From Myxococcota bacterium (lineage in GTDB: Bacteria > Myxococcota_A > UBA796 > CAJQPC01), in NCBI GenBank assembly GCA_023150775.1, contig JAKLKE010000004.1:2049-66048 (forward strand): a stretch of 64,000 nucleotides of DNA, read 5' to 3'. The notes beneath the pieces were generated by a model that saw only the letters and a program-made list of their open reading frames with translations, was not told the DNA's origin and ran no database searches. Numbering within the stretch: position 1 is the stretch's first letter; each line of letters opens with the position of its first letter. Position numbers and translations under genes: made by a program. This document shows, one piece after another, positions 1 through 64,000 of the stretch.

Positions 1-355
1 CGCCGACGCCTTCGCCGCGCCGGTGGTGATGAAGAAGGGGCGCCTGGGCCAGCTCATCACGGCGATCTGCGCGCCGGAGCGGGCCGGGGCCGTCGGGGAC
101 GCCCTGCTGCGCCACTCCACGAGCTTCGGCCTGCGCCGCCACCGCGCCCAGCGTGAGGTCCTCGACCGCCGCCACGTCACCGTTCAGACCCCCTTCGGGG
201 CGGTGCGGGTGAAGCTCGGCGCTCGGGCTGGGGAGCTCTACCAGGCCAAGCCCGAGCACGAGGACTGCGCCCGGCTCGCCCTGGCCGCCGGGGTGCCTTT
301 GGCCCGCGTCGTCGAGGCCGCCCTGGGCGCCTTGCCCCCGGAGGAGCGCCCATGA
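1..355 (+). CDS. larC: LarC-family nickel insertion protein, C-terminal part (5' end outside window)
   Basis: MKKGRxG...STSFGLR...VQTPFGAVRVK...AKPEHEDC motifs typical of the LarC C-terminus. Confidence 0.85.
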   Translation, partial: ADAFAAPVVMKKGRLGQLITAICAPERAGAVGDALLRHSTSFGLRRHRAQREVLDRRHVTVQTPFGAVRVKLGARAGELYQAKPEHEDCARLALAAGVPLARVVEAALGALPPEERP

Positions 356-1332
356 GCCTCATCGCCTCCCCGCACCACGACCTCTGCGGCATGTTGGAGC
401 AGCTCGGCTTCACCGTGCTGGAGACGAACGACCCCACCGACGCCGCCGCCCGGGCGGATCTGGTCGTCGTGCCTTGGGTGAACCGCCCGCTCTCGGGCCT
501 GGAGTGGTGCCGCCGGGTGCGTGAGCAGCAGGCCGAGCTGCCCCTGCTCGTCGTCACCCGCAGCGACGCCGAGGCCAACGCCGCCTTGGAGGCCGGGGCC
601 ACGGACGTGCTGCGCCTGCCCCTGCACGACGCCGTCACCCGCGCCCGCTGCCGGGCCTTGCTCACGAAGATGAACGAACGCGCCGCGCGCCCCCGCGCCG
701 CCTTCGCCGCCCGGGTGCTCGACGCGTGTCCTGACGCGATCATCACAACTGACGCCTCGGGCCTGATCCTCACCTTCAACCGCGCCGCCGAGCTGCTCAC
801 CGGGCACCTCGCTGAGGAGATCGTCGGCAACTTAGACCTCGGCGTGCTCTTCGACAGCCCGTCTGAGGCCGCCCGCCTCGACCTCAGCCTGCGCGCGGCG
901 ACGGACCACGTCCTGCTCAACCAGCCTGTGCGCCTGCGCACCGCCGAGGGGGAGCGGGTGCCGACGATGGTGAGCTTGGCGGCGCTGTTTGGCGCAGGTG
1001 GCGTCCGGGACGGGCTCGTCGGCGTGTACCGCGACGATCGGGACAACGACGCCTTGGGCGAGCGCCTCGCCACGGCCACCGCCCAGCTCGTGCAGGCCGA
1101 GCGCCGGGGCAGCCGCCTGATGACCGTCGGCGCGGCGGCCTGGGAGCTGAACCAGCCGCTCACTTCAGCGATGGGGCTCTTGGAGCTGCTCATGCTCCGC
1201 CCCGAGCTGAGCGCCGACTCCCACGAGCGCCTGGAGCGGGCGTACAATCAGCTAGAGCGCCTCGCCGAGGGCGTGCGCCGAGTCGCCGCCTTGACCGAGG
1301 CCCCGGCCAGCCCGGACGCGCCCCTGACCTGA
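352..1332 (+). CDS. Pseudo-receiver + PAS + degenerate HisKA protein (no HATPase domain)
   Basis: REC-like N-terminus (ALEAGATDVL), PAS (PDAIITTD..G.ILTFNRAAELLTG), C-terminal AAWELNQPL resembling HELNQPL; ATGA overlap with larC. Confidence 0.75.
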   Translation: MSLIASPHHDLCGMLEQLGFTVLETNDPTDAAARADLVVVPWVNRPLSGLEWCRRVREQQAELPLLVVTRSDAEANAALEAGATDVLRLPLHDAVTRARCRALLTKMNERAARPRAAFAARVLDACPDAIITTDASGLILTFNRAAELLTGHLAEEIVGNLDLGVLFDSPSEAARLDLSLRAATDHVLLNQPVRLRTAEGERVPTMVSLAALFGAGGVRDGLVGVYRDDRDNDALGERLATATAQLVQAERRGSRLMTVGAAAWELNQPLTSAMGLLELLMLRPELSADSHERLERAYNQLERLAEGVRRVAALTEAPASPDAPLT

Positions 1333-1356
1333 ACCCCTGGACTGCAGAGAGGCCCG

Positions 1357-2262
1357 ATGTTCCCAACCCTGCTCATCCCCCTCGCTTTAGACGTCCGTGA
1401 CGCGGAGCTGCTCGCCGCGGCGGTCACCCTCGTGGGCACCGCCGGGGTCAAGAACGTCCACCTCGTCTATGTGCACGCCATGGACGTCGTCGGGAACCCG
1501 CTCCTGGGCGGCATCCCCGTAGAGACCTTCACCCCCGCCGCGCCGGAGGGCCTCGCCGGCCTCGCCGACGACCTGCGGGAGCGCCTCATCGCCGCTGGGC
1601 ACAGCGACGTGTCCGTGCACCGGCACCACATGGCGGGTCGCCCCCACGAGCGCATCACCGCCTTGGCGGGGGAGATCGACGCCGATCTCCTGATCTTCGG
1701 CCGCCTGCGCGCTGGCGACGGCCACGAGGCCTGGGGCGCCCACGCCCAGCTCCTCACCCGCTACGCCCACCGCTCGGTGCTCGTCGTGCCCCACGGCTCG
1801 ACCCTGTCCTTGGGCGACGTGCGCGTCGGCGTAGACTTCTCCCCCCGGTCGCTGGAGGCCTGCAAGACCGCCTGCCTGCTCGGCCAAGAGGTGAAGGCCA
1901 TCTACTCCATGAACCCCGATGAGGGCATGACCCACTCCGGGATCACCGTCGAGGAGTTCATGCTGCGCCTGCGGGCCAACGCCACCCAGCAGTTCCACGA
2001 CGAGGTGCTCACCGAGCTCGCCCCCGGCGCCGTGACGCCGACCTTGGTGTTGGTGGAGACCGACAACATCGTCGACACCCTGCTCGGCGCGCTCCACGGC
2101 GCGGGCCTGGCCGTCGTGGCCTCCCGGGGCATGACGGCGATGGCCTCGATGCTGCTCGGCTCGACCGCGCAAGAGATCGCCGGGCGCGCGGACGCGCCGG
2201 TGCTCATCCTGCGCACCAAAGGCGAAGACATGGGGCTCTTCGCGAGCTTGTTGAGCCGCTGA
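1357..2262 (+). CDS. Universal stress protein, tandem USP domains
   Basis: ADLLIFG...RSVLVVP; GVDFSPRS; VVASRG...LLGSTAQEIA...PVLILR. Confidence 0.85.
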   Translation: MFPTLLIPLALDVRDAELLAAAVTLVGTAGVKNVHLVYVHAMDVVGNPLLGGIPVETFTPAAPEGLAGLADDLRERLIAAGHSDVSVHRHHMAGRPHERITALAGEIDADLLIFGRLRAGDGHEAWGAHAQLLTRYAHRSVLVVPHGSTLSLGDVRVGVDFSPRSLEACKTACLLGQEVKAIYSMNPDEGMTHSGITVEEFMLRLRANATQQFHDEVLTELAPGAVTPTLVLVETDNIVDTLLGALHGAGLAVVASRGMTAMASMLLGSTAQEIAGRADAPVLILRTKGEDMGLFASLLSR

Positions 2263-2271
2263 GGGGCTGAG

Positions 2272-2297
2272 GCGGCGCCTTCTCAGGGGGGCGCCGC
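2272..2297. terminator. GC hairpin between convergent usp and toxin genes
   Basis: gcggcgcc-N10-ggcgccgc inverted repeat. Confidence 0.45.
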
Positions 2298-2300
2298 GGC

Positions 2301-2594
2301 CTAGAGGCGGGGGAGCTTGCCGCGGGAGGTGTGCCAGATGGCGACGATCTCGACCTGGTCGGCGGCGGAGTCCACGCGGTAGTAGACGTGGTAGCGGCTC
2401 CGCTGGAGCACGAGGCGACGGAGGCTGCGTGAACGAACGCGCAGTTTGGCGCCGATCCAGGGTGCCGATGCCAATCGCTCAAGCGCCGCGCCGAGCTCAT
2501 CGTCAAACAGCGTCGGCGCCTTCTGTCGGTTCTCTGCCCACCAGACAGAGATCTCCTCAATCTGCGCCCTTGCGGCGCCCGAGACGACGAGCAT
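2301..2594 (-). CDS. RelE/ParE-family type II toxin
   Basis: 97 aa; ARAQIEEI..WW...LERLASAPWIG...RYHVYYRV...VEIVAIWHTSR. Confidence 0.85.
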   Translation of the reverse strand: MLVVSGAARAQIEEISVWWAENRQKAPTLFDDELGAALERLASAPWIGAKLRVRSRSLRRLVLQRSRYHVYYRVDSAADQVEIVAIWHTSRGKLPRL

Positions 2595-2599
2595 CGAGG

Positions 2600-2860
2600 T
2601 CAGCGCCCGTGAATCGCACGAAGCCGACTCATCACCTCGTCTGCCGTATAGACCTCGCCGCGGGCGATCTGCTGAATCGACTCTTCAATCACGGCCTCAA
2701 GTCGATCCAACTCCTCTTCATCGAGATCAATCTCCTCCACATCCAGATCATCCCCCTCATCATCAATGACGAGGTGCAGCGGCGGGCGATCGGACGGGGG
2801 CGCGGGATCCTCATCCAAGACGAGGCGGCCGTTCTGGAGATGCGCGGAGAGTTTGGTCAT
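2600..2860 (-). CDS. Putative cognate antitoxin (acidic)
   Basis: Immediately upstream of the toxin; acidic; ends IEESIQQIARGEVYTADEVMSRL; ATG at 2860 chosen. Confidence 0.7.
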   Translation of the reverse strand: MTKLSAHLQNGRLVLDEDPAPPSDRPPLHLVIDDEGDDLDVEEIDLDEEELDRLEAVIEESIQQIARGEVYTADEVMSRLRAIHGR

Positions 2861-2915
2861 ACACACAGCATAGCGCAAACCCGATCCACACGTCAACGAC
2901 CGGCCGCCCCGCCCC

Positions 2916-3137
2916 TCACATCCCCCGCTCCTTGACCTCGCCGTCTTTGCCCTCGGTGAGCTCGACGATGCGGCGCTCGGCCGCGTCGAGGCGCTCGTGG
3001 CAGGCCCGGGTCAGCTCGATGCCCTCCTCGAAGAGGCGCAGGGCGTCCTCTAGGGGCTGGTCACCGGACTCGAGCTTACGGACGCGGTCCTCCAGCTCGG
3101 TGAGGATCTGCTCAAAGGTGCGCTCGGTCTCAGGCAT
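2916..3137 (-). CDS. xseB: Exodeoxyribonuclease VII small subunit
   Basis: TFEQILTELE..V.KLESGD.PLEDAL.LFEEG..L...C...LD.AE. Confidence 0.95.
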   Translation of the reverse strand: MPETERTFEQILTELEDRVRKLESGDQPLEDALRLFEEGIELTRACHERLDAAERRIVELTEGKDGEVKERGM

Positions 3138-3140
3138 GGC

Positions 3141-5489
3141 TCAGCTCAGGGGGCGAATGCGCTCCACCTGGAGGAGCTTCCAGGTGAGGCGCTGTTGGTT
3201 GGCGACGTTGATCGCCACGAACACCTGCTCGCCTTGGGCGTTCAGGGCGAGGCGCTCGGGGGCGACGGTGAAGTTGTTGCGGGCGCCGTCTTTGCCGACG
3301 TAGAGGATCTCCAGCTTCTGCCGGAGCGCCACGGCGCGCTCCAGGATGGCCTTCGCCTCGCGGGGGGTGACCCGCGGGGGCGGCGGCGGCTCCTTGGCCT
3401 TCTTCTTGGTGGACTTGCTCGCGCCGCTGCCGGGGACGGGGTGAAGGTCCTCGGGCTGGGTGTCCGCGGTCTGCGCACGCGCCAAGGGGTCGTCTGCGCC
3501 CTCGCGGGCCTCGGCGAGCAGGCCCAGCAGGCGGTCGCGGGCGCCGCTCTGCTCGGTGTCGCCGGGGTAACGGGTGATGTCTTTCGACGCCGAGAAGCCC
3601 GCCTCACCCAAGATCGCCATCAGCTCAGGCAGCCGCGTGCGGTCGACGGCGTAGAGCCCCGGCGCGAAGCGGTGCAGGAGCCAAGGCTTGAGCTCGCGGC
3701 TCGTCTCGACCCGCTTGATCCAGCCTTTGTGTACGGTGAGCAGCATACAGTCGTGCAGCTCGACGTCGCCGTGGCCGCCCATCCAGCCGCGCAGCGTCTG
3801 CTCGACGTTCTCCGGCAGGCCGATCTGGCTGTTCTCGCGCAAGAAGTCGAGCACGTCCTCCCGCCGCCAGCCGCGCTCTAAGCCCTGCTCGACGGTGACT
3901 TCAGTGATCTTGTAGGTGTTGGCGCGGTCGCAGCCGGTCAGCTCGGCGATGGAGCCGATGTTGAACAGGATCTGCGGGCTCAGACCCGCGGGCGCCATCA
4001 CCTCAAAGGAGGGCGTGAGGTAGAAGCGCGAGAAGCCGTCTTGTTCGGGCGGGTCGAGGAGCGCCGTCGCCCGGGGGGTGAGGCGGTAGAACTTCTCTTG
4101 GCCCCACTCGCCGAGCTCCAGCATCCCGCAGTGGACGAGCGGCGCGAAGGACCAGCTCTCACGCTCGTTCGTGCGGGTCGCGGCCAGCTCACCGCGCTGG
4201 AAACGACGGCGCCAGTCTTCGCCCCGGGTCCAGCGGCGGTAGAGCGCCTGGAGGTGCTGCTCGGCGATCCAGGCCCCACGGCCTGAGCGAACGGCCCAGA
4301 GGACCCACTCGGCGTAAGGGAAACGTTTCTCTAAGGAGCGCAGCACCAGATCGCGCTGGTCTTGGTCGTCGAGGTTTAAGAACTCCTCGACGACGTCTTG
4401 GTTCACCGAGAGGCGGTCTCCGCGCAGCTCGACGAGGCCATGGGCCATCAAGAAGTCGATGTGGAAGTGGAACAGCTCGCTCCCCGGCTCCCAGAGCTGG
4501 GCGAAGAAGCGGTCCATCTCCTCTTGGTGGACCTTAAAGATCTCCTGCTGCTGGGTGAGCCGGGGCGGACGCTGGGCGATGTAGGTGGCCAAGGTCGTGA
4601 TCGAGAAGTCCAGCGGCGGGCAGAAGGGGCGGGCGTCGCGCACCTTCACGTCGTCGTGCTGGAAGGTCGAGAGCATCAGCTCGGCCTCGATGTGTTCGAC
4701 GAGGTGCTCGATGAGCGGATCGGGGACGAGGTAGAAGAACTGCTCGTCGTCGGCCTCCGACGCGCAGACGAGGCCGCGCTCGGCTAGGCCGACGAGCAGC
4801 CGCGCCCAGTCGCGCTCATGGCCGCCGAGGGTGTTCATCAGCTCGCGGTGGAACTCGTCGCTGTGGGCCACGCCGCCGCACTGGATGAGCAGGGCCAGGG
4901 CGTTGCGCTCACGCTCGTGCATCGCCTTGACGATGCCGCCGAGGCGTTTTCCTTGGCTGATCGCCCGAACGGCGAGCTGCACCATCCGCGCCTGGTCGGC
5001 CACGCGGCCGGGCTGACCGCCGATGGCCTTGTACAGGTTGGCGAGGAGCGCCTTGGGCATCCGGTTGAAGTAGTCTTCGAGCTCCTCAAGCTCGGTGTGT
5101 GTCATCCGGCGCCGACGGCTGAGGCCCGAGACCGGCGCGGCGCGACGCTTCCGCTTGCGGCGCTTCCGGAGGTTGCGGGTGCTGTTCAGCGTCGAGACGC
5201 CCGGCGCACCGGCGTCGTCGCCGGGCTCTCCGCGCTCGCGGCGCTCGCCGCGCTCTCCCCGCTCGCCACGATCCCCACCACGACGGCGACCGCCGCGGCC
5301 GCCGCGCTCCGAGCGCTCTCCACCGCCGCCACCTTCAGGGCTCGCCGCCGCCGCCGCCGGGCCACCGCCGCCGCCCTCGCGGGCGCCACGACGCGGCTCT
5401 TCAGCGCCGCCTTCGGCCTTGCTGCGACGCCGACGCCGACGGCGCCGCTTGCTCTTGCTGGTGTCATTTCCGGCGGTGTCGCTGGACAT
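3141..5489 (-). CDS. XPB-associated protein with helicase-associated (Helicase_C_3-like) domain and C-terminal WYL-like domain
   Basis: YKITEVTVEQGLERGW..EDVLDFL...S...LPENVEQTLRGW; C-terminal LEILY...VAPERL...RLTWKLLQVERI; follows XPB. Confidence 0.75.
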   Translation of the reverse strand: MSSDTAGNDTSKSKRRRRRRRRSKAEGGAEEPRRGAREGGGGGPAAAAASPEGGGGGERSERGGRGGRRRGGDRGERGERGERRERGEPGDDAGAPGVSTLNSTRNLRKRRKRKRRAAPVSGLSRRRRMTHTELEELEDYFNRMPKALLANLYKAIGGQPGRVADQARMVQLAVRAISQGKRLGGIVKAMHERERNALALLIQCGGVAHSDEFHRELMNTLGGHERDWARLLVGLAERGLVCASEADDEQFFYLVPDPLIEHLVEHIEAELMLSTFQHDDVKVRDARPFCPPLDFSITTLATYIAQRPPRLTQQQEIFKVHQEEMDRFFAQLWEPGSELFHFHIDFLMAHGLVELRGDRLSVNQDVVEEFLNLDDQDQRDLVLRSLEKRFPYAEWVLWAVRSGRGAWIAEQHLQALYRRWTRGEDWRRRFQRGELAATRTNERESWSFAPLVHCGMLELGEWGQEKFYRLTPRATALLDPPEQDGFSRFYLTPSFEVMAPAGLSPQILFNIGSIAELTGCDRANTYKITEVTVEQGLERGWRREDVLDFLRENSQIGLPENVEQTLRGWMGGHGDVELHDCMLLTVHKGWIKRVETSRELKPWLLHRFAPGLYAVDRTRLPELMAILGEAGFSASKDITRYPGDTEQSGARDRLLGLLAEAREGADDPLARAQTADTQPEDLHPVPGSGASKSTKKKAKEPPPPPRVTPREAKAILERAVALRQKLEILYVGKDGARNNFTVAPERLALNAQGEQVFVAINVANQQRLTWKLLQVERIRPLS

Positions 5490-5565
5490 GCTGCCTACCT
5501 CGGGGAGAGTGGGACCGCGCGGCGCGGCCCGGAGACGAAGGGGGGTGCGGCAGAGCCGACGACGA

Positions 5566-7251
5566 TCACGTCGCGGCCTGCTCTTGAATGAAGTAGCGGT
5601 AGCCCTGCTCGGTCAAGAAGAGCTGGCGTTTCATGGCGAACTCCTGCTCCTTCGTGTCCCGGGTGACCACGGTGTAGAAGAAGGCGCCGTCGCTCTTGGC
5701 GCTGGGCCGCAGGATACGCCCGAGGCGCTGGGCCTCCTCTTGGCGTGAGCCGAAGGTGCCCGAGACCTGAATCGCGACGTTGGCGTCGGGGAGGTCGATG
5801 GAGAAGTTCGCGACCTTACTCACGATCAGGAGCTTGATCTGGCCCTTGCGGAACTTGTCGAACAGCTCCTCCCGGCGGGCGTGGGGGGTCTTGCCGGTGA
5901 TGAGCGGGGCGCGGAACGTCGCCGCGATGTCCTCAAGCTGGTCGATGTAGGTGCCGATCACCAAGACGTTGTCGTCTTTGTGTTTGTCGATGAGCCGCCG
6001 CATCACCGTCATCTTCGCGGGGTTCACCGAGGCGATCTTAAACTTCCCGGCCTCGTCGCTGCGCTCGTAGCGGTCGAGGAGCCCATGCGCGAAGGGCACC
6101 CGGACCTCGTAACATTTGGCTTCAGCGATGAAGCCTTGCTTCTCCAAGAGCTGCCACGGCAGGTCGTACCGTTTGGGGCCCACCAAGGAGAACACGTCGC
6201 CTTCGCGGCCGTCCTCACGCACGAGAGTGGCGGTGAGGCCCATGCGGCGGCGGCCCTGCAGATCGGCCGTGGCGCCGAAGACCGGCGCGGGCAGCAGGTG
6301 GACCTCGTCGTAGATGATGAGACCCCAGTCGCGGTCGGAGAACAGGTGCAGGTGCTCAAACTCGTCGCCCTTGTTCCGCCGCCAGGTGAGGATCTGGTAG
6401 GTGGCGACGGTGACGGGGCGGATCTCTTTACGCTCGCCCATGTACGCGCCGACCTGGTCGGGCGTGAGGTGGGTCTTGTCGAGGATCTCCCGCACCCATT
6501 GGTCTACCGCCGCGGCGTTCGTGGCGAGGATGAGGGTGTGGGTGTTCACGAGGCTCATCGTCTTGAGCGCGACGATGGTCTTGCCCGCGCCGCAGGGCAG
6601 CACGACGACGCCGTGGCCGCCCGCGGGTTTGCCGTCCATGAACCAGCGCTTCGCGGCCTCGGTCTGGTAGTCGCGCACCACGAAGGGCTTCTGGGCGAGC
6701 TTGGTCGTCTGCCGGAGCTTGATCTCGAGGTGCGCGCCCGGCGAGAAGCCCGCCAGGTCCTCAATGGGCCAGCCCGAGGTCAACATCCGCTGCTTAAACA
6801 GCCCACGATGCCCCGCCTGGATGCCCCACCAGCGCCGACCGTCGGCGACCATCATCTCTTTGGCCGCGGGCAGGGCCGAGACCACCTTGGCGATGTAGGC
6901 CGTGGCGAACTCTAAGCGCAGCAGGTCTTTGCGGTCGGGGTGCGGGATGAGCTTGACGAGGCCATAACGCTCCATCGTCTCGTGGATGGAGTCCAGCACG
7001 TTCTTGGGGATGTCGAACTTGGAGAGATCCTTGAGGCCCTTCACCAGCTCGGTCTGGGAGACCCCGGCCGCCGCCGCGTTCCACAGCGACAGCGGCGAGA
7101 TGCGGTAGGTGTGCAGATGCTCCGGGCTCTGCTCCAGCTCCGCGAAACGCGACAAAAAATCACGCGCTTCAGCGTGTCGTCGGTGGGAGGTCTCGACGAG
7201 GACTTTTCCGTCGCCCTGCACAATGACAGGGTTCTCGGGCCTCACGTTCAT
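5566..7251 (-). CDS. XPB/Rad25-like SF2 DNA repair helicase
   Basis: GVVVLPCGAGKT (motif I), DEVH, GLTATLVREDG, SKVANFSIDLP, QRLGRILR; start moved to MNVRPENP. Confidence 0.95.
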   Translation of the reverse strand: MNVRPENPVIVQGDGKVLVETSHRRHAEARDFLSRFAELEQSPEHLHTYRISPLSLWNAAAAGVSQTELVKGLKDLSKFDIPKNVLDSIHETMERYGLVKLIPHPDRKDLLRLEFATAYIAKVVSALPAAKEMMVADGRRWWGIQAGHRGLFKQRMLTSGWPIEDLAGFSPGAHLEIKLRQTTKLAQKPFVVRDYQTEAAKRWFMDGKPAGGHGVVVLPCGAGKTIVALKTMSLVNTHTLILATNAAAVDQWVREILDKTHLTPDQVGAYMGERKEIRPVTVATYQILTWRRNKGDEFEHLHLFSDRDWGLIIYDEVHLLPAPVFGATADLQGRRRMGLTATLVREDGREGDVFSLVGPKRYDLPWQLLEKQGFIAEAKCYEVRVPFAHGLLDRYERSDEAGKFKIASVNPAKMTVMRRLIDKHKDDNVLVIGTYIDQLEDIAATFRAPLITGKTPHARREELFDKFRKGQIKLLIVSKVANFSIDLPDANVAIQVSGTFGSRQEEAQRLGRILRPSAKSDGAFFYTVVTRDTKEQEFAMKRQLFLTEQGYRYFIQEQAAT

Positions 7252-7554
7252 CTTGGGACGCCCATCCTCCGACGGGGGGCAAGCCTCGACGGCGAGCCGC
7301 CCCACGCCGAGCGCAGGGAGGTTGCAGCAGAATTAGCGCCAAGGGCGGAAAACATCCGCGCGGCACATCCAGCGTGAAGGGACAGACCTCCCACGCCGGG
7401 GACCGTCAACACGACGGGCCGTGACGTCTTGGGAGGGGCCGTGAAGAGGGGCCACGAAGGCGGCCTTGGGACAAAGTCCTCGGACAAGCCGAGCGCCGCC
7501 GCGACCCTTCTCTGCCGCTACTTTAGGGCTGACAAGATCCGCTGTCAAGGAAGA

Positions 7555-7590
7555 CCGCGTGGAAAGTGCATGTCCACGCGGATCTGTCTC
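7555..7590 (-). terminator. Probable terminator hairpin downstream of pruA
   Basis: ccgcgtgga-N9-tccacgcgg perfect 9-bp stem (7555-7581) with pyrimidine-rich tail on minus strand. Confidence 0.45.
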
Positions 7591-7618
7591 CCGATTGACA
7601 CGTCCAGGGCGCCGTCGC

Positions 7619-9238
7619 TCAGCCCTCTAAGAAGGGATAACGCCAGCTCCGGGGAGGCGCGAAGGTCTCCTTGATGGCCCGGGGGCTCACCCAACGCTGC
7701 AGGTTGAGCACCGAGCCGGCCTTGTCGTTCGTGCCCGAGGCCCGAGCCCCGCCGAAGGGCTGCTGGCCGACGACGGCGCCCGTGGGCTTGTCGTTGATGT
7801 AGAAGTTGCCCGCGGCGTTGCGCAGGCGGCCAAGCGCGAGGTTCACCGCGCCCCGGTCTTGGGAGAAGACCGCGCCGGTCAAGGCGTAGGGGCCCGTCGA
7901 GTCCACCAGGGTGAGGGTGTCCTCAAAACGGCGCTCGTCGTAGACATAGGCCGTGAGCACGGGCCCAAAGATCTCTTCAGTCATCAGGCGGTGGCCCGGG
8001 TCGTCCACCTGGACGAGGGTAGGCTCGATGAACCAGCCCTTCGTGCCGTCGTTGCCGCCGCCGCCGATCACCTGGCCCGTGGTCTTGCCCAGCGCCTGGT
8101 ACTCGCTGATCTTGGCGAAGGAGCGGCGGTCGATGACGGCGCCGAAGAAGTTGCCGAAGTCGCGCACGTCGCCCATCTTCGCCTCGGCCATCATGCCGAC
8201 GACCCGCTCGGAGACGGCGGGCCAGAGGTTCGACGGGATGTAGGCCCGAGAGGCGGCGCTGCACTTCTGGCCCTGGTACTCAAAGGCGCCGCGGAACATC
8301 GCCACGGCGAGGGCCTGCACATCCGCGCTGGGGTGGGCGAGGATGAAGTCTTTGCCGCCCGTCTCGCCGACGATGCGGGGGTAGGTGCGGTAGCGGGCGA
8401 TGTTCTCGCCGATGCTCCGCCACATGGACTGGAACACCCCCGTCGAGCCGGTGAAATGCACCCCCGCCAAGGCGGGGTGACCGATGGCGATGTCGCCAAC
8501 GTCCGAGCCCGCGCCGTGAACGAGGTTGATGACCCCCGGCGGCAGCCCGGCCTCTTGCATGAGCTTCATGAACAAGAAGGCCGAGAGCGCCTGGGTGCGG
8601 GCGGGCTTCCACAGGACGACGTTGCCCATCAAGGCCGGGGCCGTGGGCAGGTTCCCGGCGATGGACGTGAAGTTGAACGGGGTCACCGCGAAGACGAAGC
8701 CCTCCAGGGGGCGGTAGTCCATGCGGTTCCAGGTGCCAGGGCCCGAGAGCGGCTGGTCTTCTTGGAGCTTGCGGCCCCAGGCGACGTTGAAGCGTAAGAA
8801 GTCGATGAGCTCACAGGCGGCGTCGATCTCCGCCTGATGGCAGGTCTTGGCCTGGCCGAGCATCGTCGAGGCGTTGATGACGTCACGCCAGGGCCCAGCG
8901 AGCAGGTCCGCGGCCTTGAGGAAGATCGCCGCGCGCTCGGCGAAGGGCATCGCCGCCCAGGCCGGCTGGGCGTCCAAGGCCGAGGTGATGGCGCGCTCGA
9001 CCTCGTGGGCCGGCGTGTAGTGGCAGTAGCCGAGGACGTGCTGGTGGTCACAGGGCATGGTGACCGGGTGGCGATGGCCCGAGAGCACGAGCTCCCCGTC
9101 GATGACCGCGCCCAGCTCTTGCTCTTCGCCCGCCATGGCGGTGAGCACCTGCTCCAGGCTCTTACGCTCGGGGCTGCCCGGGGCGTAGCCCTTCACGGGC
9201 TCGTTCTGCGGCGGCGGGGGGGTGAAGAGTCCGTCCAT
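7619..9238 (-). CDS. pruA: 1-pyrroline-5-carboxylate (glutamate semialdehyde) dehydrogenase
   Basis: NEPV..YAPGSPER, PFNFTSIAGNL, GETGGKDF, FEYQGQKCSA, NDKPTGAVVGQQPFGG. Confidence 0.95.
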   Translation of the reverse strand: MDGLFTPPPPQNEPVKGYAPGSPERKSLEQVLTAMAGEEQELGAVIDGELVLSGHRHPVTMPCDHQHVLGYCHYTPAHEVERAITSALDAQPAWAAMPFAERAAIFLKAADLLAGPWRDVINASTMLGQAKTCHQAEIDAACELIDFLRFNVAWGRKLQEDQPLSGPGTWNRMDYRPLEGFVFAVTPFNFTSIAGNLPTAPALMGNVVLWKPARTQALSAFLFMKLMQEAGLPPGVINLVHGAGSDVGDIAIGHPALAGVHFTGSTGVFQSMWRSIGENIARYRTYPRIVGETGGKDFILAHPSADVQALAVAMFRGAFEYQGQKCSAASRAYIPSNLWPAVSERVVGMMAEAKMGDVRDFGNFFGAVIDRRSFAKISEYQALGKTTGQVIGGGGNDGTKGWFIEPTLVQVDDPGHRLMTEEIFGPVLTAYVYDERRFEDTLTLVDSTGPYALTGAVFSQDRGAVNLALGRLRNAAGNFYINDKPTGAVVGQQPFGGARASGTNDKAGSVLNLQRWVSPRAIKETFAPPRSWRYPFLEG

Positions 9239-9297
9239 CGGTCGCTCCTGTCATGCGGTTGGAGAGCCAGGAGCTTAACCCGCGGACGCCAGGGCGG

Positions 9298-9588
9298 TCA
9301 GGACGCGAGCTTGAAGTCCTCCAGGGCGTGACGCGCCTCGGGCTCACGCGGGGAGAAGGCGAGGGTGAGGGCGACCTTCACGAGCTCTGCGTCCTCTAGG
9401 TGCTTTCGCATCGCCCCCCAGATCTTCTCCTGGCGTTGATACTCCCGCAGCTCCTCAAAGCTGCTGTCGAGGATGAGCATGTAGATGTAGTCGCGAATGC
9501 CGTCAGCGAAGTATAAATCCACGTTGGGACCAAACTCTTCGTGCATCGCTTCGGTCAGCTTTTCGACGATGCGTGGATCGCTTGCCAT
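9298..9588 (-). CDS. Small hypothetical protein, BolA-like signature
   Basis: ILDSSFEELREYQRQEKIWGAM...LAFSPRE resembles BolA VVS..FEG.....RHR.VY..L...TP.E; GAGG RBS. Confidence 0.55.
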   Translation of the reverse strand: MASDPRIVEKLTEAMHEEFGPNVDLYFADGIRDYIYMLILDSSFEELREYQRQEKIWGAMRKHLEDAELVKVALTLAFSPREPEARHALEDFKLAS

Positions 9589-9595
9589 GTTTACC

Positions 9596-10054
9596 TCAGG
9601 AGTGTTTTGTAAACCGTACTACGATTTGGGCGGCCGCTTTGAAGTTTTCAGTGTCCAGCTGAGACCCTTTGTCAGGTGAATAGCGAAGCTCAGAGCTCCA
9701 ACCATCTACCAAAGCGAGATGTTCCAGAACTCTCGAATTGGTCGACCGCGCGCTCGACTTCGATGCATCTCGAAGCCGAATGAAGCCAGGATGGAAGAAA
9801 GTAAGCCAAGATATCGTGTGCTTACGATGAATCTCAGGCATCTTGCTGAACCCAAAGCTCTTCTGAAGAACAGGGTTCAAGGCTTCGAGCGTATCGACGC
9901 CATACTCTTCCATGAGCCTGACCTTGATCGTCATCTCCACCCAATAGCCGTAGAGATAGATGGCCCCGAGCCATCGTTGGGTGCTGAGGAGCGCCTCCGC
10001 GTCCTCAAAACGCCGTAGAGACGCCGCCCGCATCGTCGTCAGACCACTGTACAT
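9596..10054 (-). CDS. HEPN-domain protein
   Basis: RRFEDAEALL...GAIYLYGYWVEM.IK...HRKH...WSSELRY; lower GC; AGGAG RBS before MYSG. Confidence 0.75.
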   Translation of the reverse strand: MYSGLTTMRAASLRRFEDAEALLSTQRWLGAIYLYGYWVEMTIKVRLMEEYGVDTLEALNPVLQKSFGFSKMPEIHRKHTISWLTFFHPGFIRLRDASKSSARSTNSRVLEHLALVDGWSSELRYSPDKGSQLDTENFKAAAQIVVRFTKHS

Positions 10055-10165
10055 CCATCGCTCCTGTCTCGGAGGGGTCGTACAACTCCTATCGGCTATG
10101 CCACAACCCGTCAACAAGACGATCACCAATCTGGCAATTCCGTCAATCCCCCCGCCCGACCGGCG

Positions 10166-11551
10166 CTACCCGACCCAGGCGCCGTGGTAGGTCTCGGGCA
10201 CGGCGTGGTCAAACCAGGCGACGCCGACGGGGCCGTCCTCGGGGCGCTCGCCGTCGAGCACACCGACGCCGCTGACCTGCTGGTGGCCGTCGTAGATGAG
10301 CGTCAGCGCCCACACGTCCTGCTCCTCGGGGCCACGCTTCACCGGCACGGGCTCGCTGCAGCGCCAGTGCGACGGCGGCACCCAGCCCCGATGCCGGCCC
10401 TCACGCCAGTCGAGCCGGGCGATCCCCTGCTCCTTCGCCCCCCAGACCGTCCAGATGCGCTCGGCGGTTCCGCCCTCGCGGTCGGGGTGGACCCGGGGGA
10501 ACTCACAGCCTTGATCCCAGAGCTCCTCGCTGGAGAGGGTCCCGGCGGCGAGGTTGAGGGTCGCCCGGTGAATCCGCCCGGCGTCGCTCTCGGCGCTCAC
10601 GTCGTCGGTCTCTTTGGCCAGCTCGTTCAGGTTCAGCCTGGGGTAACGAACGTAGTCCACCTGAATCTGCTCGTTCGACAAGGAGACGCCCTGGACGGGG
10701 TGGAAACTCCAGAAGGCCTCGGTGGTGAAGCGGCGCGGCTGGTCGGGGGCGTCGATGGGCACGACGATCACCTCGGTGCCGCGCTCGGGCTCCCACTGGA
10801 ACAGGCTGGCGAGGTCGCCGAGGGCCAGCATGGCCTTGAAGACCTGCACGACCGCCGGGGAGATGAAGAAGACGAGGTGCCCCTCGGTGACGATGAAGTC
10901 GTGGAGCATCACCGGGGCGCTCAGCGGGATGGCGCAGAGGCGCTTGACGGGCTCGCCGTCGGGCATGGCGTAGACGTCGAGGGTGGTCACCCGGCCGTAA
11001 CGCAGCCCGAAGTTGTAGGTGGTGCGCCGGGCGTTGACCCGGTGGGGGTGCGCCGAGAACGTCCCGAGCAGCGCGCCGTCGAGGGTGGTCTCGCCGAGGG
11101 TCTCCAAGGTGTCGGGGTGGAGGACCGTGGGCAGCCCCGCCTCACACAGGGCCAAGAGCTGACCGCCGTGCCAGAAGACGCTCGTGTTGGCCGGGTTGCG
11201 GCTCTCACCCTTGAGCTGGTGGTAGAGGCGGGTGAGCCACGGCGCCCCAGAGCCGTAGAGGCGCCGACCGGCGGCGCGCTCACGCTTGAGGCCGTTGGTC
11301 TCGACGACCCGGGCGGCGCCCTGGGCGGCGCCGTCACCAAAACGCACCGCCGAGATCACCCCATCGGCCTCAAAGGCGTGCCGCAGGCGCTTGCCGTGCA
11401 GCTCAAAGAGCCCGGGGCCGTTGCGGTAGAGGGTGCCGTGAAGCCCCTCGGGCAGACGACCCTCGACACGCAGCGGCTCGAAGCCGTGGCCGCGGGAGAG
11501 GTTGTTGTTCAGCGGCCGCCAGTCGGTCGGGAGCTTGGCTTGAGCGTTCAT
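10166..11551 (-). CDS. Carotenoid/stilbene cleavage oxygenase family protein
   Basis: GTLYRNGPG, TFSAHP, MLHDF, SFHP, EFPR, YHGAW (four His iron ligands). Confidence 0.92.
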   Translation of the reverse strand: MNAQAKLPTDWRPLNNNLSRGHGFEPLRVEGRLPEGLHGTLYRNGPGLFELHGKRLRHAFEADGVISAVRFGDGAAQGAARVVETNGLKRERAAGRRLYGSGAPWLTRLYHQLKGESRNPANTSVFWHGGQLLALCEAGLPTVLHPDTLETLGETTLDGALLGTFSAHPHRVNARRTTYNFGLRYGRVTTLDVYAMPDGEPVKRLCAIPLSAPVMLHDFIVTEGHLVFFISPAVVQVFKAMLALGDLASLFQWEPERGTEVIVVPIDAPDQPRRFTTEAFWSFHPVQGVSLSNEQIQVDYVRYPRLNLNELAKETDDVSAESDAGRIHRATLNLAAGTLSSEELWDQGCEFPRVHPDREGGTAERIWTVWGAKEQGIARLDWREGRHRGWVPPSHWRCSEPVPVKRGPEEQDVWALTLIYDGHQQVSGVGVLDGERPEDGPVGVAWFDHAVPETYHGAWVG

Positions 11552-11581
11552 AGGCACGTCCAGGGTGTTGTTGTTCCTCAG

Positions 11582-11598
11582 TGTAAACGACGTTTACA
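11582..11598. promoter_or_regulatory. Palindromic operator, probably for the adjacent TetR
   Basis: TGTAAAC-GAC-GTTTACA perfect 7-3-7 inverted repeat between divergent genes. Confidence 0.7.
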
Positions 11599-11669
11599 AT
11601 GTGGTCAACGCTTATTTAAATGACGCGGCGACCGTTGACCGCCCCCCACGACACGCTAAGAGCCTGCCG

Positions 11670-12413
11670 ATGCCCCACGAACGTTACCATCACGGCGATC
11701 TCCGGCGCGCGCTGCTCGACGCGGCGATGGCGCTGATCGAAGAGAACGGCGGCCCCCACGGCTGGTCGCTCCGAGAGGCCGCCCGCCGCGCGGGGGTCTC
11801 GCCGGGGGCGCCCTACCGTCACTTTGAGGACAAACAGGCGCTCTTGGTGGCCCTGGGTGTGGAGGGGCTGGAGCGCCTGAACGCCCTGTGCGCTGAAGAG
11901 GCCGCCGCCCGCGAGGCCGATCCGCTCTCCCAGTTCCGGGCCATGGGCATCGCCACGGTGCGCTTCGCCGCGCACAACCCGGTCCATTACCGGGTCATGA
12001 ACCTGCCCGAGGTCTTGACGGCCCTCAAGCCGCAGCTCCAGCCCGCCCAGGATCGTGTGGACGCTATGGTGGACGCGGCGGTCGCCCAGCCCGGGGTGCG
12101 GCTCGACGACGCCGCGCTGTTGAGCCTCGCGGGCCAGGCCATGGTCTACGGCATCGCCCGCATGTTTGTGGACGGCCACTTCGCGGCGATGGGCGTCGGC
12201 CCAGAGCAGGCGGAGCCCCTCGCTGCGCGCCTCACGGAGATCTTGGGCACCGGCTTCTTCGCCTCAGGCGCCGCGCAGACGACGGCGGTCCAGGCGGGCC
12301 TCGCCGAGGGTGAGCCTGATCCAACCCGACAACAGCCCGATCACCAATCTGTCAATTCCGTCAAATCGGTTGGCCCCGGCGAGGATCTCAGCTATGATCC
12401 CGACGCTCTCTGA
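11670..12413 (+). CDS. TetR/AcrR family regulator
   Basis: YHHGDLRRALL...SLREAARRAGVSPGAPYRHF. Confidence 0.92.
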   Translation: MPHERYHHGDLRRALLDAAMALIEENGGPHGWSLREAARRAGVSPGAPYRHFEDKQALLVALGVEGLERLNALCAEEAAAREADPLSQFRAMGIATVRFAAHNPVHYRVMNLPEVLTALKPQLQPAQDRVDAMVDAAVAQPGVRLDDAALLSLAGQAMVYGIARMFVDGHFAAMGVGPEQAEPLAARLTEILGTGFFASGAAQTTAVQAGLAEGEPDPTRQQPDHQSVNSVKSVGPGEDLSYDPDAL

Positions 12414-12427
12414 CAACCCAACCGCAT

Positions 12428-12602
12428 GAGGTGCCTCACGGCGACGCCGTGGGGTGAAACGGGAAGTCGGTAGGGCCTTTGGGCCGATTCCGACGCGGCC
12501 CCCGCCACTGTGACCAGGGACGTCCTCCGCATATGCCACTGCGCCATCGGCGCGGGAAGGCGCGGAGAGACGGCTTGACCTGGGAGCCAGGAGACCGGCC
12601 TC
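12428..12602 (+). promoter_or_regulatory. Cobalamin riboswitch
   Basis: GGTGC...AAACGGGAAGTCGGT...CCGACGCGGCCCCCGCCACTGTGA...GCCACTG...GGGAAGG...GAGCCAGGAGACCGGCC; upstream of TonB receptor. Confidence 0.95.
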
Positions 12603-12692
12603 ATCGCGACGACACGACCGCTCTCCGGGGATGGAGGGCCGGGCTCCTCCGCGTTCGCGGGCGCTCGGCGCTGCCTTGAGGGCGGAGGACTC

Positions 12693-14765
12693 ATGACGCT
12701 CTTCGCCCTGCTCTCGTTTTCCGCCGCCTTCGCCCAGGAGGAGGGGCCACGCTCTGCCCCGGCGGAGGGGGAGGTGCCGGGCGCGGAGATCACCGTCGAG
12801 GCCCAGGCCCCCGGCGCCCGCGCCCTGGACGACCCCACGAGCGTCACGATCATCGACGTCGACGAGCGCCTCTCCGCCGCCGCGGACCTCGCCGACGTCA
12901 TCGAGACGGCCACGGGCACCACCGTCGTGCAGCTCGGCGGCCTGGGCGATCTCAGCGCGGTGAGCATCCGCGGGTCGAGCCTACGCCAGGTGCAGGTCTT
13001 CCTCGACGGCGTGCCCTTAAACCCCGATGGCAGCGCCGTCGTGAACCTCTCCGAGCTGCCGCTCCAGGCCTTCTCCCGGGTCGAGGTCTACCGAGGCAAC
13101 GCCCCGCCGCTCTTCGCCGCCGCGCCCATGGGCGGGGTGATCAACCTCGTGAGCCAGCCCGGCGCGCCCGCGCCCAGGGCCCGGGCCTCTGTGGGCAGCT
13201 ACGGCACGCTCCAGGGCGGCGCTTCAGGGGGGGCGAGCGCCCAGCGCTGGGGGGGTCAGACCGACCTCTGGCTCATCGCTGAAGGGATGCGCACCCGCGG
13301 CGACTTCGACGCCTTCTCCGACAACGCCACGCCCTACAACCCCCTCGACGACGACCTCGGCCCCCGGCTCAACAACCAGAAGGCCCAGGTGATGACCCAC
13401 GCCCGGGCCCGCTACATCGGCGCCTCGGGCCGGGTGACCTTGGTCTCCAGCCTCTTGCAGCGCGGCGAGGGCCTGCCCGGCCCCGTCGAGAGCCCCGCCG
13501 TCCGCGCCCAGCTCGACACCACCCGCCACGTCGGCGTGCTGGAGGCCGAGCGCTGCGGTGAGCTGGCCATCGCCCAGGCCCGGGCCTTCCGCACCGACCG
13601 CGTCGAACGTTTTGATGACCGCGACGGCGAGCTGGGCAGCGGCGGGCTCCACCAGCAGAGCGCCTTCGCCACCACGGGCCTGCTCCTCCACGGCGCCTGG
13701 GCCCCAGCACCCTGGGTCAACCCCAGCCTCACCCTGAGCGGCCGCGTCGATGGCGTCACCCAGACCGACCTCACGAGCGGCGAAGCGGACGATCCCCGGC
13801 GCCGCCTCGCCGGATCCGCGGCCTTGGCCCTGCCGATGCACCTCGGCGACGGCGTCTGGGAGCTGAGCCCGGTGCTCCAAGGCCAAGCCCTCAACTCCCG
13901 GGCGATCGGCGCCGTGCCCGTCACGGAGCTGCCGATCGTGGAGGAGGGTGAGCACCTGCTTCTGGCGTTCACCCCGCGTCTGGGCGTCTCTGTGCAGCCG
14001 ACGAGCTGGCTCGCGCTGCGCACAAACGCCGGGCGATTTCTGCGCGCGCCCGACTTCACCGAGCTGTTCGGTGAGCGCGGCGCGATTCAAGGAAACCCCA
14101 GCTTGCGCCCCGAGCGGGGGGTGCAGGCCGACCTCGGCGCCCGAGCCCAGTGGACGCCGGCCTGGGGCGCGGTGTGGCTCGACGCCGCCGGCTTTATCAA
14201 CCAGGCCGAAGACCTCATCGTGCTCGTGCAGAACGCCCAGCGCAGCTCGGTTCCGGTCAATCTCGGCGAGGCCCGCACCGTCGGCGCCGAGCTGGCCCTC
14301 ACGCTCACTGTGCTGGATCGCCTCGACAGCCAGACCAACCTCACCTGGACCCGCTCCGAGAGCCTCGTGGACCGCCCCGAGCTCTACAAAAACCAGCTCC
14401 CCCGGGTGCCGGTCTGGGAGCTGAGCCAGGCGACGAGCGCGCAGATTGTGCCCGCCCTGCGGATTGGGCACACCTGGAGCTATGTGGACGGCAACTACTG
14501 GGACGCGACGAATTTTTATGAGGCCGCTCCGAGGGCCATTCACGGCGCCTTCGCCCGGCTGACCGTAGATAGTCTCTCCGCCGAGCTCTCTGTGCTCAAC
14601 CTCACCGATCGAATCACCCAGGTCGTCGATCGATCCCCCACAGACCCAGACGACGACGCCCTCATCGTGGCGCCGATGACCGACTTCGTGGGCTACCCCC
14701 TCGCCGGGCGCACCCTGATGTTCACCTTACGCTGGGCCCCCGAAGGCCCAGAGGAGACACCATGA
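12693..14765 (+). CDS. TonB-dependent receptor, BtuB-like
   Basis: Signal peptide, plug SIRGS..QVQVFLDGVP, RVEVYRG, GGVINLV, GNPSLRPE; under B12 riboswitch. Confidence 0.9.
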   Translation: MTLFALLSFSAAFAQEEGPRSAPAEGEVPGAEITVEAQAPGARALDDPTSVTIIDVDERLSAAADLADVIETATGTTVVQLGGLGDLSAVSIRGSSLRQVQVFLDGVPLNPDGSAVVNLSELPLQAFSRVEVYRGNAPPLFAAAPMGGVINLVSQPGAPAPRARASVGSYGTLQGGASGGASAQRWGGQTDLWLIAEGMRTRGDFDAFSDNATPYNPLDDDLGPRLNNQKAQVMTHARARYIGASGRVTLVSSLLQRGEGLPGPVESPAVRAQLDTTRHVGVLEAERCGELAIAQARAFRTDRVERFDDRDGELGSGGLHQQSAFATTGLLLHGAWAPAPWVNPSLTLSGRVDGVTQTDLTSGEADDPRRRLAGSAALALPMHLGDGVWELSPVLQGQALNSRAIGAVPVTELPIVEEGEHLLLAFTPRLGVSVQPTSWLALRTNAGRFLRAPDFTELFGERGAIQGNPSLRPERGVQADLGARAQWTPAWGAVWLDAAGFINQAEDLIVLVQNAQRSSVPVNLGEARTVGAELALTLTVLDRLDSQTNLTWTRSESLVDRPELYKNQLPRVPVWELSQATSAQIVPALRIGHTWSYVDGNYWDATNFYEAAPRAIHGAFARLTVDSLSAELSVLNLTDRITQVVDRSPTDPDDDALIVAPMTDFVGYPLAGRTLMFTLRWAPEGPEETP

Positions 14766-15862
14766 CCGTCTTTTCTCTCACGCGCTGGACGGCCCTCGCC
14801 AGCCTGGGCCTCATCGCCTGCAAAGACGCCGACGACGGCCTCCTCGACGACACAGACGCCACGGCAGACGGCGCGCTGGCCGTCATCACCACCGTCGCCC
14901 AAGACTACGCCACGGGGGGATTCGCCACGGTGTCCCTCGACGACTGGACGGTGAACGACGGCCTCTTCTTGACGACGGGCGACGCCGCGCTGAGCGTTGA
15001 CGCCGGGGTGATCTACCAGATCAACCGCTACGGATACGACAACCTGCGGCGCTACACCCCGGGTGAGTGGGCGGCGCCGATGTGGGAGCGCAGCACCGGA
15101 GATCGCACAAACCCCTACGACGCCGCCACCTGCGCCGGCAAGCTCTTCGTGAGCCTGTACAATGACGACGCCTTGGCCGTGCTGGACCCCATGACCGGGG
15201 ATCTGCTCAGCGAGGTGGATCTCAGCGAGGCCGTGATTCAGGGCGGGCCAGAGTCCGAGGCCACGGAGCTGATCGTGCGGGGTGACGCCCTCTATGTGGC
15301 GCTCAACGGCCTCGATCAGGCGAACGGCTGGGCGAGCGTCGGCGGCGCGGTGGTGGAGGTGGACTGTGTGGGTGAGACGGTCACCGGGCGCTGGGCCGTG
15401 GGCGGCAACACCCAGCTCCACGACTGGGACGGCGCGGGCCTGCTCGTCTCCTCCGAGTCCATCGACGGCGCCGGGGCCGGGGTGTGGTCGCTAGACCCCG
15501 ACGAGGACGAGCTCACGAAGCTCATCGACGGCGACCGCCTCGGCGGGGCCATCAGCGACGTGGCGGCCTCGGGCGCGGACGCCTTGATCCTCACCCCCTC
15601 GGCGGACTACGCCACATACACCATGACCTGCGCGGATCTGGGCACGGGCGCGCTCACCGAGCTCGGCAGCTTCTCCGAATATCTGCCCAAGGTCGAGGTG
15701 AACGATCGGGGCGAGGCCTGGGTGATCGCCCGCTGGGGCTGGGCGGATCCGGCGAACGACAAGCCGGGGATCTACGTCGTGGACCTGGCGAGCTGCGCGC
15801 TCAAGAACGCCGAGGACCCGATCACCTTCACCTTGGCGCCCTACGATCTGGACTGGTTGTGA
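14762..15862 (+). CDS. Beta-propeller lipoprotein (YncE/BtuG-like)
   Basis: Lipobox LIAC, repeated blades (NPYD..., LYVAL...), coupled to TonB receptor. Confidence 0.65.
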   Translation: MTVFSLTRWTALASLGLIACKDADDGLLDDTDATADGALAVITTVAQDYATGGFATVSLDDWTVNDGLFLTTGDAALSVDAGVIYQINRYGYDNLRRYTPGEWAAPMWERSTGDRTNPYDAATCAGKLFVSLYNDDALAVLDPMTGDLLSEVDLSEAVIQGGPESEATELIVRGDALYVALNGLDQANGWASVGGAVVEVDCVGETVTGRWAVGGNTQLHDWDGAGLLVSSESIDGAGAGVWSLDPDEDELTKLIDGDRLGGAISDVAASGADALILTPSADYATYTMTCADLGTGALTELGSFSEYLPKVEVNDRGEAWVIARWGWADPANDKPGIYVVDLASCALKNAEDPITFTLAPYDLDWL

Positions 15863-15867
15863 TCGGG

Positions 15868-16218
15868 ATGAGGCGCCGCCGCATAACGAGCCTGCTCGGC
15901 CTCGTGGTCTTTTTTGTGGGCTGTGTGCCCGAGGCGCCCGAGGCCTGCCTCACCCTCTGCGACGCCGTCGTCGAGGCCACGAGCGCCTGCTTAGAGGCCG
16001 AGGAGCTCACCTGGACGGCCAAAGGATATGACGACGAGGCCGCCTTCTTGTCGTCGTGTGAGACCTGGGCCTGGGAGCAGGCGCAGCTCGCCCAAGGGGA
16101 CTTGGACGAGCTTCAGGGGGCCTGCGCGGCGTCCGAGACGGCGGTGCGGGCTTTGCCGACGCCGCCGTCTTGCGCGGAGATCACTGAGACGCGCTGGTCG
16201 TCGCCGTCTTGGGAGTGA
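15868..16218 (+). CDS. Small Cys-containing lipoprotein
   Basis: MRRRR..FFVGC lipobox, several Cys; 3' part of ORF 15484..16218. Confidence 0.55.
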   Translation: MRRRRITSLLGLVVFFVGCVPEAPEACLTLCDAVVEATSACLEAEELTWTAKGYDDEAAFLSSCETWAWEQAQLAQGDLDELQGACAASETAVRALPTPPSCAEITETRWSSPSWE

Positions 16219-17329
16219 GGGCGCCCACCTCGTCCTGGAAAGGCTTGAGGTCGATGGCCTGGCCCGCGGAGCTGAGGGCCTGGGCCTCGGCGAGCTCAAG
16301 AACGGCGGCGGCGTAGTCGCGGCGGGCCTCGGCCTCCTTGAGCTTGGCCCGGGCGGCCTTCACCTCGGCGCCCTCGGCCTTCTCGGCGCCTTTCGCGGCG
16401 CTGGCGTCGGCGGAGCGGGCGTCCACGGCGGCCTCGGCGGCCTTGGCGTTCGCGCGCTCCATCTCCGTGGCCTGCTTGGCCTCAGCGACGGCGTCTTTGG
16501 TGGCGCTGACCTGGTCTTTCTGGGCGTCAACCTGGTCTTTCTGCGCGGCGACCGCCCCGTCAGCCTTCTCGTTCGCCTGCTTGGCCTCGGCCTTCGCGGC
16601 CTTCACGTCACCCTTGGCGAGCTTCACCTGGGCCCCGGCCTCTTTCTCGGCGGCCTTGGCGTCGTGGGCCTTGGACTTGGCGTCTTTCACGGCGGACTTC
16701 GCCGTCTTGATGGCGACCTTGGCGTCGTTCACGACGTCTTTGCTCGTGGCGTCGGCCTTGAGCTCGGCCTTGCGGGCCTTGTACGCCGCCTTGGCCTCGA
16801 CCACCCGGGCCTTCGCCGCGGCGACCGACGCGTTGGCCTCCTCCGTCTTCACCTTGGCCGCCGTCTCATCGGCCTTGCGGGCCTCGTACACGGCCTCGCG
16901 GGCGGCGATGTTGGCTTTGCCTTGGTCCTCGACGGCTTTGGCTTGGTCTTTCACCGCCGAGAGCTCACTCTTGGCCTCACGAACGTCGGCCTTCGCGGCC
17001 TTCACGTCGTCTTTGCTGGCCTTGACGTCCCCCTTGGCGTCTTTCACCGCGCCATCGGCGGCGTCCGCGTCGTTCTTGGCGGCCTGAACCTCGTCCTTGG
17101 CGTCGGCGCGGGCGGCCTCGGCGGCGGCCTCAGCGGCCTCGGCGGCCTCCAGGGCGGCTTGAGCGCTCTTGACGTCGGACTCAGCGGCGGCCAGGGCGTT
17201 CTGGGGGTCGATGAGGTTTGTGCGGGCGTCGGCGGAGAGCGCGCTGAGCGCCGCGTCATCGACCTTGGGCCCCGCGATGGCCAGAGAGCCCACAACGAGC
17301 GCGAGCGTGACGATGAGTGAACGAAGCAT
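16181..17329 (-). CDS. Secreted Ala/Lys-rich coiled-coil protein
   Basis: Signal peptide followed by about 300 aa of heptad repeats (AK.DV.AAK); GGAG RBS; strong codon bias. Confidence 0.75.
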   Translation of the reverse strand: MLRSLIVTLALVVGSLAIAGPKVDDAALSALSADARTNLIDPQNALAAAESDVKSAQAALEAAEAAEAAAEAARADAKDEVQAAKNDADAADGAVKDAKGDVKASKDDVKAAKADVREAKSELSAVKDQAKAVEDQGKANIAAREAVYEARKADETAAKVKTEEANASVAAAKARVVEAKAAYKARKAELKADATSKDVVNDAKVAIKTAKSAVKDAKSKAHDAKAAEKEAGAQVKLAKGDVKAAKAEAKQANEKADGAVAAQKDQVDAQKDQVSATKDAVAEAKQATEMERANAKAAEAAVDARSADASAAKGAEKAEGAEVKAARAKLKEAEARRDYAAAVLELAEAQALSSAGQAIDLKPFQDEVGALTPKTATTSASQ

Positions 17330-17491
17330 AGTTTCTCTCCAGGAGATTGTATTGCTGAACTGTACAAGGTCAATGTAACGTCAACTCCTAGGCAGGATCT
17401 GTTTCGTTTTGTTTTCATTTCCCCTTGACCTCTCTACAGCAGGTGATCGTGCGCACTTGCCGAGGCGCCTGGGTCGGGGCATTGGGGTGGG

Positions 17492-17854
17492 GTGAACCCG
17501 CTCAAACGTGCCCTTCATCTCCTCGCCGTGGGCCTTTTTGGGCTCTCGGCCTTGGTGCAGCTCAACGACCCAGACCCTTGGGGCTGGACGTTCGTGTACC
17601 TCGTCGCCGCGCTCCTCGCCGGGCTCAACGCCGCCGGGCGCCCCTCCCCCGGCCTCGCCCGTGGCCTCGCCGCCGTCGCCGCGCTGTGGGCCCTGAGCCT
17701 CGTGCCGTCGCTGGGGCCGGTCACTCTGAGCGAGCTGGTCTCCGACATGAAGATGCTGCGCCCCGAGGTCGAGTTTGCCCGTGAGCTCGGCGGCCTGTTG
17801 ATCATCACGCTCTACGCCTTGCCCACCGCCCTCCCCCGTCGCCGAGGCGCCTGA
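17492..17854 (+). CDS. TMEM220-family membrane protein
   Basis: VQLNDPDPWGWT..Y and E..RELGGL motifs. Confidence 0.85.
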   Translation: MNPLKRALHLLAVGLFGLSALVQLNDPDPWGWTFVYLVAALLAGLNAAGRPSPGLARGLAAVAALWALSLVPSLGPVTLSELVSDMKMLRPEVEFARELGGLLIITLYALPTALPRRRGA

Positions 17855-18621
17855 TGTCCCCCCGAGCCGCCGCCCTGCTCACCGCCTTTGGCCTCGCCGC
17901 CTGGGCAACCCCCGCTGGGGCCACCTGGTCCCTCGTCGCCGTTGACCCCGCGACCGGTGAGGTCGGCGCCGCCGCGGCCACCTGCGGGAAGATGGTCTGG
18001 TTCATCGCGGAGGTGGTCCCCGGGCGCGGCGCCGTCGTCGCCCAGGCCGACACGCTCCTCGACGGGCGTGACCTCGGCGCCGAGGGCCTCGCCGCGGGGC
18101 TCACCCCGGGGGAGATCCTCGACGAGCTGACCGATCCGGCGTTTGATCCGGCGTTTGAGACGCGGCAATACGGCGTCGCCGCCCTCTCCGGCGAGGCCGC
18201 GGCCTTCACCGGCGCCGAGGCTGAAGACGTCGCGATCTCCATGGGCGACGGCTCGTTGACCGTTCAGGGCAACCTCCTCATCGGGGCGGCCGTCGTCGAG
18301 GACAGCTTCGCCGCGTTCCAAGACGCCGAGGGCCTGCCCATGGAGGAGCGCCTCATGCGTGGGCTTGAGGCCGGGGCCGCCCAAGGAGGGGACTCCCGCT
18401 GCCCGCCCGAGCGCGCGGCGAAGAGCGCGTTCATCACCGTCGCGACCGAAGACGGTGAGCTGCGAACCTGGCGAGACCGGGGCTATGGCCCGCCCATCGA
18501 GGGCCTCCGCGCAGAGCTGAACGGCTCGGGCTGCGCGAGCGCGCCGGGCCAAGGGTCGGGCCAGTGGCTGTGGGCGCTGGCCGGGCTCGACGTGCTCAGG
18601 CGCCGTCGCCGGGCAGCTTGA
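17854..18621 (+). CDS. DUF1028 (Ntn-hydrolase-like) exported protein with MYXO-CTERM-like tail
   Basis: ATWSLVAVDPATGEVG, RQYG, VQGNLL, GGDSRC; C-terminus GCASAPG...WLWAL...RRRRR. Confidence 0.85.
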   Translation: MSPRAAALLTAFGLAAWATPAGATWSLVAVDPATGEVGAAAATCGKMVWFIAEVVPGRGAVVAQADTLLDGRDLGAEGLAAGLTPGEILDELTDPAFDPAFETRQYGVAALSGEAAAFTGAEAEDVAISMGDGSLTVQGNLLIGAAVVEDSFAAFQDAEGLPMEERLMRGLEAGAAQGGDSRCPPERAAKSAFITVATEDGELRTWRDRGYGPPIEGLRAELNGSGCASAPGQGSGQWLWALAGLDVLRRRRRAA

Positions 18622-19264
18622 GCACATACACCGGGGTGAGGCTGTAGTCGCCGTCCGGCGCTGGCGGGGCGGTGACGGGGATCGTCTCGCCCGCGAGGTC
18701 GGCGGCGGTGCCCGCGTAGCCGTAGACGTAGATCGCCTCGGCCTGGCCGTCCTCGCCGACGCCGTCGGTGGCGATGTACGCGCCGTAGAGTGAGCCCGCC
18801 GCCGCCTGGTCGGCGTCGTCCTTGAGGCCGGCGACGATGTCGGGGTGCAAGGCGCCGAGGCCGAGGAGCAAGGTCGTGGGGAGCCCCTCAGCGCCCTCGC
18901 AGGCGCCGTCGACCTGAGGCAGCTCCACGAGCCACCAGTGGTAGATCGCGGCGTCGGGCGACGGGACGTCTATGGCGGAGATCGGCGCGCGCAGGCTCTC
19001 GCAGATCGGCCCGTCGCTGGGCGTCTCCGGCAGGAGCGTGTAGTTGACCGTGAGCGCGGTGAGCGCGCCGCCGCTGAGGCTCGCCGTGGCGCCGACGGTG
19101 TACCAGGCCGGGGTCTGGGCGCCGGAGTCCGCCGACATCGTGTCGGAGTCGTCGGCGGTGTCGTCGGCGGAGGCGGCCGTGTCGGAGCTGTCGATCCGCC
19201 CTGTGCTGTCCAAGGACGTGCAGCTCGGCAGCAGCGCGATCAGCGCGAAGAGAACGAACATCAT
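18596..19264 (-). CDS. Hypothetical acidic lipoprotein
   Basis: LLPSC lipobox, DSSDT linker, C-terminal VYGYAG...GDYSLTPVY. Confidence 0.6.
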   Translation of the reverse strand: MMFVLFALIALLPSCTSLDSTGRIDSSDTAASADDTADDSDTMSADSGAQTPAWYTVGATASLSGGALTALTVNYTLLPETPSDGPICESLRAPISAIDVPSPDAAIYHWWLVELPQVDGACEGAEGLPTTLLLGLGALHPDIVAGLKDDADQAAAGSLYGAYIATDGVGEDGQAEAIYVYGYAGTAADLAGETIPVTAPPAPDGDYSLTPVYVLKLPGDGA

Positions 19265-19321
19265 CGCTCCAGTGACGACCCTGCCTGCCTGGGCCAGCAT
19301 AGCCTAGCCACAGCGCCGCCG

Positions 19322-19918
19322 CTACAGCGACCAGGCCCAAGTCGAGACGAAGCGGTAGGTCTCTCCGGGCGTCCAGCTCGGCGTGCCGTCGCGGGTCTCG
19401 CCGAGGTCGAGGGCCTCGGGGTAGACGAGGCCTTGGGGCATCGCCGTCTCGCCGTCGTAAGAGACGTACCAGCCGAGGCTCTGGCCGGGGTGAGGGTCGA
19501 GGCCGGCGGAGTCTGCCGGGGGCGCGCCGACGCCAAAGGCGACGATGCCCTCCAGGCTGGGATCATCGGCGTAGGCGCCGTCGCAGTCGTCCTCGATGGA
19601 GCGGAGCTGCACCTCCATCATCACGAGGCAGCGCTCGCAGCCCTCCAGCTCGCCGATGAGCACGCCGTCGAGGGACTGCAGCAGATCGCAGCGGCGTTTG
19701 CTCTCGGAGAGGCGGCGCTGCCAGCCGTCGTCGTAGAAGGTCCAGACGTGGGTGCCGCTGAGCCCTGAAGTCTCCGCCGTGGCCGTGGCCGAGCCCGTGG
19801 CCCAGGCGGGCGGCGTGTCACCGCAGGCGAAGAGGGCGGCGAGGGCGGCGAGGGCGAAGGGGACGAGCACGGGCACCTCGGCGGGTGGGGCGAGGGGCAG
19901 ACCTCGCGCCACACACAT
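19322..19918 (-). CDS. Hypothetical lipoprotein (start uncertain)
   Basis: ALFAC lipobox, Cys pairs, C-terminal region loosely similar to neighbour. Confidence 0.55.
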   Translation of the reverse strand: MCVARGLPLAPPAEVPVLVPFALAALAALFACGDTPPAWATGSATATAETSGLSGTHVWTFYDDGWQRRLSESKRRCDLLQSLDGVLIGELEGCERCLVMMEVQLRSIEDDCDGAYADDPSLEGIVAFGVGAPPADSAGLDPHPGQSLGWYVSYDGETAMPQGLVYPEALDLGETRDGTPSWTPGETYRFVSTWAWSL

Positions 19919-19943
19919 AAACCGCCGAGGGGGGATCAGGCAA

Positions 19944-20795
19944 TCAGCGCAGCAACACCAGGGTCGGGTCCACGGCCGGGTAGGTCTGGGCCTTGAGCAC
20001 CGAGGGCGAAGGCAGCTCCGTGGCCTTGTTCATGCTGGTGTAGGGCACGACAAAACCTTTGCGGTCGAGGGCGATCTCCAGCTCGCTCGACGCCTCCCAG
20101 GCCACGCTGACCACGGGCGCGGTGAGCTCAAAGGCGCCAGAGGAGGCTGAGGCGCGCAGGCCGAGGCGGCTGCCGAAGCTCTGAGAGACGCCCTCTTGGG
20201 ACCAGACGAGGCCCGTCGTCTCCTCAAACACCGGGGCGTAGGCCGTCGCGGCGTCGGGGTCGATGGGGCCAAAGCTCAGGCCGAGCACCAAGGCCGCGAT
20301 CTCGTCATCCGGCGTGCCGCCCTCGCCCCAGTCCTCGGGGCTGAAGGTCACGCAGTCGCTCGACAGCACGCTCAGGGCGCTCTCGAAAGAGGCCCAGGCG
20401 TCGTTGTCCCAGCTCGTCGCCTCGATGGAGGAGAGCGAGGCCACCACCATGCAGCTCCCGTCGGCGCCGGTGCTGCGGTCTTTGGTCTCGAAGGTGAAGG
20501 TGGCCATGGGGGGAGACTGCGTGCCCTGGTAGTAGGACCAGTACGCGAGGCCGAAGCCGTCGTAGCCGGTGATCACGACCACGGAGAGGCTCTGCGGCGC
20601 GACCTCCGGGTCGGCGTCGGTGTCGCTGTCGGTGTCCGAGTCGGAGTCGCTGTCGGCGTCGGTGTCGCTGTCCGCGTCGCTGTCGGCGTCGGCGTCCCCC
20701 TCGGAGTCGTCCGGCGTCTCGCCGTCGTCGCCCCGGTCGCAAGCCCCAATGGAGAGCAAGAGCGCGCCCCATGTCAACGTCGTGATGATCCGCAT
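19944..20795 (-). CDS. Lipoprotein with Asp-X (DA/DS/DT) repeat linker
   Basis: IGAC lipobox, EGDADADSDADSDTD..., paralog of 20959..21798 (shared GYDGFG). Confidence 0.75.
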   Translation of the reverse strand: MRIITTLTWGALLLSIGACDRGDDGETPDDSEGDADADSDADSDTDADSDSDSDTDSDTDADPEVAPQSLSVVVITGYDGFGLAYWSYYQGTQSPPMATFTFETKDRSTGADGSCMVVASLSSIEATSWDNDAWASFESALSVLSSDCVTFSPEDWGEGGTPDDEIAALVLGLSFGPIDPDAATAYAPVFEETTGLVWSQEGVSQSFGSRLGLRASASSGAFELTAPVVSVAWEASSELEIALDRKGFVVPYTSMNKATELPSPSVLKAQTYPAVDPTLVLLR

Positions 20796-20892
20796 CCGCC
20801 CTTACTCCGTCATGGGTTCGTGGCTATGTCAGCGCAGTCACTAGGATACAGCCCCTCCGGGCGGCGTCGCAAGTGCTCAAAAGGACTATAGC

Positions 20893-20920
20893 AAAAAGGG
20901 CGCCCCGAGAGGCGCCCTTC
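20893..20920 (-). terminator. Rho-independent terminator
   Basis: gaagggcgcc-tctcgg-ggcgccctttttg on minus strand after upstream lipoprotein. Confidence 0.8.
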
Positions 20921-20958
20921 GACGATCCCCGGAGGATCGCCCACCAGAACCCGTCCGG

Positions 20959-21798
20959 CTACGGGAAGAGCGAGCTCGTGTAGAGCCCGAAGTAGCCGGG
21001 GCTGGACAACAGCGAGGGGTACGGGAGCTCCACCGCCTCGTCCATGCCGTCGTAGGGCGACAGGTTGCCCTCGTCATCCACGACGACCTCCATGTCGTCG
21101 TCGGTCACATAGGCGACGGTGTAGTTCAGGGCGACGGTCTCGAGGGTGCTGCTTCCATCAAAAGGCATGGACAGATAGCCCGTGAAGAGGTAGGGCCGGC
21201 CCTCGGTCTCAAAATCGGCGCCTTCGCGGTCGAAGGCCTCGATCAGCTTGGTCTCCAGGTCGCCCTCCTCCAGAGGGCCGTAACCGATGCCGAACGACAA
21301 CGACTCGATGGCCTCGATCGGGTTTCCGTCGAGGCCGTACCGCAGGGGGTAGAAGTTCTCGCAGGTGGTGGTGCCCCCCACCAACGAGACCTGGTTGCCG
21401 TACCAGGCGTTCTCGACGCGAAGGTCGAAGGGCTCCCCGAAGGAGAGCAGGCCGGTGTAGGTGCAGGTGTACTCTTCGTCATACGCCTCGAAGTACGCCT
21501 CCTCTACGAACTTGAGCTGCGCGTACGCAGGGTACGCCGTCGTGTCGTCTGGGAAGTAGTAGTCGGTCGGGCCGAACCCGTCGTAGCCCATGTAGATCGA
21601 CACGAAGACGACGTAGTCCTCGAAGTAGGCGGGCTCGGTGTCGGTGTCGCTGTCCGAGTCGGTGTCGGTGTCCGCGTCGCCTTCGGTCTCGCTGGTGTCG
21701 GTCCCCGCGTCCGAGCCTTTGTCACCCGCGCAGCCGGGGCCCATCACCACAAGCGCGCCAAGACCCAGGGCCGCCGTGAGGTTCATCATCCGCGTCAT
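20959..21798 (-). CDS. Lipoprotein with Asp-X repeat linker
   Basis: GPGC lipobox, EGDADTDTDSDSD, MGYDGFG; GGAGGAG RBS. Confidence 0.75.
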   Translation of the reverse strand: MTRMMNLTAALGLGALVVMGPGCAGDKGSDAGTDTSETEGDADTDTDSDSDTDTEPAYFEDYVVFVSIYMGYDGFGPTDYYFPDDTTAYPAYAQLKFVEEAYFEAYDEEYTCTYTGLLSFGEPFDLRVENAWYGNQVSLVGGTTTCENFYPLRYGLDGNPIEAIESLSFGIGYGPLEEGDLETKLIEAFDREGADFETEGRPYLFTGYLSMPFDGSSTLETVALNYTVAYVTDDDMEVVVDDEGNLSPYDGMDEAVELPYPSLLSSPGYFGLYTSSLFP

Positions 21799-21961
21799 CT
21801 CTCCTCCTGCTGTGTTCAGGTTCATGGCGGAGGTCTTCTGGCCCTCGGGCCTGTTAACGACCGCATCCCGTCATCCTAACGCCAAGGACGGGGGGATGGT
21901 GCGCCGCTGAGGCGCCAAGGTGGCGCAACCCGCCGATCCGCCGCTTGGGGAGGATCGCCGC

Positions 21962-23452
21962 CTAGCCCGTCAGGCGCGCGATGAGCAGCACCAAGGCCAG
22001 GCCGAGGGCCGCCATGAGCAGAGCCACGAGGATGAGCCCCGGCAAGAGCCGCACCGTCGGGCTGGCCTCGTCGTTGGCGGCGACGGGGGCCTTGGGGCTC
22101 ACCTTCGCCGCGCGGCGTGGGGGCGGGGTTGGGGATCCGCTGGGTGAGGGCCGCGACGACGGCGGCGGCGCGCGGGAGGCCATCGTCGCTGGGGTCGGCG
22201 CCGGGGAGAGGCCGGGGGCGGAGGCGCTCGACGGAGCGGGCGGCGGCGGCGGCGCGAGGGGCACGATGGGCTTGTGCACGACCTCGACGGGGCGCGTCGG
22301 GGCGGGCGCGTCCTCGGCGACGTCGGGCTCGACCTCCCGGCGGGTCATCACGATGAGGTCGGCGTCCTCCTCCTCAAGCTCCGCGGCGTCGTCGGCGACG
22401 GCGGGCCGGGCGGCGGCCTCGCTCATGCCCATAGACGCCTGGTACTCGCGCAGGTTGAGGGTCTCGCGCAGGTTGTAGCCCTGCTCTTCTTTGAGCCGGT
22501 GGCCCGAGGCCGGAGGAGCCCCCGGCGCGCCGCCGTCTTGGCGGATCACGAGCATGATCTGGGTGTCGCCGTCTCGGGTGGCGGCGCCGTCGTCGCCGTC
22601 GCCGTTGACCTCGGCCTCGTGGCGCTGGGCGCGCTCGACGTCGGCCATGATCGAGACGCTGGTGTGCTCCTCGGCGGTGTCGGTGTCTACGGTCGGGTCG
22701 TCTTGGCGGCGGAAGAGCGTCGGGAAGGCGCCCAAGGCGGACTCGTCGTGGCCGCCGCCGTCGCGCAGGCCGAAGGGCAGAGACTCCGTCGTCTCGCGGG
22801 TGTCGTCGTCGGGGGGCATCGTGGCGCCGGGGGCCAAGACCCGCGCCAGATCCATCGGGTCGCCCTGCTCTTTGGCGTGCTCCCCGCCGATGCCCCACAA
22901 GAGGGACTCGATGCGCTCTTTGTCTTGATCGGGCAGGCGGCGCAGGCGCTCCAAGATCGCCTTCGCGCGTAAGAACGACCCGGCGGCGATGAAACGTTCG
23001 GCGAGCACGAGCTGATCGGCGGGGGTGCCGGTGCGCTCGATCTCCCGGGCGTTGGGGTCGGGCTGGAGCGGCGGGGCCTCGGCCTGGACCTCTAGCTCCG
23101 CGAGGCCGGGCAGCTCAGCGCCCAGCTCACGGAGGCGGCCCAGGGGCTTGCGGGCGCGCACCGGCCAGCCGCGCTGGATGTGCAGCTCCGCGAGGAGCAC
23201 GAGCATCTCGACGTCGTCGGGGTCGCGGGTGGCGAGCTCGGTGAGGCGCAGGTTCACCCGGTCCATGAGCCGCAGGCGCAACAGCGCCCGGGCCTGAGCG
23301 ATGAGCCCATAGCGGGTAGGCTCCCCAGCGTTCACCCACCGCTCGACGAGGCGCACGATCCCGACGTCGTCACCGCGCGACTCTAGGTCGGCGATGACAC
23401 GGTCGAGGTAGTCGTCTTGGCTGGAGCGCGCGGGTGCTCCGTTGGCCGGCAT
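21962..23452 (-). CDS. TPR-containing protein with disordered acidic/Pro-rich region and C-terminal TM anchor
   Basis: TPR-like helices (DPDDVEMLVLLAEL), Pro-rich linker, terminal hydrophobic helix. Confidence 0.65.
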   Translation of the reverse strand: MPANGAPARSSQDDYLDRVIADLESRGDDVGIVRLVERWVNAGEPTRYGLIAQARALLRLRLMDRVNLRLTELATRDPDDVEMLVLLAELHIQRGWPVRARKPLGRLRELGAELPGLAELEVQAEAPPLQPDPNAREIERTGTPADQLVLAERFIAAGSFLRAKAILERLRRLPDQDKERIESLLWGIGGEHAKEQGDPMDLARVLAPGATMPPDDDTRETTESLPFGLRDGGGHDESALGAFPTLFRRQDDPTVDTDTAEEHTSVSIMADVERAQRHEAEVNGDGDDGAATRDGDTQIMLVIRQDGGAPGAPPASGHRLKEEQGYNLRETLNLREYQASMGMSEAAARPAVADDAAELEEEDADLIVMTRREVEPDVAEDAPAPTRPVEVVHKPIVPLAPPPPPAPSSASAPGLSPAPTPATMASRAPPPSSRPSPSGSPTPPPRRAAKVSPKAPVAANDEASPTVRLLPGLILVALLMAALGLALVLLIARLTG

Positions 23453-23562
23453 CTTGACCTCCGCGCGGCATTGTAGCAGAAGTGCCAGGACGCAAACACC
23501 CACCGGAGCCCGGGGCCCGGTGGGTGCGCGCGCTGGCGAGGGTCAGGGTTGAGCGGCCTGGA

Positions 23563-24528
23563 TCAGCCGATCACCGCCTCAAACTCTCTCTGGAGCGCCG
23601 GGCAGATCGTGAACAGGTCGTCCACGATGCCATAGCTGCTGTGCTGGAAGATCGGCGCCTCGGGATCCTTGTTGATCGAGACGATCACCTTGGAGGTGCG
23701 CATCCCGGCGAGGTGCTGGATCGCGCCGGAGATGCCCACGGCGATGTACAGCGTGGGGTTGACGACCTTGCCGGTCTGACCGACCTGGTGGGAGTGCGGG
23801 GCGTAGCCCGCGTCCACCGCCGCGCGGCTCGCGCCCGGGGTCGCGCGCAGGGCGGCGGCCAGGGGGCGAATCACGCTGTCGTAGCCCTCGACGGACTTCA
23901 CCGAGCGGCCGCCGGAGACGATGCGGTCGGCCTCGGTGAGGTCCACCGTCGCCTGGGCGCTCTTACGAACCTCGACCACCTGGGTCTTGAGGTCCGCGGC
24001 GCTCACGCCAGCGTCCACGGCCACCACCGAGGCCGCGCCGCCGCCGGTGGGGTTCACGGCGAAGGAGTTGGGGCGCACGGTGAACAGGCCCACGGCGGAC
24101 TTCACCTTGGCCGTGGCGATGACCTTGCCCGCGTAGACCGGGCGACGGGCGACGACCTGGCCGCCGACGTTCGAGAGGTCCGTGACCTCGGTGACCGCGC
24201 CAGCGCCGATGCGGGCGCCGAGGCGGGGGAAGAGGTCTTTGCCGATCGGGGACGCCGCGCCGAGCACGACGGCGGGGCTCACCTTGGCGATCACCGCGGC
24301 GAGGGCCTTCACCCAAGCGTCGGTGGAGTAGGCGCCGAAGGCGTCGCCGTTGACGGTGTAGACCGTCGCGGCGCCGTGACGGCCAGCCTCGGCGCCATCG
24401 ACGCTGCCGCCGATCACGACCGCGCTGACCTCACCACCCAAGGTGGCGGCCTTGCTCAAAAGCTCGAGGGCGGTCTTCTTCAGCTTGCCGCCGTCGGTCT
24501 CACAGAACACCAGAATTCCAGAGCTCAT
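23563..24528 (-). CDS. etfA: Electron transfer flavoprotein alpha subunit
   Basis: [39 protein letters not shown]. Confidence 0.97.
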
Positions 24529-24619
24529 CGGTTGTTCCTCCTGTTGAGGAGCGCGTCGGCCTTCAGGCCACGCGACACGAAGGGGTTACCACGAGGGAAA
24601 AACGAGGGGGACGAGCCGA

Positions 24620-25414
24620 TCAGATGACCTTGGCCTCGTCGCGGAGCAGGCGGACGAGCTCCTTGACCTTGGCCTCGGGCGTGGCGCCCTGGATGATCTT
24701 GCCCGAGGGCCGGGGCGGCGGCAGCTCAAGGCCGGACTCCTCGACCAGCGCGCCCGCGGCGCCCACCTGGCCCGCGGAGAGCCCGAGGTCGGCGACGGAC
24801 TTGGCGGCGATGGCGATCTTCTTCGCGGCCATGATGCCCTTGAGGTTCGCGAAGCGGGGAGTGTTCAGGCCCTTGTCGCAGGTGATGACCGCGGGCACCG
24901 AGGTGGAGACGACCTCGATGAAGCCGCCGCCGGCGTTGCGCTCGGCGGTGATCTTGCCGCCGTCCACGGAGAATCCCGTGACCACGGAGACCTGGGGCCA
25001 GCCGAGGAGCTCAGCGACCATGCCGGGCACGGCGGCGCTGTCGGTGTCGATGGCCTGCTTGCCGGCGAAGATCAGCTCAACACCGGCGGACTTGGCGGCG
25101 GCGGCCAAGGCGCGGGCCTTGCCCAAGGCGTCGGAGCCGGCGAGCGCCGGGTCGTCTACGCGGATCGCCTCGGTGGCGCCGCGGGCCAAGGCGTCACGGA
25201 CGCGGGCCTCGGCGTCGGCGCCGCCGACGGTGATCACCACGACGCCCGTGGCTTTGCCAGCGTCTTTGAGCTGGATCGCCGCCTCTAAGGCGAACTCATC
25301 GTAGGGGTTGATCTCCCACTTGACGTCGGCGGTCAGGACGCCGGTCTTGTCGGGGTTGATCTTGATGATGGTGTCCGAAGCGGGGACCTGCTTGAGCAGT
25401 ACACCGACTTTCAT
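24620..25414 (-). CDS. etfB: Electron transfer flavoprotein beta subunit
   Basis: KQVP, INPYDEFALE, AGKQAID, NTPRF. Confidence 0.97.
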   Translation of the reverse strand: MKVGVLLKQVPASDTIIKINPDKTGVLTADVKWEINPYDEFALEAAIQLKDAGKATGVVVITVGGADAEARVRDALARGATEAIRVDDPALAGSDALGKARALAAAAKSAGVELIFAGKQAIDTDSAAVPGMVAELLGWPQVSVVTGFSVDGGKITAERNAGGGFIEVVSTSVPAVITCDKGLNTPRFANLKGIMAAKKIAIAAKSVADLGLSAGQVGAAGALVEESGLELPPPRPSGKIIQGATPEAKVKELVRLLRDEAKVI

Positions 25415-25466
25415 GCGCCCTCCAGGGGGACCGGGGTGAGTGGGGAGTGTCGGGGGGAACGAGGCG

Positions 25467-26081
25467 TCAACGAGGAGAGGCGGCCGGGGTCGCCATGCCG
25501 CGCAGGAAGATGTCTGCCACCTGTTCAGCCGCGGCGTCGGGAGAGATGCGCTCGCGGCGGCTCAGGACGTACTGCTGGCCAAGCTCATCGAGGGCCCCGA
25601 AGAAGGCCCACTTGGCGAGGAAGGGGTCTACGTCGGCGCGCATGACCCCACGGGACTGGCCTTCACGCACGATCTGCTCGAACACCCGCAGGTAGTCCCA
25701 GAGCTTCTCGGGGCGGTAGTCCTTGAGGAACTTGTGCGAGAGCCGAAGCTCGACCTGGAGCACTTCAGCGACGGCGCGGTGGCGGCGCACGCTGTCGAAG
25801 TGGAAACGTGCGAACACCCGCACCCGCTCCAGGGGGCAATCGACCCCGTCCAGCGCGGCGAGCAGGCCCACACGCAGAAACTCCATCTTCTCTTCGAAGA
25901 TGGAGAGGAGCAGGTGCTCTTTGTTGTCGAAGTAGAGGTAGATGGTGCCATCGGCCACGCCAGCGGCCCGCGCCACGTCGCTGATGCGCGCGGCGTGAAA
26001 GCCTTTCTGGGCGAACACCTCGATGGCCGCCTCGACGATGGCCTCGCGCTTGTCGCCTTTGCGGCTGGCCTTCTCGCTCAC
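25467..26081 (-). CDS. TetR family regulator, FadR (YsiA)-like
   Basis: FAQKGFHAARISDVARAAGVADGTIYLYFDNKE...LQVELR. Confidence 0.88.
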   Translation of the reverse strand: MSEKASRKGDKREAIVEAAIEVFAQKGFHAARISDVARAAGVADGTIYLYFDNKEHLLLSIFEEKMEFLRVGLLAALDGVDCPLERVRVFARFHFDSVRRHRAVAEVLQVELRLSHKFLKDYRPEKLWDYLRVFEQIVREGQSRGVMRADVDPFLAKWAFFGALDELGQQYVLSRRERISPDAAAEQVADIFLRGMATPAASPR

Positions 26082-26096
26082 CTTCGACCCGGGAAT

Positions 26097-26112
26097 GAAT
26101 GAAGATTCATTC
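26097..26112. promoter_or_regulatory. FadR-box-like operator
   Basis: GAATGAA-GA-TTCATTC perfect palindrome 16 bp upstream of the TetR start; fits Bacillus FadR box GAATGAnTAnTCATTC. Confidence 0.75.
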
Positions 26113-26186
26113 GGTTAGCCCATGCGGGTCCAGGGGGCAAGCGGAAGGCGCGTGACCGAGCGCAGGAGACGGGCCCTCAAGGCCGC

Positions 26187-26879
26187 TCAGCCGCGCTTCT
26201 TGAGCCAGGCCGTGACCGCGTCGGCGACGTTGAGGTCTCCGGCGGCCTTCCAGTCGGCCATGAACGCGGCGTCACCCTTCTCGGTGAGCGGGTGCTGGAA
26301 CAGGCGCTTGAGCACGTTGTGCGGGATCGTCGCCACATGGGCGCCGGCCTGGGCGGCCTGGGCGACGTGCAGCGGGTGGCGGATCGAGGCGGCGAGCACC
26401 TCGGTCTGCAGGTCGGGGAAGTTGGCGAAGAGCTCGACGATGTCGGTGATGAGCTCCATGCCGTCGGTGCCGAGGTCGTCCACGCGCCCGACGAAGGGCG
26501 AGACGTAGGTGGCCCCGGCCTTCGCCGCCAAGAGCGCCTGGGTGGCCGAGAAACACAGGGTCACGTTCACCCGGATGCCCTGGCGCGAGAGCCGGGAGGT
26601 GGCGGTGATGCCGGCCTCGGTGAGCGGCACCTTCACCACGACGTTTCGGTGAACCTGGGCGAGCAGCTCACCCTGGCGCACCATGTCGTCCGCAGACTTC
26701 GCGACGACTTCAGCGGAGACCGGGCCGTCGACGAGCTCACAGATCTCGAAGATCGTCTCGACGAAGTCTCGGCCCTCTTTGGTGATCAGCGAGGGGTTCG
26801 TGGTGACGCCGTCGATGATGCCCCAGGCGTAAGCCTCGCGGATCTGATCGATGTTGGCGGTGTCGATGAAGAACTTCAT
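26187..26879 (-). CDS. fsa: Transaldolase / fructose-6-phosphate aldolase
   Basis: [45 protein letters not shown]. Confidence 0.95.
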
Positions 26880-27484
26880 GGTGGGCTTCCCGGCGACATG
26901 GGGCTTGGAGCGGCGCCGCGCGGGCGCAGGGCGATGGGATACACCGGCTCCGGGCGGATCGCAAGCGCGCTTGGGTGAGGGTTCGGCAACACCCCGACCC
27001 GAGAGAGGCCGGGCAGGGGGCCGTCGGGCTGGAGCCGGGCATACGGCAGGCCGGTGGCGGGGTCGCGGGCCTCGGGCAGCACGTCGAGGAGCGGCCGCCA
27101 GGCGAAGGGGCGCTCGGTCAACAGCGGGTGCGGCACCTTGAGGAGGGCGAGGTCGAGGGCCATGGCATCCGTCCAGAGGAGGTCCAGATCGAGGGTGCGA
27201 TCCGACCAGCGCAGCTTGCGGCGGCGCCCAAATCGGGCTTCCAACCCTTGACATGCCGCGAGGAGCGCCAAGGGGCCGAGGGTGGACTGAATGAGCGCCG
27301 CGCCGTTGAGAAAACGCCCCCGGGCGACGCCGCCCGCCGGAGGGCTCTCGTACAGGCCGCTCGTGCGCAGGAGCCGCAGGCCGGGCAAGGTGTCCAAGGC
27401 GTAGAGCGCGGCGGTGAGGGTGGTGAGGCGGTCCCCTTGGCTGGCGCCGAGGCCGATCACCCACAGCCAGTCGGGGCGGCTCAC
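26876..27484 (-). CDS. folK: HPPK (2-amino-4-hydroxy-6-hydroxymethyldihydropteridine diphosphokinase)
   Basis: [38 protein letters not shown]...RPF. Confidence 0.92.
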
Positions 27485-28401
27485 GGGCTGGGCGTCCCGA
27501 TCGGCGCGGCGCGCGCCAGCATGTCCCGCTCATACCGCAGGGCCTGCTCCTGCTCTTGGGCGGCGCGCACGGACGACTTGATCTTGCCGTCGATGTCTAC
27601 GATCCAGCCTCCGCCGAGGGGATCCGGGGGCTCGGCGGTGAGCTTGCCCGCGCGCAGCAGCTCCTCCACGCCCCGCGTGGGGCGGCCCCGCTCGGCGGCG
27701 AGGGCCTCGGCCAGCTCGTTGAGGCGCTCGGCGTACTCGTCGTGGGTCAAGGAGGCGAGGCGGCGCTCAAGCTCCACCCGAAGATCCGGGTCGTCGGTGA
27801 GCTTCAGCTCGTCCTGTAAGAAGCGAATCGCCTGGGGGCGCTCTTTCTGCTCTTGGCGGAAGGCCACGGCGGCGACGGCGTACCACTCCGGGGCCCCCGG
27901 GCGGCGCGCGGCCTCAGCGACCCAGCGCGCGGACTCCTCGCGGTCGCCGCCGTTCAAATAGAGGTTCATGCCCACCGAGAACGGGAAGAAGGGATCGTTG
28001 GGCAGGTTCTCCGAGCCGAGCTTCATCACCGCCGTGGAGCCGTCGTAGTCGCCGAGCACACGCAGCATCACCCCGCCGTAAAAGTACGGCGTGCGCCAGC
28101 GGGGGTCGATCTGGCAGATGCCGAGCACCGTGCGAGAGAGCCACTCCACCCAGGCCCGGTCGCCGGTGGTGTTCCAGCGCTCTCCAAACGCGAGCACCGA
28201 GCGCACCCAGAGGATGTCGGCGACATGAACCGAGTGGTCCAGCGACGCGATCCGAACGCTCTCGGCGTCGGGGATAAACAGCAGCTCGTGGTTGACGTTG
28301 ACGTCGCGGCGCTGGGCGTCGACCTGCCGCTGGCTCGTGTGGGCCAGGGCCGCGCCGCTGAGAAACGTGATGCTGAGCGTGAGGGCCTGTGCGCGGGTCA
28401 T
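27481..28401 (-). CDS. Pilin-locus TPR-like protein (XapA/PilG-like)
   Basis: ADILWVRS...[12 protein letters not shown]...P.DP pattern seen in genes downstream of deltaproteobacterial pilA; context-based. Confidence 0.55.
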
Positions 28402-30071
28402 GGCGTCATTGTAGCGGGTTCTGGGGCGGTGAAGCGGGCCGCCGCGTCGAGGAGCCGGGCGGCGTGCTCGTCAAACTCTTGAGGACTCACCCCGGCGGCG
28501 GCGGCGCGGCGTGTCGTGTAGCCGACCTCGTCTCCGGCCTGGCGCGCGGCGGCGGCGCGCACGAGGTTCAGCGTGGGATCGGTCAGGTTCTCGCTCCGCT
28601 CCGCCCGGGCCAGGGCCTCGTCCCAGCGCCCGACATGGGCCAAGATGAGCCCCTGGAGCCCCAGCATCACGTCGTCTTGGGGGCAGCGCGCCGCGTCAGC
28701 GAGGGCCACGGCCTCCACCGCCTTGTCGATGTACCCATACCGAAGTGGGCAGCGCAGCGCGTTCTCGCAGACGGTGGTGTAGGGTGGGTCGTCTTGGAGC
28801 GCCGCAGCAAACAAGGAGCACGCCCGGGGGCCGTCGCCCCGGTTGTTGAGCTCGTGAGCGACGGCGGCCTGGGTGTAGCCGTTGACCTCGTGACCTAAGG
28901 CCGAGGCCCAAAGCTCTAAGCCCGACTGCCAGTCTGGCAGGCGCTGGTGTAGGGTCAAGATGCTCACGAGCGCGAAGGCCGGGGCGAAGATTAAGGCCCG
29001 ACCGCGTAAGCTCAGGGCCAAGGCCAAGGCGACGCCGCCCAGGGGCGCGTAGAGATATCGTTCGCCCATCTGGCCGCGCAGGGCGATGGCAGCGAGGCTC
29101 GGCGCGAAGGACAGCCCGGCGAAGGCGAGGCCCGCCAAGGCCAGACGCCCACCCCGAAGGACGAGGGCGACGGCGCCGCCGAGGCTAAGGCCGAGGCCCA
29201 AGATGACCTTCCACAGCGGAGGGCTGAGGTACTCCAGGGTGTCCCCGGTGGTCAGCGGCCAAGGCCACAAGAGCTTGAGGGAATAATGCGCGCCGAGGGC
29301 CGGCAGCTGATCCAGCAGATAACGCCAGTGGCTCCAGTCCGGCGTGGTGGCCGGGTCGATGCCGGCGGCAGTGCGCAGGCCGATCCAGAACAGCGCCCCG
29401 AGGGCCAAGGCCAGGTAGCGCGGCCAGCCCCGAGGCCGCCCAAAACGCGCCAAGTCCAAGGCCAGCACCAGCCCGCCGACGAACAGCCCGCTCTCTTTGG
29501 ACAGCGCCGCCGCCGCCGCCGCGAGGCCGCCGCCGAGGAGCGCGCACCGGCTCGGCCGCTCCTCCCACAACAAGCTCGCCGCCAAGAACGTGAAGGTGGC
29601 GACCATGAGGTCGTTTCGTGCGGCGATGAAGGCCACGGCCTCGGACTGCGCGGGGTGGAGCGCGAACACCGTCGCCCCGGCCAAGGCCGACCAAGGCGGC
29701 GCGGCCTTCTTGAGCAAGGAGAGCAGGCTCATCGTCGCCGCGAGGTGCCAGGCCAAGGAGTGCAGGTGGTGCCCAGCGGCGGAGAGCCCCCACAGCGCCC
29801 GGTCCAAGGTGAGGCTCATCAACATCAGCGGCCGAAAATAGCCGGAGTTAATGCCGACGCTGGAGACCTCCCAGAGATCTACAGTGAACATCTGGGGCAG
29901 GTTTCGCCAGTCCCCGGTGATCGTGTTGCGCACGACCAAGGGCTCGTCATCCCAGACGAAGCCCGCCAGCGCCAAGGCGCCATAGGCCGCGACGGTGAGC
30001 AGCGCCAAGGTGAGGGTGAGGGCGGTGGGTGAGACGAGCAATGGCTCGGTCGGACTCTCGGGAGGCGTCAT
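28398..30071 (-). CDS. TMTC-like GT-C glycosyltransferase with C-terminal TPRs
   Basis: FVWDD, YFRPL, FALHP..SEAVA.I.AR, SKE, ERYLY.P, W.S...LW. Confidence 0.85.
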   Translation of the reverse strand: MTPPESPTEPLLVSPTALTLTLALLTVAAYGALALAGFVWDDEPLVVRNTITGDWRNLPQMFTVDLWEVSSVGINSGYFRPLMLMSLTLDRALWGLSAAGHHLHSLAWHLAATMSLLSLLKKAAPPWSALAGATVFALHPAQSEAVAFIAARNDLMVATFTFLAASLLWEERPSRCALLGGGLAAAAAALSKESGLFVGGLVLALDLARFGRPRGWPRYLALALGALFWIGLRTAAGIDPATTPDWSHWRYLLDQLPALGAHYSLKLLWPWPLTTGDTLEYLSPPLWKVILGLGLSLGGAVALVLRGGRLALAGLAFAGLSFAPSLAAIALRGQMGERYLYAPLGGVALALALSLRGRALIFAPAFALVSILTLHQRLPDWQSGLELWASALGHEVNGYTQAAVAHELNNRGDGPRACSLFAAALQDDPPYTTVCENALRCPLRYGYIDKAVEAVALADAARCPQDDVMLGLQGLILAHVGRWDEALARAERSENLTDPTLNLVRAAAARQAGDEVGYTTRRAAAAGVSPQEFDEHAARLLDAAARFTAPEPATMTP

Positions 30072-31744
30072 AGGGGGAGCTTGGGGGACGGTGAGCCCTG
30101 TAGCAACGCCAAGACCACCGCGTCTAACGCGGCGGCGCCTGCGCTCGGCACCTCAGCGCGCACAGCGGCGTAGGCTGCCTCATCACCATCCCGACGCGCC
30201 AGCGCCGCACGCACTACGATTGCCTCGGACACGCTCGCGACTTCGGGCGACGCGGCGAGCGCCCGCGCCTCCTCCCAACGTCCAGCGCGAGCGTAGACGA
30301 GGGCACGCAGGGCTTGTAGCTCTCCATCCAGCTCGCAGCCTCGGGGGCCGAGCTCGTCCGAGAGTCGGGCGGCGTCCTCAACCGCCCCCACCTTCGTCAA
30401 ACACCTTAGCGCAGGGGCGCAGGCAGAGAGCGAGGGTAACGCGGCGTTGAGTGAGCCCATCAGCAGCGGGCAGGCGCGCTCAAGCTCACCCCGGTACATC
30501 AGCGCATTTCCGTATCCACCCGCGTTCATCGGGTTGGGACGCTGGTTGTACGCTGCCTCCCATAGATCTAGCTCGGAGGCCCAAGCCGGGAGCCGCTGGG
30601 AGATGACCAACGCCGCGCCAAGAGCCAGCGGCGCCAACACGACAAAAAAGCGGCGGGGGAGGCCCGCCGTCGCGGCGGCGAAGGCGAGGCTGAGCCCACC
30701 CATCGGCGCGTAGAGGTATCGTTCGCCGACCAATCCGTGCATCGCGATGGCGACCAAACACGGCGCGAAGCTCAGCAGCGCAAAGGCCAGCCCCGCCGCC
30801 GCCAATCGGCCTCCCCGCGTCACGAGGATTGTCACCGCAGCCACACCACCGCCCAACCCCATCAGAAGTTCCAATACGGAGAACTCCAGATAGTCCATAT
30901 GATCCCCCGTAGTTAACGGCCAGGGAACCAGCAGGCGCAGCGCATAATGGGCGGCGAGCTGGGGCGCCTTGGCGAACATGATTCCCCAGTGTGCCTCGTG
31001 AGTGGTAGTAACAAGGTCGATCCCCGCGCGATCCCGCAGAATCAACCACCCCACGATCCCAGCGGCGACGACGGCGTATCGACCCCACCCGCGCGGTCGC
31101 CCCCAGCGCGCGAGGTCCAAGGCGAGCAAGAGCCCGCCGATGAGGAGCCCGCTCTCTTTGGACAGCATCGCCGCCGCCGCCAAGAGGCCGCCGCTGAAGA
31201 GCGCCCCTCGGCTCGGCCGCTCGTCACAGAGCAGAGACACCGACCAGAACGTGAACGCCGCCACCATGAGGTCGTTTCGTGCCGAGATCCACGCCACGGC
31301 CTCGGACTGGAGCGGGTGCAGCAGAAACAGCGCCGCCCCCGCCACGGCGGGCCAAGAAGGCACGATCTGTCGAAGGAGCGCCCACAACCCAGCCGCCGCG
31401 ATCAGGTGCCACACGAGCGAGTGCAGGTGGTGACCGACCGCAGAGAGGCCCCACAACGCGCGGTCTACGGCGAGACTCACGAGCATCAACGGCCGAAAGT
31501 AGCCTGTGCTCATGGGTGGATCCGCCGCCGCCCAGAGGTCAACCGTGAACATTTCGGGTACGTTGCGCCAGTCACCAGTGAGGGTGTTTCGTAAGACCAG
31601 GGTGTCGTCATCCCAGACGAAGCCCGCCAACGAGAGCGCCGCGTAGGCTGCAACGGTGAGCAGCGTCAATCCCAAGGCCGCGACAGTAGGTGAGACGGGG
31701 CCGCTATCAGCCTGCGGGTCGAGGGGGGCGTCTTGCCGACTCAT
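30068..31744 (-). CDS. TMTC-like GT-C glycosyltransferase with TPRs (paralog)
   Basis: Same motifs as neighbour; visibly lower GC in its C-terminal half. Confidence 0.85.
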   Translation of the reverse strand: MSRQDAPLDPQADSGPVSPTVAALGLTLLTVAAYAALSLAGFVWDDDTLVLRNTLTGDWRNVPEMFTVDLWAAADPPMSTGYFRPLMLVSLAVDRALWGLSAVGHHLHSLVWHLIAAAGLWALLRQIVPSWPAVAGAALFLLHPLQSEAVAWISARNDLMVAAFTFWSVSLLCDERPSRGALFSGGLLAAAAMLSKESGLLIGGLLLALDLARWGRPRGWGRYAVVAAGIVGWLILRDRAGIDLVTTTHEAHWGIMFAKAPQLAAHYALRLLVPWPLTTGDHMDYLEFSVLELLMGLGGGVAAVTILVTRGGRLAAAGLAFALLSFAPCLVAIAMHGLVGERYLYAPMGGLSLAFAAATAGLPRRFFVVLAPLALGAALVISQRLPAWASELDLWEAAYNQRPNPMNAGGYGNALMYRGELERACPLLMGSLNAALPSLSACAPALRCLTKVGAVEDAARLSDELGPRGCELDGELQALRALVYARAGRWEEARALAASPEVASVSEAIVVRAALARRDGDEAAYAAVRAEVPSAGAAALDAVVLALLQGSPSPKLPL

Positions 31745-31785
31745 GGGGTGATCATAACATGGCACACGGCCTCAAAAACTTCCGC

Positions 31786-32265
31786 TCAATAGACGTCCGC
31801 GCCCGTGACCGGGACCGGCCGTAAGGTGCGCAGGGCAGTGTAGGTCGCCTCGACACCGTCCGCGTCGATGTCGGAGCGGCCGAACACCGTAAAGTTGCCA
31901 CCATCAGTGCCTTTGCGCCCGGCCACGGTGATGATCTCGTACTGGCCACGCACGTCCCCATCGGGCACCCAGCCCAGCTCCGTGAAGCCGCTGTTGCCGC
32001 CGTCCCACTCGACGGGGGCTTTGCCAGGGATGACCGGCGGGTGGGCCACGGCGGCAACGTACCCGTCATTCACGGCGTCGTAGCCGATCTCAGCGGTCTG
32101 GATCGCCGAGACGTTCACCGGCAGCTCGGCCCGTTTGGCCCGGTACTGCATCTCGACAAAGTTCGGGATCGCCACCGCGGCGAGGATAGCGATGATGGCG
32201 ACGACGATCATCAGCTCAACCAAGGTGAACCCGCGACCTTCCTGGCGCGTGTGGGCCTTGAACAT
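31786..32265 (-). CDS. Type IV pilin (second copy)
   Basis: G|FTLVELMIVVAIIAILAAVAIPNF prepilin site; GGAGG RBS. Confidence 0.92.
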   Translation of the reverse strand: MFKAHTRQEGRGFTLVELMIVVAIIAILAAVAIPNFVEMQYRAKRAELPVNVSAIQTAEIGYDAVNDGYVAAVAHPPVIPGKAPVEWDGGNSGFTELGWVPDGDVRGQYEIITVAGRKGTDGGNFTVFGRSDIDADGVEATYTALRTLRPVPVTGADVY

Positions 32266-32305
32266 GCGGCACCTCCATCCTGGGGGTTGTTCAAACTAAA
32301 CTCTA

Positions 32306-32343
32306 AAAATGACAAAGGGTGACCGGCGTGCGCCGATCACCCT
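32306..32343 (-). terminator. Terminator after major pilin
   Basis: agggtgatcggcg-ca-cgccggtcaccct followed by ttgtcattttt. Confidence 0.8.
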
Positions 32344-32369
32344 AAGTCCACCTTAGACGGGCCTACAGA

Positions 32370-32822
32370 TCAGTAGGTGTCGTTGTTCACGTTGAAGGTG
32401 GTGTTGATGGACTTGGTGGCGGTGTAGTTGGACGGGTTGGAGTCGCCGTCGATGTCGCCGGTGCCCGTGACGATGAAGTCGCCGGAGCCGTTGCCCGCGT
32501 CAAGCTCAACGGTGTAGGAGCCGCGAACCGCGCCGTCAGGCTGCCAGCCGAGGGTCTGGAAGCCGCCGGAGGCGGTGGAATCCCACGGTTGGGTCGTCTT
32601 GCCGGAGACGGTGGCGGGATAGGCGGCGGCCGCGATGAAGGTGTCGAAGGCGGCGTCGTAGCCCATCTCGGCGGTCTTGATGCCATCGACGTTGGCGGGG
32701 AGCTCAGCGCGCTTGGCGCGGTATTGCATCTCGACGAAGTTCGGGATCGCGATCGCGGCGAGGATGCCGATGATGGCGACGACGATCATGAGCTCGACGA
32801 GGGTGAAGCCCTTCTTGGACAT
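32370..32822 (-). CDS. pilA: Major type IVa pilin
   Basis: MSKKG|FTLVELMIVVAIIGILAAIAIPNF; sigma54 promoter upstream and terminator downstream. Confidence 0.92.
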   Translation of the reverse strand: MSKKGFTLVELMIVVAIIGILAAIAIPNFVEMQYRAKRAELPANVDGIKTAEMGYDAAFDTFIAAAAYPATVSGKTTQPWDSTASGGFQTLGWQPDGAVRGSYTVELDAGNGSGDFIVTGTGDIDGDSNPSNYTATKSINTTFNVNNDTY

Positions 32823-32904
32823 TGTAGACTCCGGTGCGTGTGCGGTCGTGGGTGGAGGCTGGCGGTCAGTGGGGGGTGCGTTTCCTTCTGACGGAAGGAC
32901 CAAA

Positions 32905-32921
32905 TGCAAGGGGTGTGCCAA
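32905..32921 (-). promoter_or_regulatory. Sigma54 -24/-12 promoter of pilA
   Basis: TTGGCAC-ACCCC-TTGCA on minus strand. Confidence 0.9.
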
Positions 32922-33042
32922 CCGATGCTCAGCCGAGGCCCCGCCTCCCCGATCCTCTCAGAGGGGGTGTAGCGGCGGAACGGACAGAGATCGTTTGCGT
33001 TTTTGCCGCCGCCGTGGATCAACACCGCCTGCCCTCCTGCGG

Positions 33043-33085
33043 CAGGGCGGCTGACAAAAAGCGGCAGGTGTCACGATTGGTCACC
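33043..33085. repeat. 43-bp element, copy 1 (TGACA-N12-TGTCA; candidate enhancer upstream of pilA)
   Basis: 36/43 identical to 34421..34463 by manual alignment. Confidence 0.7.
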
Positions 33086-33138
33086 AAATCTGCCTGCCGG
33101 TCTTCGACACCCAAGGCGCCCCCTCGGGTATCCTCGTC

Positions 33139-34308
33139 GTGATGCGCGCCCCCCACCGAACAAGACGCCTCGGCGCCATCGGCCAAGGGCAGAGCCTGCG
33201 GCCCTTGTGGGAGGAGGGCCCCGACGCGCCGCGCCCGGTGTACGGCGAGAGCGTCACCGCCCAGGAGAGCCTCGGCCTCACGCCGATCTCCGCCTTGCGG
33301 GTGGGCGAGCTGCGGGTGGTGCGCAGCGGGCGGGATCGCCTCTATGATCTCAGCGCCGATCCCCAAGAGCTGCACGACGTCTCCGCCGAGCGACCCGACG
33401 ACCTCACGCGGATTCAAGCGGCGCTCACGACCTATGTGGAGGCCCACACCGGTCCCCTCGCCGCCCTTGGCCCCCAGGCCCTAGACGCCGAGACCCAGGC
33501 GCTGTTGAGCCAGCTCGGCTACGTCGACGCCGGGGTGGAGGAGACCGGCGGCGACCTCTATGACTCCTTGGACCTGCTCGCCGTGCATGATCAGCTCGGC
33601 CTCAGCCCCAGCCAGCGGCGCCTCGACCCGGCCTTGCTCGTGCGGGTGCTGCGGGCGCACCCCGGGGCCCTGAGCCTGTGGGCGCGGGGCGTGCCCTTCT
33701 TGTTGGAGCTGGAGCACCCCGAGGCCGACGCCTTGGCCATCGAGGCGGCGCGTCTGTTCCCGGCGGACGAGGAGGTGTTGGCCCGGGCCGCCACGGTGAT
33801 GGCCCGCGCAGGCGACCCCCGCGCCGCCGAGGGCCTGGCGGCGTTTATGGCCTCGGGGCGCGGCGCCGCGGCCGACACCCGCTCCGAGGTGCTGGCCTTG
33901 TGGGCCCAGGTCGCGCTGAGCTTGGGTCGCACCGAGGACGCCCGAACCCTCGTCAGCACCCTCGCGGCGCGACCGCTCCTCTTGGGCCCCGAGCTCTACG
34001 ACCGCGCGCTCTTACGGCACTCCTTGGGGGATGTGCCCGGCGCCGCGTCGGACTACGCCCAGGCCGCCCGGGTGCTCAGCGACGACGCCGCGCTGTGGGC
34101 CAACTTCGCCGGGGCCTTGGCCCAGCTCGGCCGGCTGCCCGAGGCGATGACCGCCGTGGAGCGCTCCTTGGCCCTCGACCCGAGCCAGACGACCCTCTGG
34201 GCGAGGAAGGCGACCTTGGCCCAGGCGATGGGCGACGAGGCGAAGGCCGCCGAGAGCTGCGCGGAGCATCAGCGGCTGGGCGGGCGGGTGGCGCCCTGTG
34301 TTCAATGA
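33139..34308 (+). pseudogene. N-terminally truncated sulfatase-TPR protein
   Basis: Begins with sulfatase C-terminal motifs (VYGES...RLYDLSADPQELHDV...LSQLGYV) then TPRs; catalytic CxPxR N-terminus absent. Confidence 0.6.
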
Positions 34309-34387
34309 ATGTGTTCATTGAACGTGTTTGGTCAGTTGGCGAGCGCGGCGTCGATGGAGGGCGCGGTCAATGAGGCCTTGAACCAGC
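34303..34387 (-). repeat. Remnant copy of rpnS 3' end and downstream sequence
   Basis: 76/85 identical to 36158..36242; encodes WFKASLTAPSIDAALAN*. Confidence 0.85.
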
Positions 34388-34420
34388 AAGTATGAATGAA
34401 TGCGACCTGCTGCGACCTGT

Positions 34421-34463
34421 CAGGGCCGGTGACAAATTGCGTCCGGTGTCACGGTTGGTCACC
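34421..34463. repeat. 43-bp element, copy 2
   Basis: Matches 33043..33085; overlaps the stop codon of the GT39 gene. Confidence 0.7.
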
Positions 34464-36095
34464 GCGCTGGCCTGACGCGCCCTGCCGCGGGGGCTCGGCG
34501 GTGGACCGCAGCGTCACGGGGTCAACGGGCAGGGAGCGCGATTTGACCTGCGGGGTGTCTCGCCACATCGCCGGGAGCGGGATGAGCGCGTCATTCGTGG
34601 CGTCCTGGGACATCACATAGAGGAGAATCGGCGCTTCAGGTCGCCGCTGGGCGATCTCCTCGACCAGCTCGGGGTGATACTCCAGCAGCTCCAGCGGGCC
34701 GGTGGCGCCGATCCAGGCCCCCCTTCGTAGACTCGGGCGAACCGTGAGGCCGCCCTGGGTCGTCTCCGGCGTGTGGAGCGTCACGAGGGGCTCGTCTTGG
34801 TACGCGACCAGCACCACGGTGTCCGGTCGGGCGAAGTCCTCCTGAAGACGTTGAAATCGCCCATCGACCCCCCAGTAGCCGTCGAGCTCGGGGAGCGCGC
34901 TGAGGAGCCGCCAGACGAGCAGCGCCCCGACCCCCACAGGCAGCACGCGGAGCTGAGGCCAGCGTTCTAGCAGGAGATCCACGCCGATCACCACCGTCAC
35001 CAGCACGCCAGGCAAGGCCGCGTGGTGAAACCGCGCCCCATAACAGAGCCCAGGCACCCAATAGAGCGAGTAGGCGACTGCCAGCCCGCCCCACAAGAGC
35101 CAGGCCTGTCGGGAGAGCCGGGCGATCACGCCGTCCGTGCTGAGCAGCGCCGGGAGCCCCAGCAGGAGGACCGGCCAGAACCCGACCAGGAGCCGAGCGC
35201 CGACCTGGAGGTTGGTCCAGAGGTTGCGCAGCGCCTTTTGAGGGGTGTGCCCATAGTCTCCATAGGTCGGAAAGCAGCCTCGATCCTCACCAAACCCCAG
35301 TCCATTGCAGCCGGGCGTGTACCGCCACCAGGCGTCGGTCGTCGGCGGGAGGCCCTTGTCAAAATACGCGGTGACCGGAAATGTCCACAGATCTCCAGTC
35401 ACCTGCAGGTTGTGGACGCCGATCAGCGCGCCCGCCGCCAGAAGCGGGAGCATGAAGGCCAGGCCGTGTTTGGCCCGCTCCGGTGCGCTGAGCACCACGG
35501 GCAGCGCCAGCGCGCACACGATCAGGCCGTCGAGGTAGCGCGTGAGCGTGAGGCCCCCGACCATCAGGCCCACCCCGAGGACCCGGGCCAAGGTGAGCGG
35601 CTCCACCAAGAGCCGAATCGTCCCCAGCGTCAGGAGGGCGCACAAGGTGTGGGACATCAGGCTCGCCCCCTGCAAGACGAGCTGCGGCGACAAGGCCAGG
35701 AGCGGGGCCGCGATCATCGCCGCACGATCGCCGCGCAGGCGCCGTGCGAGCCCTGCGCCGAGGAGGACGATCCCCCCGAAGAGGACCGGGTTCACCAGCC
35801 CGCGCACGCCCAGTCCGAGGCCGAGGGCGAGCACGGCCGGCCAGCCCGTCGGGAACACACCAAAACGCCGCCCACCTTGCTCCAACAAGAAGTGGTAGCT
35901 GCTGCTCCCGCTCGGCTCGGGGGAGGCGCTGCCGAACCCACCCTCCAAGAGCGCGCTCGCTTGCAGTGTATAGACCACCTCGTCCTGGACGTGGGGCACC
36001 CCCTCCAGCGGGACGACCGTGATCCAGCTCGCGACCATGACCGCGAGGAGCGACCACAGCGACGTCCACACGCGAGCCCTGATGTGCGTAGGCAT
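34449..36095 (-). CDS. ArnT/PMT-like (GT-C) membrane glycosyltransferase
   Basis: PHVQDEVVY, FPTGWP..L, MSH, many TM helices, YGARF. Confidence 0.75.
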   Translation of the reverse strand: MPTHIRARVWTSLWSLLAVMVASWITVVPLEGVPHVQDEVVYTLQASALLEGGFGSASPEPSGSSSYHFLLEQGGRRFGVFPTGWPAVLALGLGLGVRGLVNPVLFGGIVLLGAGLARRLRGDRAAMIAAPLLALSPQLVLQGASLMSHTLCALLTLGTIRLLVEPLTLARVLGVGLMVGGLTLTRYLDGLIVCALALPVVLSAPERAKHGLAFMLPLLAAGALIGVHNLQVTGDLWTFPVTAYFDKGLPPTTDAWWRYTPGCNGLGFGEDRGCFPTYGDYGHTPQKALRNLWTNLQVGARLLVGFWPVLLLGLPALLSTDGVIARLSRQAWLLWGGLAVAYSLYWVPGLCYGARFHHAALPGVLVTVVIGVDLLLERWPQLRVLPVGVGALLVWRLLSALPELDGYWGVDGRFQRLQEDFARPDTVVLVAYQDEPLVTLHTPETTQGGLTVRPSLRRGAWIGATGPLELLEYHPELVEEIAQRRPEAPILLYVMSQDATNDALIPLPAMWRDTPQVKSRSLPVDPVTLRSTAEPPRQGASGQRGDQP

Positions 36096-36186
36096 CCCAG
36101 TATCCTACAGGATCTTCTATGCTTGGCGCGATCGGGCGCGGGCGCTGGGCGGTCAAACAATAAATACGTTCACTGAACGTGTTTTG

Positions 36187-36492
36187 TCAGTTGGCGAGCG
36201 CGACGTCGATCGAAGGCGCGGTCAACGAGGCCTTGAACCAGCGGCTGAGCGTGTCGAAGGAGGCGGATTGAAGGCGTGCTTCTTGCTCAGGCGTGAGGGC
36301 ACCGAAGTGGTGGGAGAGAATAGTGTCGAGGCCGCGGCGTGCTCCAAGCGCGTAGCCCTCAATGAAGCCCTCAATGAAGCCTTCGGTGTAGGCCTTGGCA
36401 TAGGCCCCCCGGTAGCCCTTCGCCAACACCGAAGCCCCAGCCTCGGCGTTGGCCTCACGCAGAAGCTCATCGCTCGGCGCCCAAAGGGTCAT
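36187..36492 (-). CDS. Stand-alone RpnS/DUF4351-like small protein
   Basis: Homologous to the C-terminus of the upstream Rpn (FGAL.PE.EA.LQSASFDTL.RWFK..LTAPSID); GGAGG RBS, ATGA overlap. Confidence 0.8.
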   Translation of the reverse strand: MTLWAPSDELLREANAEAGASVLAKGYRGAYAKAYTEGFIEGFIEGYALGARRGLDTILSHHFGALTPEQEARLQSASFDTLSRWFKASLTAPSIDVALAN

Positions 36493-37430
36493 TGAGCCTC
36501 CAACGAATCTTGAAGCGCCGCGTCGATCGAGGGCGCGGTCAAGGCCCCCTTAAACCAGCGCTGGAGCGTGTCGAAGGACGCGGATTGAAGATGTGCCTCG
36601 TGCTCGGGCGACAGCGCGCCAAAGCGGTGGTGAAGCAAGCTCAGCAGCGCGTCCAACAAGGCCTGACGGCCTCGCGCCACGCCCTCGGCCTTGCCAATCG
36701 CCACCCCTCGAACTTCACCGATCGCCTCTCCCTCCACCAGCGCCACCGCGCGGGCCTTGGCGTTCAGCTCACGCAGAAACTCGCTCTCTGGCTCCCAGTT
36801 CTCCACGGCGTACTCCTTGAGGATGCGGCCGAACTCCGGCGCGACTTTGCTAAAGATGAGGTCAGTGTACAGCCGCTTGCGCGACTCGTCTACGTTGGCG
36901 ATTGCGTCAATGGCGACTCGGCCAACCTCCACGACCCCGGGCTCGCCGCCGTGGGCGATGACGCTGAGCACGGCCAGCTCCGGGCTCGCCTGGGCTTGGA
37001 CGGGGTCGGTCACCAGGGGCACCTGGGCGGGGCCCATGACGATGGGGCGCATCATGGCGTCAGGGCCGAGGTCGATGGGCTCGGCGGCCCAGCGCGCCGT
37101 GGACGGGTCGAGGGTGACCACGAGCACGGCGGCGGGGCAGCGCTGCCTCGCGCGGGTGAGGGTGAGGTAGGCGGGCCACGACCATTTTTTGTCCTTATCT
37201 TGCTTTAACTGCACCTCGATCACCAAGGCCAGCTCGACGGTGCCGCGCAGGAGGATCGCCGCGTCGGCCCGGTACTCGGCGGGCACGGCCTCGCTGAGGT
37301 CGGTGTCGATCACCACGCCCTCAACGCCCCCGAGCGGCGCGAGGCCCTGGGCGACGGCGAGCAGCTCGGCGGCGAGGAGCGGGCGGGCCCTGAAGAAGCT
37401 GACCAGGGCCTCGTGCAGCGAAGAAGGCAT
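36489..37430 (-). CDS. Rpn-family PD-(D/E)xK nuclease with G-x-x-x-G repeats and DUF4351-like C-terminus
   Basis: HEALV..F..RP.LA, EYRAD..., VIEVQL, KWSWPAY, PELAVLS..AHG, EGEAIGEVRG...AEG. Confidence 0.8.
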   Translation of the reverse strand: MPSSLHEALVSFFRARPLLAAELLAVAQGLAPLGGVEGVVIDTDLSEAVPAEYRADAAILLRGTVELALVIEVQLKQDKDKKWSWPAYLTLTRARQRCPAAVLVVTLDPSTARWAAEPIDLGPDAMMRPIVMGPAQVPLVTDPVQAQASPELAVLSVIAHGGEPGVVEVGRVAIDAIANVDESRKRLYTDLIFSKVAPEFGRILKEYAVENWEPESEFLRELNAKARAVALVEGEAIGEVRGVAIGKAEGVARGRQALLDALLSLLHHRFGALSPEHEAHLQSASFDTLQRWFKGALTAPSIDAALQDSLEAQ

Positions 37431-37512
37431 CAGGAATCATCCGATCCGGTATGGTGATACCTTCCACTATGAGCCGCCGGATCACCCGTCAAGGGACATG
37501 GGCTATGATAAA

Positions 37513-38874
37513 CTACTCCGATCGGTTAAGTACGCGAGGTTGCAGGCGAACGGGCAGGCCCCCTTTGGGGCGCAGGGTGAACAAGGTCTCGGGGATCGGG
37601 GCCGTGTCGCCCAGGCGCTCGGGGGTGAAGCGCTGGAGCAGGGTGGCCAACAACAAGCTGCCCTCCATGCGGGCGAAGGCCTCGCCGATACAGACGCGGG
37701 CGCCGCCGCCGAAGGGGAAGTAGGCGAAGCGGGGGCGCCCGGCGCTGGCCTCGGCGGTGAAGCGCTCGGGGCGGAAGCTCAGGGGCTCGTCCCAGAAGCG
37801 GGGGTCGCGGTGGGCGCACCAGGCGGCGGCGAGGATGAGGGTGCCTGGGGCGAAGGTGTAGGCGCCGAAGGTCACGGGCTTCACGGCTTGGCGGGGCAGG
37901 GCCATCGCTGAGGGGTAGAGGCGCAGGGTCTCGGCGAAGACCTGATCACAGAGGGTGAGGCGCGGGAGGTCCGCGGCCTGGGGCGGGCGGTCACCCAAGA
38001 CCTCGTCGAGCTGGGCCTGGAGCCGGGCGGTGACCTCGGGGTGGGCGGCGAGCAGCCAGAACGCCCAGGCCAAGGTGGCGGCGGTGGTCTCGTGCCCGGC
38101 GACGAGCAGGGTGGTCACCTCGTCGTGGATGTGCTCATCGGACATCGCCGCGCCGTCGCCCTCCTCGTCCCGGGCGAAGACGAGCATCGACAAGATGTCG
38201 CCGGTGTCGCCGCTCGCCCGCCGGGCGGTGATCATGCGGGAGACGACGGCGCTCAGGCGGCGTTTGCCGTCGTGAAAGCGGCGGTTGGTGGCGGAGGGGA
38301 GGAGCTGAAGAAGCGGGCCGAGGGGGTGTGAGGTCTGGTGGTACCACTGGGCGAAGGCGGCGACGGCGGCGGCGACCTCGTCGGACTCGGCGAGGCTGAG
38401 ATCGGCGCCGAACAGGGTGCGCGCGGCGATGCGTAAGGTGAGGCGGTTGAGGGCGTCGGCGAGGTCGAGGCCGTCTTGGGGCTCGGCCCAGGCGTCCCGG
38501 GCGCGGGCGGCCTCCTCCAGCATCACTTCAGCGTAGGCCATCACCCGCTGGCGATGAAAGGCCGGGGCCATCATGCGCCGCTGGCGTCTGTGGGGCTCAC
38601 CCTCGTTGAGCAAGAGGCCCTTGCCGACGAGGGGCCGAAAGCCCTCTTGGGCGAAGCCCTTCACGAAGGCGCCCTCGGTGTTCAGGAACACCTGGCGCAG
38701 GTCGTCGGGGTGGTTGAGCTGCACCGCCGGCATGTGGAAGAACCGGAAGCCGACGACGTCGCCGTAGCGCCGGGCGTTGTCCTCCAAGAACTGCAGGGGC
38801 GCCTCGTGAAACTCGTTGAGGCTGCCGGTGATCAGGCGGCCTTTGGGGCCGGGCGGGCGGGTGAGCTCGGGCAT
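37513..38874 (-). CDS. Cytochrome P450
   Basis: AGHETT, ETLR, FRPERF, FPFGGGARVCIG. Confidence 0.97.
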   Translation of the reverse strand: MPELTRPPGPKGRLITGSLNEFHEAPLQFLEDNARRYGDVVGFRFFHMPAVQLNHPDDLRQVFLNTEGAFVKGFAQEGFRPLVGKGLLLNEGEPHRRQRRMMAPAFHRQRVMAYAEVMLEEAARARDAWAEPQDGLDLADALNRLTLRIAARTLFGADLSLAESDEVAAAVAAFAQWYHQTSHPLGPLLQLLPSATNRRFHDGKRRLSAVVSRMITARRASGDTGDILSMLVFARDEEGDGAAMSDEHIHDEVTTLLVAGHETTAATLAWAFWLLAAHPEVTARLQAQLDEVLGDRPPQAADLPRLTLCDQVFAETLRLYPSAMALPRQAVKPVTFGAYTFAPGTLILAAAWCAHRDPRFWDEPLSFRPERFTAEASAGRPRFAYFPFGGGARVCIGEAFARMEGSLLLATLLQRFTPERLGDTAPIPETLFTLRPKGGLPVRLQPRVLNRSE

Positions 38875-38900
38875 GGTGACCTCTGGGCGCGGGACAGGTT

Positions 38901-38929
38901 GGTAACGTGAGCTTTTGCTCATGTTTACC
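38901..38929. promoter_or_regulatory. Palindromic operator between P450 and TetR
   Basis: ggtaacgtgagc-tttt-gctcatgtttacc imperfect inverted repeat. Confidence 0.65.
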
Positions 38930-38974
38930 GGAGATGCCCTTCCCGCGCAAGGGGGGAGGGGCTACGTTGGGCGC

Positions 38975-39652
38975 ATGGAGACCGCTCCCCAACGCCGCCG
39001 TGACCCGGTGCAGGCCCGCAGCCGCGCCCGGGTAGACGCCATCCTCGACGCCGCCGACGCCGTGTTCTTGGAGCTGGGCTTCGCCGAGGCCACCACGAAC
39101 CACGTCGCGGCCCGGGCCCAGACCTCCATCGGCTCACTCTACCGCTTCTTCCCCGACAAAGACGCGCTGCTCGTCGCCTTGGCCGAGCGGTACGGCGCGC
39201 GGATGCAGGCCCTCGCCAGCCAGCTCACCCCGATGGACCCTGAAGGCGCCACGCTGCGGGGCCTCATCAGCGACGGCATCGATGGGTTCTCGGCGTTCTT
39301 GTTGGCGAACCCGGGCTTCGTCACCTTGATTCATCAGGCGCGGCACCCGGCCTTGACCGCCGGGCGGCGGGCCCAAGAGGGGCAGATGGCGGCGCTCATC
39401 GGCGGGCTCAGCGCCAAGCTCGCGCCCCAGCTCACCGCGGAGGAGGTCTTGGTGATCGGCGACGTCGCCCAGGCCGTGCTCAGCGCGCTCCAGACCTTGG
39501 CCCACCTGCACGACGAGGCCCAAGCCCGAGAGGCCACGCTCTCCGAGGCGAAGCTGATGATGACGCTCTACCTCTCCCGGCGCCTGGGCGTGCCTGAAGA
39601 TGTGCCGCTGGCGAGCCTCGGCGGCGACGGCGTTGGCCAGCGCGGCGCCTAA
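38975..39652 (+). CDS. TetR family regulator
   Basis: P.QARSRARVDAILDAA...TTNHVAARA..SIGSLYRFFPDK. Confidence 0.92.
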   Translation: METAPQRRRDPVQARSRARVDAILDAADAVFLELGFAEATTNHVAARAQTSIGSLYRFFPDKDALLVALAERYGARMQALASQLTPMDPEGATLRGLISDGIDGFSAFLLANPGFVTLIHQARHPALTAGRRAQEGQMAALIGGLSAKLAPQLTAEEVLVIGDVAQAVLSALQTLAHLHDEAQAREATLSEAKLMMTLYLSRRLGVPEDVPLASLGGDGVGQRGA

Positions 39653-40776
39653 CCCCCGACGGCCAACACGGCGCTGAACAGGTGGAGCTGGGTCTTGCCT
39701 CGAAACGGCCCCAGCTCAAAGCCGCCGAAGAAGCCGGCGAGGGGCACGCCGTCCAAGAAGCCGCTCACCACGGCGGCGTCGTAGTCGGGGATGCCCTGGA
39801 ACTCGGCGCCGCGTCCGGCGCAGTTGGTCATCAAGGCGAAGGCCGGGCGGCGGCGGCGCAGCACCCCCAAGGTCTCGATCATCATCGCGTTGAGGTCGGC
39901 CCGGGAGGAGTCCACGGCCCGGGTCAAGAAGAGCAAGGCGTCGCCCTCTTGGGCGGGCTGGCTCAGGCGCACGGCGGCGCGGGCGCGGTCGAGGCCCATG
40001 AAGGGGCGCACGAAGAGGCCTTCAGCGCCGACGCGGTCGCCGGGCCCGGCGTGACCGGCGAGCAGGGGGCCGTCGTCGCCGTCCTCTCGGGCGGCGAGCA
40101 GGGCCGCGAGCACCTGGAGCGCGGGTTTGCCGTCCAGCTCCAGCACATCGGCGCCTTCGCAGCGGGTGATGAGGTTGCCCCGGGCCAAGGGGCGGCAGCT
40201 CTGGGTGAGGCGCACCTCGGGCGCACAGTCGCGGATCACGAGCGCCGCGAGGCCGTCTTGGCTCAGGCCGTGGCCGGTGAAGACGAGGTCGTCGCCGTCG
40301 GGGTTCGCCGCGCCGCCGCCGATCACCCGGGCCCGGGGGTGCTCGGAGGCGACATACTCCAGGAACGGCGTGGCCTTAAACGTAGACGCCGTGGGCATCA
40401 GCACGACGAGGTCCTGGGGGCCGACGCCGTGGAGCGCCTCTCGGGCGGCGTGCTCGGGCTCGGCGTAGAGGTCGTGCAGAAGCCGGGCCTCGACGTTCGC
40501 CTCGGTGAACGCCATCAAGCCCAAGGCCGGGCCGTCCATCACCTCACGGCCGCCGATGGTGACCCCGGCGGACACGCAGCCGGCGAGCACCCGGGTGCCG
40601 AGGCCCAGGCAGAGCGCGGGGAGCAGGCGGCTGAGGTTGTCGGCGTGCTCGGGGCTCACCCAGCACAAGGCGCCGCTCACCGGGGCGTCGCCGAGCGCGT
40701 CCCGGATCTGGGAAGTGGCCTCCCGGGCGGCGTCTTCGCCCCGGGGGTTCATCGAGAGTGCGACGACCGCGCGCAT
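39649..40776 (-). CDS. FIST N/C-domain protein
   Basis: VIGGGA, TQSCRP, VLELDGKPA, NCAGRG, PLAGFFGGFELGP. Confidence 0.9.
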   Translation of the reverse strand: MRAVVALSMNPRGEDAAREATSQIRDALGDAPVSGALCWVSPEHADNLSRLLPALCLGLGTRVLAGCVSAGVTIGGREVMDGPALGLMAFTEANVEARLLHDLYAEPEHAAREALHGVGPQDLVVLMPTASTFKATPFLEYVASEHPRARVIGGGAANPDGDDLVFTGHGLSQDGLAALVIRDCAPEVRLTQSCRPLARGNLITRCEGADVLELDGKPALQVLAALLAAREDGDDGPLLAGHAGPGDRVGAEGLFVRPFMGLDRARAAVRLSQPAQEGDALLFLTRAVDSSRADLNAMMIETLGVLRRRRPAFALMTNCAGRGAEFQGIPDYDAAVVSGFLDGVPLAGFFGGFELGPFRGKTQLHLFSAVLAVGG

Positions 40777-40877
40777 AGAGGCCCTCCTGGCCAGCCACCT
40801 CAGGATAACGCCAAAGCGCGGAGATTTTGCGAAGGCGCGACCTTCGGGCCGCCGGGCGAGCGCGCGGAGGTAAGCTC

Positions 40878-42341
40878 ATGGGGATGTGGAACCTCCTGAT
40901 CCTGCTCGCTTGCGGCGGCCCGACGGTGAACCCCGCCGAGCCCCAACGCCTGCGCGACGCCCTCGGTCTCGGCGTGATCCCCCGCGCGCCGCTGGCGCCG
41001 ATCGAGGGCGCGGCGACGGTGGTGGAGGGGCTGCGGGTGATCCCGGTGAGCCTTCAGCTCTACCCAGGCCTCAGAGTGTCCGCGGCCTTGTGGCTGCCGC
41101 CTGGGGACGGCCCCTTCGACGCGGCCTTGGTGGCGCATGGGCACTTCGGCGAAGGAAAGACCGCCGGAGAGAGCCAGGCCCCGGCCTTCGCCTTGGCCCG
41201 GGCAGGCTACGCGGCGCTGGCCATAGACACCCTCGGCGTGGAGGAGGGTGACCTGCCAGGGCGACGAGTCCACTTTGAGGGCGGCGCCCACAACCGAGCC
41301 TTGCTCGTCGCCGGGGGCAGCTCCGCCATGGCGACGCAGCTTGAGGGGCTCCAGGCCGGGGTTCAGTATCTCCAGTCCAGAGGTGACGTGGATCAGATCG
41401 TGGTCGTCGGCGCTTCAGGGGGCGCGGTGCAGGCCCATTACCTCTCCGTGCTGGACCCAACGATCGTCGGCGCCGTCTTGGCGGCCTATGTGCCGACGCC
41501 GCGTGAGGCCCGCGCCGGGGGCTGCGCCTGTGACGCGGTGCCCGGCTGGCCCGGCCCCGACCCGAGCCTCACCGCCGCCCTCAGCCAGCCGAGCCTGTGG
41601 CTGACCGAGCTGGACCAGGCCGCGCCCGCCGGTCTTCCGAGACGGGCCGAGCATGAGGTGCTCATCGGCCCCCACAGCTACACCGAGCCGATGATCGCCG
41701 AGACCTTGGCCTTTCTGGGCGAGCTGCTCGACGGCGCGGGCTCGGCGGACCTAAACCAGCTCCCGAACCTCCCCGCCGAGGCCCTACGCTCCGCCGACGT
41801 GGGCCCGGCCGCCCTCGCCGACGTGCTCCAGCCCGCCCACCCGCCGCGCTGGCGCCCCGACCCCGACCTCGACACGCCCTACACCTTGACCTGCGACGGC
41901 GTGGGGCCCGTGGTCATCGCCGCCGGGGCCCGAGACGATGAGCTTCGTGTGTTGGTTCAGGCCGGGCTCAAGGTCTGCGCCTTGGCCGTGAGCTTTGACG
42001 AGGTGGACCAAGAGGCTGGGCTCATCACCCAGCGGCCGTATGTGGACCGCTTCGCCGGGGCGCTCGTGAGCGCGGCGCGGCGGGAGCGGGCCGGGGCGCT
42101 CTACGTCACCCGGGCCTGGGGGGTCGCCGCCGAGGGCGCGGGCCTGCCCTACGCGCTGCGGGAGCCCCTCACCCGGCCCCAAGACCTTGACCCGACCCAA
42201 GACCCGCCCTGGGTTCACGCGCCGGGCTGGTGGTGGCCCCCGCCGACCTACCCCGGCGCGATCTTGACCGGGGACGACCCGGCGGCGCTGGCGGCGGCGC
42301 TCACGGCGGCGCTCACCGCTCCGCGCACAGGCCAGCTTTGA
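40878..42341 (+). CDS. Alpha/beta-hydrolase lipoprotein (acetyl-xylan-esterase-like)
   Basis: LLAC lipobox, AHGH, GASGG nucleophile elbow, GPHSY. Confidence 0.7.
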   Translation: MGMWNLLILLACGGPTVNPAEPQRLRDALGLGVIPRAPLAPIEGAATVVEGLRVIPVSLQLYPGLRVSAALWLPPGDGPFDAALVAHGHFGEGKTAGESQAPAFALARAGYAALAIDTLGVEEGDLPGRRVHFEGGAHNRALLVAGGSSAMATQLEGLQAGVQYLQSRGDVDQIVVVGASGGAVQAHYLSVLDPTIVGAVLAAYVPTPREARAGGCACDAVPGWPGPDPSLTAALSQPSLWLTELDQAAPAGLPRRAEHEVLIGPHSYTEPMIAETLAFLGELLDGAGSADLNQLPNLPAEALRSADVGPAALADVLQPAHPPRWRPDPDLDTPYTLTCDGVGPVVIAAGARDDELRVLVQAGLKVCALAVSFDEVDQEAGLITQRPYVDRFAGALVSAARRERAGALYVTRAWGVAAEGAGLPYALREPLTRPQDLDPTQDPPWVHAPGWWWPPPTYPGAILTGDDPAALAAALTAALTAPRTGQL

Positions 42342-42368
42342 ACACGCTATGTTAGAGGCCGTTTAGGA

Positions 42369-44351
42369 GTGACCCGCGTGCCACGCATCCTGCTGCTCGA
42401 CGACGACCCAGAGCTGCGCGCCGTAGTCACCCAGGTGCTCATCCCGCGTGGGCACCAGCTCGTCGTGTGTGACAGCGGAGACGCCTTACGCGCCGCCGCC
42501 GCTGAGCCCGCGGCCCTGCTCATCTTGGGCGGGCGCTTCGCCGACGCCGAGGGCCGGGCGCTCCTCACCGAGCTTCGCGCCAGCGCCTCGCTCCCCGCCC
42601 TCGTCGTGCCCCAAGGACGCGGCGAAGACGAGCTCGGCGCCTTGATCACCGTCGGACAAGACGGGGTCGGGGTGCTGCGACGGCCCTTCTCTCCGGGCGC
42701 GCTCCTGCTGCGTGTAGACGCCGCGCTGCACGGCCCCAGCCGCGGGCGCAGCCCTGAAGGCGCCGGGCCGAACGTGCCCCGGGAGCGCTTCGCCGAGGGC
42801 CTGCCCGAGCGCCTCGCCGAGCTGGAGCGCCTCGCCACAGACGCCCGGGTTGGCGACCGCGCCGCCATCGAGGCCGCGCTGCACCAGAGCCGCCAGCTCC
42901 ACGCCGCCGCCGGGGCCTGGGGCGACGCCGACCTCACGGTGATGATCCAGCGTGTGGAGCACATCCTCAGCGTGGCCCTCGACGAGCAGCTCGGCCCCCA
43001 AGACCAGCGCTGGGCAGAGCTCGCCGTGCTGCTCACCCGGGCCCGGGCCGACGCCGGCTCCAACCTCGTCGATGGGGAGCTGCTGGAGGAGACGCCGCTC
43101 AAGGTGCTCATCGTGGCCGCCGAGGGGGAGGCCTTGGAGGTCGCCGCGCAGTTTGGCCGCCGCCGCAGCCTGCAGATGATCCGCGCCACGAGCCTTGAGG
43201 AGGCCGTGCGCCGCGCCGCCACTGAAGAGCCTGACGGTGCGCTGATCGAGGTCGAGCTGAGCGGTCGCCGGGGCGGGTTCTCCGCCGCCGAGGCCCTGCG
43301 CGCCTTGCCCGGCCAGGCCGAGCTGCCCGTGGCCTTCTTCTCCGCCGACGGGGGCCTCGCCAACCGCCTCGCCGCCACCCGCGCCGGGGCGCTGTTGTTT
43401 CTGCCCAAGCCGGTCACGGCCATGGACCTGGGCTACGCCGCCCGGGGCTTAGAGGACCGCGCCCGGCCCGAGCCGCTGCGGGCCCTGCTCCTCTGCGTAG
43501 ACGCCGAGAAACGCGCCGCGCTCCAGGGCTTGTTCATGGCGGACGGTGTGCATGTGCGCCTGCTCACCGAGCCCCTGGAGATCTTGGAGGGCATCGCCCG
43601 GGCCCGGCCCGAGGTGCTGCTCTTGGACCTCACGACGCCGTTCCTCTCGGCCCTTGATCTCTGCCGGGTGGTGCGCGCCGATCCGGCCTGGCAGACCCTG
43701 CCCATCGTGCTCTTTGACGGCCCCGATGACGACGACGCCGAGGTTGAGGCCTTGGCCGCGGGGGCGTCTGACTACCTCGGCCGCGACCGCTCCCCGGCGG
43801 CGCTCATCGCCCGGGCGAAGGGCCAGGCCGAGCGCGCCCGGCACTCGGCGCGGCTCATCGCCCGCGACCCGCTCACCGGGCTCTACCCGCGCCATGTGTT
43901 TCGGGAGTACGCCCAGCGCCTGCTCTCCGAGGCCCGGCGCCGGGCGGAGACCATCGCCCTCACCCTGATCCGCCTCGACCACTTCGCAAGGTTCAACGCC
44001 GAGCATGGATACGCCATGGGCGACCATGTGCTCGCCGGGGTGGGGCGCCTGATGAACGGGCGCTTCCGCCGCCACGACCTGCGGGGGTACTGGGGCGGCG
44101 ACAGCTTCGTGATCGCCTTCATGAACGAGCGGCCCACCGCCGCGCGGCTCGCCGTGAGCCGGTTCTTGCAGGATCTCAGCCAACGACGACTTCGCACCGC
44201 CCAGGGAAGGGAGGTCAGCCTCACCGCGAGCGCCGCGGTGGCCAGCTTCCCATCGGCGGGCACCTCCGTAGATGAGCTGGTCCAAGCGGCCGAGCCTCTG
44301 CTCGACCAGGCGCTCGCGGCGGGGGGTGACCAGATCCTCATCCTTCCGTAG
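42369..44351 (+). CDS. REC-Hpt-REC-REC-GGDEF protein (degenerate GGDSF)
   Basis: ILLLDDD, Hpt-like LHAAAGAWG, DPLTGL, RRHD I-site, WGGDSF. Confidence 0.85.
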   Translation: MTRVPRILLLDDDPELRAVVTQVLIPRGHQLVVCDSGDALRAAAAEPAALLILGGRFADAEGRALLTELRASASLPALVVPQGRGEDELGALITVGQDGVGVLRRPFSPGALLLRVDAALHGPSRGRSPEGAGPNVPRERFAEGLPERLAELERLATDARVGDRAAIEAALHQSRQLHAAAGAWGDADLTVMIQRVEHILSVALDEQLGPQDQRWAELAVLLTRARADAGSNLVDGELLEETPLKVLIVAAEGEALEVAAQFGRRRSLQMIRATSLEEAVRRAATEEPDGALIEVELSGRRGGFSAAEALRALPGQAELPVAFFSADGGLANRLAATRAGALLFLPKPVTAMDLGYAARGLEDRARPEPLRALLLCVDAEKRAALQGLFMADGVHVRLLTEPLEILEGIARARPEVLLLDLTTPFLSALDLCRVVRADPAWQTLPIVLFDGPDDDDAEVEALAAGASDYLGRDRSPAALIARAKGQAERARHSARLIARDPLTGLYPRHVFREYAQRLLSEARRRAETIALTLIRLDHFARFNAEHGYAMGDHVLAGVGRLMNGRFRRHDLRGYWGGDSFVIAFMNERPTAARLAVSRFLQDLSQRRLRTAQGREVSLTASAAVASFPSAGTSVDELVQAAEPLLDQALAAGGDQILILP

Positions 44352-44371
44352 GCGGTGGCGCGGAGGCCACC

Positions 44372-46486
44372 ATGAACTCGACCCGATCCATCCTCGCGAT
44401 GTGCGCCGACCCCGAGCTGCGGGCGCTGCTTCGCCTCATCACCGAGCCCGGCGGCCACTGGATCCGCGAGGCGAACAGCCTAGAGGAGGCCCAAGGCCTC
44501 GTCGGGCGGCACCACTTCGACCTCGTGATCACCACCGAGCTGCTCACCGACGGCGGCGGCGTCGAGCTTGGCCGCTGGCTGCGCTCGTGGAACGCCCAGC
44601 TCCCGATCCTCTTCTTCGGCTCGATCTGGCGAGAGGCCCCCGAGAACACCGCCATCGAGGAGGAGCTGGCGCCCTGCGTCGTGCGGCCGCTGCCCGCCCC
44701 GGCGGGGGCCCTGCGCGAGAGCCTCGGCGACGCCTTACGCCGTGGGGGCGTCGCCCCGCGGAATCCTGGCGGTCTTGTGCTCAGCGCCTTGGCGTTGGAG
44801 TCGCTCATCGAGCACCGCCGCCCCGCGGCCAGCCAGCGCCTTGAGAAGCGGGTGCACGACCTCGCCGGGGTGCTCGCCCGAGGCCGAATGCAGGGCCTCG
44901 ACCCGCAGGAGCTCTACCGCGTTCACCGCCTCTGCGCCGAGCTTCACGCCGCCGCCGGGCTCTACGGCCTGATGGAGATGGCCGTCGCTTTGGGCAAGCT
45001 GGAGCTGCTCTTTCAGCGGCTCACCTTGGGCGAGATCACCGACTTTCAGAGCTTCTGGGCCCAGCTCGACGAGGCCCTGGACCGGGCGAGGGGGCGTGGG
45101 CCCCGCGCGCTGGAGGCCGAGGCTGAGCCCGACCCCGCCGCCACGGCCCGGGTGCTGGTGCTCGGGGTGGACGATGACGACGTGCAGGCCTTGGCGAACG
45201 CCGCCAGCCGGGAGCTCGTCGAGATCTGGGCGGCGAAGGGCCTCGCCGACGGCCTGCCCCTGGCCAGAAAGCTCCAGCCTGACGTGCTCCTCGTCGATCT
45301 GGACCTCGGCGGCCCCGGCGGCGGGGTGCACCTCAGCCGCAAACTTCGGGGCATCGACGGCGCCCCAGAGGCGAGCCTCGGCTTTCTGAGCCGCCGCCTG
45401 GGCGTGAAGCTCCAGGTCGCCGCGGCGAGGGCCGGCGGGGAGCTGTTCTTGCCCAACCCGCCGGAGCCCCGGGAGTTCCTCAACGCCGTGCGCCTGCTCC
45501 TCGCCGCGCGCCGCCAAGAGCCCCTGCGGGTGCTCGCCGTGCACAACGGCGGCACCGACCACCTCACCCCCCTTGAAGAGAGCGACGGCGTCGAGGTCAC
45601 CCGCCTGGACGACCCCCTCCGCGCGCCGGAGCTCCTCGACCTCACCCGCTTCGACGTCGTGCTCGCCGACAGCCGCCTGCCCTCACTCAGCGGCCCCGAC
45701 CTCGTGCGCCTCCTGCGCACCACGCCCCGCTGGCAAGACCTGCCCGTCGTGCTGCGGGTGGCGCGGGGAGACGCCCACCAGCGCGCCGAGGCCCTGCGCG
45801 CCGGGGCCGATGAGGTCTGCTTAGACGACGAGACCGACCCGCCGCTCTTAGAGCGAGTCCGCCTACGCGCCGAGCGCCACCGCCGCGCCCGCGAGCTGCA
45901 CGACCGCGATCCCCTCACCGGCCTCTTGAGCCGTCAGGTGTTCACCGAGCAGCTCGCGGCGCGGCTCGGCGAGGCCCGGCGCAGCGGCCGCCCGGTCTCG
46001 GTGGTCCACCTGAGCCTCGACCTCTTCCGCGAGCTGAACGAGCTGCACGGCCTCACCGCCGGGGACAACGTGCTCATGGGCCTGGGCAAGCTGCTCACCA
46101 CACGTTTTCGGGTGGAGGACCTGCGCGGGCGCTGGGGTGGGGCCGAGTTTATGGTCGCGCTCTGCGGCGCGGGGCCCCAAGACGCGCTCATGGTCATCGG
46201 CGGCCTGCTCCACGACCTGCAAGAGACGGCCTTTGACGCCGGGGAGGGTGTGCGGGTGCGCGCCACATTCTCTGCGGGGGTCGCCTCCACCGTCGAGGCC
46301 GGAGACTCCGTCGAAGGCCTCATCCGCAGCGCGGCGGAGCAGCTTCGCCTCGCCCGGGCGACGGGGCCGGGCACCGTGCTCGGCGCCTCACGGGCCCACG
46401 CGGCGCTGGACACCCCTCAAGACCCGACGCCGCGCCCCTCGGAGCGGCGCCCTCCGCTGTTTTCCCCGCTCGGCGGGCGCGGCTGA
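44372..46486 (+). CDS. REC-Hpt-REC-REC-GGDEF protein (degenerate GGAEF)
   Basis: Same architecture; DPLTGL, RVED I-site, WGGAEF. Confidence 0.85.
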   Translation: MNSTRSILAMCADPELRALLRLITEPGGHWIREANSLEEAQGLVGRHHFDLVITTELLTDGGGVELGRWLRSWNAQLPILFFGSIWREAPENTAIEEELAPCVVRPLPAPAGALRESLGDALRRGGVAPRNPGGLVLSALALESLIEHRRPAASQRLEKRVHDLAGVLARGRMQGLDPQELYRVHRLCAELHAAAGLYGLMEMAVALGKLELLFQRLTLGEITDFQSFWAQLDEALDRARGRGPRALEAEAEPDPAATARVLVLGVDDDDVQALANAASRELVEIWAAKGLADGLPLARKLQPDVLLVDLDLGGPGGGVHLSRKLRGIDGAPEASLGFLSRRLGVKLQVAAARAGGELFLPNPPEPREFLNAVRLLLAARRQEPLRVLAVHNGGTDHLTPLEESDGVEVTRLDDPLRAPELLDLTRFDVVLADSRLPSLSGPDLVRLLRTTPRWQDLPVVLRVARGDAHQRAEALRAGADEVCLDDETDPPLLERVRLRAERHRRARELHDRDPLTGLLSRQVFTEQLAARLGEARRSGRPVSVVHLSLDLFRELNELHGLTAGDNVLMGLGKLLTTRFRVEDLRGRWGGAEFMVALCGAGPQDALMVIGGLLHDLQETAFDAGEGVRVRATFSAGVASTVEAGDSVEGLIRSAAEQLRLARATGPGTVLGASRAHAALDTPQDPTPRPSERRPPLFSPLGGRG

Positions 46487-46514
46487 GCGGCGGCGCCCGT
46501 CGAGGCGCCTTCGT

Positions 46515-47069
46515 TCACTCCCCCGCGGCGGCCGCGGCGGCGGCGGCCAAGCGCGCCTCCTCTTCTTCTTCTTCGGGGTCGCGCTGCCGGTGGCGCCAGC
46601 GGGCGTTCTTGTTGGAGCAGTTGCGGGAGCAGTACTTGGAGTTGGGCCGGGCGGGTTTGCCGCAGTCTTTCCAGGCGCAGAGCTGCACGCCGTTCGCGTC
46701 GAGGATGATGGGCTCGTCGTCGAGGTCCAACTTCGAGGCGCGGGAGGCGCTCGGCGCCTCACCGGACGGCACGTCGAGCTCGCTGGAGTCGTCGTCCCGG
46801 GCGCGCAGGGGGCGCGTCGGCTTGGGCTTCTTGACCTTCACGGGCTTGGGGGCCAGCTTGGGCGCGACCGGCGCGATGGCCGCGATGGGGTCGACGACGT
46901 CAGGCGCCGGGCGGTCCTTCTCCGGCGGACGCACGGACTTGCAGCCGTGGTACCAGCAGGCTTGGGTGCCCGCCGGGTAACGCACGCAGGGCAGATGGTT
47001 GAGGCACACCCAGAGGTTGTGGTTGCGCCAGACGCTGTTGGACCTCATCGCTTCTCTCCATGAACCCAC
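46515..47069 (-). CDS. Cys-rich putative double zinc-finger protein
   Basis: CLNHLPC...CWYHGC and CAWKDC...YCSRNC clusters; start uncertain (47048 possible). Confidence 0.65.
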   Translation of the reverse strand: MGSWREAMRSNSVWRNHNLWVCLNHLPCVRYPAGTQACWYHGCKSVRPPEKDRPAPDVVDPIAAIAPVAPKLAPKPVKVKKPKPTRPLRARDDDSSELDVPSGEAPSASRASKLDLDDEPIILDANGVQLCAWKDCGKPARPNSKYCSRNCSNKNARWRHRQRDPEEEEEEARLAAAAAAAAGE

Positions 47070-47198
47070 ACCGTAGCCACCGCTGTGGGCAAGTCCAATT
47101 CCAGGCCAGGGGAACGGGCGAGCCGCACGCTTAACCCAGGATGTCGGGGCGCGCAGCGTGTTTCGTGAGGCCAGTGTCAGACCCCCATCAGACCTCTC

Positions 47199-47588
47199 TC
47201 AGCGGGCCTCGGGAACACACACCGCCGTGGTGGCGACGAGGGTACAGACGAGCTGCTCCCCTCCGCGCACCGGGCTGAACTGCGCGGGCACCCCACCCTT
47301 GAAGTAGAGGGTGCAGTCCTCGACGGGGGCGCCGTTGAGCTCGGCGCGGCCCTCGACGATGGCGGCGCGGTCGCGGTACCCCGCCTGGGGGCAGACCAGC
47401 TCGATGTTGTGGTTGTGCCCGGCGTCACCCTCCAGCCGCACCCGGAGCATCCCCTGAGGCACCCCCTCGGGCACCCGGGAGGTGTCGGGGATCGGCGCTG
47501 GCGCCGCGACGGGCGCGGGCGGCGGCGGCGGCGGCGGGGCGGGCGCCCGGCTGGCGCAGGCCAGGAGCGACACAAGGAGAAAAACCAT
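47199..47588 (-). CDS. Small lipoprotein with Pro-rich linker
   Basis: AAGGAGG RBS, MVFLLVSLLAC lipobox, four Cys in the C-terminal domain. Confidence 0.7.
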   Translation of the reverse strand: MVFLLVSLLACASRAPAPPPPPPPAPVAAPAPIPDTSRVPEGVPQGMLRVRLEGDAGHNHNIELVCPQAGYRDRAAIVEGRAELNGAPVEDCTLYFKGGVPAQFSPVRGGEQLVCTLVATTAVCVPEAR

Positions 47589-47657
47589 ACGACATGCCTC
47601 CTTTAGAGGCGCTACTCTACCCCACAACACCCCATCGCCGCCCAAAGTCGCGGAGCA

Positions 47658-49148
47658 GTGAACGCCATGGCCCAGCCGGGCGAACGTATCGGCCAGTACG
47701 AGCTGCTGGAGTCTATCGGCGCCGGCGGCAGCGCGAGCGTCTGGCGCGCTCGACACACCCTCTTGGGCAGCGAGCACGCCGTGAAGCTGCTCCAGGCGCC
47801 GAGCGCTGAGGTCGCCAGCCGCCTGCTTCGAGAGGGCCGGGTGCAGGCGCGCCTGCGCCACCCGAACATCGTGCCTGTCACCGACCTCGTGCAGTCCGAG
47901 GAGCGTGTGGCCTTGGTGATGGAGTACATCGCCGGGGGCACCCTCCTGGAGCGGCTGCAGCGCCACGGGGCCATGGCCCCTGAAGAGGCGCTGCGTGTCT
48001 TCGCCGGGATGCTCGCCGGGCTCAAGGTCGCCCACCAGGCCGGGGTGCTCCACCGCGACCTCAAGCCCGCGAACGTGCTCATGGACGACGGCCGCCCCCG
48101 CATCGCCGACTTCGGCCTCGCCCGGGTCACCGAGGCCACCCTCGACCCCAAGCTCACCCGCGAAGGTTTCGCCATGGGCACCCCGGGGTACATGGCCCCG
48201 GAGCAGTGGGCCGACCCCACCCACATCGACGAGCGCGCCGACCTCTTCGCCATGGGCGTGATGCTCTACGAGCTGCTCGCCTGCCGCTCGCCGTTCACCG
48301 GGCAGAGCGCGGCGGAGGTGCTCCAGAACACCGTCGTCGGCCGCTACGAAGACCTGCGTGTCCTCAACCCCAGCCTGGATCTGCGGCTCGTGCAGGCCGT
48401 AGACGCCTGCCTGCGCCCCCACCGCGAGGAGCGTGTGGCGAGCGCGACGGCCTTGGAGCAGCTCCTCGGCCTCGCCGAGTCCGGCCCGCCGGTGACCCCG
48501 CCCGCCCTGTCCAATCCCCCCTCGCCGCGCCCCGGACCCGTCGCGGCGCCGATCGCGGCGCCTTCGCCGACCCTCGCGCCGCTGCACGATGACCACAGCC
48601 CCCGCGCGGCGGAGACGATGGGCTTCGCCGAGCTGCAGCGCGACCCCGACGATCCGCCCGAGCCCCCGGAGCGCCCTCAGGAGGAGGAGGAGGAGGCGCC
48701 GAGCCGAAGCGGGGCCTGGGGCATCGTGGCCATGGTCTCGATCGGTGTGCTGGGCCTCGCGCTCTTGGGCCTCGCGCGCCTGCAGGAGCCCGAGGCGCCC
48801 GAGGAGCCGCTCATTGAGGCGCCCGCCCCGGTTGTCCAGGCCCCCGCCGAGGCCGCCCCCGCCGAGCCCCCGCCCGCCGCGCCCACCAGGGAGAGCGCCC
48901 CCTGCTCCCCCGAGGCGGAGACGCTCGGCTTCTGGTACGCCAGCCGCAGCGTCGGCGGCAAGACCGGCGAGGTCGTCACCCTGCCCGCCGACGTGCGGGT
49001 GCGTAAGCTCTGGCCCAAGACCCCCGACGTGCCCACCGAGGTGGTCTGCACCTTGCCCGCCGGGGCCACGGTGCGCCTGCAGGCCCCCGTCGAGGACGTG
49101 CGCGGCAGCCGCTGGATCCCGCTCAGCGGCGCCGACCTGCGGCCCTGA
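47658..49148 (+). CDS. Membrane Ser/Thr protein kinase
   Basis: GAGGSASV, AVK, HRDLKPAN, DFG, GTPGYMAPE, TM helix, extracellular domain. Confidence 0.95.
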   Translation: MNAMAQPGERIGQYELLESIGAGGSASVWRARHTLLGSEHAVKLLQAPSAEVASRLLREGRVQARLRHPNIVPVTDLVQSEERVALVMEYIAGGTLLERLQRHGAMAPEEALRVFAGMLAGLKVAHQAGVLHRDLKPANVLMDDGRPRIADFGLARVTEATLDPKLTREGFAMGTPGYMAPEQWADPTHIDERADLFAMGVMLYELLACRSPFTGQSAAEVLQNTVVGRYEDLRVLNPSLDLRLVQAVDACLRPHREERVASATALEQLLGLAESGPPVTPPALSNPPSPRPGPVAAPIAAPSPTLAPLHDDHSPRAAETMGFAELQRDPDDPPEPPERPQEEEEEAPSRSGAWGIVAMVSIGVLGLALLGLARLQEPEAPEEPLIEAPAPVVQAPAEAAPAEPPPAAPTRESAPCSPEAETLGFWYASRSVGGKTGEVVTLPADVRVRKLWPKTPDVPTEVVCTLPAGATVRLQAPVEDVRGSRWIPLSGADLRP

Positions 49149-49197
49149 GCGCCCCCACACGCTGAGCCAACACGTCGCTGAGCCAACACCCCAGAGA

Positions 49198-49232
49198 CAA
49201 GAACCCCCCGGCCGTCACCGACCGAGGGGCTC
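49198..49232 (-). terminator. Terminator after ompA-like gene
   Basis: gagcccctcggtcg-gtga-cggccggggggttcttg hairpin on minus strand. Confidence 0.55.
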
Positions 49233-49247
49233 ACGTTCACCAGCGAC

Positions 49248-51026
49248 TTAGGGGGTCGCGGGCTTCTCTTGGATCACGGTGTCGCTGCCGGGCTTGCGCT
49301 CCTTGATGACGAACTCGACGCGGCGGTTCTTGGCCTTGTTCGCGTCGCTGTTGTTCTCCACCACGGGCTTCTCTTCGCCGTAGCCGACGCCCTTCAGCGT
49401 GCCGACCTTGACGCCACCGATGGTCTCCAGGTGCTTCACGACGGACTCGGCGCGGGCCTGGGAGAGCTTGATGTTGGCGGCGTTGGAGCCGTCGGAGTCG
49501 GTGTGGCCACCGACCTCGATCAGGGTGAGGTCAGGGTTCTCGTTGATGACCTTCGCGATGTCGGCCAAGAGCGGGTACGAGACCTTCTTGATCGTGGCCT
49601 TGTTGTAGTCGAAGTAGATGACGTCGAGGATCTCGATCTTCTCCTTCGTCACGATGACGCGAGACGGGCAGCCGTCGGAGCGGCTGGCCTCGGCGCGCAC
49701 GTCGATGGCCTGATCCGGGCACTTGTCGCGCTTGTCGGGCACGCGGTCGTTGTCGCGGTCGGGGCAACCGTTGGTCTCCTTGGGACCGGCCTCATCGGGG
49801 CACTCGTCGTCTTGGTTGGCGAGGCCGTCGGAGTCGTTGTCCGGGCAGCCTTGGGTCTCCTTGGGACCGGGCTTGAGCGGGCAGCGGTCGTCGGCGTCGA
49901 GGAGGCCGTCACCGTCGTTGTCGGGGTCGGGGCAGCCGTTGTCGTCCTCGAAGTTGTCTTTGTCTTCGGGGTCCATCGGGCAAGAGTCGGCGGTGTCAAC
50001 GATGCCGTCGTTGTCGTTGTCGAGCTCGGGGCAGCCGTCGGCGTCCTCGAAGTTGTCCTTGTCCTCGGCCTCCATCGGGCAGGCGTCGATGTCGTCGGTC
50101 AGGCCGTCGAGGTCGGAGTCGGGCGGGCCGCCGGGCTGGCGGTAGTTGACGCCGAGCACGAGGCGGAAGTCGGGAGCGCCGACGCCGGCGATGATGCCGG
50201 TGCCCAGGCCGAGGGTGGCGAGGATGCCCTCGTCACCGCCGTAGGTGCCGTAGACGTGGGCCTCCATGGGGTTCGCGTTCCAGGGGCCGAGGCCACCGGC
50301 GGCGTCGATGACCGAGGTGAGCTCCGCGCCGACGCGGATGTCTTCGGCGACGGTGTAGTTGGCGCCAGCGCCCCAGAAGAGGTTCGTGCCGACGTCGAGC
50401 TCCTCGATGGTGGCCTCGGTGCTCTCGACGTTGATCGTCTGGGCGCCGGAGAACTCCATGCCGAGGTTCGCGCGCCAGCCCAGGTCACCCGTCTCACCGC
50501 CGACGGTGCCGAGCAAGCCCGCGCCGAAGCCGTTGGAGAGGTAGGAGTCCTTCGCGGCCTGGCCCGTGGGGATGTTGAAGTAGGGCTTCACGGCGACGCC
50601 GACACCCTCTTCTTCGTAGGTGAGGAGCGGGACGAGAGCGCCGAGGCGAAGGTCGCCCAGGCGCGCGCCGCCGACGCCGTCTTGGGGGCTGCCGACGACG
50701 TAGAAGGGGATCTCCACGTCAGCGCGGAACCAGTTGTTCAGGTTGTAGCCGCCATGCAGGCGGGTGCCGAACTGGTGCTGCACGACGGTGGTGTCGGACT
50801 CCGCGCCCTCGTAGCGGATGACGAGGGGGTCATTCGCGTAGGAGAGCCCGAGACCGGCGTAGTACGAGCCAGCGTCATCGAGCTTGGGGTGCGCGAGCTG
50901 GAGCGTTCCTTTGCTGTCAAAGGTGTCGCCAGAGAAGTTGAAGGTGTCTGAGTCCTGGGCGAGCGCGACCGGGGACCAGACCGCAGCCCCGATCATTAGG
51001 GCGGCGAGTACGGCGTGGGATCTCAT
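49248..51026 (-). CDS. OmpA-family outer membrane protein with TSP3 repeats (TraB-like architecture)
   Basis: Signal peptide, beta-barrel, DxDxDG..D..D.CP repeats, GHTD...LSQARA...NRRVEF. Confidence 0.9.
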   Translation of the reverse strand: MRSHAVLAALMIGAAVWSPVALAQDSDTFNFSGDTFDSKGTLQLAHPKLDDAGSYYAGLGLSYANDPLVIRYEGAESDTTVVQHQFGTRLHGGYNLNNWFRADVEIPFYVVGSPQDGVGGARLGDLRLGALVPLLTYEEEGVGVAVKPYFNIPTGQAAKDSYLSNGFGAGLLGTVGGETGDLGWRANLGMEFSGAQTINVESTEATIEELDVGTNLFWGAGANYTVAEDIRVGAELTSVIDAAGGLGPWNANPMEAHVYGTYGGDEGILATLGLGTGIIAGVGAPDFRLVLGVNYRQPGGPPDSDLDGLTDDIDACPMEAEDKDNFEDADGCPELDNDNDGIVDTADSCPMDPEDKDNFEDDNGCPDPDNDGDGLLDADDRCPLKPGPKETQGCPDNDSDGLANQDDECPDEAGPKETNGCPDRDNDRVPDKRDKCPDQAIDVRAEASRSDGCPSRVIVTKEKIEILDVIYFDYNKATIKKVSYPLLADIAKVINENPDLTLIEVGGHTDSDGSNAANIKLSQARAESVVKHLETIGGVKVGTLKGVGYGEEKPVVENNSDANKAKNRRVEFVIKERKPGSDTVIQEKPATP

Positions 51027-51228
51027 CAGGGTGCCTCCGTGAGCTTCTACATCTTGGAGAGGGGGCGGCGCGAACAGGCTCGATCGCGGGTCGGGCGCAA
51101 TCTTATGCCATGACGACGCCGTTGCAAATGACAAAATGCTTACCAGGACCGCCCAAGATTGCAGGAGCGCTCGGGTCGGGGCATAGAGCGGCGCACCAAG
51201 ACCCAACAATCAATGATGGAGTGAGTGA

Positions 51229-52482
51229 ATGTCTCTCGTCCCTGTACACGGTGGCCTGTCTGATCTGATCAACCGCACGCTGCCCTGGAGCGCGCGTAAG
51301 TCCCTGATTGAGAAGAGCTCTTCTATCCCCAGCATCACGCTGAACGAGGGCGATCTCGCCACCCTGCACCGCATCGCCGACGGCACGCTCTCCCCCTTGG
51401 AGGGTTTTATGGATGAGGCCGAGCACAACCTTGTGCTCGATCATCAACACGTCATTCGGGGCGGCGCACCTTACGCTTGGACGATCCCCCTCTCTTTGCC
51501 GGTGACCGATGAGGAGCGCGCGGCGCTCTCCGTGGGCGGCGAGGCGATCCTTCGGGATCCCAGCGGCGCGATCGTCGGCGTGATCGAGATCGGCTCGATC
51601 TTTGGCTGGGACAAGGCACGTTTTGTCGAGAAGGTCTACCGCACCACCCGGATGGACCACCCCGGCGCCGACATCGTCACCCGCGACGCCCGCACCACGC
51701 TCGTCGGCGGCAAGATCCAGGCCTTGCCCCCCGCCGTCAACTCGGCCTTCGGTGAGTCGGTCCTGCCCCCCCGGGTCACCCGGGCGATCATCGCCGCCCG
51801 CGGCTACGAGGCGGCCCTGGCCTTCCAGACCCGCAACCCCCTGCACCGCGCCCACGAGTACGCCTTGGTCTACGGGGCCGAGACCTTGACCCGCCAGGGC
51901 CTCTACACCGGCGTGTTCTTGAACCCCCTGGTCGGCCAGCTCAAGGGCGACGACGTCGACGCCGCCACCCGGATGCGCACCTACCGCGCGCTCCAGGTGA
52001 GCCGCTCCTTGGGTGAAGGCGACAGCGACAAAGACCTCTGGGAGTCCAAGGGTTACGACCTCAACGACGTCTTCCACCTCGTCGGCCTCGACATGCGCAT
52101 GTTCTACGGCGGCCCCGCCGAGGCCGTGATGCACACGATCTACCGCCAGAACCACGGCTTCTCCCACATCGTCATCGGCCGCAAACACGCCGACGCGCCC
52201 TACCACGACAAGACGGCGATCTGGGGCGACTTCGACGCCCAAGAGATCTTCGGCAAGCTCCAAGGGGCCCTGTCCACCAAGCCGGTGAACGTCGGCTTCG
52301 CGGCCTACTACGAGTCCATCGGCCGGGTGGACCTCACCGAGAACCACCCCAACGAGAAGCCCCTGAACATCGCCGGGACGAAGATCCGTGAGGCCCTGGT
52401 GGGCGGCGAGCGCCCCGACCCCCGCGTCATGCGCCCCAGCACCGCCGACATCTTGATCGACGCCTACCGCGCCCAGAGCTGA
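51229..52482 (+). CDS. sat: Sulfate adenylyltransferase
   Basis: VPVHGG, SPLEGFM, FQTRNPLHRAHE, RQNHGFSH.VIGRKHA. Confidence 0.95.
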   Translation: MSLVPVHGGLSDLINRTLPWSARKSLIEKSSSIPSITLNEGDLATLHRIADGTLSPLEGFMDEAEHNLVLDHQHVIRGGAPYAWTIPLSLPVTDEERAALSVGGEAILRDPSGAIVGVIEIGSIFGWDKARFVEKVYRTTRMDHPGADIVTRDARTTLVGGKIQALPPAVNSAFGESVLPPRVTRAIIAARGYEAALAFQTRNPLHRAHEYALVYGAETLTRQGLYTGVFLNPLVGQLKGDDVDAATRMRTYRALQVSRSLGEGDSDKDLWESKGYDLNDVFHLVGLDMRMFYGGPAEAVMHTIYRQNHGFSHIVIGRKHADAPYHDKTAIWGDFDAQEIFGKLQGALSTKPVNVGFAAYYESIGRVDLTENHPNEKPLNIAGTKIREALVGGERPDPRVMRPSTADILIDAYRAQS

Positions 52483-52516
52483 GTCGAGCGGGCGTGGGGT
52501 GCGGACGATCCGGACC

Positions 52517-53707
52517 TCACGCCCCGCGCGGGCCGAAGCGGGCCCAGCCCTTGGGCCCCAAGGCCAGCTCCGACTCCGTGAGCAAGGCGGCCTCTAACCC
52601 CCGGCGCACGGCCTCCGCGTCGAGGCCGACGCCGATGACGACGAGCTCTTGGCGACGATCGCCCTGGGGCTCCACCCACACCGCCTCGGCCCGGGCGCGC
52701 ACGGCCTCGTCGTCAGGCCAGCCCTCACGGGGGATCAAGGCGAGCCAGCGCCCCTGATCCTCAAAGGAGTACGACTTCACGGCGAGGGACCACATCAGGC
52801 GCTGCTCGGCGCGGTGCGCCATCCAGACCGTGCCTTTGGAGCGTAAGACGCGGCCGCCCGAGGCGGCGAAGACCTGGATGAAGCGCCCAAGATGGAAGGG
52901 GCGCCGGGCGGTGAAGCTCACCGAAGAGATGCCATAGGCCTCGCTCTCGGGCAGGTGCGTCGCCCGAAGCTCGGCCTGCCACGCCGCGGTCTCGGAGGCG
53001 ACGAGGGGGTTGAACCGGCCGGTGTGCAGCACCTCCGCCAAGGGCACCTCGCCGCGCACGGCGGAGATCACCCGGGCTTCGGGGTTGAGCTGGCGCATGA
53101 GCGAGCGCAGCACGCCGAGCTGCTCCGGGGGCACGGCGTCGGCCTTGTTGAGCACGATCACGTCGGCGAGCTCAATCTGAGCGGCGAGCAGCTCGGCGAT
53201 GGAGCGCGCGTCCTCGGGCCCGGCCTGCATCCCTCGGGCGCTGAGCTTGTCGGCGCGGCCATACTCCTCAGCGAAGCTGGAGGCGTCTACGACGGTGACC
53301 AGGGTGTCGAGGCGCGCGTGATCCCAGAGCGCCTGGCCGTCTTGGGCGCGGAAGGTGAAGGTCTGGGCCACGGGCATCGGCTCGGAGATGCCCGTGGACT
53401 CGATGAGCAGGGCGTCGAAGCGGCCCTCAGCGGCGAGGCGCTTCACCTCTTGCAGCAGGTCGTCGCGCAGGGTGCAGCAGATGCAGCCGTTCTGCATCTC
53501 GATGAGGCGCTCTTCAGTGCGGGAGAGCGCGGCGCCGCCCTCGGCGACGACGGCGGCGTCGACGTTGATCTCGCTCATGTCGTTGACGATCACCGCGACC
53601 CGCAGGCCCTCACGGTTCCGCAGCACATGGTTGAGCAGGGTCGTCTTGCCCGCGCCCAAGAAGCCTGAGAGGACGGTGACCGGGAGCGGACCTGGGTTCG
53701 GCGTCAT
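52517..53707 (-). CDS. COG0523/CobW-family metal chaperone GTPase
   Basis: PVTVLSGFLGAGKTT, NDMSE, GCICC, ESTG, NKAD, RSKG; true start MTPNPG. Confidence 0.93.
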   Translation of the reverse strand: MTPNPGPLPVTVLSGFLGAGKTTLLNHVLRNREGLRVAVIVNDMSEINVDAAVVAEGGAALSRTEERLIEMQNGCICCTLRDDLLQEVKRLAAEGRFDALLIESTGISEPMPVAQTFTFRAQDGQALWDHARLDTLVTVVDASSFAEEYGRADKLSARGMQAGPEDARSIAELLAAQIELADVIVLNKADAVPPEQLGVLRSLMRQLNPEARVISAVRGEVPLAEVLHTGRFNPLVASETAAWQAELRATHLPESEAYGISSVSFTARRPFHLGRFIQVFAASGGRVLRSKGTVWMAHRAEQRLMWSLAVKSYSFEDQGRWLALIPREGWPDDEAVRARAEAVWVEPQGDRRQELVVIGVGLDAEAVRRGLEAALLTESELALGPKGWARFGPRGA

Positions 53708-53723
53708 GTGGGCGAGGCTCCAT

Positions 53724-53740
53724 ATGTAATCAAGTTGCAT
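53724..53740. promoter_or_regulatory. Zur-box-like palindrome upstream of the CobW gene
   Basis: ATGTAAT-CAA-GTTGCAT, two mismatches to the Desulfovibrio-type Zur consensus ATGCAACnnnGTTGCAT. Confidence 0.65.
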
Positions 53741-53779
53741 TAACACTCTTGATGCGATCTTCAAGGAGCCGCTGAGCGC

Positions 53780-53822
53780 TTGACAGACGGGATCCACTTG
53801 TTGATAATGACTTTCACTTTCA
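53780..53822 (+). promoter_or_regulatory. Sigma70 promoter overlapped by Fur-box-like site
   Basis: TTGACA-17-GATAAT; GATAATGACTTTCACTTTC compared with the Fur box GATAATGATAATCATTATC. Confidence 0.7.
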
Positions 53823-53842
53823 TCAAGCCCACGGAGGCCCTC

Positions 53843-54067
53843 GTGCGTGTCCCGTCCCATGAGCACTGCCACCCCATCCCCCTCGCACACGGCCCCGTCG
53901 GCCAGGTCGAGGCCTGCACCTGCGGCGCCGTGCGCCTGAGCGTCGGCCCCCTCACCCTGCGCTTTGAGGCGGCGTCGTTCTTGGCTCTGGTCGATCTTCT
54001 GGAGCAGGCCCGGGAGCGCCTGCTCTGCGGCGGCGCGCGGCCGCTGAACCCGGGCCAGGCGGCCTGA
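53843..54067 (+). CDS. Small His/Cys-rich hypothetical protein
   Basis: GGAGG RBS + GTG; HEHCH...ACTCG.V.L.VG.LTLRF. Confidence 0.65.
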   Translation: MRVPSHEHCHPIPLAHGPVGQVEACTCGAVRLSVGPLTLRFEAASFLALVDLLEQARERLLCGGARPLNPGQAA

Positions 54068-54070
54068 GCC

Positions 54071-54676
54071 GTGGCGCCCACCGAAGACGGCCCCGAGCCA
54101 CCCCCAGACGACGCCCTGGCCACCCTCTGCGCCCGGGCCCAGGCGGCCTGGGTGCGCCGCTGGACACGCTCGTGGCGGGTGCGGCACCCCGGCGGGGCGC
54201 TCGTGGAGGTGGCGCAGGCCGCGGCGCCGACCCTCGGCGGGCTCGACCCCAAGGCCTGCCGCTGGCTGCGCCTCGACCCCGACGCCGCGCCCTGTGATCG
54301 TCGCCCCGGCCAGCCCCGGGCCGTGCGGGCCCAGCTCGACGACCCCTGCTGGCGCCTGGCGCTGGGGGGTCGGCCCGCGCTGATCGTGGCCGGGCGCGCG
54401 CTCTTGGCCTGGCCGCGCCCACGACGGGACGCGGCGTTGATCGGCGTCGCCGAGGCCCTGCCCTGCGGCTCCGAGCTGATCTTCACCGCCGCCGAGGCCC
54501 CGCCAGCCCACCCCCGCCTGCACCTCGTCGAGCGCCGCGCGCCCTTGGACCTCGGCGCCTTGGACGATCCTCCGGCCTGGGCGCCCCTCGCCGCGCCGCT
54601 GGCCTGGCTCACCGCCCCCGACCTCCGCGCGACCACCTTGTGGCGCCTCGCCGTGTGCAGCGACGGGGCGTGGTGA
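54071..54676 (+). CDS. Hypothetical protein
   Basis: ORF 3 bp downstream of the previous gene; no recognised motif. Confidence 0.4.
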   Translation: MAPTEDGPEPPPDDALATLCARAQAAWVRRWTRSWRVRHPGGALVEVAQAAAPTLGGLDPKACRWLRLDPDAAPCDRRPGQPRAVRAQLDDPCWRLALGGRPALIVAGRALLAWPRPRRDAALIGVAEALPCGSELIFTAAEAPPAHPRLHLVERRAPLDLGALDDPPAWAPLAAPLAWLTAPDLRATTLWRLAVCSDGAW

Positions 54677-54679
54677 GGC

Positions 54680-55555
54680 TCAGGCGGCGGGGCTCAAGAG
54701 GTCGAGGATGGCGTCGGTGATGGCGCCGTCGCAGGCCGTGTCGTAGGCGGTGTACATCGGCTGGGCGTTCATCTCCAAGAGCACGAGCGCGCCCTCGTCG
54801 TCCTGTTTGAGGTCGGCGGCGCAGAGCTGCAGGCCCATCGCCGAGGCGAGGGCGAAGAGCGGCCCCAAGACCGCCTCCGGGGGGTCGTCCACCCGCTCAA
54901 AGGGCGCGTCGGGGGTGGCGCGGTGGTCCAAGACCTCGGCGTGGATCTGGAAGGTGAAGGCCCGCTCCCCCACCAAGGTCACGCGCAGCTCGGGGCCATG
55001 AAGGCGCGCTTGCACGAAGGCGGGCGACGGCGCGGCGCTGGCGTCGGCGTCTTGCTCGGCGAGGGCGTCTTCGAGGGGGACACAGAGCCCACCGCCGCGC
55101 AGGGGCTTGGCGACGAGGGCCTCCACCTCCCGCGCCCGCGAGGCGTGGAGATCGTTGGTGACCACCCCTCTGGGCACACGCAGGCCGAGGCGCGCGGCGA
55201 GTCCCAAGGCGGCGACCTTGTTCACCCGCCGACCCAAGGCCTCACGGTTGAGCACGAAGACGCCGGGGTTCAGCGCGGCGTAGCCCACGAGCGCCTCGTA
55301 CCAGTCCAAGGCGCGGGCGGCCACGGCGGGGCGTGGGTCGGCCAAGGCGGAGAAGACGTCGTGGCGGACCCAGAGCGCCGTGGGGCGCAGGGCCTCACCG
55401 TCAAGGCGTAAGACGCCGTCGGGCACGCCCAGGGTGAGCGTGGGCCAGGTCTCCGGGCCGACGAGCAGGCCCCGGGCGTTGATCCCCCGAGCCTCAGCGC
55501 GGCGCAGCGCCCGGGTGAGGTGCGGGTCAAGCGCCCCGCCCGCGAGCAGGATCAC
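54680..55555 (-). CDS. ATP-grasp peptide macrocyclase (graspetide synthetase, PsnB-like)
   Basis: NK..L.LA..LGL.VP...TND, KPL.GGG, AFVQ.RL.G.ELRV..VG, LDHR (DxR), AADLK, LEMN.QPM. Confidence 0.85.
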   Translation of the reverse strand: MILLAGGALDPHLTRALRRAEARGINARGLLVGPETWPTLTLGVPDGVLRLDGEALRPTALWVRHDVFSALADPRPAVAARALDWYEALVGYAALNPGVFVLNREALGRRVNKVAALGLAARLGLRVPRGVVTNDLHASRAREVEALVAKPLRGGGLCVPLEDALAEQDADASAAPSPAFVQARLHGPELRVTLVGERAFTFQIHAEVLDHRATPDAPFERVDDPPEAVLGPLFALASAMGLQLCAADLKQDDEGALVLLEMNAQPMYTAYDTACDGAITDAILDLLSPAA

Positions 55556-55561
55556 CCCGGC

Positions 55562-55723
55562 CTACTTCTCGCCGAAGGCCTTCTTGCTGGCCTGCTGCTG
55601 GCGCTCGTCGCCGGGCTCTTCAGGGATGGCCATGGTCTTGTACTCGTCGTCGCCGGGCTCCTCGGGGATGGCCATGGTCTTGTACTCTTTGGGCGCCTGG
55701 GACTTCTTGGTCGTCTCGGCCAT
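55562..55723 (-). CDS. Graspetide precursor peptide (2 x EYKTMAIPEEPGD)
   Basis: GGAG RBS + ATG; 53 aa; 42-nt tandem repeat at 55605..55687 with synonymous differences; 6 bp upstream of the ATP-grasp gene. Confidence 0.8.
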   Translation of the reverse strand: MAETTKKSQAPKEYKTMAIPEEPGDDEYKTMAIPEEPGDERQQQASKKAFGEK

Positions 55724-55771
55724 GGTGGCTCCGGGGTTGGGGGACGAGGTGGAGGATAGCACCTGCGCGGC

Positions 55772-56248
55772 TCAGCGGGTGGGCTCGTCTTGGTCCGCGC
55801 TGGGTGGGGTTTGAACGGCGCCAGGAACCCGGAACAGCGGGATCGGCGGCAAGGACAGGTCCATACGCCCAAAGAGCGAGTGGGTCAGCTCGCGCCAATA
55901 CGGCCACACGTTGAGCACGCCGTTACGCTCGGCGAAGTCCTCAAGGTCATCCGGCTCGATGACGAAGGAGGCCGGGCGGCCGTAAATCGCCTGGTAGCGG
56001 GCGGTGATGAACAGCGGCGCAGACTCCGGCGCGACGTCTGCTTGGCCAAGGTGAAGGCTGAGCTTCACCGTCACGACGACGCTCGACGCCTGGGGATCGT
56101 CGGCGCCAGTGGCCTCGTAGTGCAGGTGAATTGTCTCGGAGCCTTTGAGCACGCCATCGGTGATGGCTCCGCTGTGGGCGTGAACGTCACGCAGGTGGAT
56201 GCCTTGAAGGTTAACGACTTGCCAAATGCGGGGAGTAGGCGTGGACAT
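55772..56248 (-). CDS. SecB-like chaperone (TAC component)
   Basis: FITARYQAIY...FAERNG..NVWPYWRE....GRMDL...PIP. Confidence 0.8.
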   Translation of the reverse strand: MSTPTPRIWQVVNLQGIHLRDVHAHSGAITDGVLKGSETIHLHYEATGADDPQASSVVVTVKLSLHLGQADVAPESAPLFITARYQAIYGRPASFVIEPDDLEDFAERNGVLNVWPYWRELTHSLFGRMDLSLPPIPLFRVPGAVQTPPSADQDEPTR

Positions 56249-56251
56249 GGT

Positions 56252-56671
56252 TCAGCCCGTGCAACCGGCGAGGGCATCGCCATTGCTGTGGTCAACCGCC
56301 GGGCTACGACGGCAATGTTGAGTTTGAAACTGGTACACGATGGCACCGCCAGTGCTCGACGCAACGAGCGGACTTCTGTAGGAGTCCTTCTCTTTCCACT
56401 CTCGAATCGACAAGTTGACGACACCGCCCATGACATGCACGGTGCTTGCGAGAGTCCGAAGGCTGACGTTTCGCCCCCGAAGCATCTGCGTGATGTTGGC
56501 GGGGGACGTGCCGAGGCGACGCGCCAGTTCGGCGCGCGAGATCTGATGGTCTTCCATCCATCCCGCGATCTGCTCCATCACGTCCACGACGAGACCCTCC
56601 TCCGCATAGATGCGCTCGAAGTCGCTTTCGGAAAGCGGCGTCGGGAGGTTCGTCTGCTTCTTGGTGTCCAT
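56252..56671 (-). CDS. HigA-like HTH antitoxin with C-terminal extension
   Basis: FERIY.EE...M....ISRAELARRLGTSPANITQML.G.N.SLRTL, plus about 45 extra C-terminal residues. Confidence 0.85.
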   Translation of the reverse strand: MDTKKQTNLPTPLSESDFERIYAEEGLVVDVMEQIAGWMEDHQISRAELARRLGTSPANITQMLRGRNVSLRTLASTVHVMGGVVNLSIREWKEKDSYRSPLVASSTGGAIVYQFQTQHCRRSPAVDHSNGDALAGCTG

Positions 56672-56714
56672 GAGTTACACCTCACTACATGTATAGCCAG
56701 AACGCTATAACGGC

Positions 56715-57170
56715 CTATTTTTTTGAGGACTTCGACTTGATGCGCTGGTCGTTCTCCTCCTTCAGCCGCTTGGCTCGGAGAACATCGTCAGGTCGATGCG
56801 CATCCGTCTTCTTGATGACGCAGTAAAGTAAAAACCAAGTGGTCTTTTTCGGGTCAACGGTCTTGTCGGGATAGCACAGCACACGGAGTTGATGGGCCTT
56901 GATCTCATAGAGACCATCCTCCTGTAGATTCTTAAAGCGTAGTTCATTCCGAATGAACGAATGGCCATGCTCCGCGATTAGCCTTGCATAGCGCAAAGCG
57001 GTTGCGTATTCCTTCGGACGCTCAGCCTTGAGCTGATCAAGAAACTCTTTGGATGGCAGTCTCCCAGAAGCATCTTCGGCGAACCGAACTCGACATGCCA
57101 GACCATCGTTAACAAACGGGTCATTCAGCTCAAGCTGGAAATCATCGGACGAGTGGACACGAGAAGACAT
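56715..57170 (-). CDS. HigB/RelE-family (Gp49-like) toxin
   Basis: PSKEFLD, FKNL..DGLYEIK...RV, LLY..IKKT....DV.RA; low GC. Confidence 0.8.
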   Translation of the reverse strand: MSSRVHSSDDFQLELNDPFVNDGLACRVRFAEDASGRLPSKEFLDQLKAERPKEYATALRYARLIAEHGHSFIRNELRFKNLQEDGLYEIKAHQLRVLCYPDKTVDPKKTTWFLLYCVIKKTDAHRPDDVLRAKRLKEENDQRIKSKSSKK

Positions 57171-57256
57171 GGCGATCCTGTGTTGGGCTGTTAGCGGAAT
57201 TAAGGTTCATAATGAGCTCCAGGTGGGGATGAACACGCGACTTAGCGTGCGTAGTT

Positions 57257-57284
57257 ATGTTAACCGTGAAGTTAACGATGTCAA
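57257..57284 (-). promoter_or_regulatory. Candidate TAC promoter with operator
   Basis: TTGACA-16-TAACAT on minus strand overlapped by GTTAAC-N6-GTTAAC. Confidence 0.55.
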
Positions 57285-58414
57285 GTCATATTTTCGCCCT
57301 CCGCCCCCCGCGCCCTCACCCACTCCACCAGCGCCTTGTCCGACGGCGCGTTGAGCACGTTGAGCTCTGGCGCGGGCGGCAGGCCCAACAGCGCCTGCTC
57401 CCGGAGGCGGTGGGTGCGGCGCTCGCTGTCTTCGCCGAGGCGCTCGTAGCGGATGTCCTCTTCTTCGAGGCGGATCAGGGCCTCGTAGAGGGCGAGCTGG
57501 CGGGGCAGCTCTTTGCAGGCCAAGAACACGTCTACGGTGGCGGCGCAGGCCCGAGCCGCGGCTTGTTCGATGGGGAAACGGTCGGCGACGGCCTTCATGT
57601 CCATGTCGTCGGAGAAGATCACGCCCTTGAAGCCCAGCTCTCCGCGCAGAAGCTCGGCGAGCAGGCGGCGGCTCAGGGTGGCGGGGTGGTCCTCGTCGTA
57701 GGCCGGGAAGACGACATGCGCGCTCATCACGCCGGGCACCCCGGCGGCGACGGCCTCGCGGAAGGGGCGCAGCTCCATTGCCTCTAATTGGGGACGCTCT
57801 TTCTCGACGATGGGCAGGGTGAGGTGGCTGTCTTGGTGGGTGTCGCCGTGGCCGGGGAAATGTTTGACGCAGGAGGTGATGCCTTCGCTCGACGCGCCCT
57901 TCATCCAGGCCAAGAGGTGCCGGGTGACCTTGGCCGCGTCGTCACCGAAGCTGCGGTCGCCGATCACGGGGTTCTTGGGGTTGGAGTTCACGTCCGCGCA
58001 GGGCGCCCAGTTGATGTGGAAGCCCATGGCCCGCAGCTCACGGCTGAGCCCGGCGGCGAGCTGCGCGGTGATCTTGGGGTCGTCGAGGTTGCCCAGCCAG
58101 CGCGCCGGAGGCCACAAGGTCGCCCCGTTGCGCACCCGCTGAACCCGGCCGCCCTCTTGGTCGATGGTGTGCAGAGGTGGGTGGCTCGTGGGCAAGAGGC
58201 TCGTCAGCTCACGGTTCAGCTCACGCACCTGGGCGGGCTCCTCGACGTTGCGGGCGAAGAGGATGAAGCCAAAGGGGCGGATCTCCCGGATGAGCTGGCG
58301 GGTGTCGTGGTCGAGCCCCGGGCCGGGCAGGCCCAAGATGAGGCGCTGACCCGCGCGGCGTTTGCGGTCGGCCAGAGACGTAGACTCGCCGACGGCCTCG
58401 ACCTTGACCCTCAT
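57281..58414 (-). CDS. nagZ: Beta-N-acetylhexosaminidase (GH3)
   Basis: ILFARN, DQEGGRVQR, KHFPGHGDT..DSH, SDDMDM. Confidence 0.93.
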   Translation of the reverse strand: MRVKVEAVGESTSLADRKRRAGQRLILGLPGPGLDHDTRQLIREIRPFGFILFARNVEEPAQVRELNRELTSLLPTSHPPLHTIDQEGGRVQRVRNGATLWPPARWLGNLDDPKITAQLAAGLSRELRAMGFHINWAPCADVNSNPKNPVIGDRSFGDDAAKVTRHLLAWMKGASSEGITSCVKHFPGHGDTHQDSHLTLPIVEKERPQLEAMELRPFREAVAAGVPGVMSAHVVFPAYDEDHPATLSRRLLAELLRGELGFKGVIFSDDMDMKAVADRFPIEQAAARACAATVDVFLACKELPRQLALYEALIRLEEEDIRYERLGEDSERRTHRLREQALLGLPPAPELNVLNAPSDKALVEWVRARGAEGENMT

Positions 58415-58863
58415 AAGCTCTCCTCGGCGACGTCCGCGCTCGGGTCGTGGTGGGGGGCGTCCGCGTCGTGCTGGGAGAGCTCGATGAGCACGCCGCCGAC
58501 GCTCTTGGGGTGGATGAACACCACCTTCGCGCCGTGGGCCCCGGGCTTGGGGGCGTCGGACAAGAAGCGGTAGCCTTTGGCCTGGAGCCGGGCCATGTCG
58601 CCCTCGATGTCATCGGTGCGGAAGCAGAGGTGGTGAACCCCCTCGCCACGGGTGCTGAGCGCCTTGGCGATGGGGCCCTCGCCGTGGAGCGGCGCGACCA
58701 GCTCAATGCGGGTGCCTTGGAGCGGGAAAAACGCCGTAGACGTCAGCTCGGTGAGCACGTCCTCGGTGCCGTGCAGCGTGAGTCCAAAGTCTTCGACGAA
58801 ACGCCGGACGGCGGCGTTGAGATCCCCCGTCGCGATGGCGACGTGATCGAGCCCGATGATCAT
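58411..58863 (-). CDS. mce: Methylmalonyl-CoA epimerase
   Basis: DHVAIA, IELVAP, GEGVHHLCF, PGAHG..V.FIHPK..GGVLIEL. Confidence 0.92.
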   Translation of the reverse strand: MIIGLDHVAIATGDLNAAVRRFVEDFGLTLHGTEDVLTELTSTAFFPLQGTRIELVAPLHGEGPIAKALSTRGEGVHHLCFRTDDIEGDMARLQAKGYRFLSDAPKPGAHGAKVVFIHPKSVGGVLIELSQHDADAPHHDPSADVAEESL

Positions 58864-59062
58864 GCTGAGCCTCCTGGGAAGGCCCGCTCCTTATCCGTTT
58901 CACCCCTCACGGGCCTCTCTGAGCCGCCCGCCGAGGGCGTCAGGCGCCGCGTCGCGCAGATCGCGTTAACGCGGTGTCAGGTCTTCGCTTCTTTGGAGCC
59001 GCGTCGGCAATGCCGGGCGCGCTCCGCCGTACTCGGGCATCGTTCGACTCTAAGGACGCCTC

Positions 59063-60397
59063 ATGCTCCGCTCCGCTCGTCTGCTCGTTGTCCTCGCCCT
59101 CCTCTCTTTGGCTTGCTCCGGCGGCGCGGGAGGCCCTGGCGGCCCCGGCGGCGAAGGCGGCGAGGAGGAGGCCAAACGAAAGGTCGATCCCCGCACCTTG
59201 GTCACCGTCGCCGCCGTCGGCCCGGGTGAGGTCGCGGCGACGATTCAGTCCACCGGCGTCGTCGAGAGCGAGGCCCAGGCTGATCTCACCCCCGAGGCCA
59301 GCGGCACGGTGATCTCGATCTCCGTCGAAGAAGGCGACACGGTGAAGCGCGGCCAGGTGCTCGCCGTGATCCAGAACGCCAGCTTGGACGCGGCGTATGA
59401 GCGTGCGAAGGCCGAGCTGGCCCGGGCCGAGCGGGAGCTGGCCCAGGTCGAGTCGCTGCACAAGAGCGGTGCCGTCTCCAACACCGAGCTGAACACCGCC
59501 CGCGACGCGCTGAACACCGCAAAGACCACCTTGGCCGAGGCCCGCAGCTCCGCCGGGCACCTGCGGCTGGTGAGCCCCATCGACGGCACCGTCGCCGTGC
59601 GCGACCTGCGCTACGGTGAGGTCGCCGGAGGAAAACGGGCGTTTCAGGTGGTGGATCTCGACCGCCTGCGCGTCGTCGTGAAGCTCCCCGAGCGTGACCT
59701 CAGCCGCCTGCAGGTCGGCCAGCTCGCCACCCTCACCCCGGTCTATGACGCCGAGGTGCACGTCGCCGCCGAGCTCATCCGCCTCTCGCCCACCGTAGAC
59801 GCCACCACGGGCACGGTTCGCGCCACCTTGGCCCTGCCCAAAGGTGAGCGCACCTTACGCCCCGGCCAGTTTGTCTCGGCGACTCTGGAGACCGAGCGCC
59901 GCCAGGCCGCCCTCGTCGTGCCCCGGGAGGCCGTGGTCTACGACGACGGCCAGGCGATGGTCTACCGCGTCGCCATCGAGGAGCCCCCCAAAGAGGAGGC
60001 GCCCAAAGGCGGCGAAGTGAAGAAGGAGGGCGAAGAGGAGGCCAAGAAGAGCTTCAACTTCTCTTTTGGCGGAGAGGGTGGCGAAGGCGCCGAAGAAGAG
60101 AAGGAGATCGAGCTGCCCGGCCCCTACCGTGTGGCGCGAAAGGTGCCCGTCGAGCTTGGGCTCAGCGACGAAGACACCACGGAGATCGTGAGCGGCCTCA
60201 ACCCCGGCGACGAGGTGGTCGTTGTCGGCCAGGCGAACCTGCGCGACGGCGCCCGGGTGCGGTTTGAGGCCGACCCCCGCCTTGAGGACGTGATCGCTGA
60301 AGAGGAGGCCAAGAAGAAGGCTGAGGCCGAGAAGGCCGAGGGCGCCAAAGAAGACGGCGCTGAGAAGGCCGAGAAGGCCGAAGGTGAGGAGGGATGA
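59063..60397 (+). CDS. RND efflux periplasmic adaptor (lipoprotein)
   Basis: LAC lipobox, VEEGD.VKRGQVL, SPIDG.V, LRPGQF, SGL..GD.VVV.G. Confidence 0.92.
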   Translation: MLRSARLLVVLALLSLACSGGAGGPGGPGGEGGEEEAKRKVDPRTLVTVAAVGPGEVAATIQSTGVVESEAQADLTPEASGTVISISVEEGDTVKRGQVLAVIQNASLDAAYERAKAELARAERELAQVESLHKSGAVSNTELNTARDALNTAKTTLAEARSSAGHLRLVSPIDGTVAVRDLRYGEVAGGKRAFQVVDLDRLRVVVKLPERDLSRLQVGQLATLTPVYDAEVHVAAELIRLSPTVDATTGTVRATLALPKGERTLRPGQFVSATLETERRQAALVVPREAVVYDDGQAMVYRVAIEEPPKEEAPKGGEVKKEGEEEAKKSFNFSFGGEGGEGAEEEKEIELPGPYRVARKVPVELGLSDEDTTEIVSGLNPGDEVVVVGQANLRDGARVRFEADPRLEDVIAEEEAKKKAEAEKAEGAKEDGAEKAEKAEGEEG

Positions 60398-63300
60398 GCC
60401 TCCCCCCGCCGCCCGAGCGGCCCCAAGAGGGCTTCTACGGCTTCCTCGTAGACCGGCCCCTGGCCGTGCTCATGGTCTTCGTGGCCGTGGCGGTCTTCGG
60501 CTGGGTGTCTTACGGCCAGCTCCCGCTGAACCTGATGCCCGACCTGAGCTACCCCACGCTCACCGTGCGCACGGAGTACCCCGGCGCGGCCCCCGAAGAG
60601 GTCGAGAGCCAGGTCTCTCGCCGGGTGGAGGAGGCGCTGTCTACGGCGGACGGCCTGTTGAGCATCGAGTCCCGCAGCCGGGCCGAGCGCAGCGACGTGA
60701 TCTTGGAGTTCAACTGGGGCACGGACATGAGCGCCGCCGCCCAGTCGGTGCGGGAGCAGCTCCAGACGAGCACCTTCGGCGACGACGTGGGCCGCCCGCT
60801 CATCTTGCGCTACGACCCGACGCTAGACCCCATCCTGCGCATAGCGCTCTCGGTGAAGCCCGACGCCGCTGAAGAGGTCTCGCTCTTCGCGCTGCGTGAG
60901 CTGGCTGAAGACGAGGTCAAACGTGCCATCGAGACCCTCGACGGCGTGGCCGCGGTGCGGGTGCGCGGCGGCTTAGAGCGCCAGGTGCTCATCGAGGCCC
61001 GTGAGGAGTGGCTCGTCGCCCGGGGCGTCACCTTGGCCCAGCTCCAGGCCACGCTCACCGCGGAGAACGTGAACATCGCCGGGGGCTCGATCCGTGAGGG
61101 CGAGACGGAGTACCTGCTTCGCACCCTGAACGAGATCGACGACTTAGACGAGCTCAAGCGCCTGCGGGTGCGCCGCTCCGACGGCCAGACGGTGCCGCTC
61201 TCGGAGCTGGCCATCGTGCGGGAGACCTACAAAGACCGCCAGGTCATCTCCCACCTCGACGGCCAAGAGGCCGTGGAGCTGGAGGTCTTTAAGGAGGCCG
61301 ACGCCAACATCGTCTCCGTGGCCCGGCGGGTGAAGGCGTGGCTGGGTGAAGAGGGCGGCGGGGAGGTGATGCCCGGCATGGAGGGCATGGACATCCCCGG
61401 CCTCACCACGGAGACCTTCGCCGATCGTCTGCCTGAAGGCGTGACCTTCGCCGTTCTGGACGATCAAGCGGCGTTTATTGAGGACGCGATCACCAACCTC
61501 GGCGACACCGCTGTGCAGGGCGGCCTGCTCGCCATCCTCATCCTGTTCTTGTTCTTGCGCGACTTCTCGGCCACCCGCATCATCGCCATCGCCATCCCCA
61601 TCTCCATCGTGAGCGCCTTCGCGCCGATGTACCTCGGCGGCGTGTCGCTGAACCTCATGTCTCTGGGCGGCCTGGCCTTGGGCGTGGGCATGTTGGTGGA
61701 CAACTCCGTCGTCGTGCTGGAGGCGATCACGGTGTACCGCGAGGCCGGCTGGAGCCGCCGCGAGGCCGCCATCGCCGGGAGCGCCGAGGTCGCCGCCGCC
61801 GTCGTGGCCTCGACCCTCACCACCGTCGCCGTGTTTTTGCCCATCGTCTTCGTCGAGGGCGTCGCTGGGCAGATCTTCGGCGATCTCGCCCTCACCGTCG
61901 TCTACTCGCTCCTCGCCTCGTTGGCCGTGGCGCTGTTTTTGGTGCCCGTGCTCGCCGCCCGTGACTTCGGCCTCGACGGTGAGGCCGAGAGCTTTCAGAG
62001 CCTCGTGCGGGCGCCGCTCACCGGGGCCAAGACGCTCCGGGATAACCTCTCTTGGATGTGGGAGAAAAAGACGTGGCTGCTCTTGGCGCCCATCGTCCTG
62101 GGCCGTGACCTCGCCTGGATCGTCGTTGAGCTGGGCGCGCGGCTGTTCTTGGCAGTTTCTGCCATCGGTCTGTGGATCGGGGCCCGGGCCTGGGGCCTCG
62201 TCGTGCCCCGTCTCGCCGCGCTCAGCCTGCGCCTCGCCGCCTTGTTTGGCCAGGCCTGGGATCGTGTGGCGGACGCTTACCCCGCGCTGCTGAGCCGACT
62301 CATCCTGCGCCCTACGGCGGCGCTCTCCGTGGGCTTGTTCGCGTTCTTGGTGGCGATCTTGGCCTGGGGCCAGCTCGGTCGTGAGCTGATCCCCGAGGTT
62401 CACCAGGGCCGCTTCACCTTAGAGATGAGCCTGCCCGTGGGCACGCCGCTCGACCGCACGGCCGAGGTGATCGCCCAGGTCGAGGCCCTCGTGCTGGCGC
62501 ACCCCGAGGTGGAGCGGGTGTACTCGGCCATCGGCAGCGACGGGCGCTCCGACGCCCGGCCCGACGAGGGTGAACACACCGCCCGGATCCTCGTGCAGTT
62601 GAGCCCCGGCGGCGATCTCGCCGAGCGTGAGGCCCGCACCCTAGAAGACCTGCGCACCCAGCTCAAGCAGGCCACCTCGGCGGGCGTGAAGGCCAGCTCC
62701 CCGGCCCTGTTCTCGTTCAGCACGCCCGTGGAGGTGCTCGTCTTTGGCCCCGAGCTCGACGAGCTGCGCCGCACCTCCGCCGAGGTCGTGGGACGCCTGG
62801 AGGGCGTGGAGGGCCTGCGTGACGTGCGCTCGTCCCTCGTCGCGGGCTTCCCCGAGGTGCGCCTGCGCTATGACCGCGCGCTCATGGACCGCTTCGGGCT
62901 CTCCACCTCGTCCGTGGCCGCCGCCCTGCGCGACAAGATCCAAGGCGTCGAGGCCACCCGCATGAGCCGGGGCGAAAAACGCGTAGACATGGTCGTGCGC
63001 CTGGTCGAGGCCGACCGCGCGTCCTTGGCCGACCTAGAGCGGGTGAACGTGAACCCGAACCTCGACCCGCCGATCCCGCTCAGCGCCGTCGCCACCTTGG
63101 AGTCCGCCGAGGGCCCGAGCGAGGTGCGCCGGGTGGATCAGCGCCGGGCCGCGGTGATCACGGCGAACTTGGAGGGCTTCGACCTCAACGCCGCCCGCGA
63201 GGGCATCGCCCAGGCCCTCGTCGGCCTCGATCTGGAGCCCGGCTACAGCTACACCCTCGCCGGTCAGGCTGAAGAGATGGACCGCAGCCTCGACGCGATG

Positions 63301-63825
63301 ATCTTCGCGCTCTTGCTCGCGGTGTTCCTCGTCTACGTCATCATGGCGAGCACCTTTGAGAGCCTGGTTCACCCCTTCATCATCCTGTTCACCGTGCCGA
63401 TGGCGGCGGTGGGTGTGCTGCCGGTCTTGTTGCTCACCGGCACGCCGCTCTCCGTGGTGGCGTTCATCGGCGTCATCGTGCTCGCCGGTGTGGTCGTGAA
63501 CAACGCCATCGTGCTCGTGGACCGCATCAACCGCGGCCGCGAACAAGGGGAGTCTCTGGAGGAGGCCGTCGTCGCCTCGGGTCGGGCGCGGCTGCGGCCG
63601 ATCTTCATCACCACGGCCACGACGGTGATCGGCCTGTTGCCGCTCTCGCTGGGCTTCGGCGCGGGGGCGGAGCTGCAGCAGCCCTTGGCGGTGACGGTCA
63701 TCGCCGGGCTCTCGGCCTCGACCTTGCTCACCTTGCTCGTGATCCCGGCGATCTACCTGCTCATTGAGCGGCTGCGACTCCCGGCCCCGGCGCCCGCGTC
63801 CGACACCACGGAGGACGGCCCATGA
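60394..63825 (+). CDS. RND (AcrB/AcrD/AcrF) permease
   Basis: RP..V.M, YPGAAPEEVE, GMLVDNSVVV.E, VNNAIVLVD, RLRPIF.T. Confidence 0.95.
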   Translation: MSLPPPPERPQEGFYGFLVDRPLAVLMVFVAVAVFGWVSYGQLPLNLMPDLSYPTLTVRTEYPGAAPEEVESQVSRRVEEALSTADGLLSIESRSRAERSDVILEFNWGTDMSAAAQSVREQLQTSTFGDDVGRPLILRYDPTLDPILRIALSVKPDAAEEVSLFALRELAEDEVKRAIETLDGVAAVRVRGGLERQVLIEAREEWLVARGVTLAQLQATLTAENVNIAGGSIREGETEYLLRTLNEIDDLDELKRLRVRRSDGQTVPLSELAIVRETYKDRQVISHLDGQEAVELEVFKEADANIVSVARRVKAWLGEEGGGEVMPGMEGMDIPGLTTETFADRLPEGVTFAVLDDQAAFIEDAITNLGDTAVQGGLLAILILFLFLRDFSATRIIAIAIPISIVSAFAPMYLGGVSLNLMSLGGLALGVGMLVDNSVVVLEAITVYREAGWSRREAAIAGSAEVAAAVVASTLTTVAVFLPIVFVEGVAGQIFGDLALTVVYSLLASLAVALFLVPVLAARDFGLDGEAESFQSLVRAPLTGAKTLRDNLSWMWEKKTWLLLAPIVLGRDLAWIVVELGARLFLAVSAIGLWIGARAWGLVVPRLAALSLRLAALFGQAWDRVADAYPALLSRLILRPTAALSVGLFAFLVAILAWGQLGRELIPEVHQGRFTLEMSLPVGTPLDRTAEVIAQVEALVLAHPEVERVYSAIGSDGRSDARPDEGEHTARILVQLSPGGDLAEREARTLEDLRTQLKQATSAGVKASSPALFSFSTPVEVLVFGPELDELRRTSAEVVGRLEGVEGLRDVRSSLVAGFPEVRLRYDRALMDRFGLSTSSVAAALRDKIQGVEATRMSRGEKRVDMVVRLVEADRASLADLERVNVNPNLDPPIPLSAVATLESAEGPSEVRRVDQRRAAVITANLEGFDLNAAREGIAQALVGLDLEPGYSYTLAGQAEEMDRSLDAMIFALLLAVFLVYVIMASTFESLVHPFIILFTVPMAAVGVLPVLLLTGTPLSVVAFIGVIVLAGVVVNNAIVLVDRINRGREQGESLEEAVVASGRARLRPIFITTATTVIGLLPLSLGFGAGAELQQPLAVTVIAGLSASTLLTLLVIPAIYLLIERLRLPAPAPASDTTEDGP

Positions 63826-64000
63826 GAAGCTGGCTCCCCGCCATGGCCGTGCGCCACCCGGTCACGGTGCTGATGACCTTCTTGGCCACCTTGGTGCTCG
63901 GGGCCCTGGCCTACGCGCGCATCCCGCTCCAGATGATGCCTTCGGGCTTCTCCGCGCCCTACATCTGGGTGCAGGTGCCCTGGATCAACGCGACCCCCTC
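63822..64000 (+). CDS. Second RND permease (partial, runs off window)
   Basis: MRSWLPAMAVRHPVTVLM...IPLQMMPSG; ATGA overlap with previous permease. Confidence 0.8.
   Translation, partial: MRSWLPAMAVRHPVTVLMTFLATLVLGALAYARIPLQMMPSGFSAPYIWVQVPWINATP

Follow-up and report, generated by a model that had tools for sequence, protein, structure and literature searches.

A putative two-gene graspetide cassette with Lys-Thr cores and a candidate C-terminal docking tail in an uncultured Nannocystaceae-like myxobacterium

Plesiocin is a protease-inhibitor peptide, and the microviridins use separate ligases for esters and amides. The DxR motif reportedly served Ramesh et al. in 2021 as a classifier of graspetide synthetases. 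Passages of the PsnB preprint describe Arg213 of the plesiocin ligase as binding the Glu that forms the ring, list Tyr171, Ile193, Leu196, Val201 and Phe203 as its leader pocket, and call the type with an LFIEDL leader group 2a. Some graspetide synthetases are known to form esters as well as amides, according to excerpts of two papers (PMC13097080; PMC12291112). For fuscimiditide, an excerpt of PMC13003496 identifies the tetrapeptide RPFG as the key recognition sequence of the leader, functional also when moved to the C-terminus, and a Pro-hydrophobic-aromatic pattern of leader recognition is given in an excerpt of Makarova et al. (PMC8939145).

We analysed a 64,000-nucleotide stretch of contig JAKLKE010000004.1 (referred to as the window), in which a small open reading frame on the minus strand directly precedes an ATP-grasp ligase gene. 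The precursor gene (55562..55723, minus strand) was translated into 53 residues and a stop codon, and consists of a 14-residue N-terminal stretch, two KTMAIPEE cores and a 17-residue follower ending in KKAFGEK. A ribosome-binding site, GGAG (55729..55732, minus strand), is separated by the 5-nt spacer CCACC from the ATG at 55721-55723. Core 1 (K15-T16-M-A-I-P-E21-E22; 55658..55681, minus strand) and core 2 (K29-T30-M-A-I-P-E35-E36; 55616..55639, minus strand) are encoded, along with their linkers, by a 42-nt tandem repeat (55605..55687), which Tandem Repeats Finder reported as a single array with a period of 42, 2.0 copies, 95% matches and a score of 152. The two units differ at three positions; two lie within the core and are synonymous (CCC/CCT for Pro and GAG/GAA for Glu), and the third, in the last codon of the unit and outside the core, exchanges GAC for GAG, and thus Asp for Glu. 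The stop codon TAG (55562-55564) is followed by six nucleotides, GCCGGG, and then by the GTG start of the ligase, and the two genes are probably translationally coupled. The first-pass annotation had described a 53-residue frame with a GGAG site, a 42-nt repeat with synonymous differences in the core and a 6-bp gap ahead of the ligase, and all three were reproduced: the translation is exactly the peptide that it quoted, the repeat array agrees with the comparison of the units, and the gap was read directly.

The peptide is kept at 96-98% identity in congeners and in metagenome contigs, where it again lies upstream of the ligase, and it matched no significant Pfam family. Among 17 cores from seven precursors of the window's clade, variation was synonymous only, with the exception of Met or Leu at core position 3, and the AAG codon at core position 1 was invariant in all 17. 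Judged by its codons, this pattern is one of purifying selection on the peptide. Contigs from two RNA libraries cover the precursor gene and hint, weakly, at its expression; sequencing runs X1-X4 were flagged as probably DNA, contigs of the runs give no strand, ends or level, and a lack of cover elsewhere in the window carries no meaning.

The ligase (54680..55555, minus strand; 291 residues) was compared with curated models, with solved structures and with known folds. Its best NCBIfam model was TIGR04187 (GRASP_SAV_5884, ATP-grasp ribosomal peptide maturase), with 78.9 bits and an E value of 3.8e-22 over residues 89-287 only, short of the 350 bits set as its curated cut-off. The MvdC and MvdD models (TIGR04185 and TIGR04184) gave 34.8 and 33.7 bits (E ~1e-8; cut-offs 425 and 475), the RimK model gave 26.5 bits over residues 237-285 only (E 3.7e-6; cut-off 143.4 bits), and Pfam returned no significant family, its best match being ATPgrasp_ST at E 0.21. 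The ligase thus falls below the curated cut-off of every NCBIfam and Pfam model. A phmmer search of PDB sequences placed PsnB first (7drm, whose chain numbering is the residue number plus 20; E 1.3e-10), covering ligase residues 96-285. An AlphaFold2 model of the ligase (pLDDT 96.0) was used for a Foldseek search, and the nine best matches were all PsnB chains (E 1.1e-18 to 4.4e-18, query TM 0.74-0.77); PruB, MdnC, AMdnB and a Chryseobacterium RiPP ligase followed, all ahead of LysX (rank 27, E 1.1e-14) and RimK (rank 35, E 2.9e-13). Judged by sequence and predicted fold, the adjacent ATP-grasp protein is a graspetide synthetase with PsnB as its nearest solved relative, a proximity that covers solved structures only, by sequence score and fold.

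Motifs of the ligase agree with this assignment. The DxR motif is present as D210-H211-R212 (54920..54928, minus strand), and R191 (54983..54985, minus strand) aligns with PsnB Arg213. In 73 aligned family ligases R191, D210, R212, K150, E261 and N263 were invariant. The middle residue of DxR is His in the window's clade and Tyr in 67 of 68 ligases outside it, and the clade carries changes at three otherwise fixed sites: Y211H, which lies inside DxR, F62W and F271Y. Both the DxR motif that the first-pass annotation had noticed and the placement that it had proposed, with graspetide synthetases ahead of the RimK and LysX amide ligases, are therefore borne out, the latter by NCBIfam and by PDB sequences and Foldseek, both of which place PsnB first.

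An initial homologue search returned 18 proteins only and understated the size of the family; scans of loci and an exhaustive HMMER search showed far more, the HMMER search giving 125 cluster representatives at E <= 1e-30. The source names recorded for the ligases of the initial search were 'hypothetical protein' or a generic ATP-grasp label, and most had no name. The loci of 149 relatives were gathered and, with our own locus and two from a genome search added, 144 of 151 loci were evaluable and yielded 130 distinct precursors. At least one xTxxxx[ED][ED] core, mostly TTxxxGEE, was present in 124 of the 130, immediately upstream of the ligase, which answers the expectation that homologous ligases would be preceded by a conserved repeat peptide. 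The N-terminal regions of the precursors vary in length between a few and about 150 residues, and 103 of the 130 end in [PA]FGxx, typically PFGxF, across several phyla. On a tree with 11 paralogues as outgroup, the Nannocystaceae clade of the window is monophyletic (support 99) and nested within this TTxxxGEE/PFGxF family. A search for a PsnB-like gene in the paralogue loci L006-L020, using a four-letter motif from the PsnB alignment, gave one match (L006), which looked unrelated.

Both window cores read KTMAIPEE and depart from the group 2 core motif TTxxxxEE, and all 17 cores of the clade are KT[M/L]AIPEE. Core position 1 was occupied by Thr in 747, Ser in 46, Lys in 36 and other residues in 54 of the 883 family cores, and position 6 by Gly in 817 and Pro in 24. 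Lys is thus the third commonest residue at position 1, behind the two hydroxyl donors, and Lys cores were present in at least seven lineages. The locus had been proposed as an undescribed graspetide subclass. This proposal needs narrowing: the ligases form a large family, and the core typical of it is the plesiocin motif already known. The TTxxxGEE/PFGxF family may already have been described elsewhere, for instance by Lee et al. 2020, under the name 'group 2b', by Ramesh et al. 2021, or in the supplements of Makarova et al. 2022 and of the PsnB paper. What is new is the all-Lys/Pro core of the Nannocystaceae clade, and possibly also the C-terminal tail.

By analogy with plesiocin, each core is predicted to form an inner lactone (T16-E21 and T30-E35) and an outer lactam (K15-E22 and K29-E36). 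The inner Thr-Glu lactone is likely; for the outer ring, the behaviour of the acidic partner at position 8 is informative. When the core pattern was relaxed at this position, Glu or Asp was found in 772 of 788 cores with Thr or Ser at position 1 and in every Lys core, both the 14 from other clades and the 22 from the window's own. Cores that begin with a non-nucleophile had it in only 33 of 109 cases (Lys against non-nucleophile, Fisher p = 3.5e-7, a value computed on cores that are not independent). Lys therefore keeps its partner Glu as Thr and Ser do, and unlike non-nucleophiles, which favours a Lys-Glu lactam around the Thr-Glu lactone, and we consider the outer lactam slightly the better supported outcome. 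The alternative is that only the inner lactone is closed, with Lys left free for contact or solubility, the second Glu used for enzyme binding, and two waters lost. The family does not require an outer ring, as non-nucleophile cores exist (54 of 883, with 33 cores keeping both acidic residues), and a single-ring product is thus possible. Parts of the PsnB preprint indicate that the enzyme holds the core mainly via the conserved Glu residues, so that the Glu pair could serve binding alone, and a group 2 graspetide from Rheinheimera has VTxxxxED beside TT motifs and a main product with four rather than five dehydrations, according to an excerpt of PMC11626197. However, the acidic residue at position 8 in all 36 Lys cores, the rank of Lys directly after the hydroxyl donors, the invariant AAG codon across 17 cores, and the acceptance of amine donors by ester-forming graspetide ligases (reported in the accessible portion of PMC12291112) all argue against a single ring, which we regard as unlikely.

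The N-terminal stretch of the precursor, MAETTKKSQAPKEY, contains no LFIEDL motif, and the ligase residues aligned with PsnB Tyr171, Ile193, Leu196, Val201 and Phe203 are A149, D171, A174, A179 and V181. The leader-pocket residues are thus not conserved, in agreement with the earlier remark that an LFIEDL leader is missing; two of the aligned ligase residues, A179 and V181, lie within A179-F180-V181 (55013..55021, minus strand) and correspond to Val201 and Phe203, which belong to the pocket for the leader Phe. In 21 of 105 precursors at most 25 residues separate the upstream stop codon from the first core, and a long leader is therefore impossible there. At the other end of the peptide, the tail K48-A-F50-G51-E-K53 (55565..55582, minus strand) is a degenerate version of the PFGxF C-terminus of the family and a proposed docking, or follower, motif. 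Tails in the window's clade lack the terminal aromatic residue (AFGEK, VFGEG, PFGDK and PFGKA). While the N-terminus varies among six precursors of the clade, K48, F50 and G51 are invariant, and the only other invariant residues outside the cores are M1, P23, P37 and D39. Because the tail K-x-F-G is the only conserved element outside the cores, follower-directed recognition is likely, and the first-pass guess of recognition through the C-terminal follower finds strong support at the level of the family, in the 103 of 130 tails of the [PA]FGxx type. Taken by itself, the claim that the tail is the docking signal for the ligase is one that we lean towards by a small measure.

It is also conceivable that the ligase reads the acidic repeat core, and that the FG tail serves export, proteolytic processing or stability instead of docking. 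Three tail-less lineages (L027, L055 and L056) still pair a ligase with cores, the tail is degenerate in the window's own clade, and binding by PsnB is markedly strengthened by the core, as stated in sections of the PsnB preprint. The closest outgroup of the clade also lacks an FG tail, its Bradyrhizobium precursor being almost all cores and its Halomonas precursors having an ordinary N-terminal leader, and the tail is therefore dispensable in some lineages. Weighing against recognition by the core are the position of the motif at the extreme C-terminus in those 103 precursors, from several phyla and despite N-termini of such different lengths, and the resemblance of PFG to the leader motif RPFG of ThfA and to the Pro-hydrophobic-aromatic pattern, as these appear in the excerpts of PMC13003496 and PMC8939145. 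Moreover, ligase columns 179 and 181, which align with two residues of the PsnB leader pocket, best separate tailed from tail-less precursors; the tail trait changes only about four times on the tree, however (sign test p = 1), so that this link is a hint only. A complex prediction from ligase and precursor alignments scored 0.01 (mark 0.32) in a run without controls, and speaks neither for nor against binding. We therefore retain docking through the tail as the preferred reading, and place exclusive recognition by the core among the unlikely ones. No natural graspetide follower was found in the literature searched.

Upstream of the pair lie a 158-residue ORF without a Pfam match, a helix-turn-helix (HTH) protein, a weak Gp49-like ORF and a GH3 hydrolase, and on the other side a 201-residue ORF without a Pfam match and a CobW GTPase. 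None of these is a protease or transporter, as had been pointed out earlier from the sequence alone. The 158-residue ORF, the HTH gene and the Gp49-like gene were considered as members of the cluster and rejected, as they are missing on metagenome contig L090, which has the GH3 gene immediately before the pair. Because the pair on this contig sits directly between GH3 and the next housekeeping gene, the cassette is composed of two genes, precursor and ligase. The locus holds no export or protease gene to account for release of the product.

The small ORF and the ligase very probably form a precursor-ligase pair. The contrary view, that the small frame arose by chance or encodes an unrelated protein, and that the ATP-grasp enzyme modifies some other substrate in the way RimK and LysX do, can point to the ligase lying under every curated family cut-off and to RimK and LysX being detectable as more distant fold relatives, but it is highly improbable given the core peptide that precedes the ligase at 124 of 130 distinct loci, the purifying selection on the peptide, the 26.5 bits of the RimK model against 78.9 for the RiPP maturase model, and the precedence by fold of PsnB and four other graspetide ligases over LysX and RimK.

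We propose that the 53-residue peptide would be the substrate of the adjacent PsnB-like ligase. By analogy with PsnB, the enzyme would phosphorylate the first Glu of each KTMAIPEE and close the inner Thr-Glu lactone; the second Glu would then be activated and an outer ring formed onto the residue before Thr. This residue is Thr in the wider family and Lys here, and the outcome would be a Lys-Glu lactam nested around the lactone, with up to four waters lost per precursor. Docking would use the C-terminal tail (K-x-F-G here and PFGxF in most relatives) and the acidic core, without an N-terminal leader of the LFIEDL type. The product could inhibit proteases as a bivalent hairpin that exposes Met or Leu in its loop; such inhibition, suggested by analogy, is a possibility that we rate somewhat below even. 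The joint reading, in which an uncultured Nannocystaceae-like myxobacterium carries a complete graspetide (ATP-grasp RiPP) cassette of just two genes, with nested lactone and lactam and docking by the tail, is the one that we moderately favour. A broader proposal is more tentative and, in our view, rather doubtful: that there is a natural follower-directed branch of graspetides, in which a C-terminal PFGxF-COOH tail replaces the leader, and within it a Nannocystaceae clade whose ligase (His in DxR) and core (Lys at position 1, Pro at position 6) have co-evolved, such that one enzyme nests a lactam over a lactone in an eight-residue hairpin.

If the Lys-Glu lactam forms, the pair would show in very simple form how a single graspetide ligase selects between a hydroxyl and an amine donor on neighbouring residues, with Y211H, F62W and F271Y as candidate donor-specificity residues; lactams are more stable than esters, which is relevant to peptide engineering. 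If the tail is a docking signal, nature already uses a layout that engineers recently built by hand, and a motif of roughly five residues would be a very compact cyclisation tag that leaves the N-terminus free. Were the follower-directed branch real, it would provide the first natural C-terminal recognition sequence among graspetides; a 2026 paper regards such a placement as engineered and unnatural. Annotation also lags behind this family, which is large, occurs in several phyla and comes almost entirely from metagenomes; the window ligase lies under all curated cut-offs, and genome mining by rules that look for an N-terminal leader will probably overlook precursors of the PFGxF family.

Among described systems, plesiocin (PsnA2-PsnB, group 2) shares with the window pair repeated eight-residue cores with two donors, a four-residue loop and a Glu-Glu pair, as well as a single ATP-grasp ligase in which Arg213 of PsnB and DxR are conserved, and its host, Plesiocystis pacifica, is a myxobacterium of the same order. 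The window cores differ in having Lys for the first Thr and Pro for the Gly before the Glu pair, and the precursor in its short N-terminus, its lack of an LFIEDL leader and its conserved C-terminal FG tail; the ligase is 22-24% identical to PsnB in Foldseek alignments and about 20-40 residues shorter. The wider TTxxxGEE/PFGxF family (Acidobacteriota, Gemmatimonadota, Myxococcota, Cyanobacteria and Proteobacteria; mostly MAGs) is closer, with ligases 31-51% identical over the full length, a precursor directly upstream, the same core spacing and an FG-containing C-terminus. Unlike this family, the window's clade has KT[M/L]AIPEE cores only, two to four of them where the family has up to 24, and no final Phe or Tyr in the tail.

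Fuscimiditide (ThfA/ThfB) resembles the window pair in that the PFG-containing RPFG directs the ligase from a position C-terminal to the core, whereas that C-terminal leader is engineered and termed unnatural in the excerpted text of PMC13003496 and the window tail is naturally C-terminal. Its core, in contrast, has Thr-Asp esters and an aspartimide, its leader is 67 residues long and its host is an actinobacterium. In the amide-making ligases of microviridin (MvdC/MdnB) and corallotide (CorB, group 15), a Lys donor is likewise joined to an acidic acceptor by an ATP-grasp enzyme. Corallotide, which is also myxobacterial and repetitive, differs in its KIVAD motif, its single lactam and its need for further enzymes, as far as the excerpt of PMC13097080 describes them. 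In contrast to both microviridin and corallotide, the single window ligase would make a nested lactone and lactam within eight residues.

The precursor gene lies on the minus strand at 55562..55723 of the window, encodes a 53-residue peptide (MAETTKKSQAPKEYKTMAIPEEPGDDEYKTMAIPEEPGDERQQQASKKAFGEK) and is preceded by a ribosome-binding site, read from the sequence as GGAG 5 nt ahead of the ATG. Tandem Repeats Finder gave a sole array, at 55605-55687, of 2.0 copies of a 42-nt unit (95% matches). Within the core the two units differ at two synonymous sites (Pro CCC/CCT and Glu GAG/GAA), and the third difference, Asp/Glu in the last codon, falls outside it. The TAG stop codon is followed 6 nt later by the GTG start of the ligase ORF (291 aa; 54680..55555, minus strand). 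All of these features, on which the first-pass annotation had based its reading of a minimal graspetide pair with a KTxxxxEE double core, were found; its observation is confirmed and its interpretation supported, and the assignment of the precursor to the ligase is secure. The precursor ORF is covered by contigs in two RNA libraries, which come from two studies: one of 375 nt in library X5 (55506-55880) runs from the ligase start across the entire precursor into the end of the ORF upstream of it, and those of library X12 cover 55506-55589 and 55560-55705. Three variants were seen, two synonymous and the third changing Ala45 to Val outside the core (codon positions were assigned manually). This is a weak hint of transcription of the precursor, DNA being possible in such RNA libraries.

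The ligase showed no significant match to Pfam. Its top NCBIfam match was TIGR04187, 'ATP-grasp ribosomal peptide maturase' (E 3.8e-22, 78.9 bits), followed by lower scores for MvdC (34.8 bits), MvdD (33.7) and RimK (26.5), all far under the curated cut-offs of these models; no curated family cut-off was reached. The sole clear match among PDB sequences was PsnB, the plesiocin macrocyclase (7drm, E 1.3e-10), with MdnB at only E 0.21. When an AlphaFold2 model (pLDDT 96.0, pTM 0.91; alignment of 73 family sequences) was compared with the PDB using Foldseek, the top nine matches were PsnB chains (E 1.1e-18 to 4.4e-18), followed by PruB, MdnC, AMdnB and a Chryseobacterium RiPP ligase, and then by LysX (1.1e-14) and RimK (2.9e-13). 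These rankings therefore place the ligase with graspetide synthetases, as had been proposed, and not with RimK/LysX, PsnB being ahead by both sequence and fold. In the 7drm alignment (chain numbering is residue number + 20, verified on Lys172, Thr180 and Arg181 named in the accessible text of the PsnB preprint), R191 aligned with PsnB Arg213, described there as the residue holding the ring-forming Glu; R191, K150, D210, R212, E261 and N263 are invariant across the 73 ligases. The window's genome encodes at least two more ATP-grasp paralogues with 28-29% identity to this ligase, both on one contig (L015:1303-2304 and a match ~19 kb off), and no obvious small repeat ORF was seen directly upstream of the one paralogue inspected there.

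Synteny identified the locus as a two-gene cassette: on L090, a contig holding a relative, the precursor-ligase pair is directly flanked by a GH3 gene and a 417-aa ORF, a putative ATP sulfurylase gene. Comparison with L090 led us to reject the 158-aa ORF, the HTH gene and the Gp49-like gene as cassette members, these being variable inserts. The 158-aa ORF (55772-56248, minus strand; no Pfam family), directly upstream of the precursor, has a relative (89% identity) in a single related locus, L022, and therefore lies outside the cassette. Adjoining it on the same strand (56252-57170) are two ORFs whose G+C content is below that of the window (0.69): one of 139 aa with an HTH of the Cro/C1 type (0.61) and one of 151 aa that weakly matches Gp49/DUF891 at E 0.007 (G+C 0.50). 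The two vary between congeners, are missing from L090, and together look like a toxin-antitoxin insert.

Of 61 related genomes, two congeners hold full-length ligase orthologues at 87% and 84% identity, and two genomes from a different family hold them at 46% and 41%; another congener, ~90% complete, returned nothing closer than distant matches to the window ligase. The congeners also encode the KT peptide, and the two other-family genomes encode TTLAVGEE cores, with ~8 residues ahead of the first one and NPLGAF at the end of a long follower. Scanning collections of genomes and metagenomes brought up 69 and 80 loci, nearly all in MAGs, from Acidobacteriota, Gemmatimonadota, Myxococcota, Cyanobacteria and Proteobacteria. 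In an exhaustive HMMER search, 125 cluster representatives reached E <= 1e-30, 323 reached <= 1e-10 and 1438 reached <= 1e-3. The ligase was placed by tblastn in 151 loci (149 fetched, with L001, L004 and L005 added), 144 of which were usable, having the ligase N-terminus and upstream region, and yielded 130 distinct precursor tails. A conserved repeat peptide upstream of homologous ligases, as expected from the first-pass reading, was borne out: 124 of the 130 distinct precursors carry at least one xTxxxx[ED][ED] core. Across 883 cores, position 1 is T in 747, S in 46, K in 36 and another residue in 54, position 2 is T (861) or S (22), position 6 is G in 817 and P in 24, and EE occupies positions 7-8 in 833. 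FG plus one or two residues ends 106/130 precursors, and [PA]FGxx 103/130 (Pro 92, Ala 11), with F (76), Y (13), K (7), R (6) or A (1) as the final residue; the median follower length is 16 residues. In 21/105 precursors at most 25 residues fit ahead of the first core before the stop codon upstream is reached, and other lineages have a domain of ~120-150 aa N-terminal to the cores, one being PrcB_C (E 2.6e-7). The N-terminal side thus varies widely, and what the family has in common is the core together with PFGxF at the extreme C-terminus, and not a leader.

The PrcB_C domain, detected with Pfam, lies ahead of core repeats in the related locus L037:3087-3500, and precursors with such N-terminal domains also occur in L030, L033, L036, L039, L048, L074 and L100; Pfam gave no match for those of the Pyrinomonadaceae, cyanobacterial and Erythrobacter precursors. 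A graspetide repeat array fused to a folded domain is unusual. In L041:3803-3961 a PFGGF tail is out of frame with the core repeats, probably through a frameshift, from assembly or real. Runs of N, standing for withheld or masked bases, inside the precursor genes of L025 and L068 make the core counts there lower bounds.

In a FastTree phylogeny of 118 family ligases and an outgroup of 11 paralogues, the KT ligases formed one clade (support 99) nested among TT-type ligases. All 17 cores of the seven clade precursors read KT[M/L]AIPEE, and their DNA varies synonymously only, except for Met/Leu at position 3, with the Lys codon AAG constant. Outside the core, M1, P23, P37, D39, K48, F50 and G51 are invariant in six clade precursors; the N-terminal 14 residues are unconserved. 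The clade ligases carry the changes Y211H, at the middle residue of DxR (Tyr in 67/68 other ligases), F62W (Phe in 68/68) and F271Y (Phe in 66/68).

Position 1 was cross-tabulated with position 8 after the core pattern had been relaxed at the latter. Glu/Asp occupied position 8 in 772/788 cores with Thr/Ser at position 1, in 22/22 Lys cores inside the window's clade and 14/14 outside it, and in 33/109 cores with a non-nucleophile, many of which are a shifted TTxxGE variant (Lys versus non-nucleophile, Fisher p = 3.5e-7, the cores being related and not independent). In this cross-table, Lys at position 1 behaves like the hydroxyl donors. Lys cores occur in at least seven lineages, often sharing a precursor with TT cores. 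Certain graspetide synthetases are described as making both esters and amides, and ester-forming ones as taking amine donors (PMC13097080, PMC12291112). On the precedent of PsnB, in which Glu37 is the first to react and the second ring comes from Glu38 (PsnB preprint), the inner T-E lactone would close first and the outer K-E lactam second; we rate such a lactam as somewhat more probable than not. Shortened TTxxGE cores followed by non-acidic His, Gln or Gly are numerous in L040, L043, L050, L054, L079, L083, L084, L113 and L127-L129, and with one acid only are probably single-ring units among two-ring units.

The C-terminal tail may serve as a docking signal in the role of a follower, a reading to which we give a little better than an even chance. 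The motif is family-wide, many precursors have no room for a leader, and the tail is conserved in the window's clade, although its final aromatic residue is lost there. The tail also resembles leader recognition motifs, namely RPFG, the tetrapeptide central to the fuscimiditide leader, which still functions at the C-terminus in an arrangement called unnatural (PMC13003496), and the Pro-hydrophobic-aromatic pattern described by Makarova et al. (PMC8939145). Only three ligase columns discriminate ligases of tailed (n=95) from those of tailless precursors (n=17), and two of the three, at A179 and V181, correspond in the alignment to PsnB Val201 and Phe203, placed by the preprint in the pocket for leader Phe15; however, the association amounts to ~4 changes on the tree, too few for statistics. 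The sister group of the window's clade, moreover, is wholly without the tail: its Halomonas precursors have an ordinary leader, and its Bradyrhizobium precursor is nearly all cores. In L027:3700-3990 (Bradyrhizobium stylosanthis) and L099, seven TTxxxxEE cores are preceded by ~4 residues and followed by 3, and this precursor, with neither leader nor follower, points to purely core-driven recognition in that lineage.

The papers available for searching contained neither a natural graspetide follower nor a KTxxxxEE core, and novelty at the family level is uncertain. As the name 'group 2a' implies, group 2 was reportedly split into subgroups by Lee et al. 2020. That name is used in the PsnB preprint. 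The locus appears to work like plesiocin/PsnB but lacks the three group 2a features tested, namely the TT core, the LFIEDL leader, whose absence had been correctly recognized, and the leader-pocket residues. On these grounds, and with no curated cut-off reached, the locus is best described from its sequence as belonging to a clade with Lys/Pro cores, nested in a plesiocin-like family that has a tail at the C-terminus.
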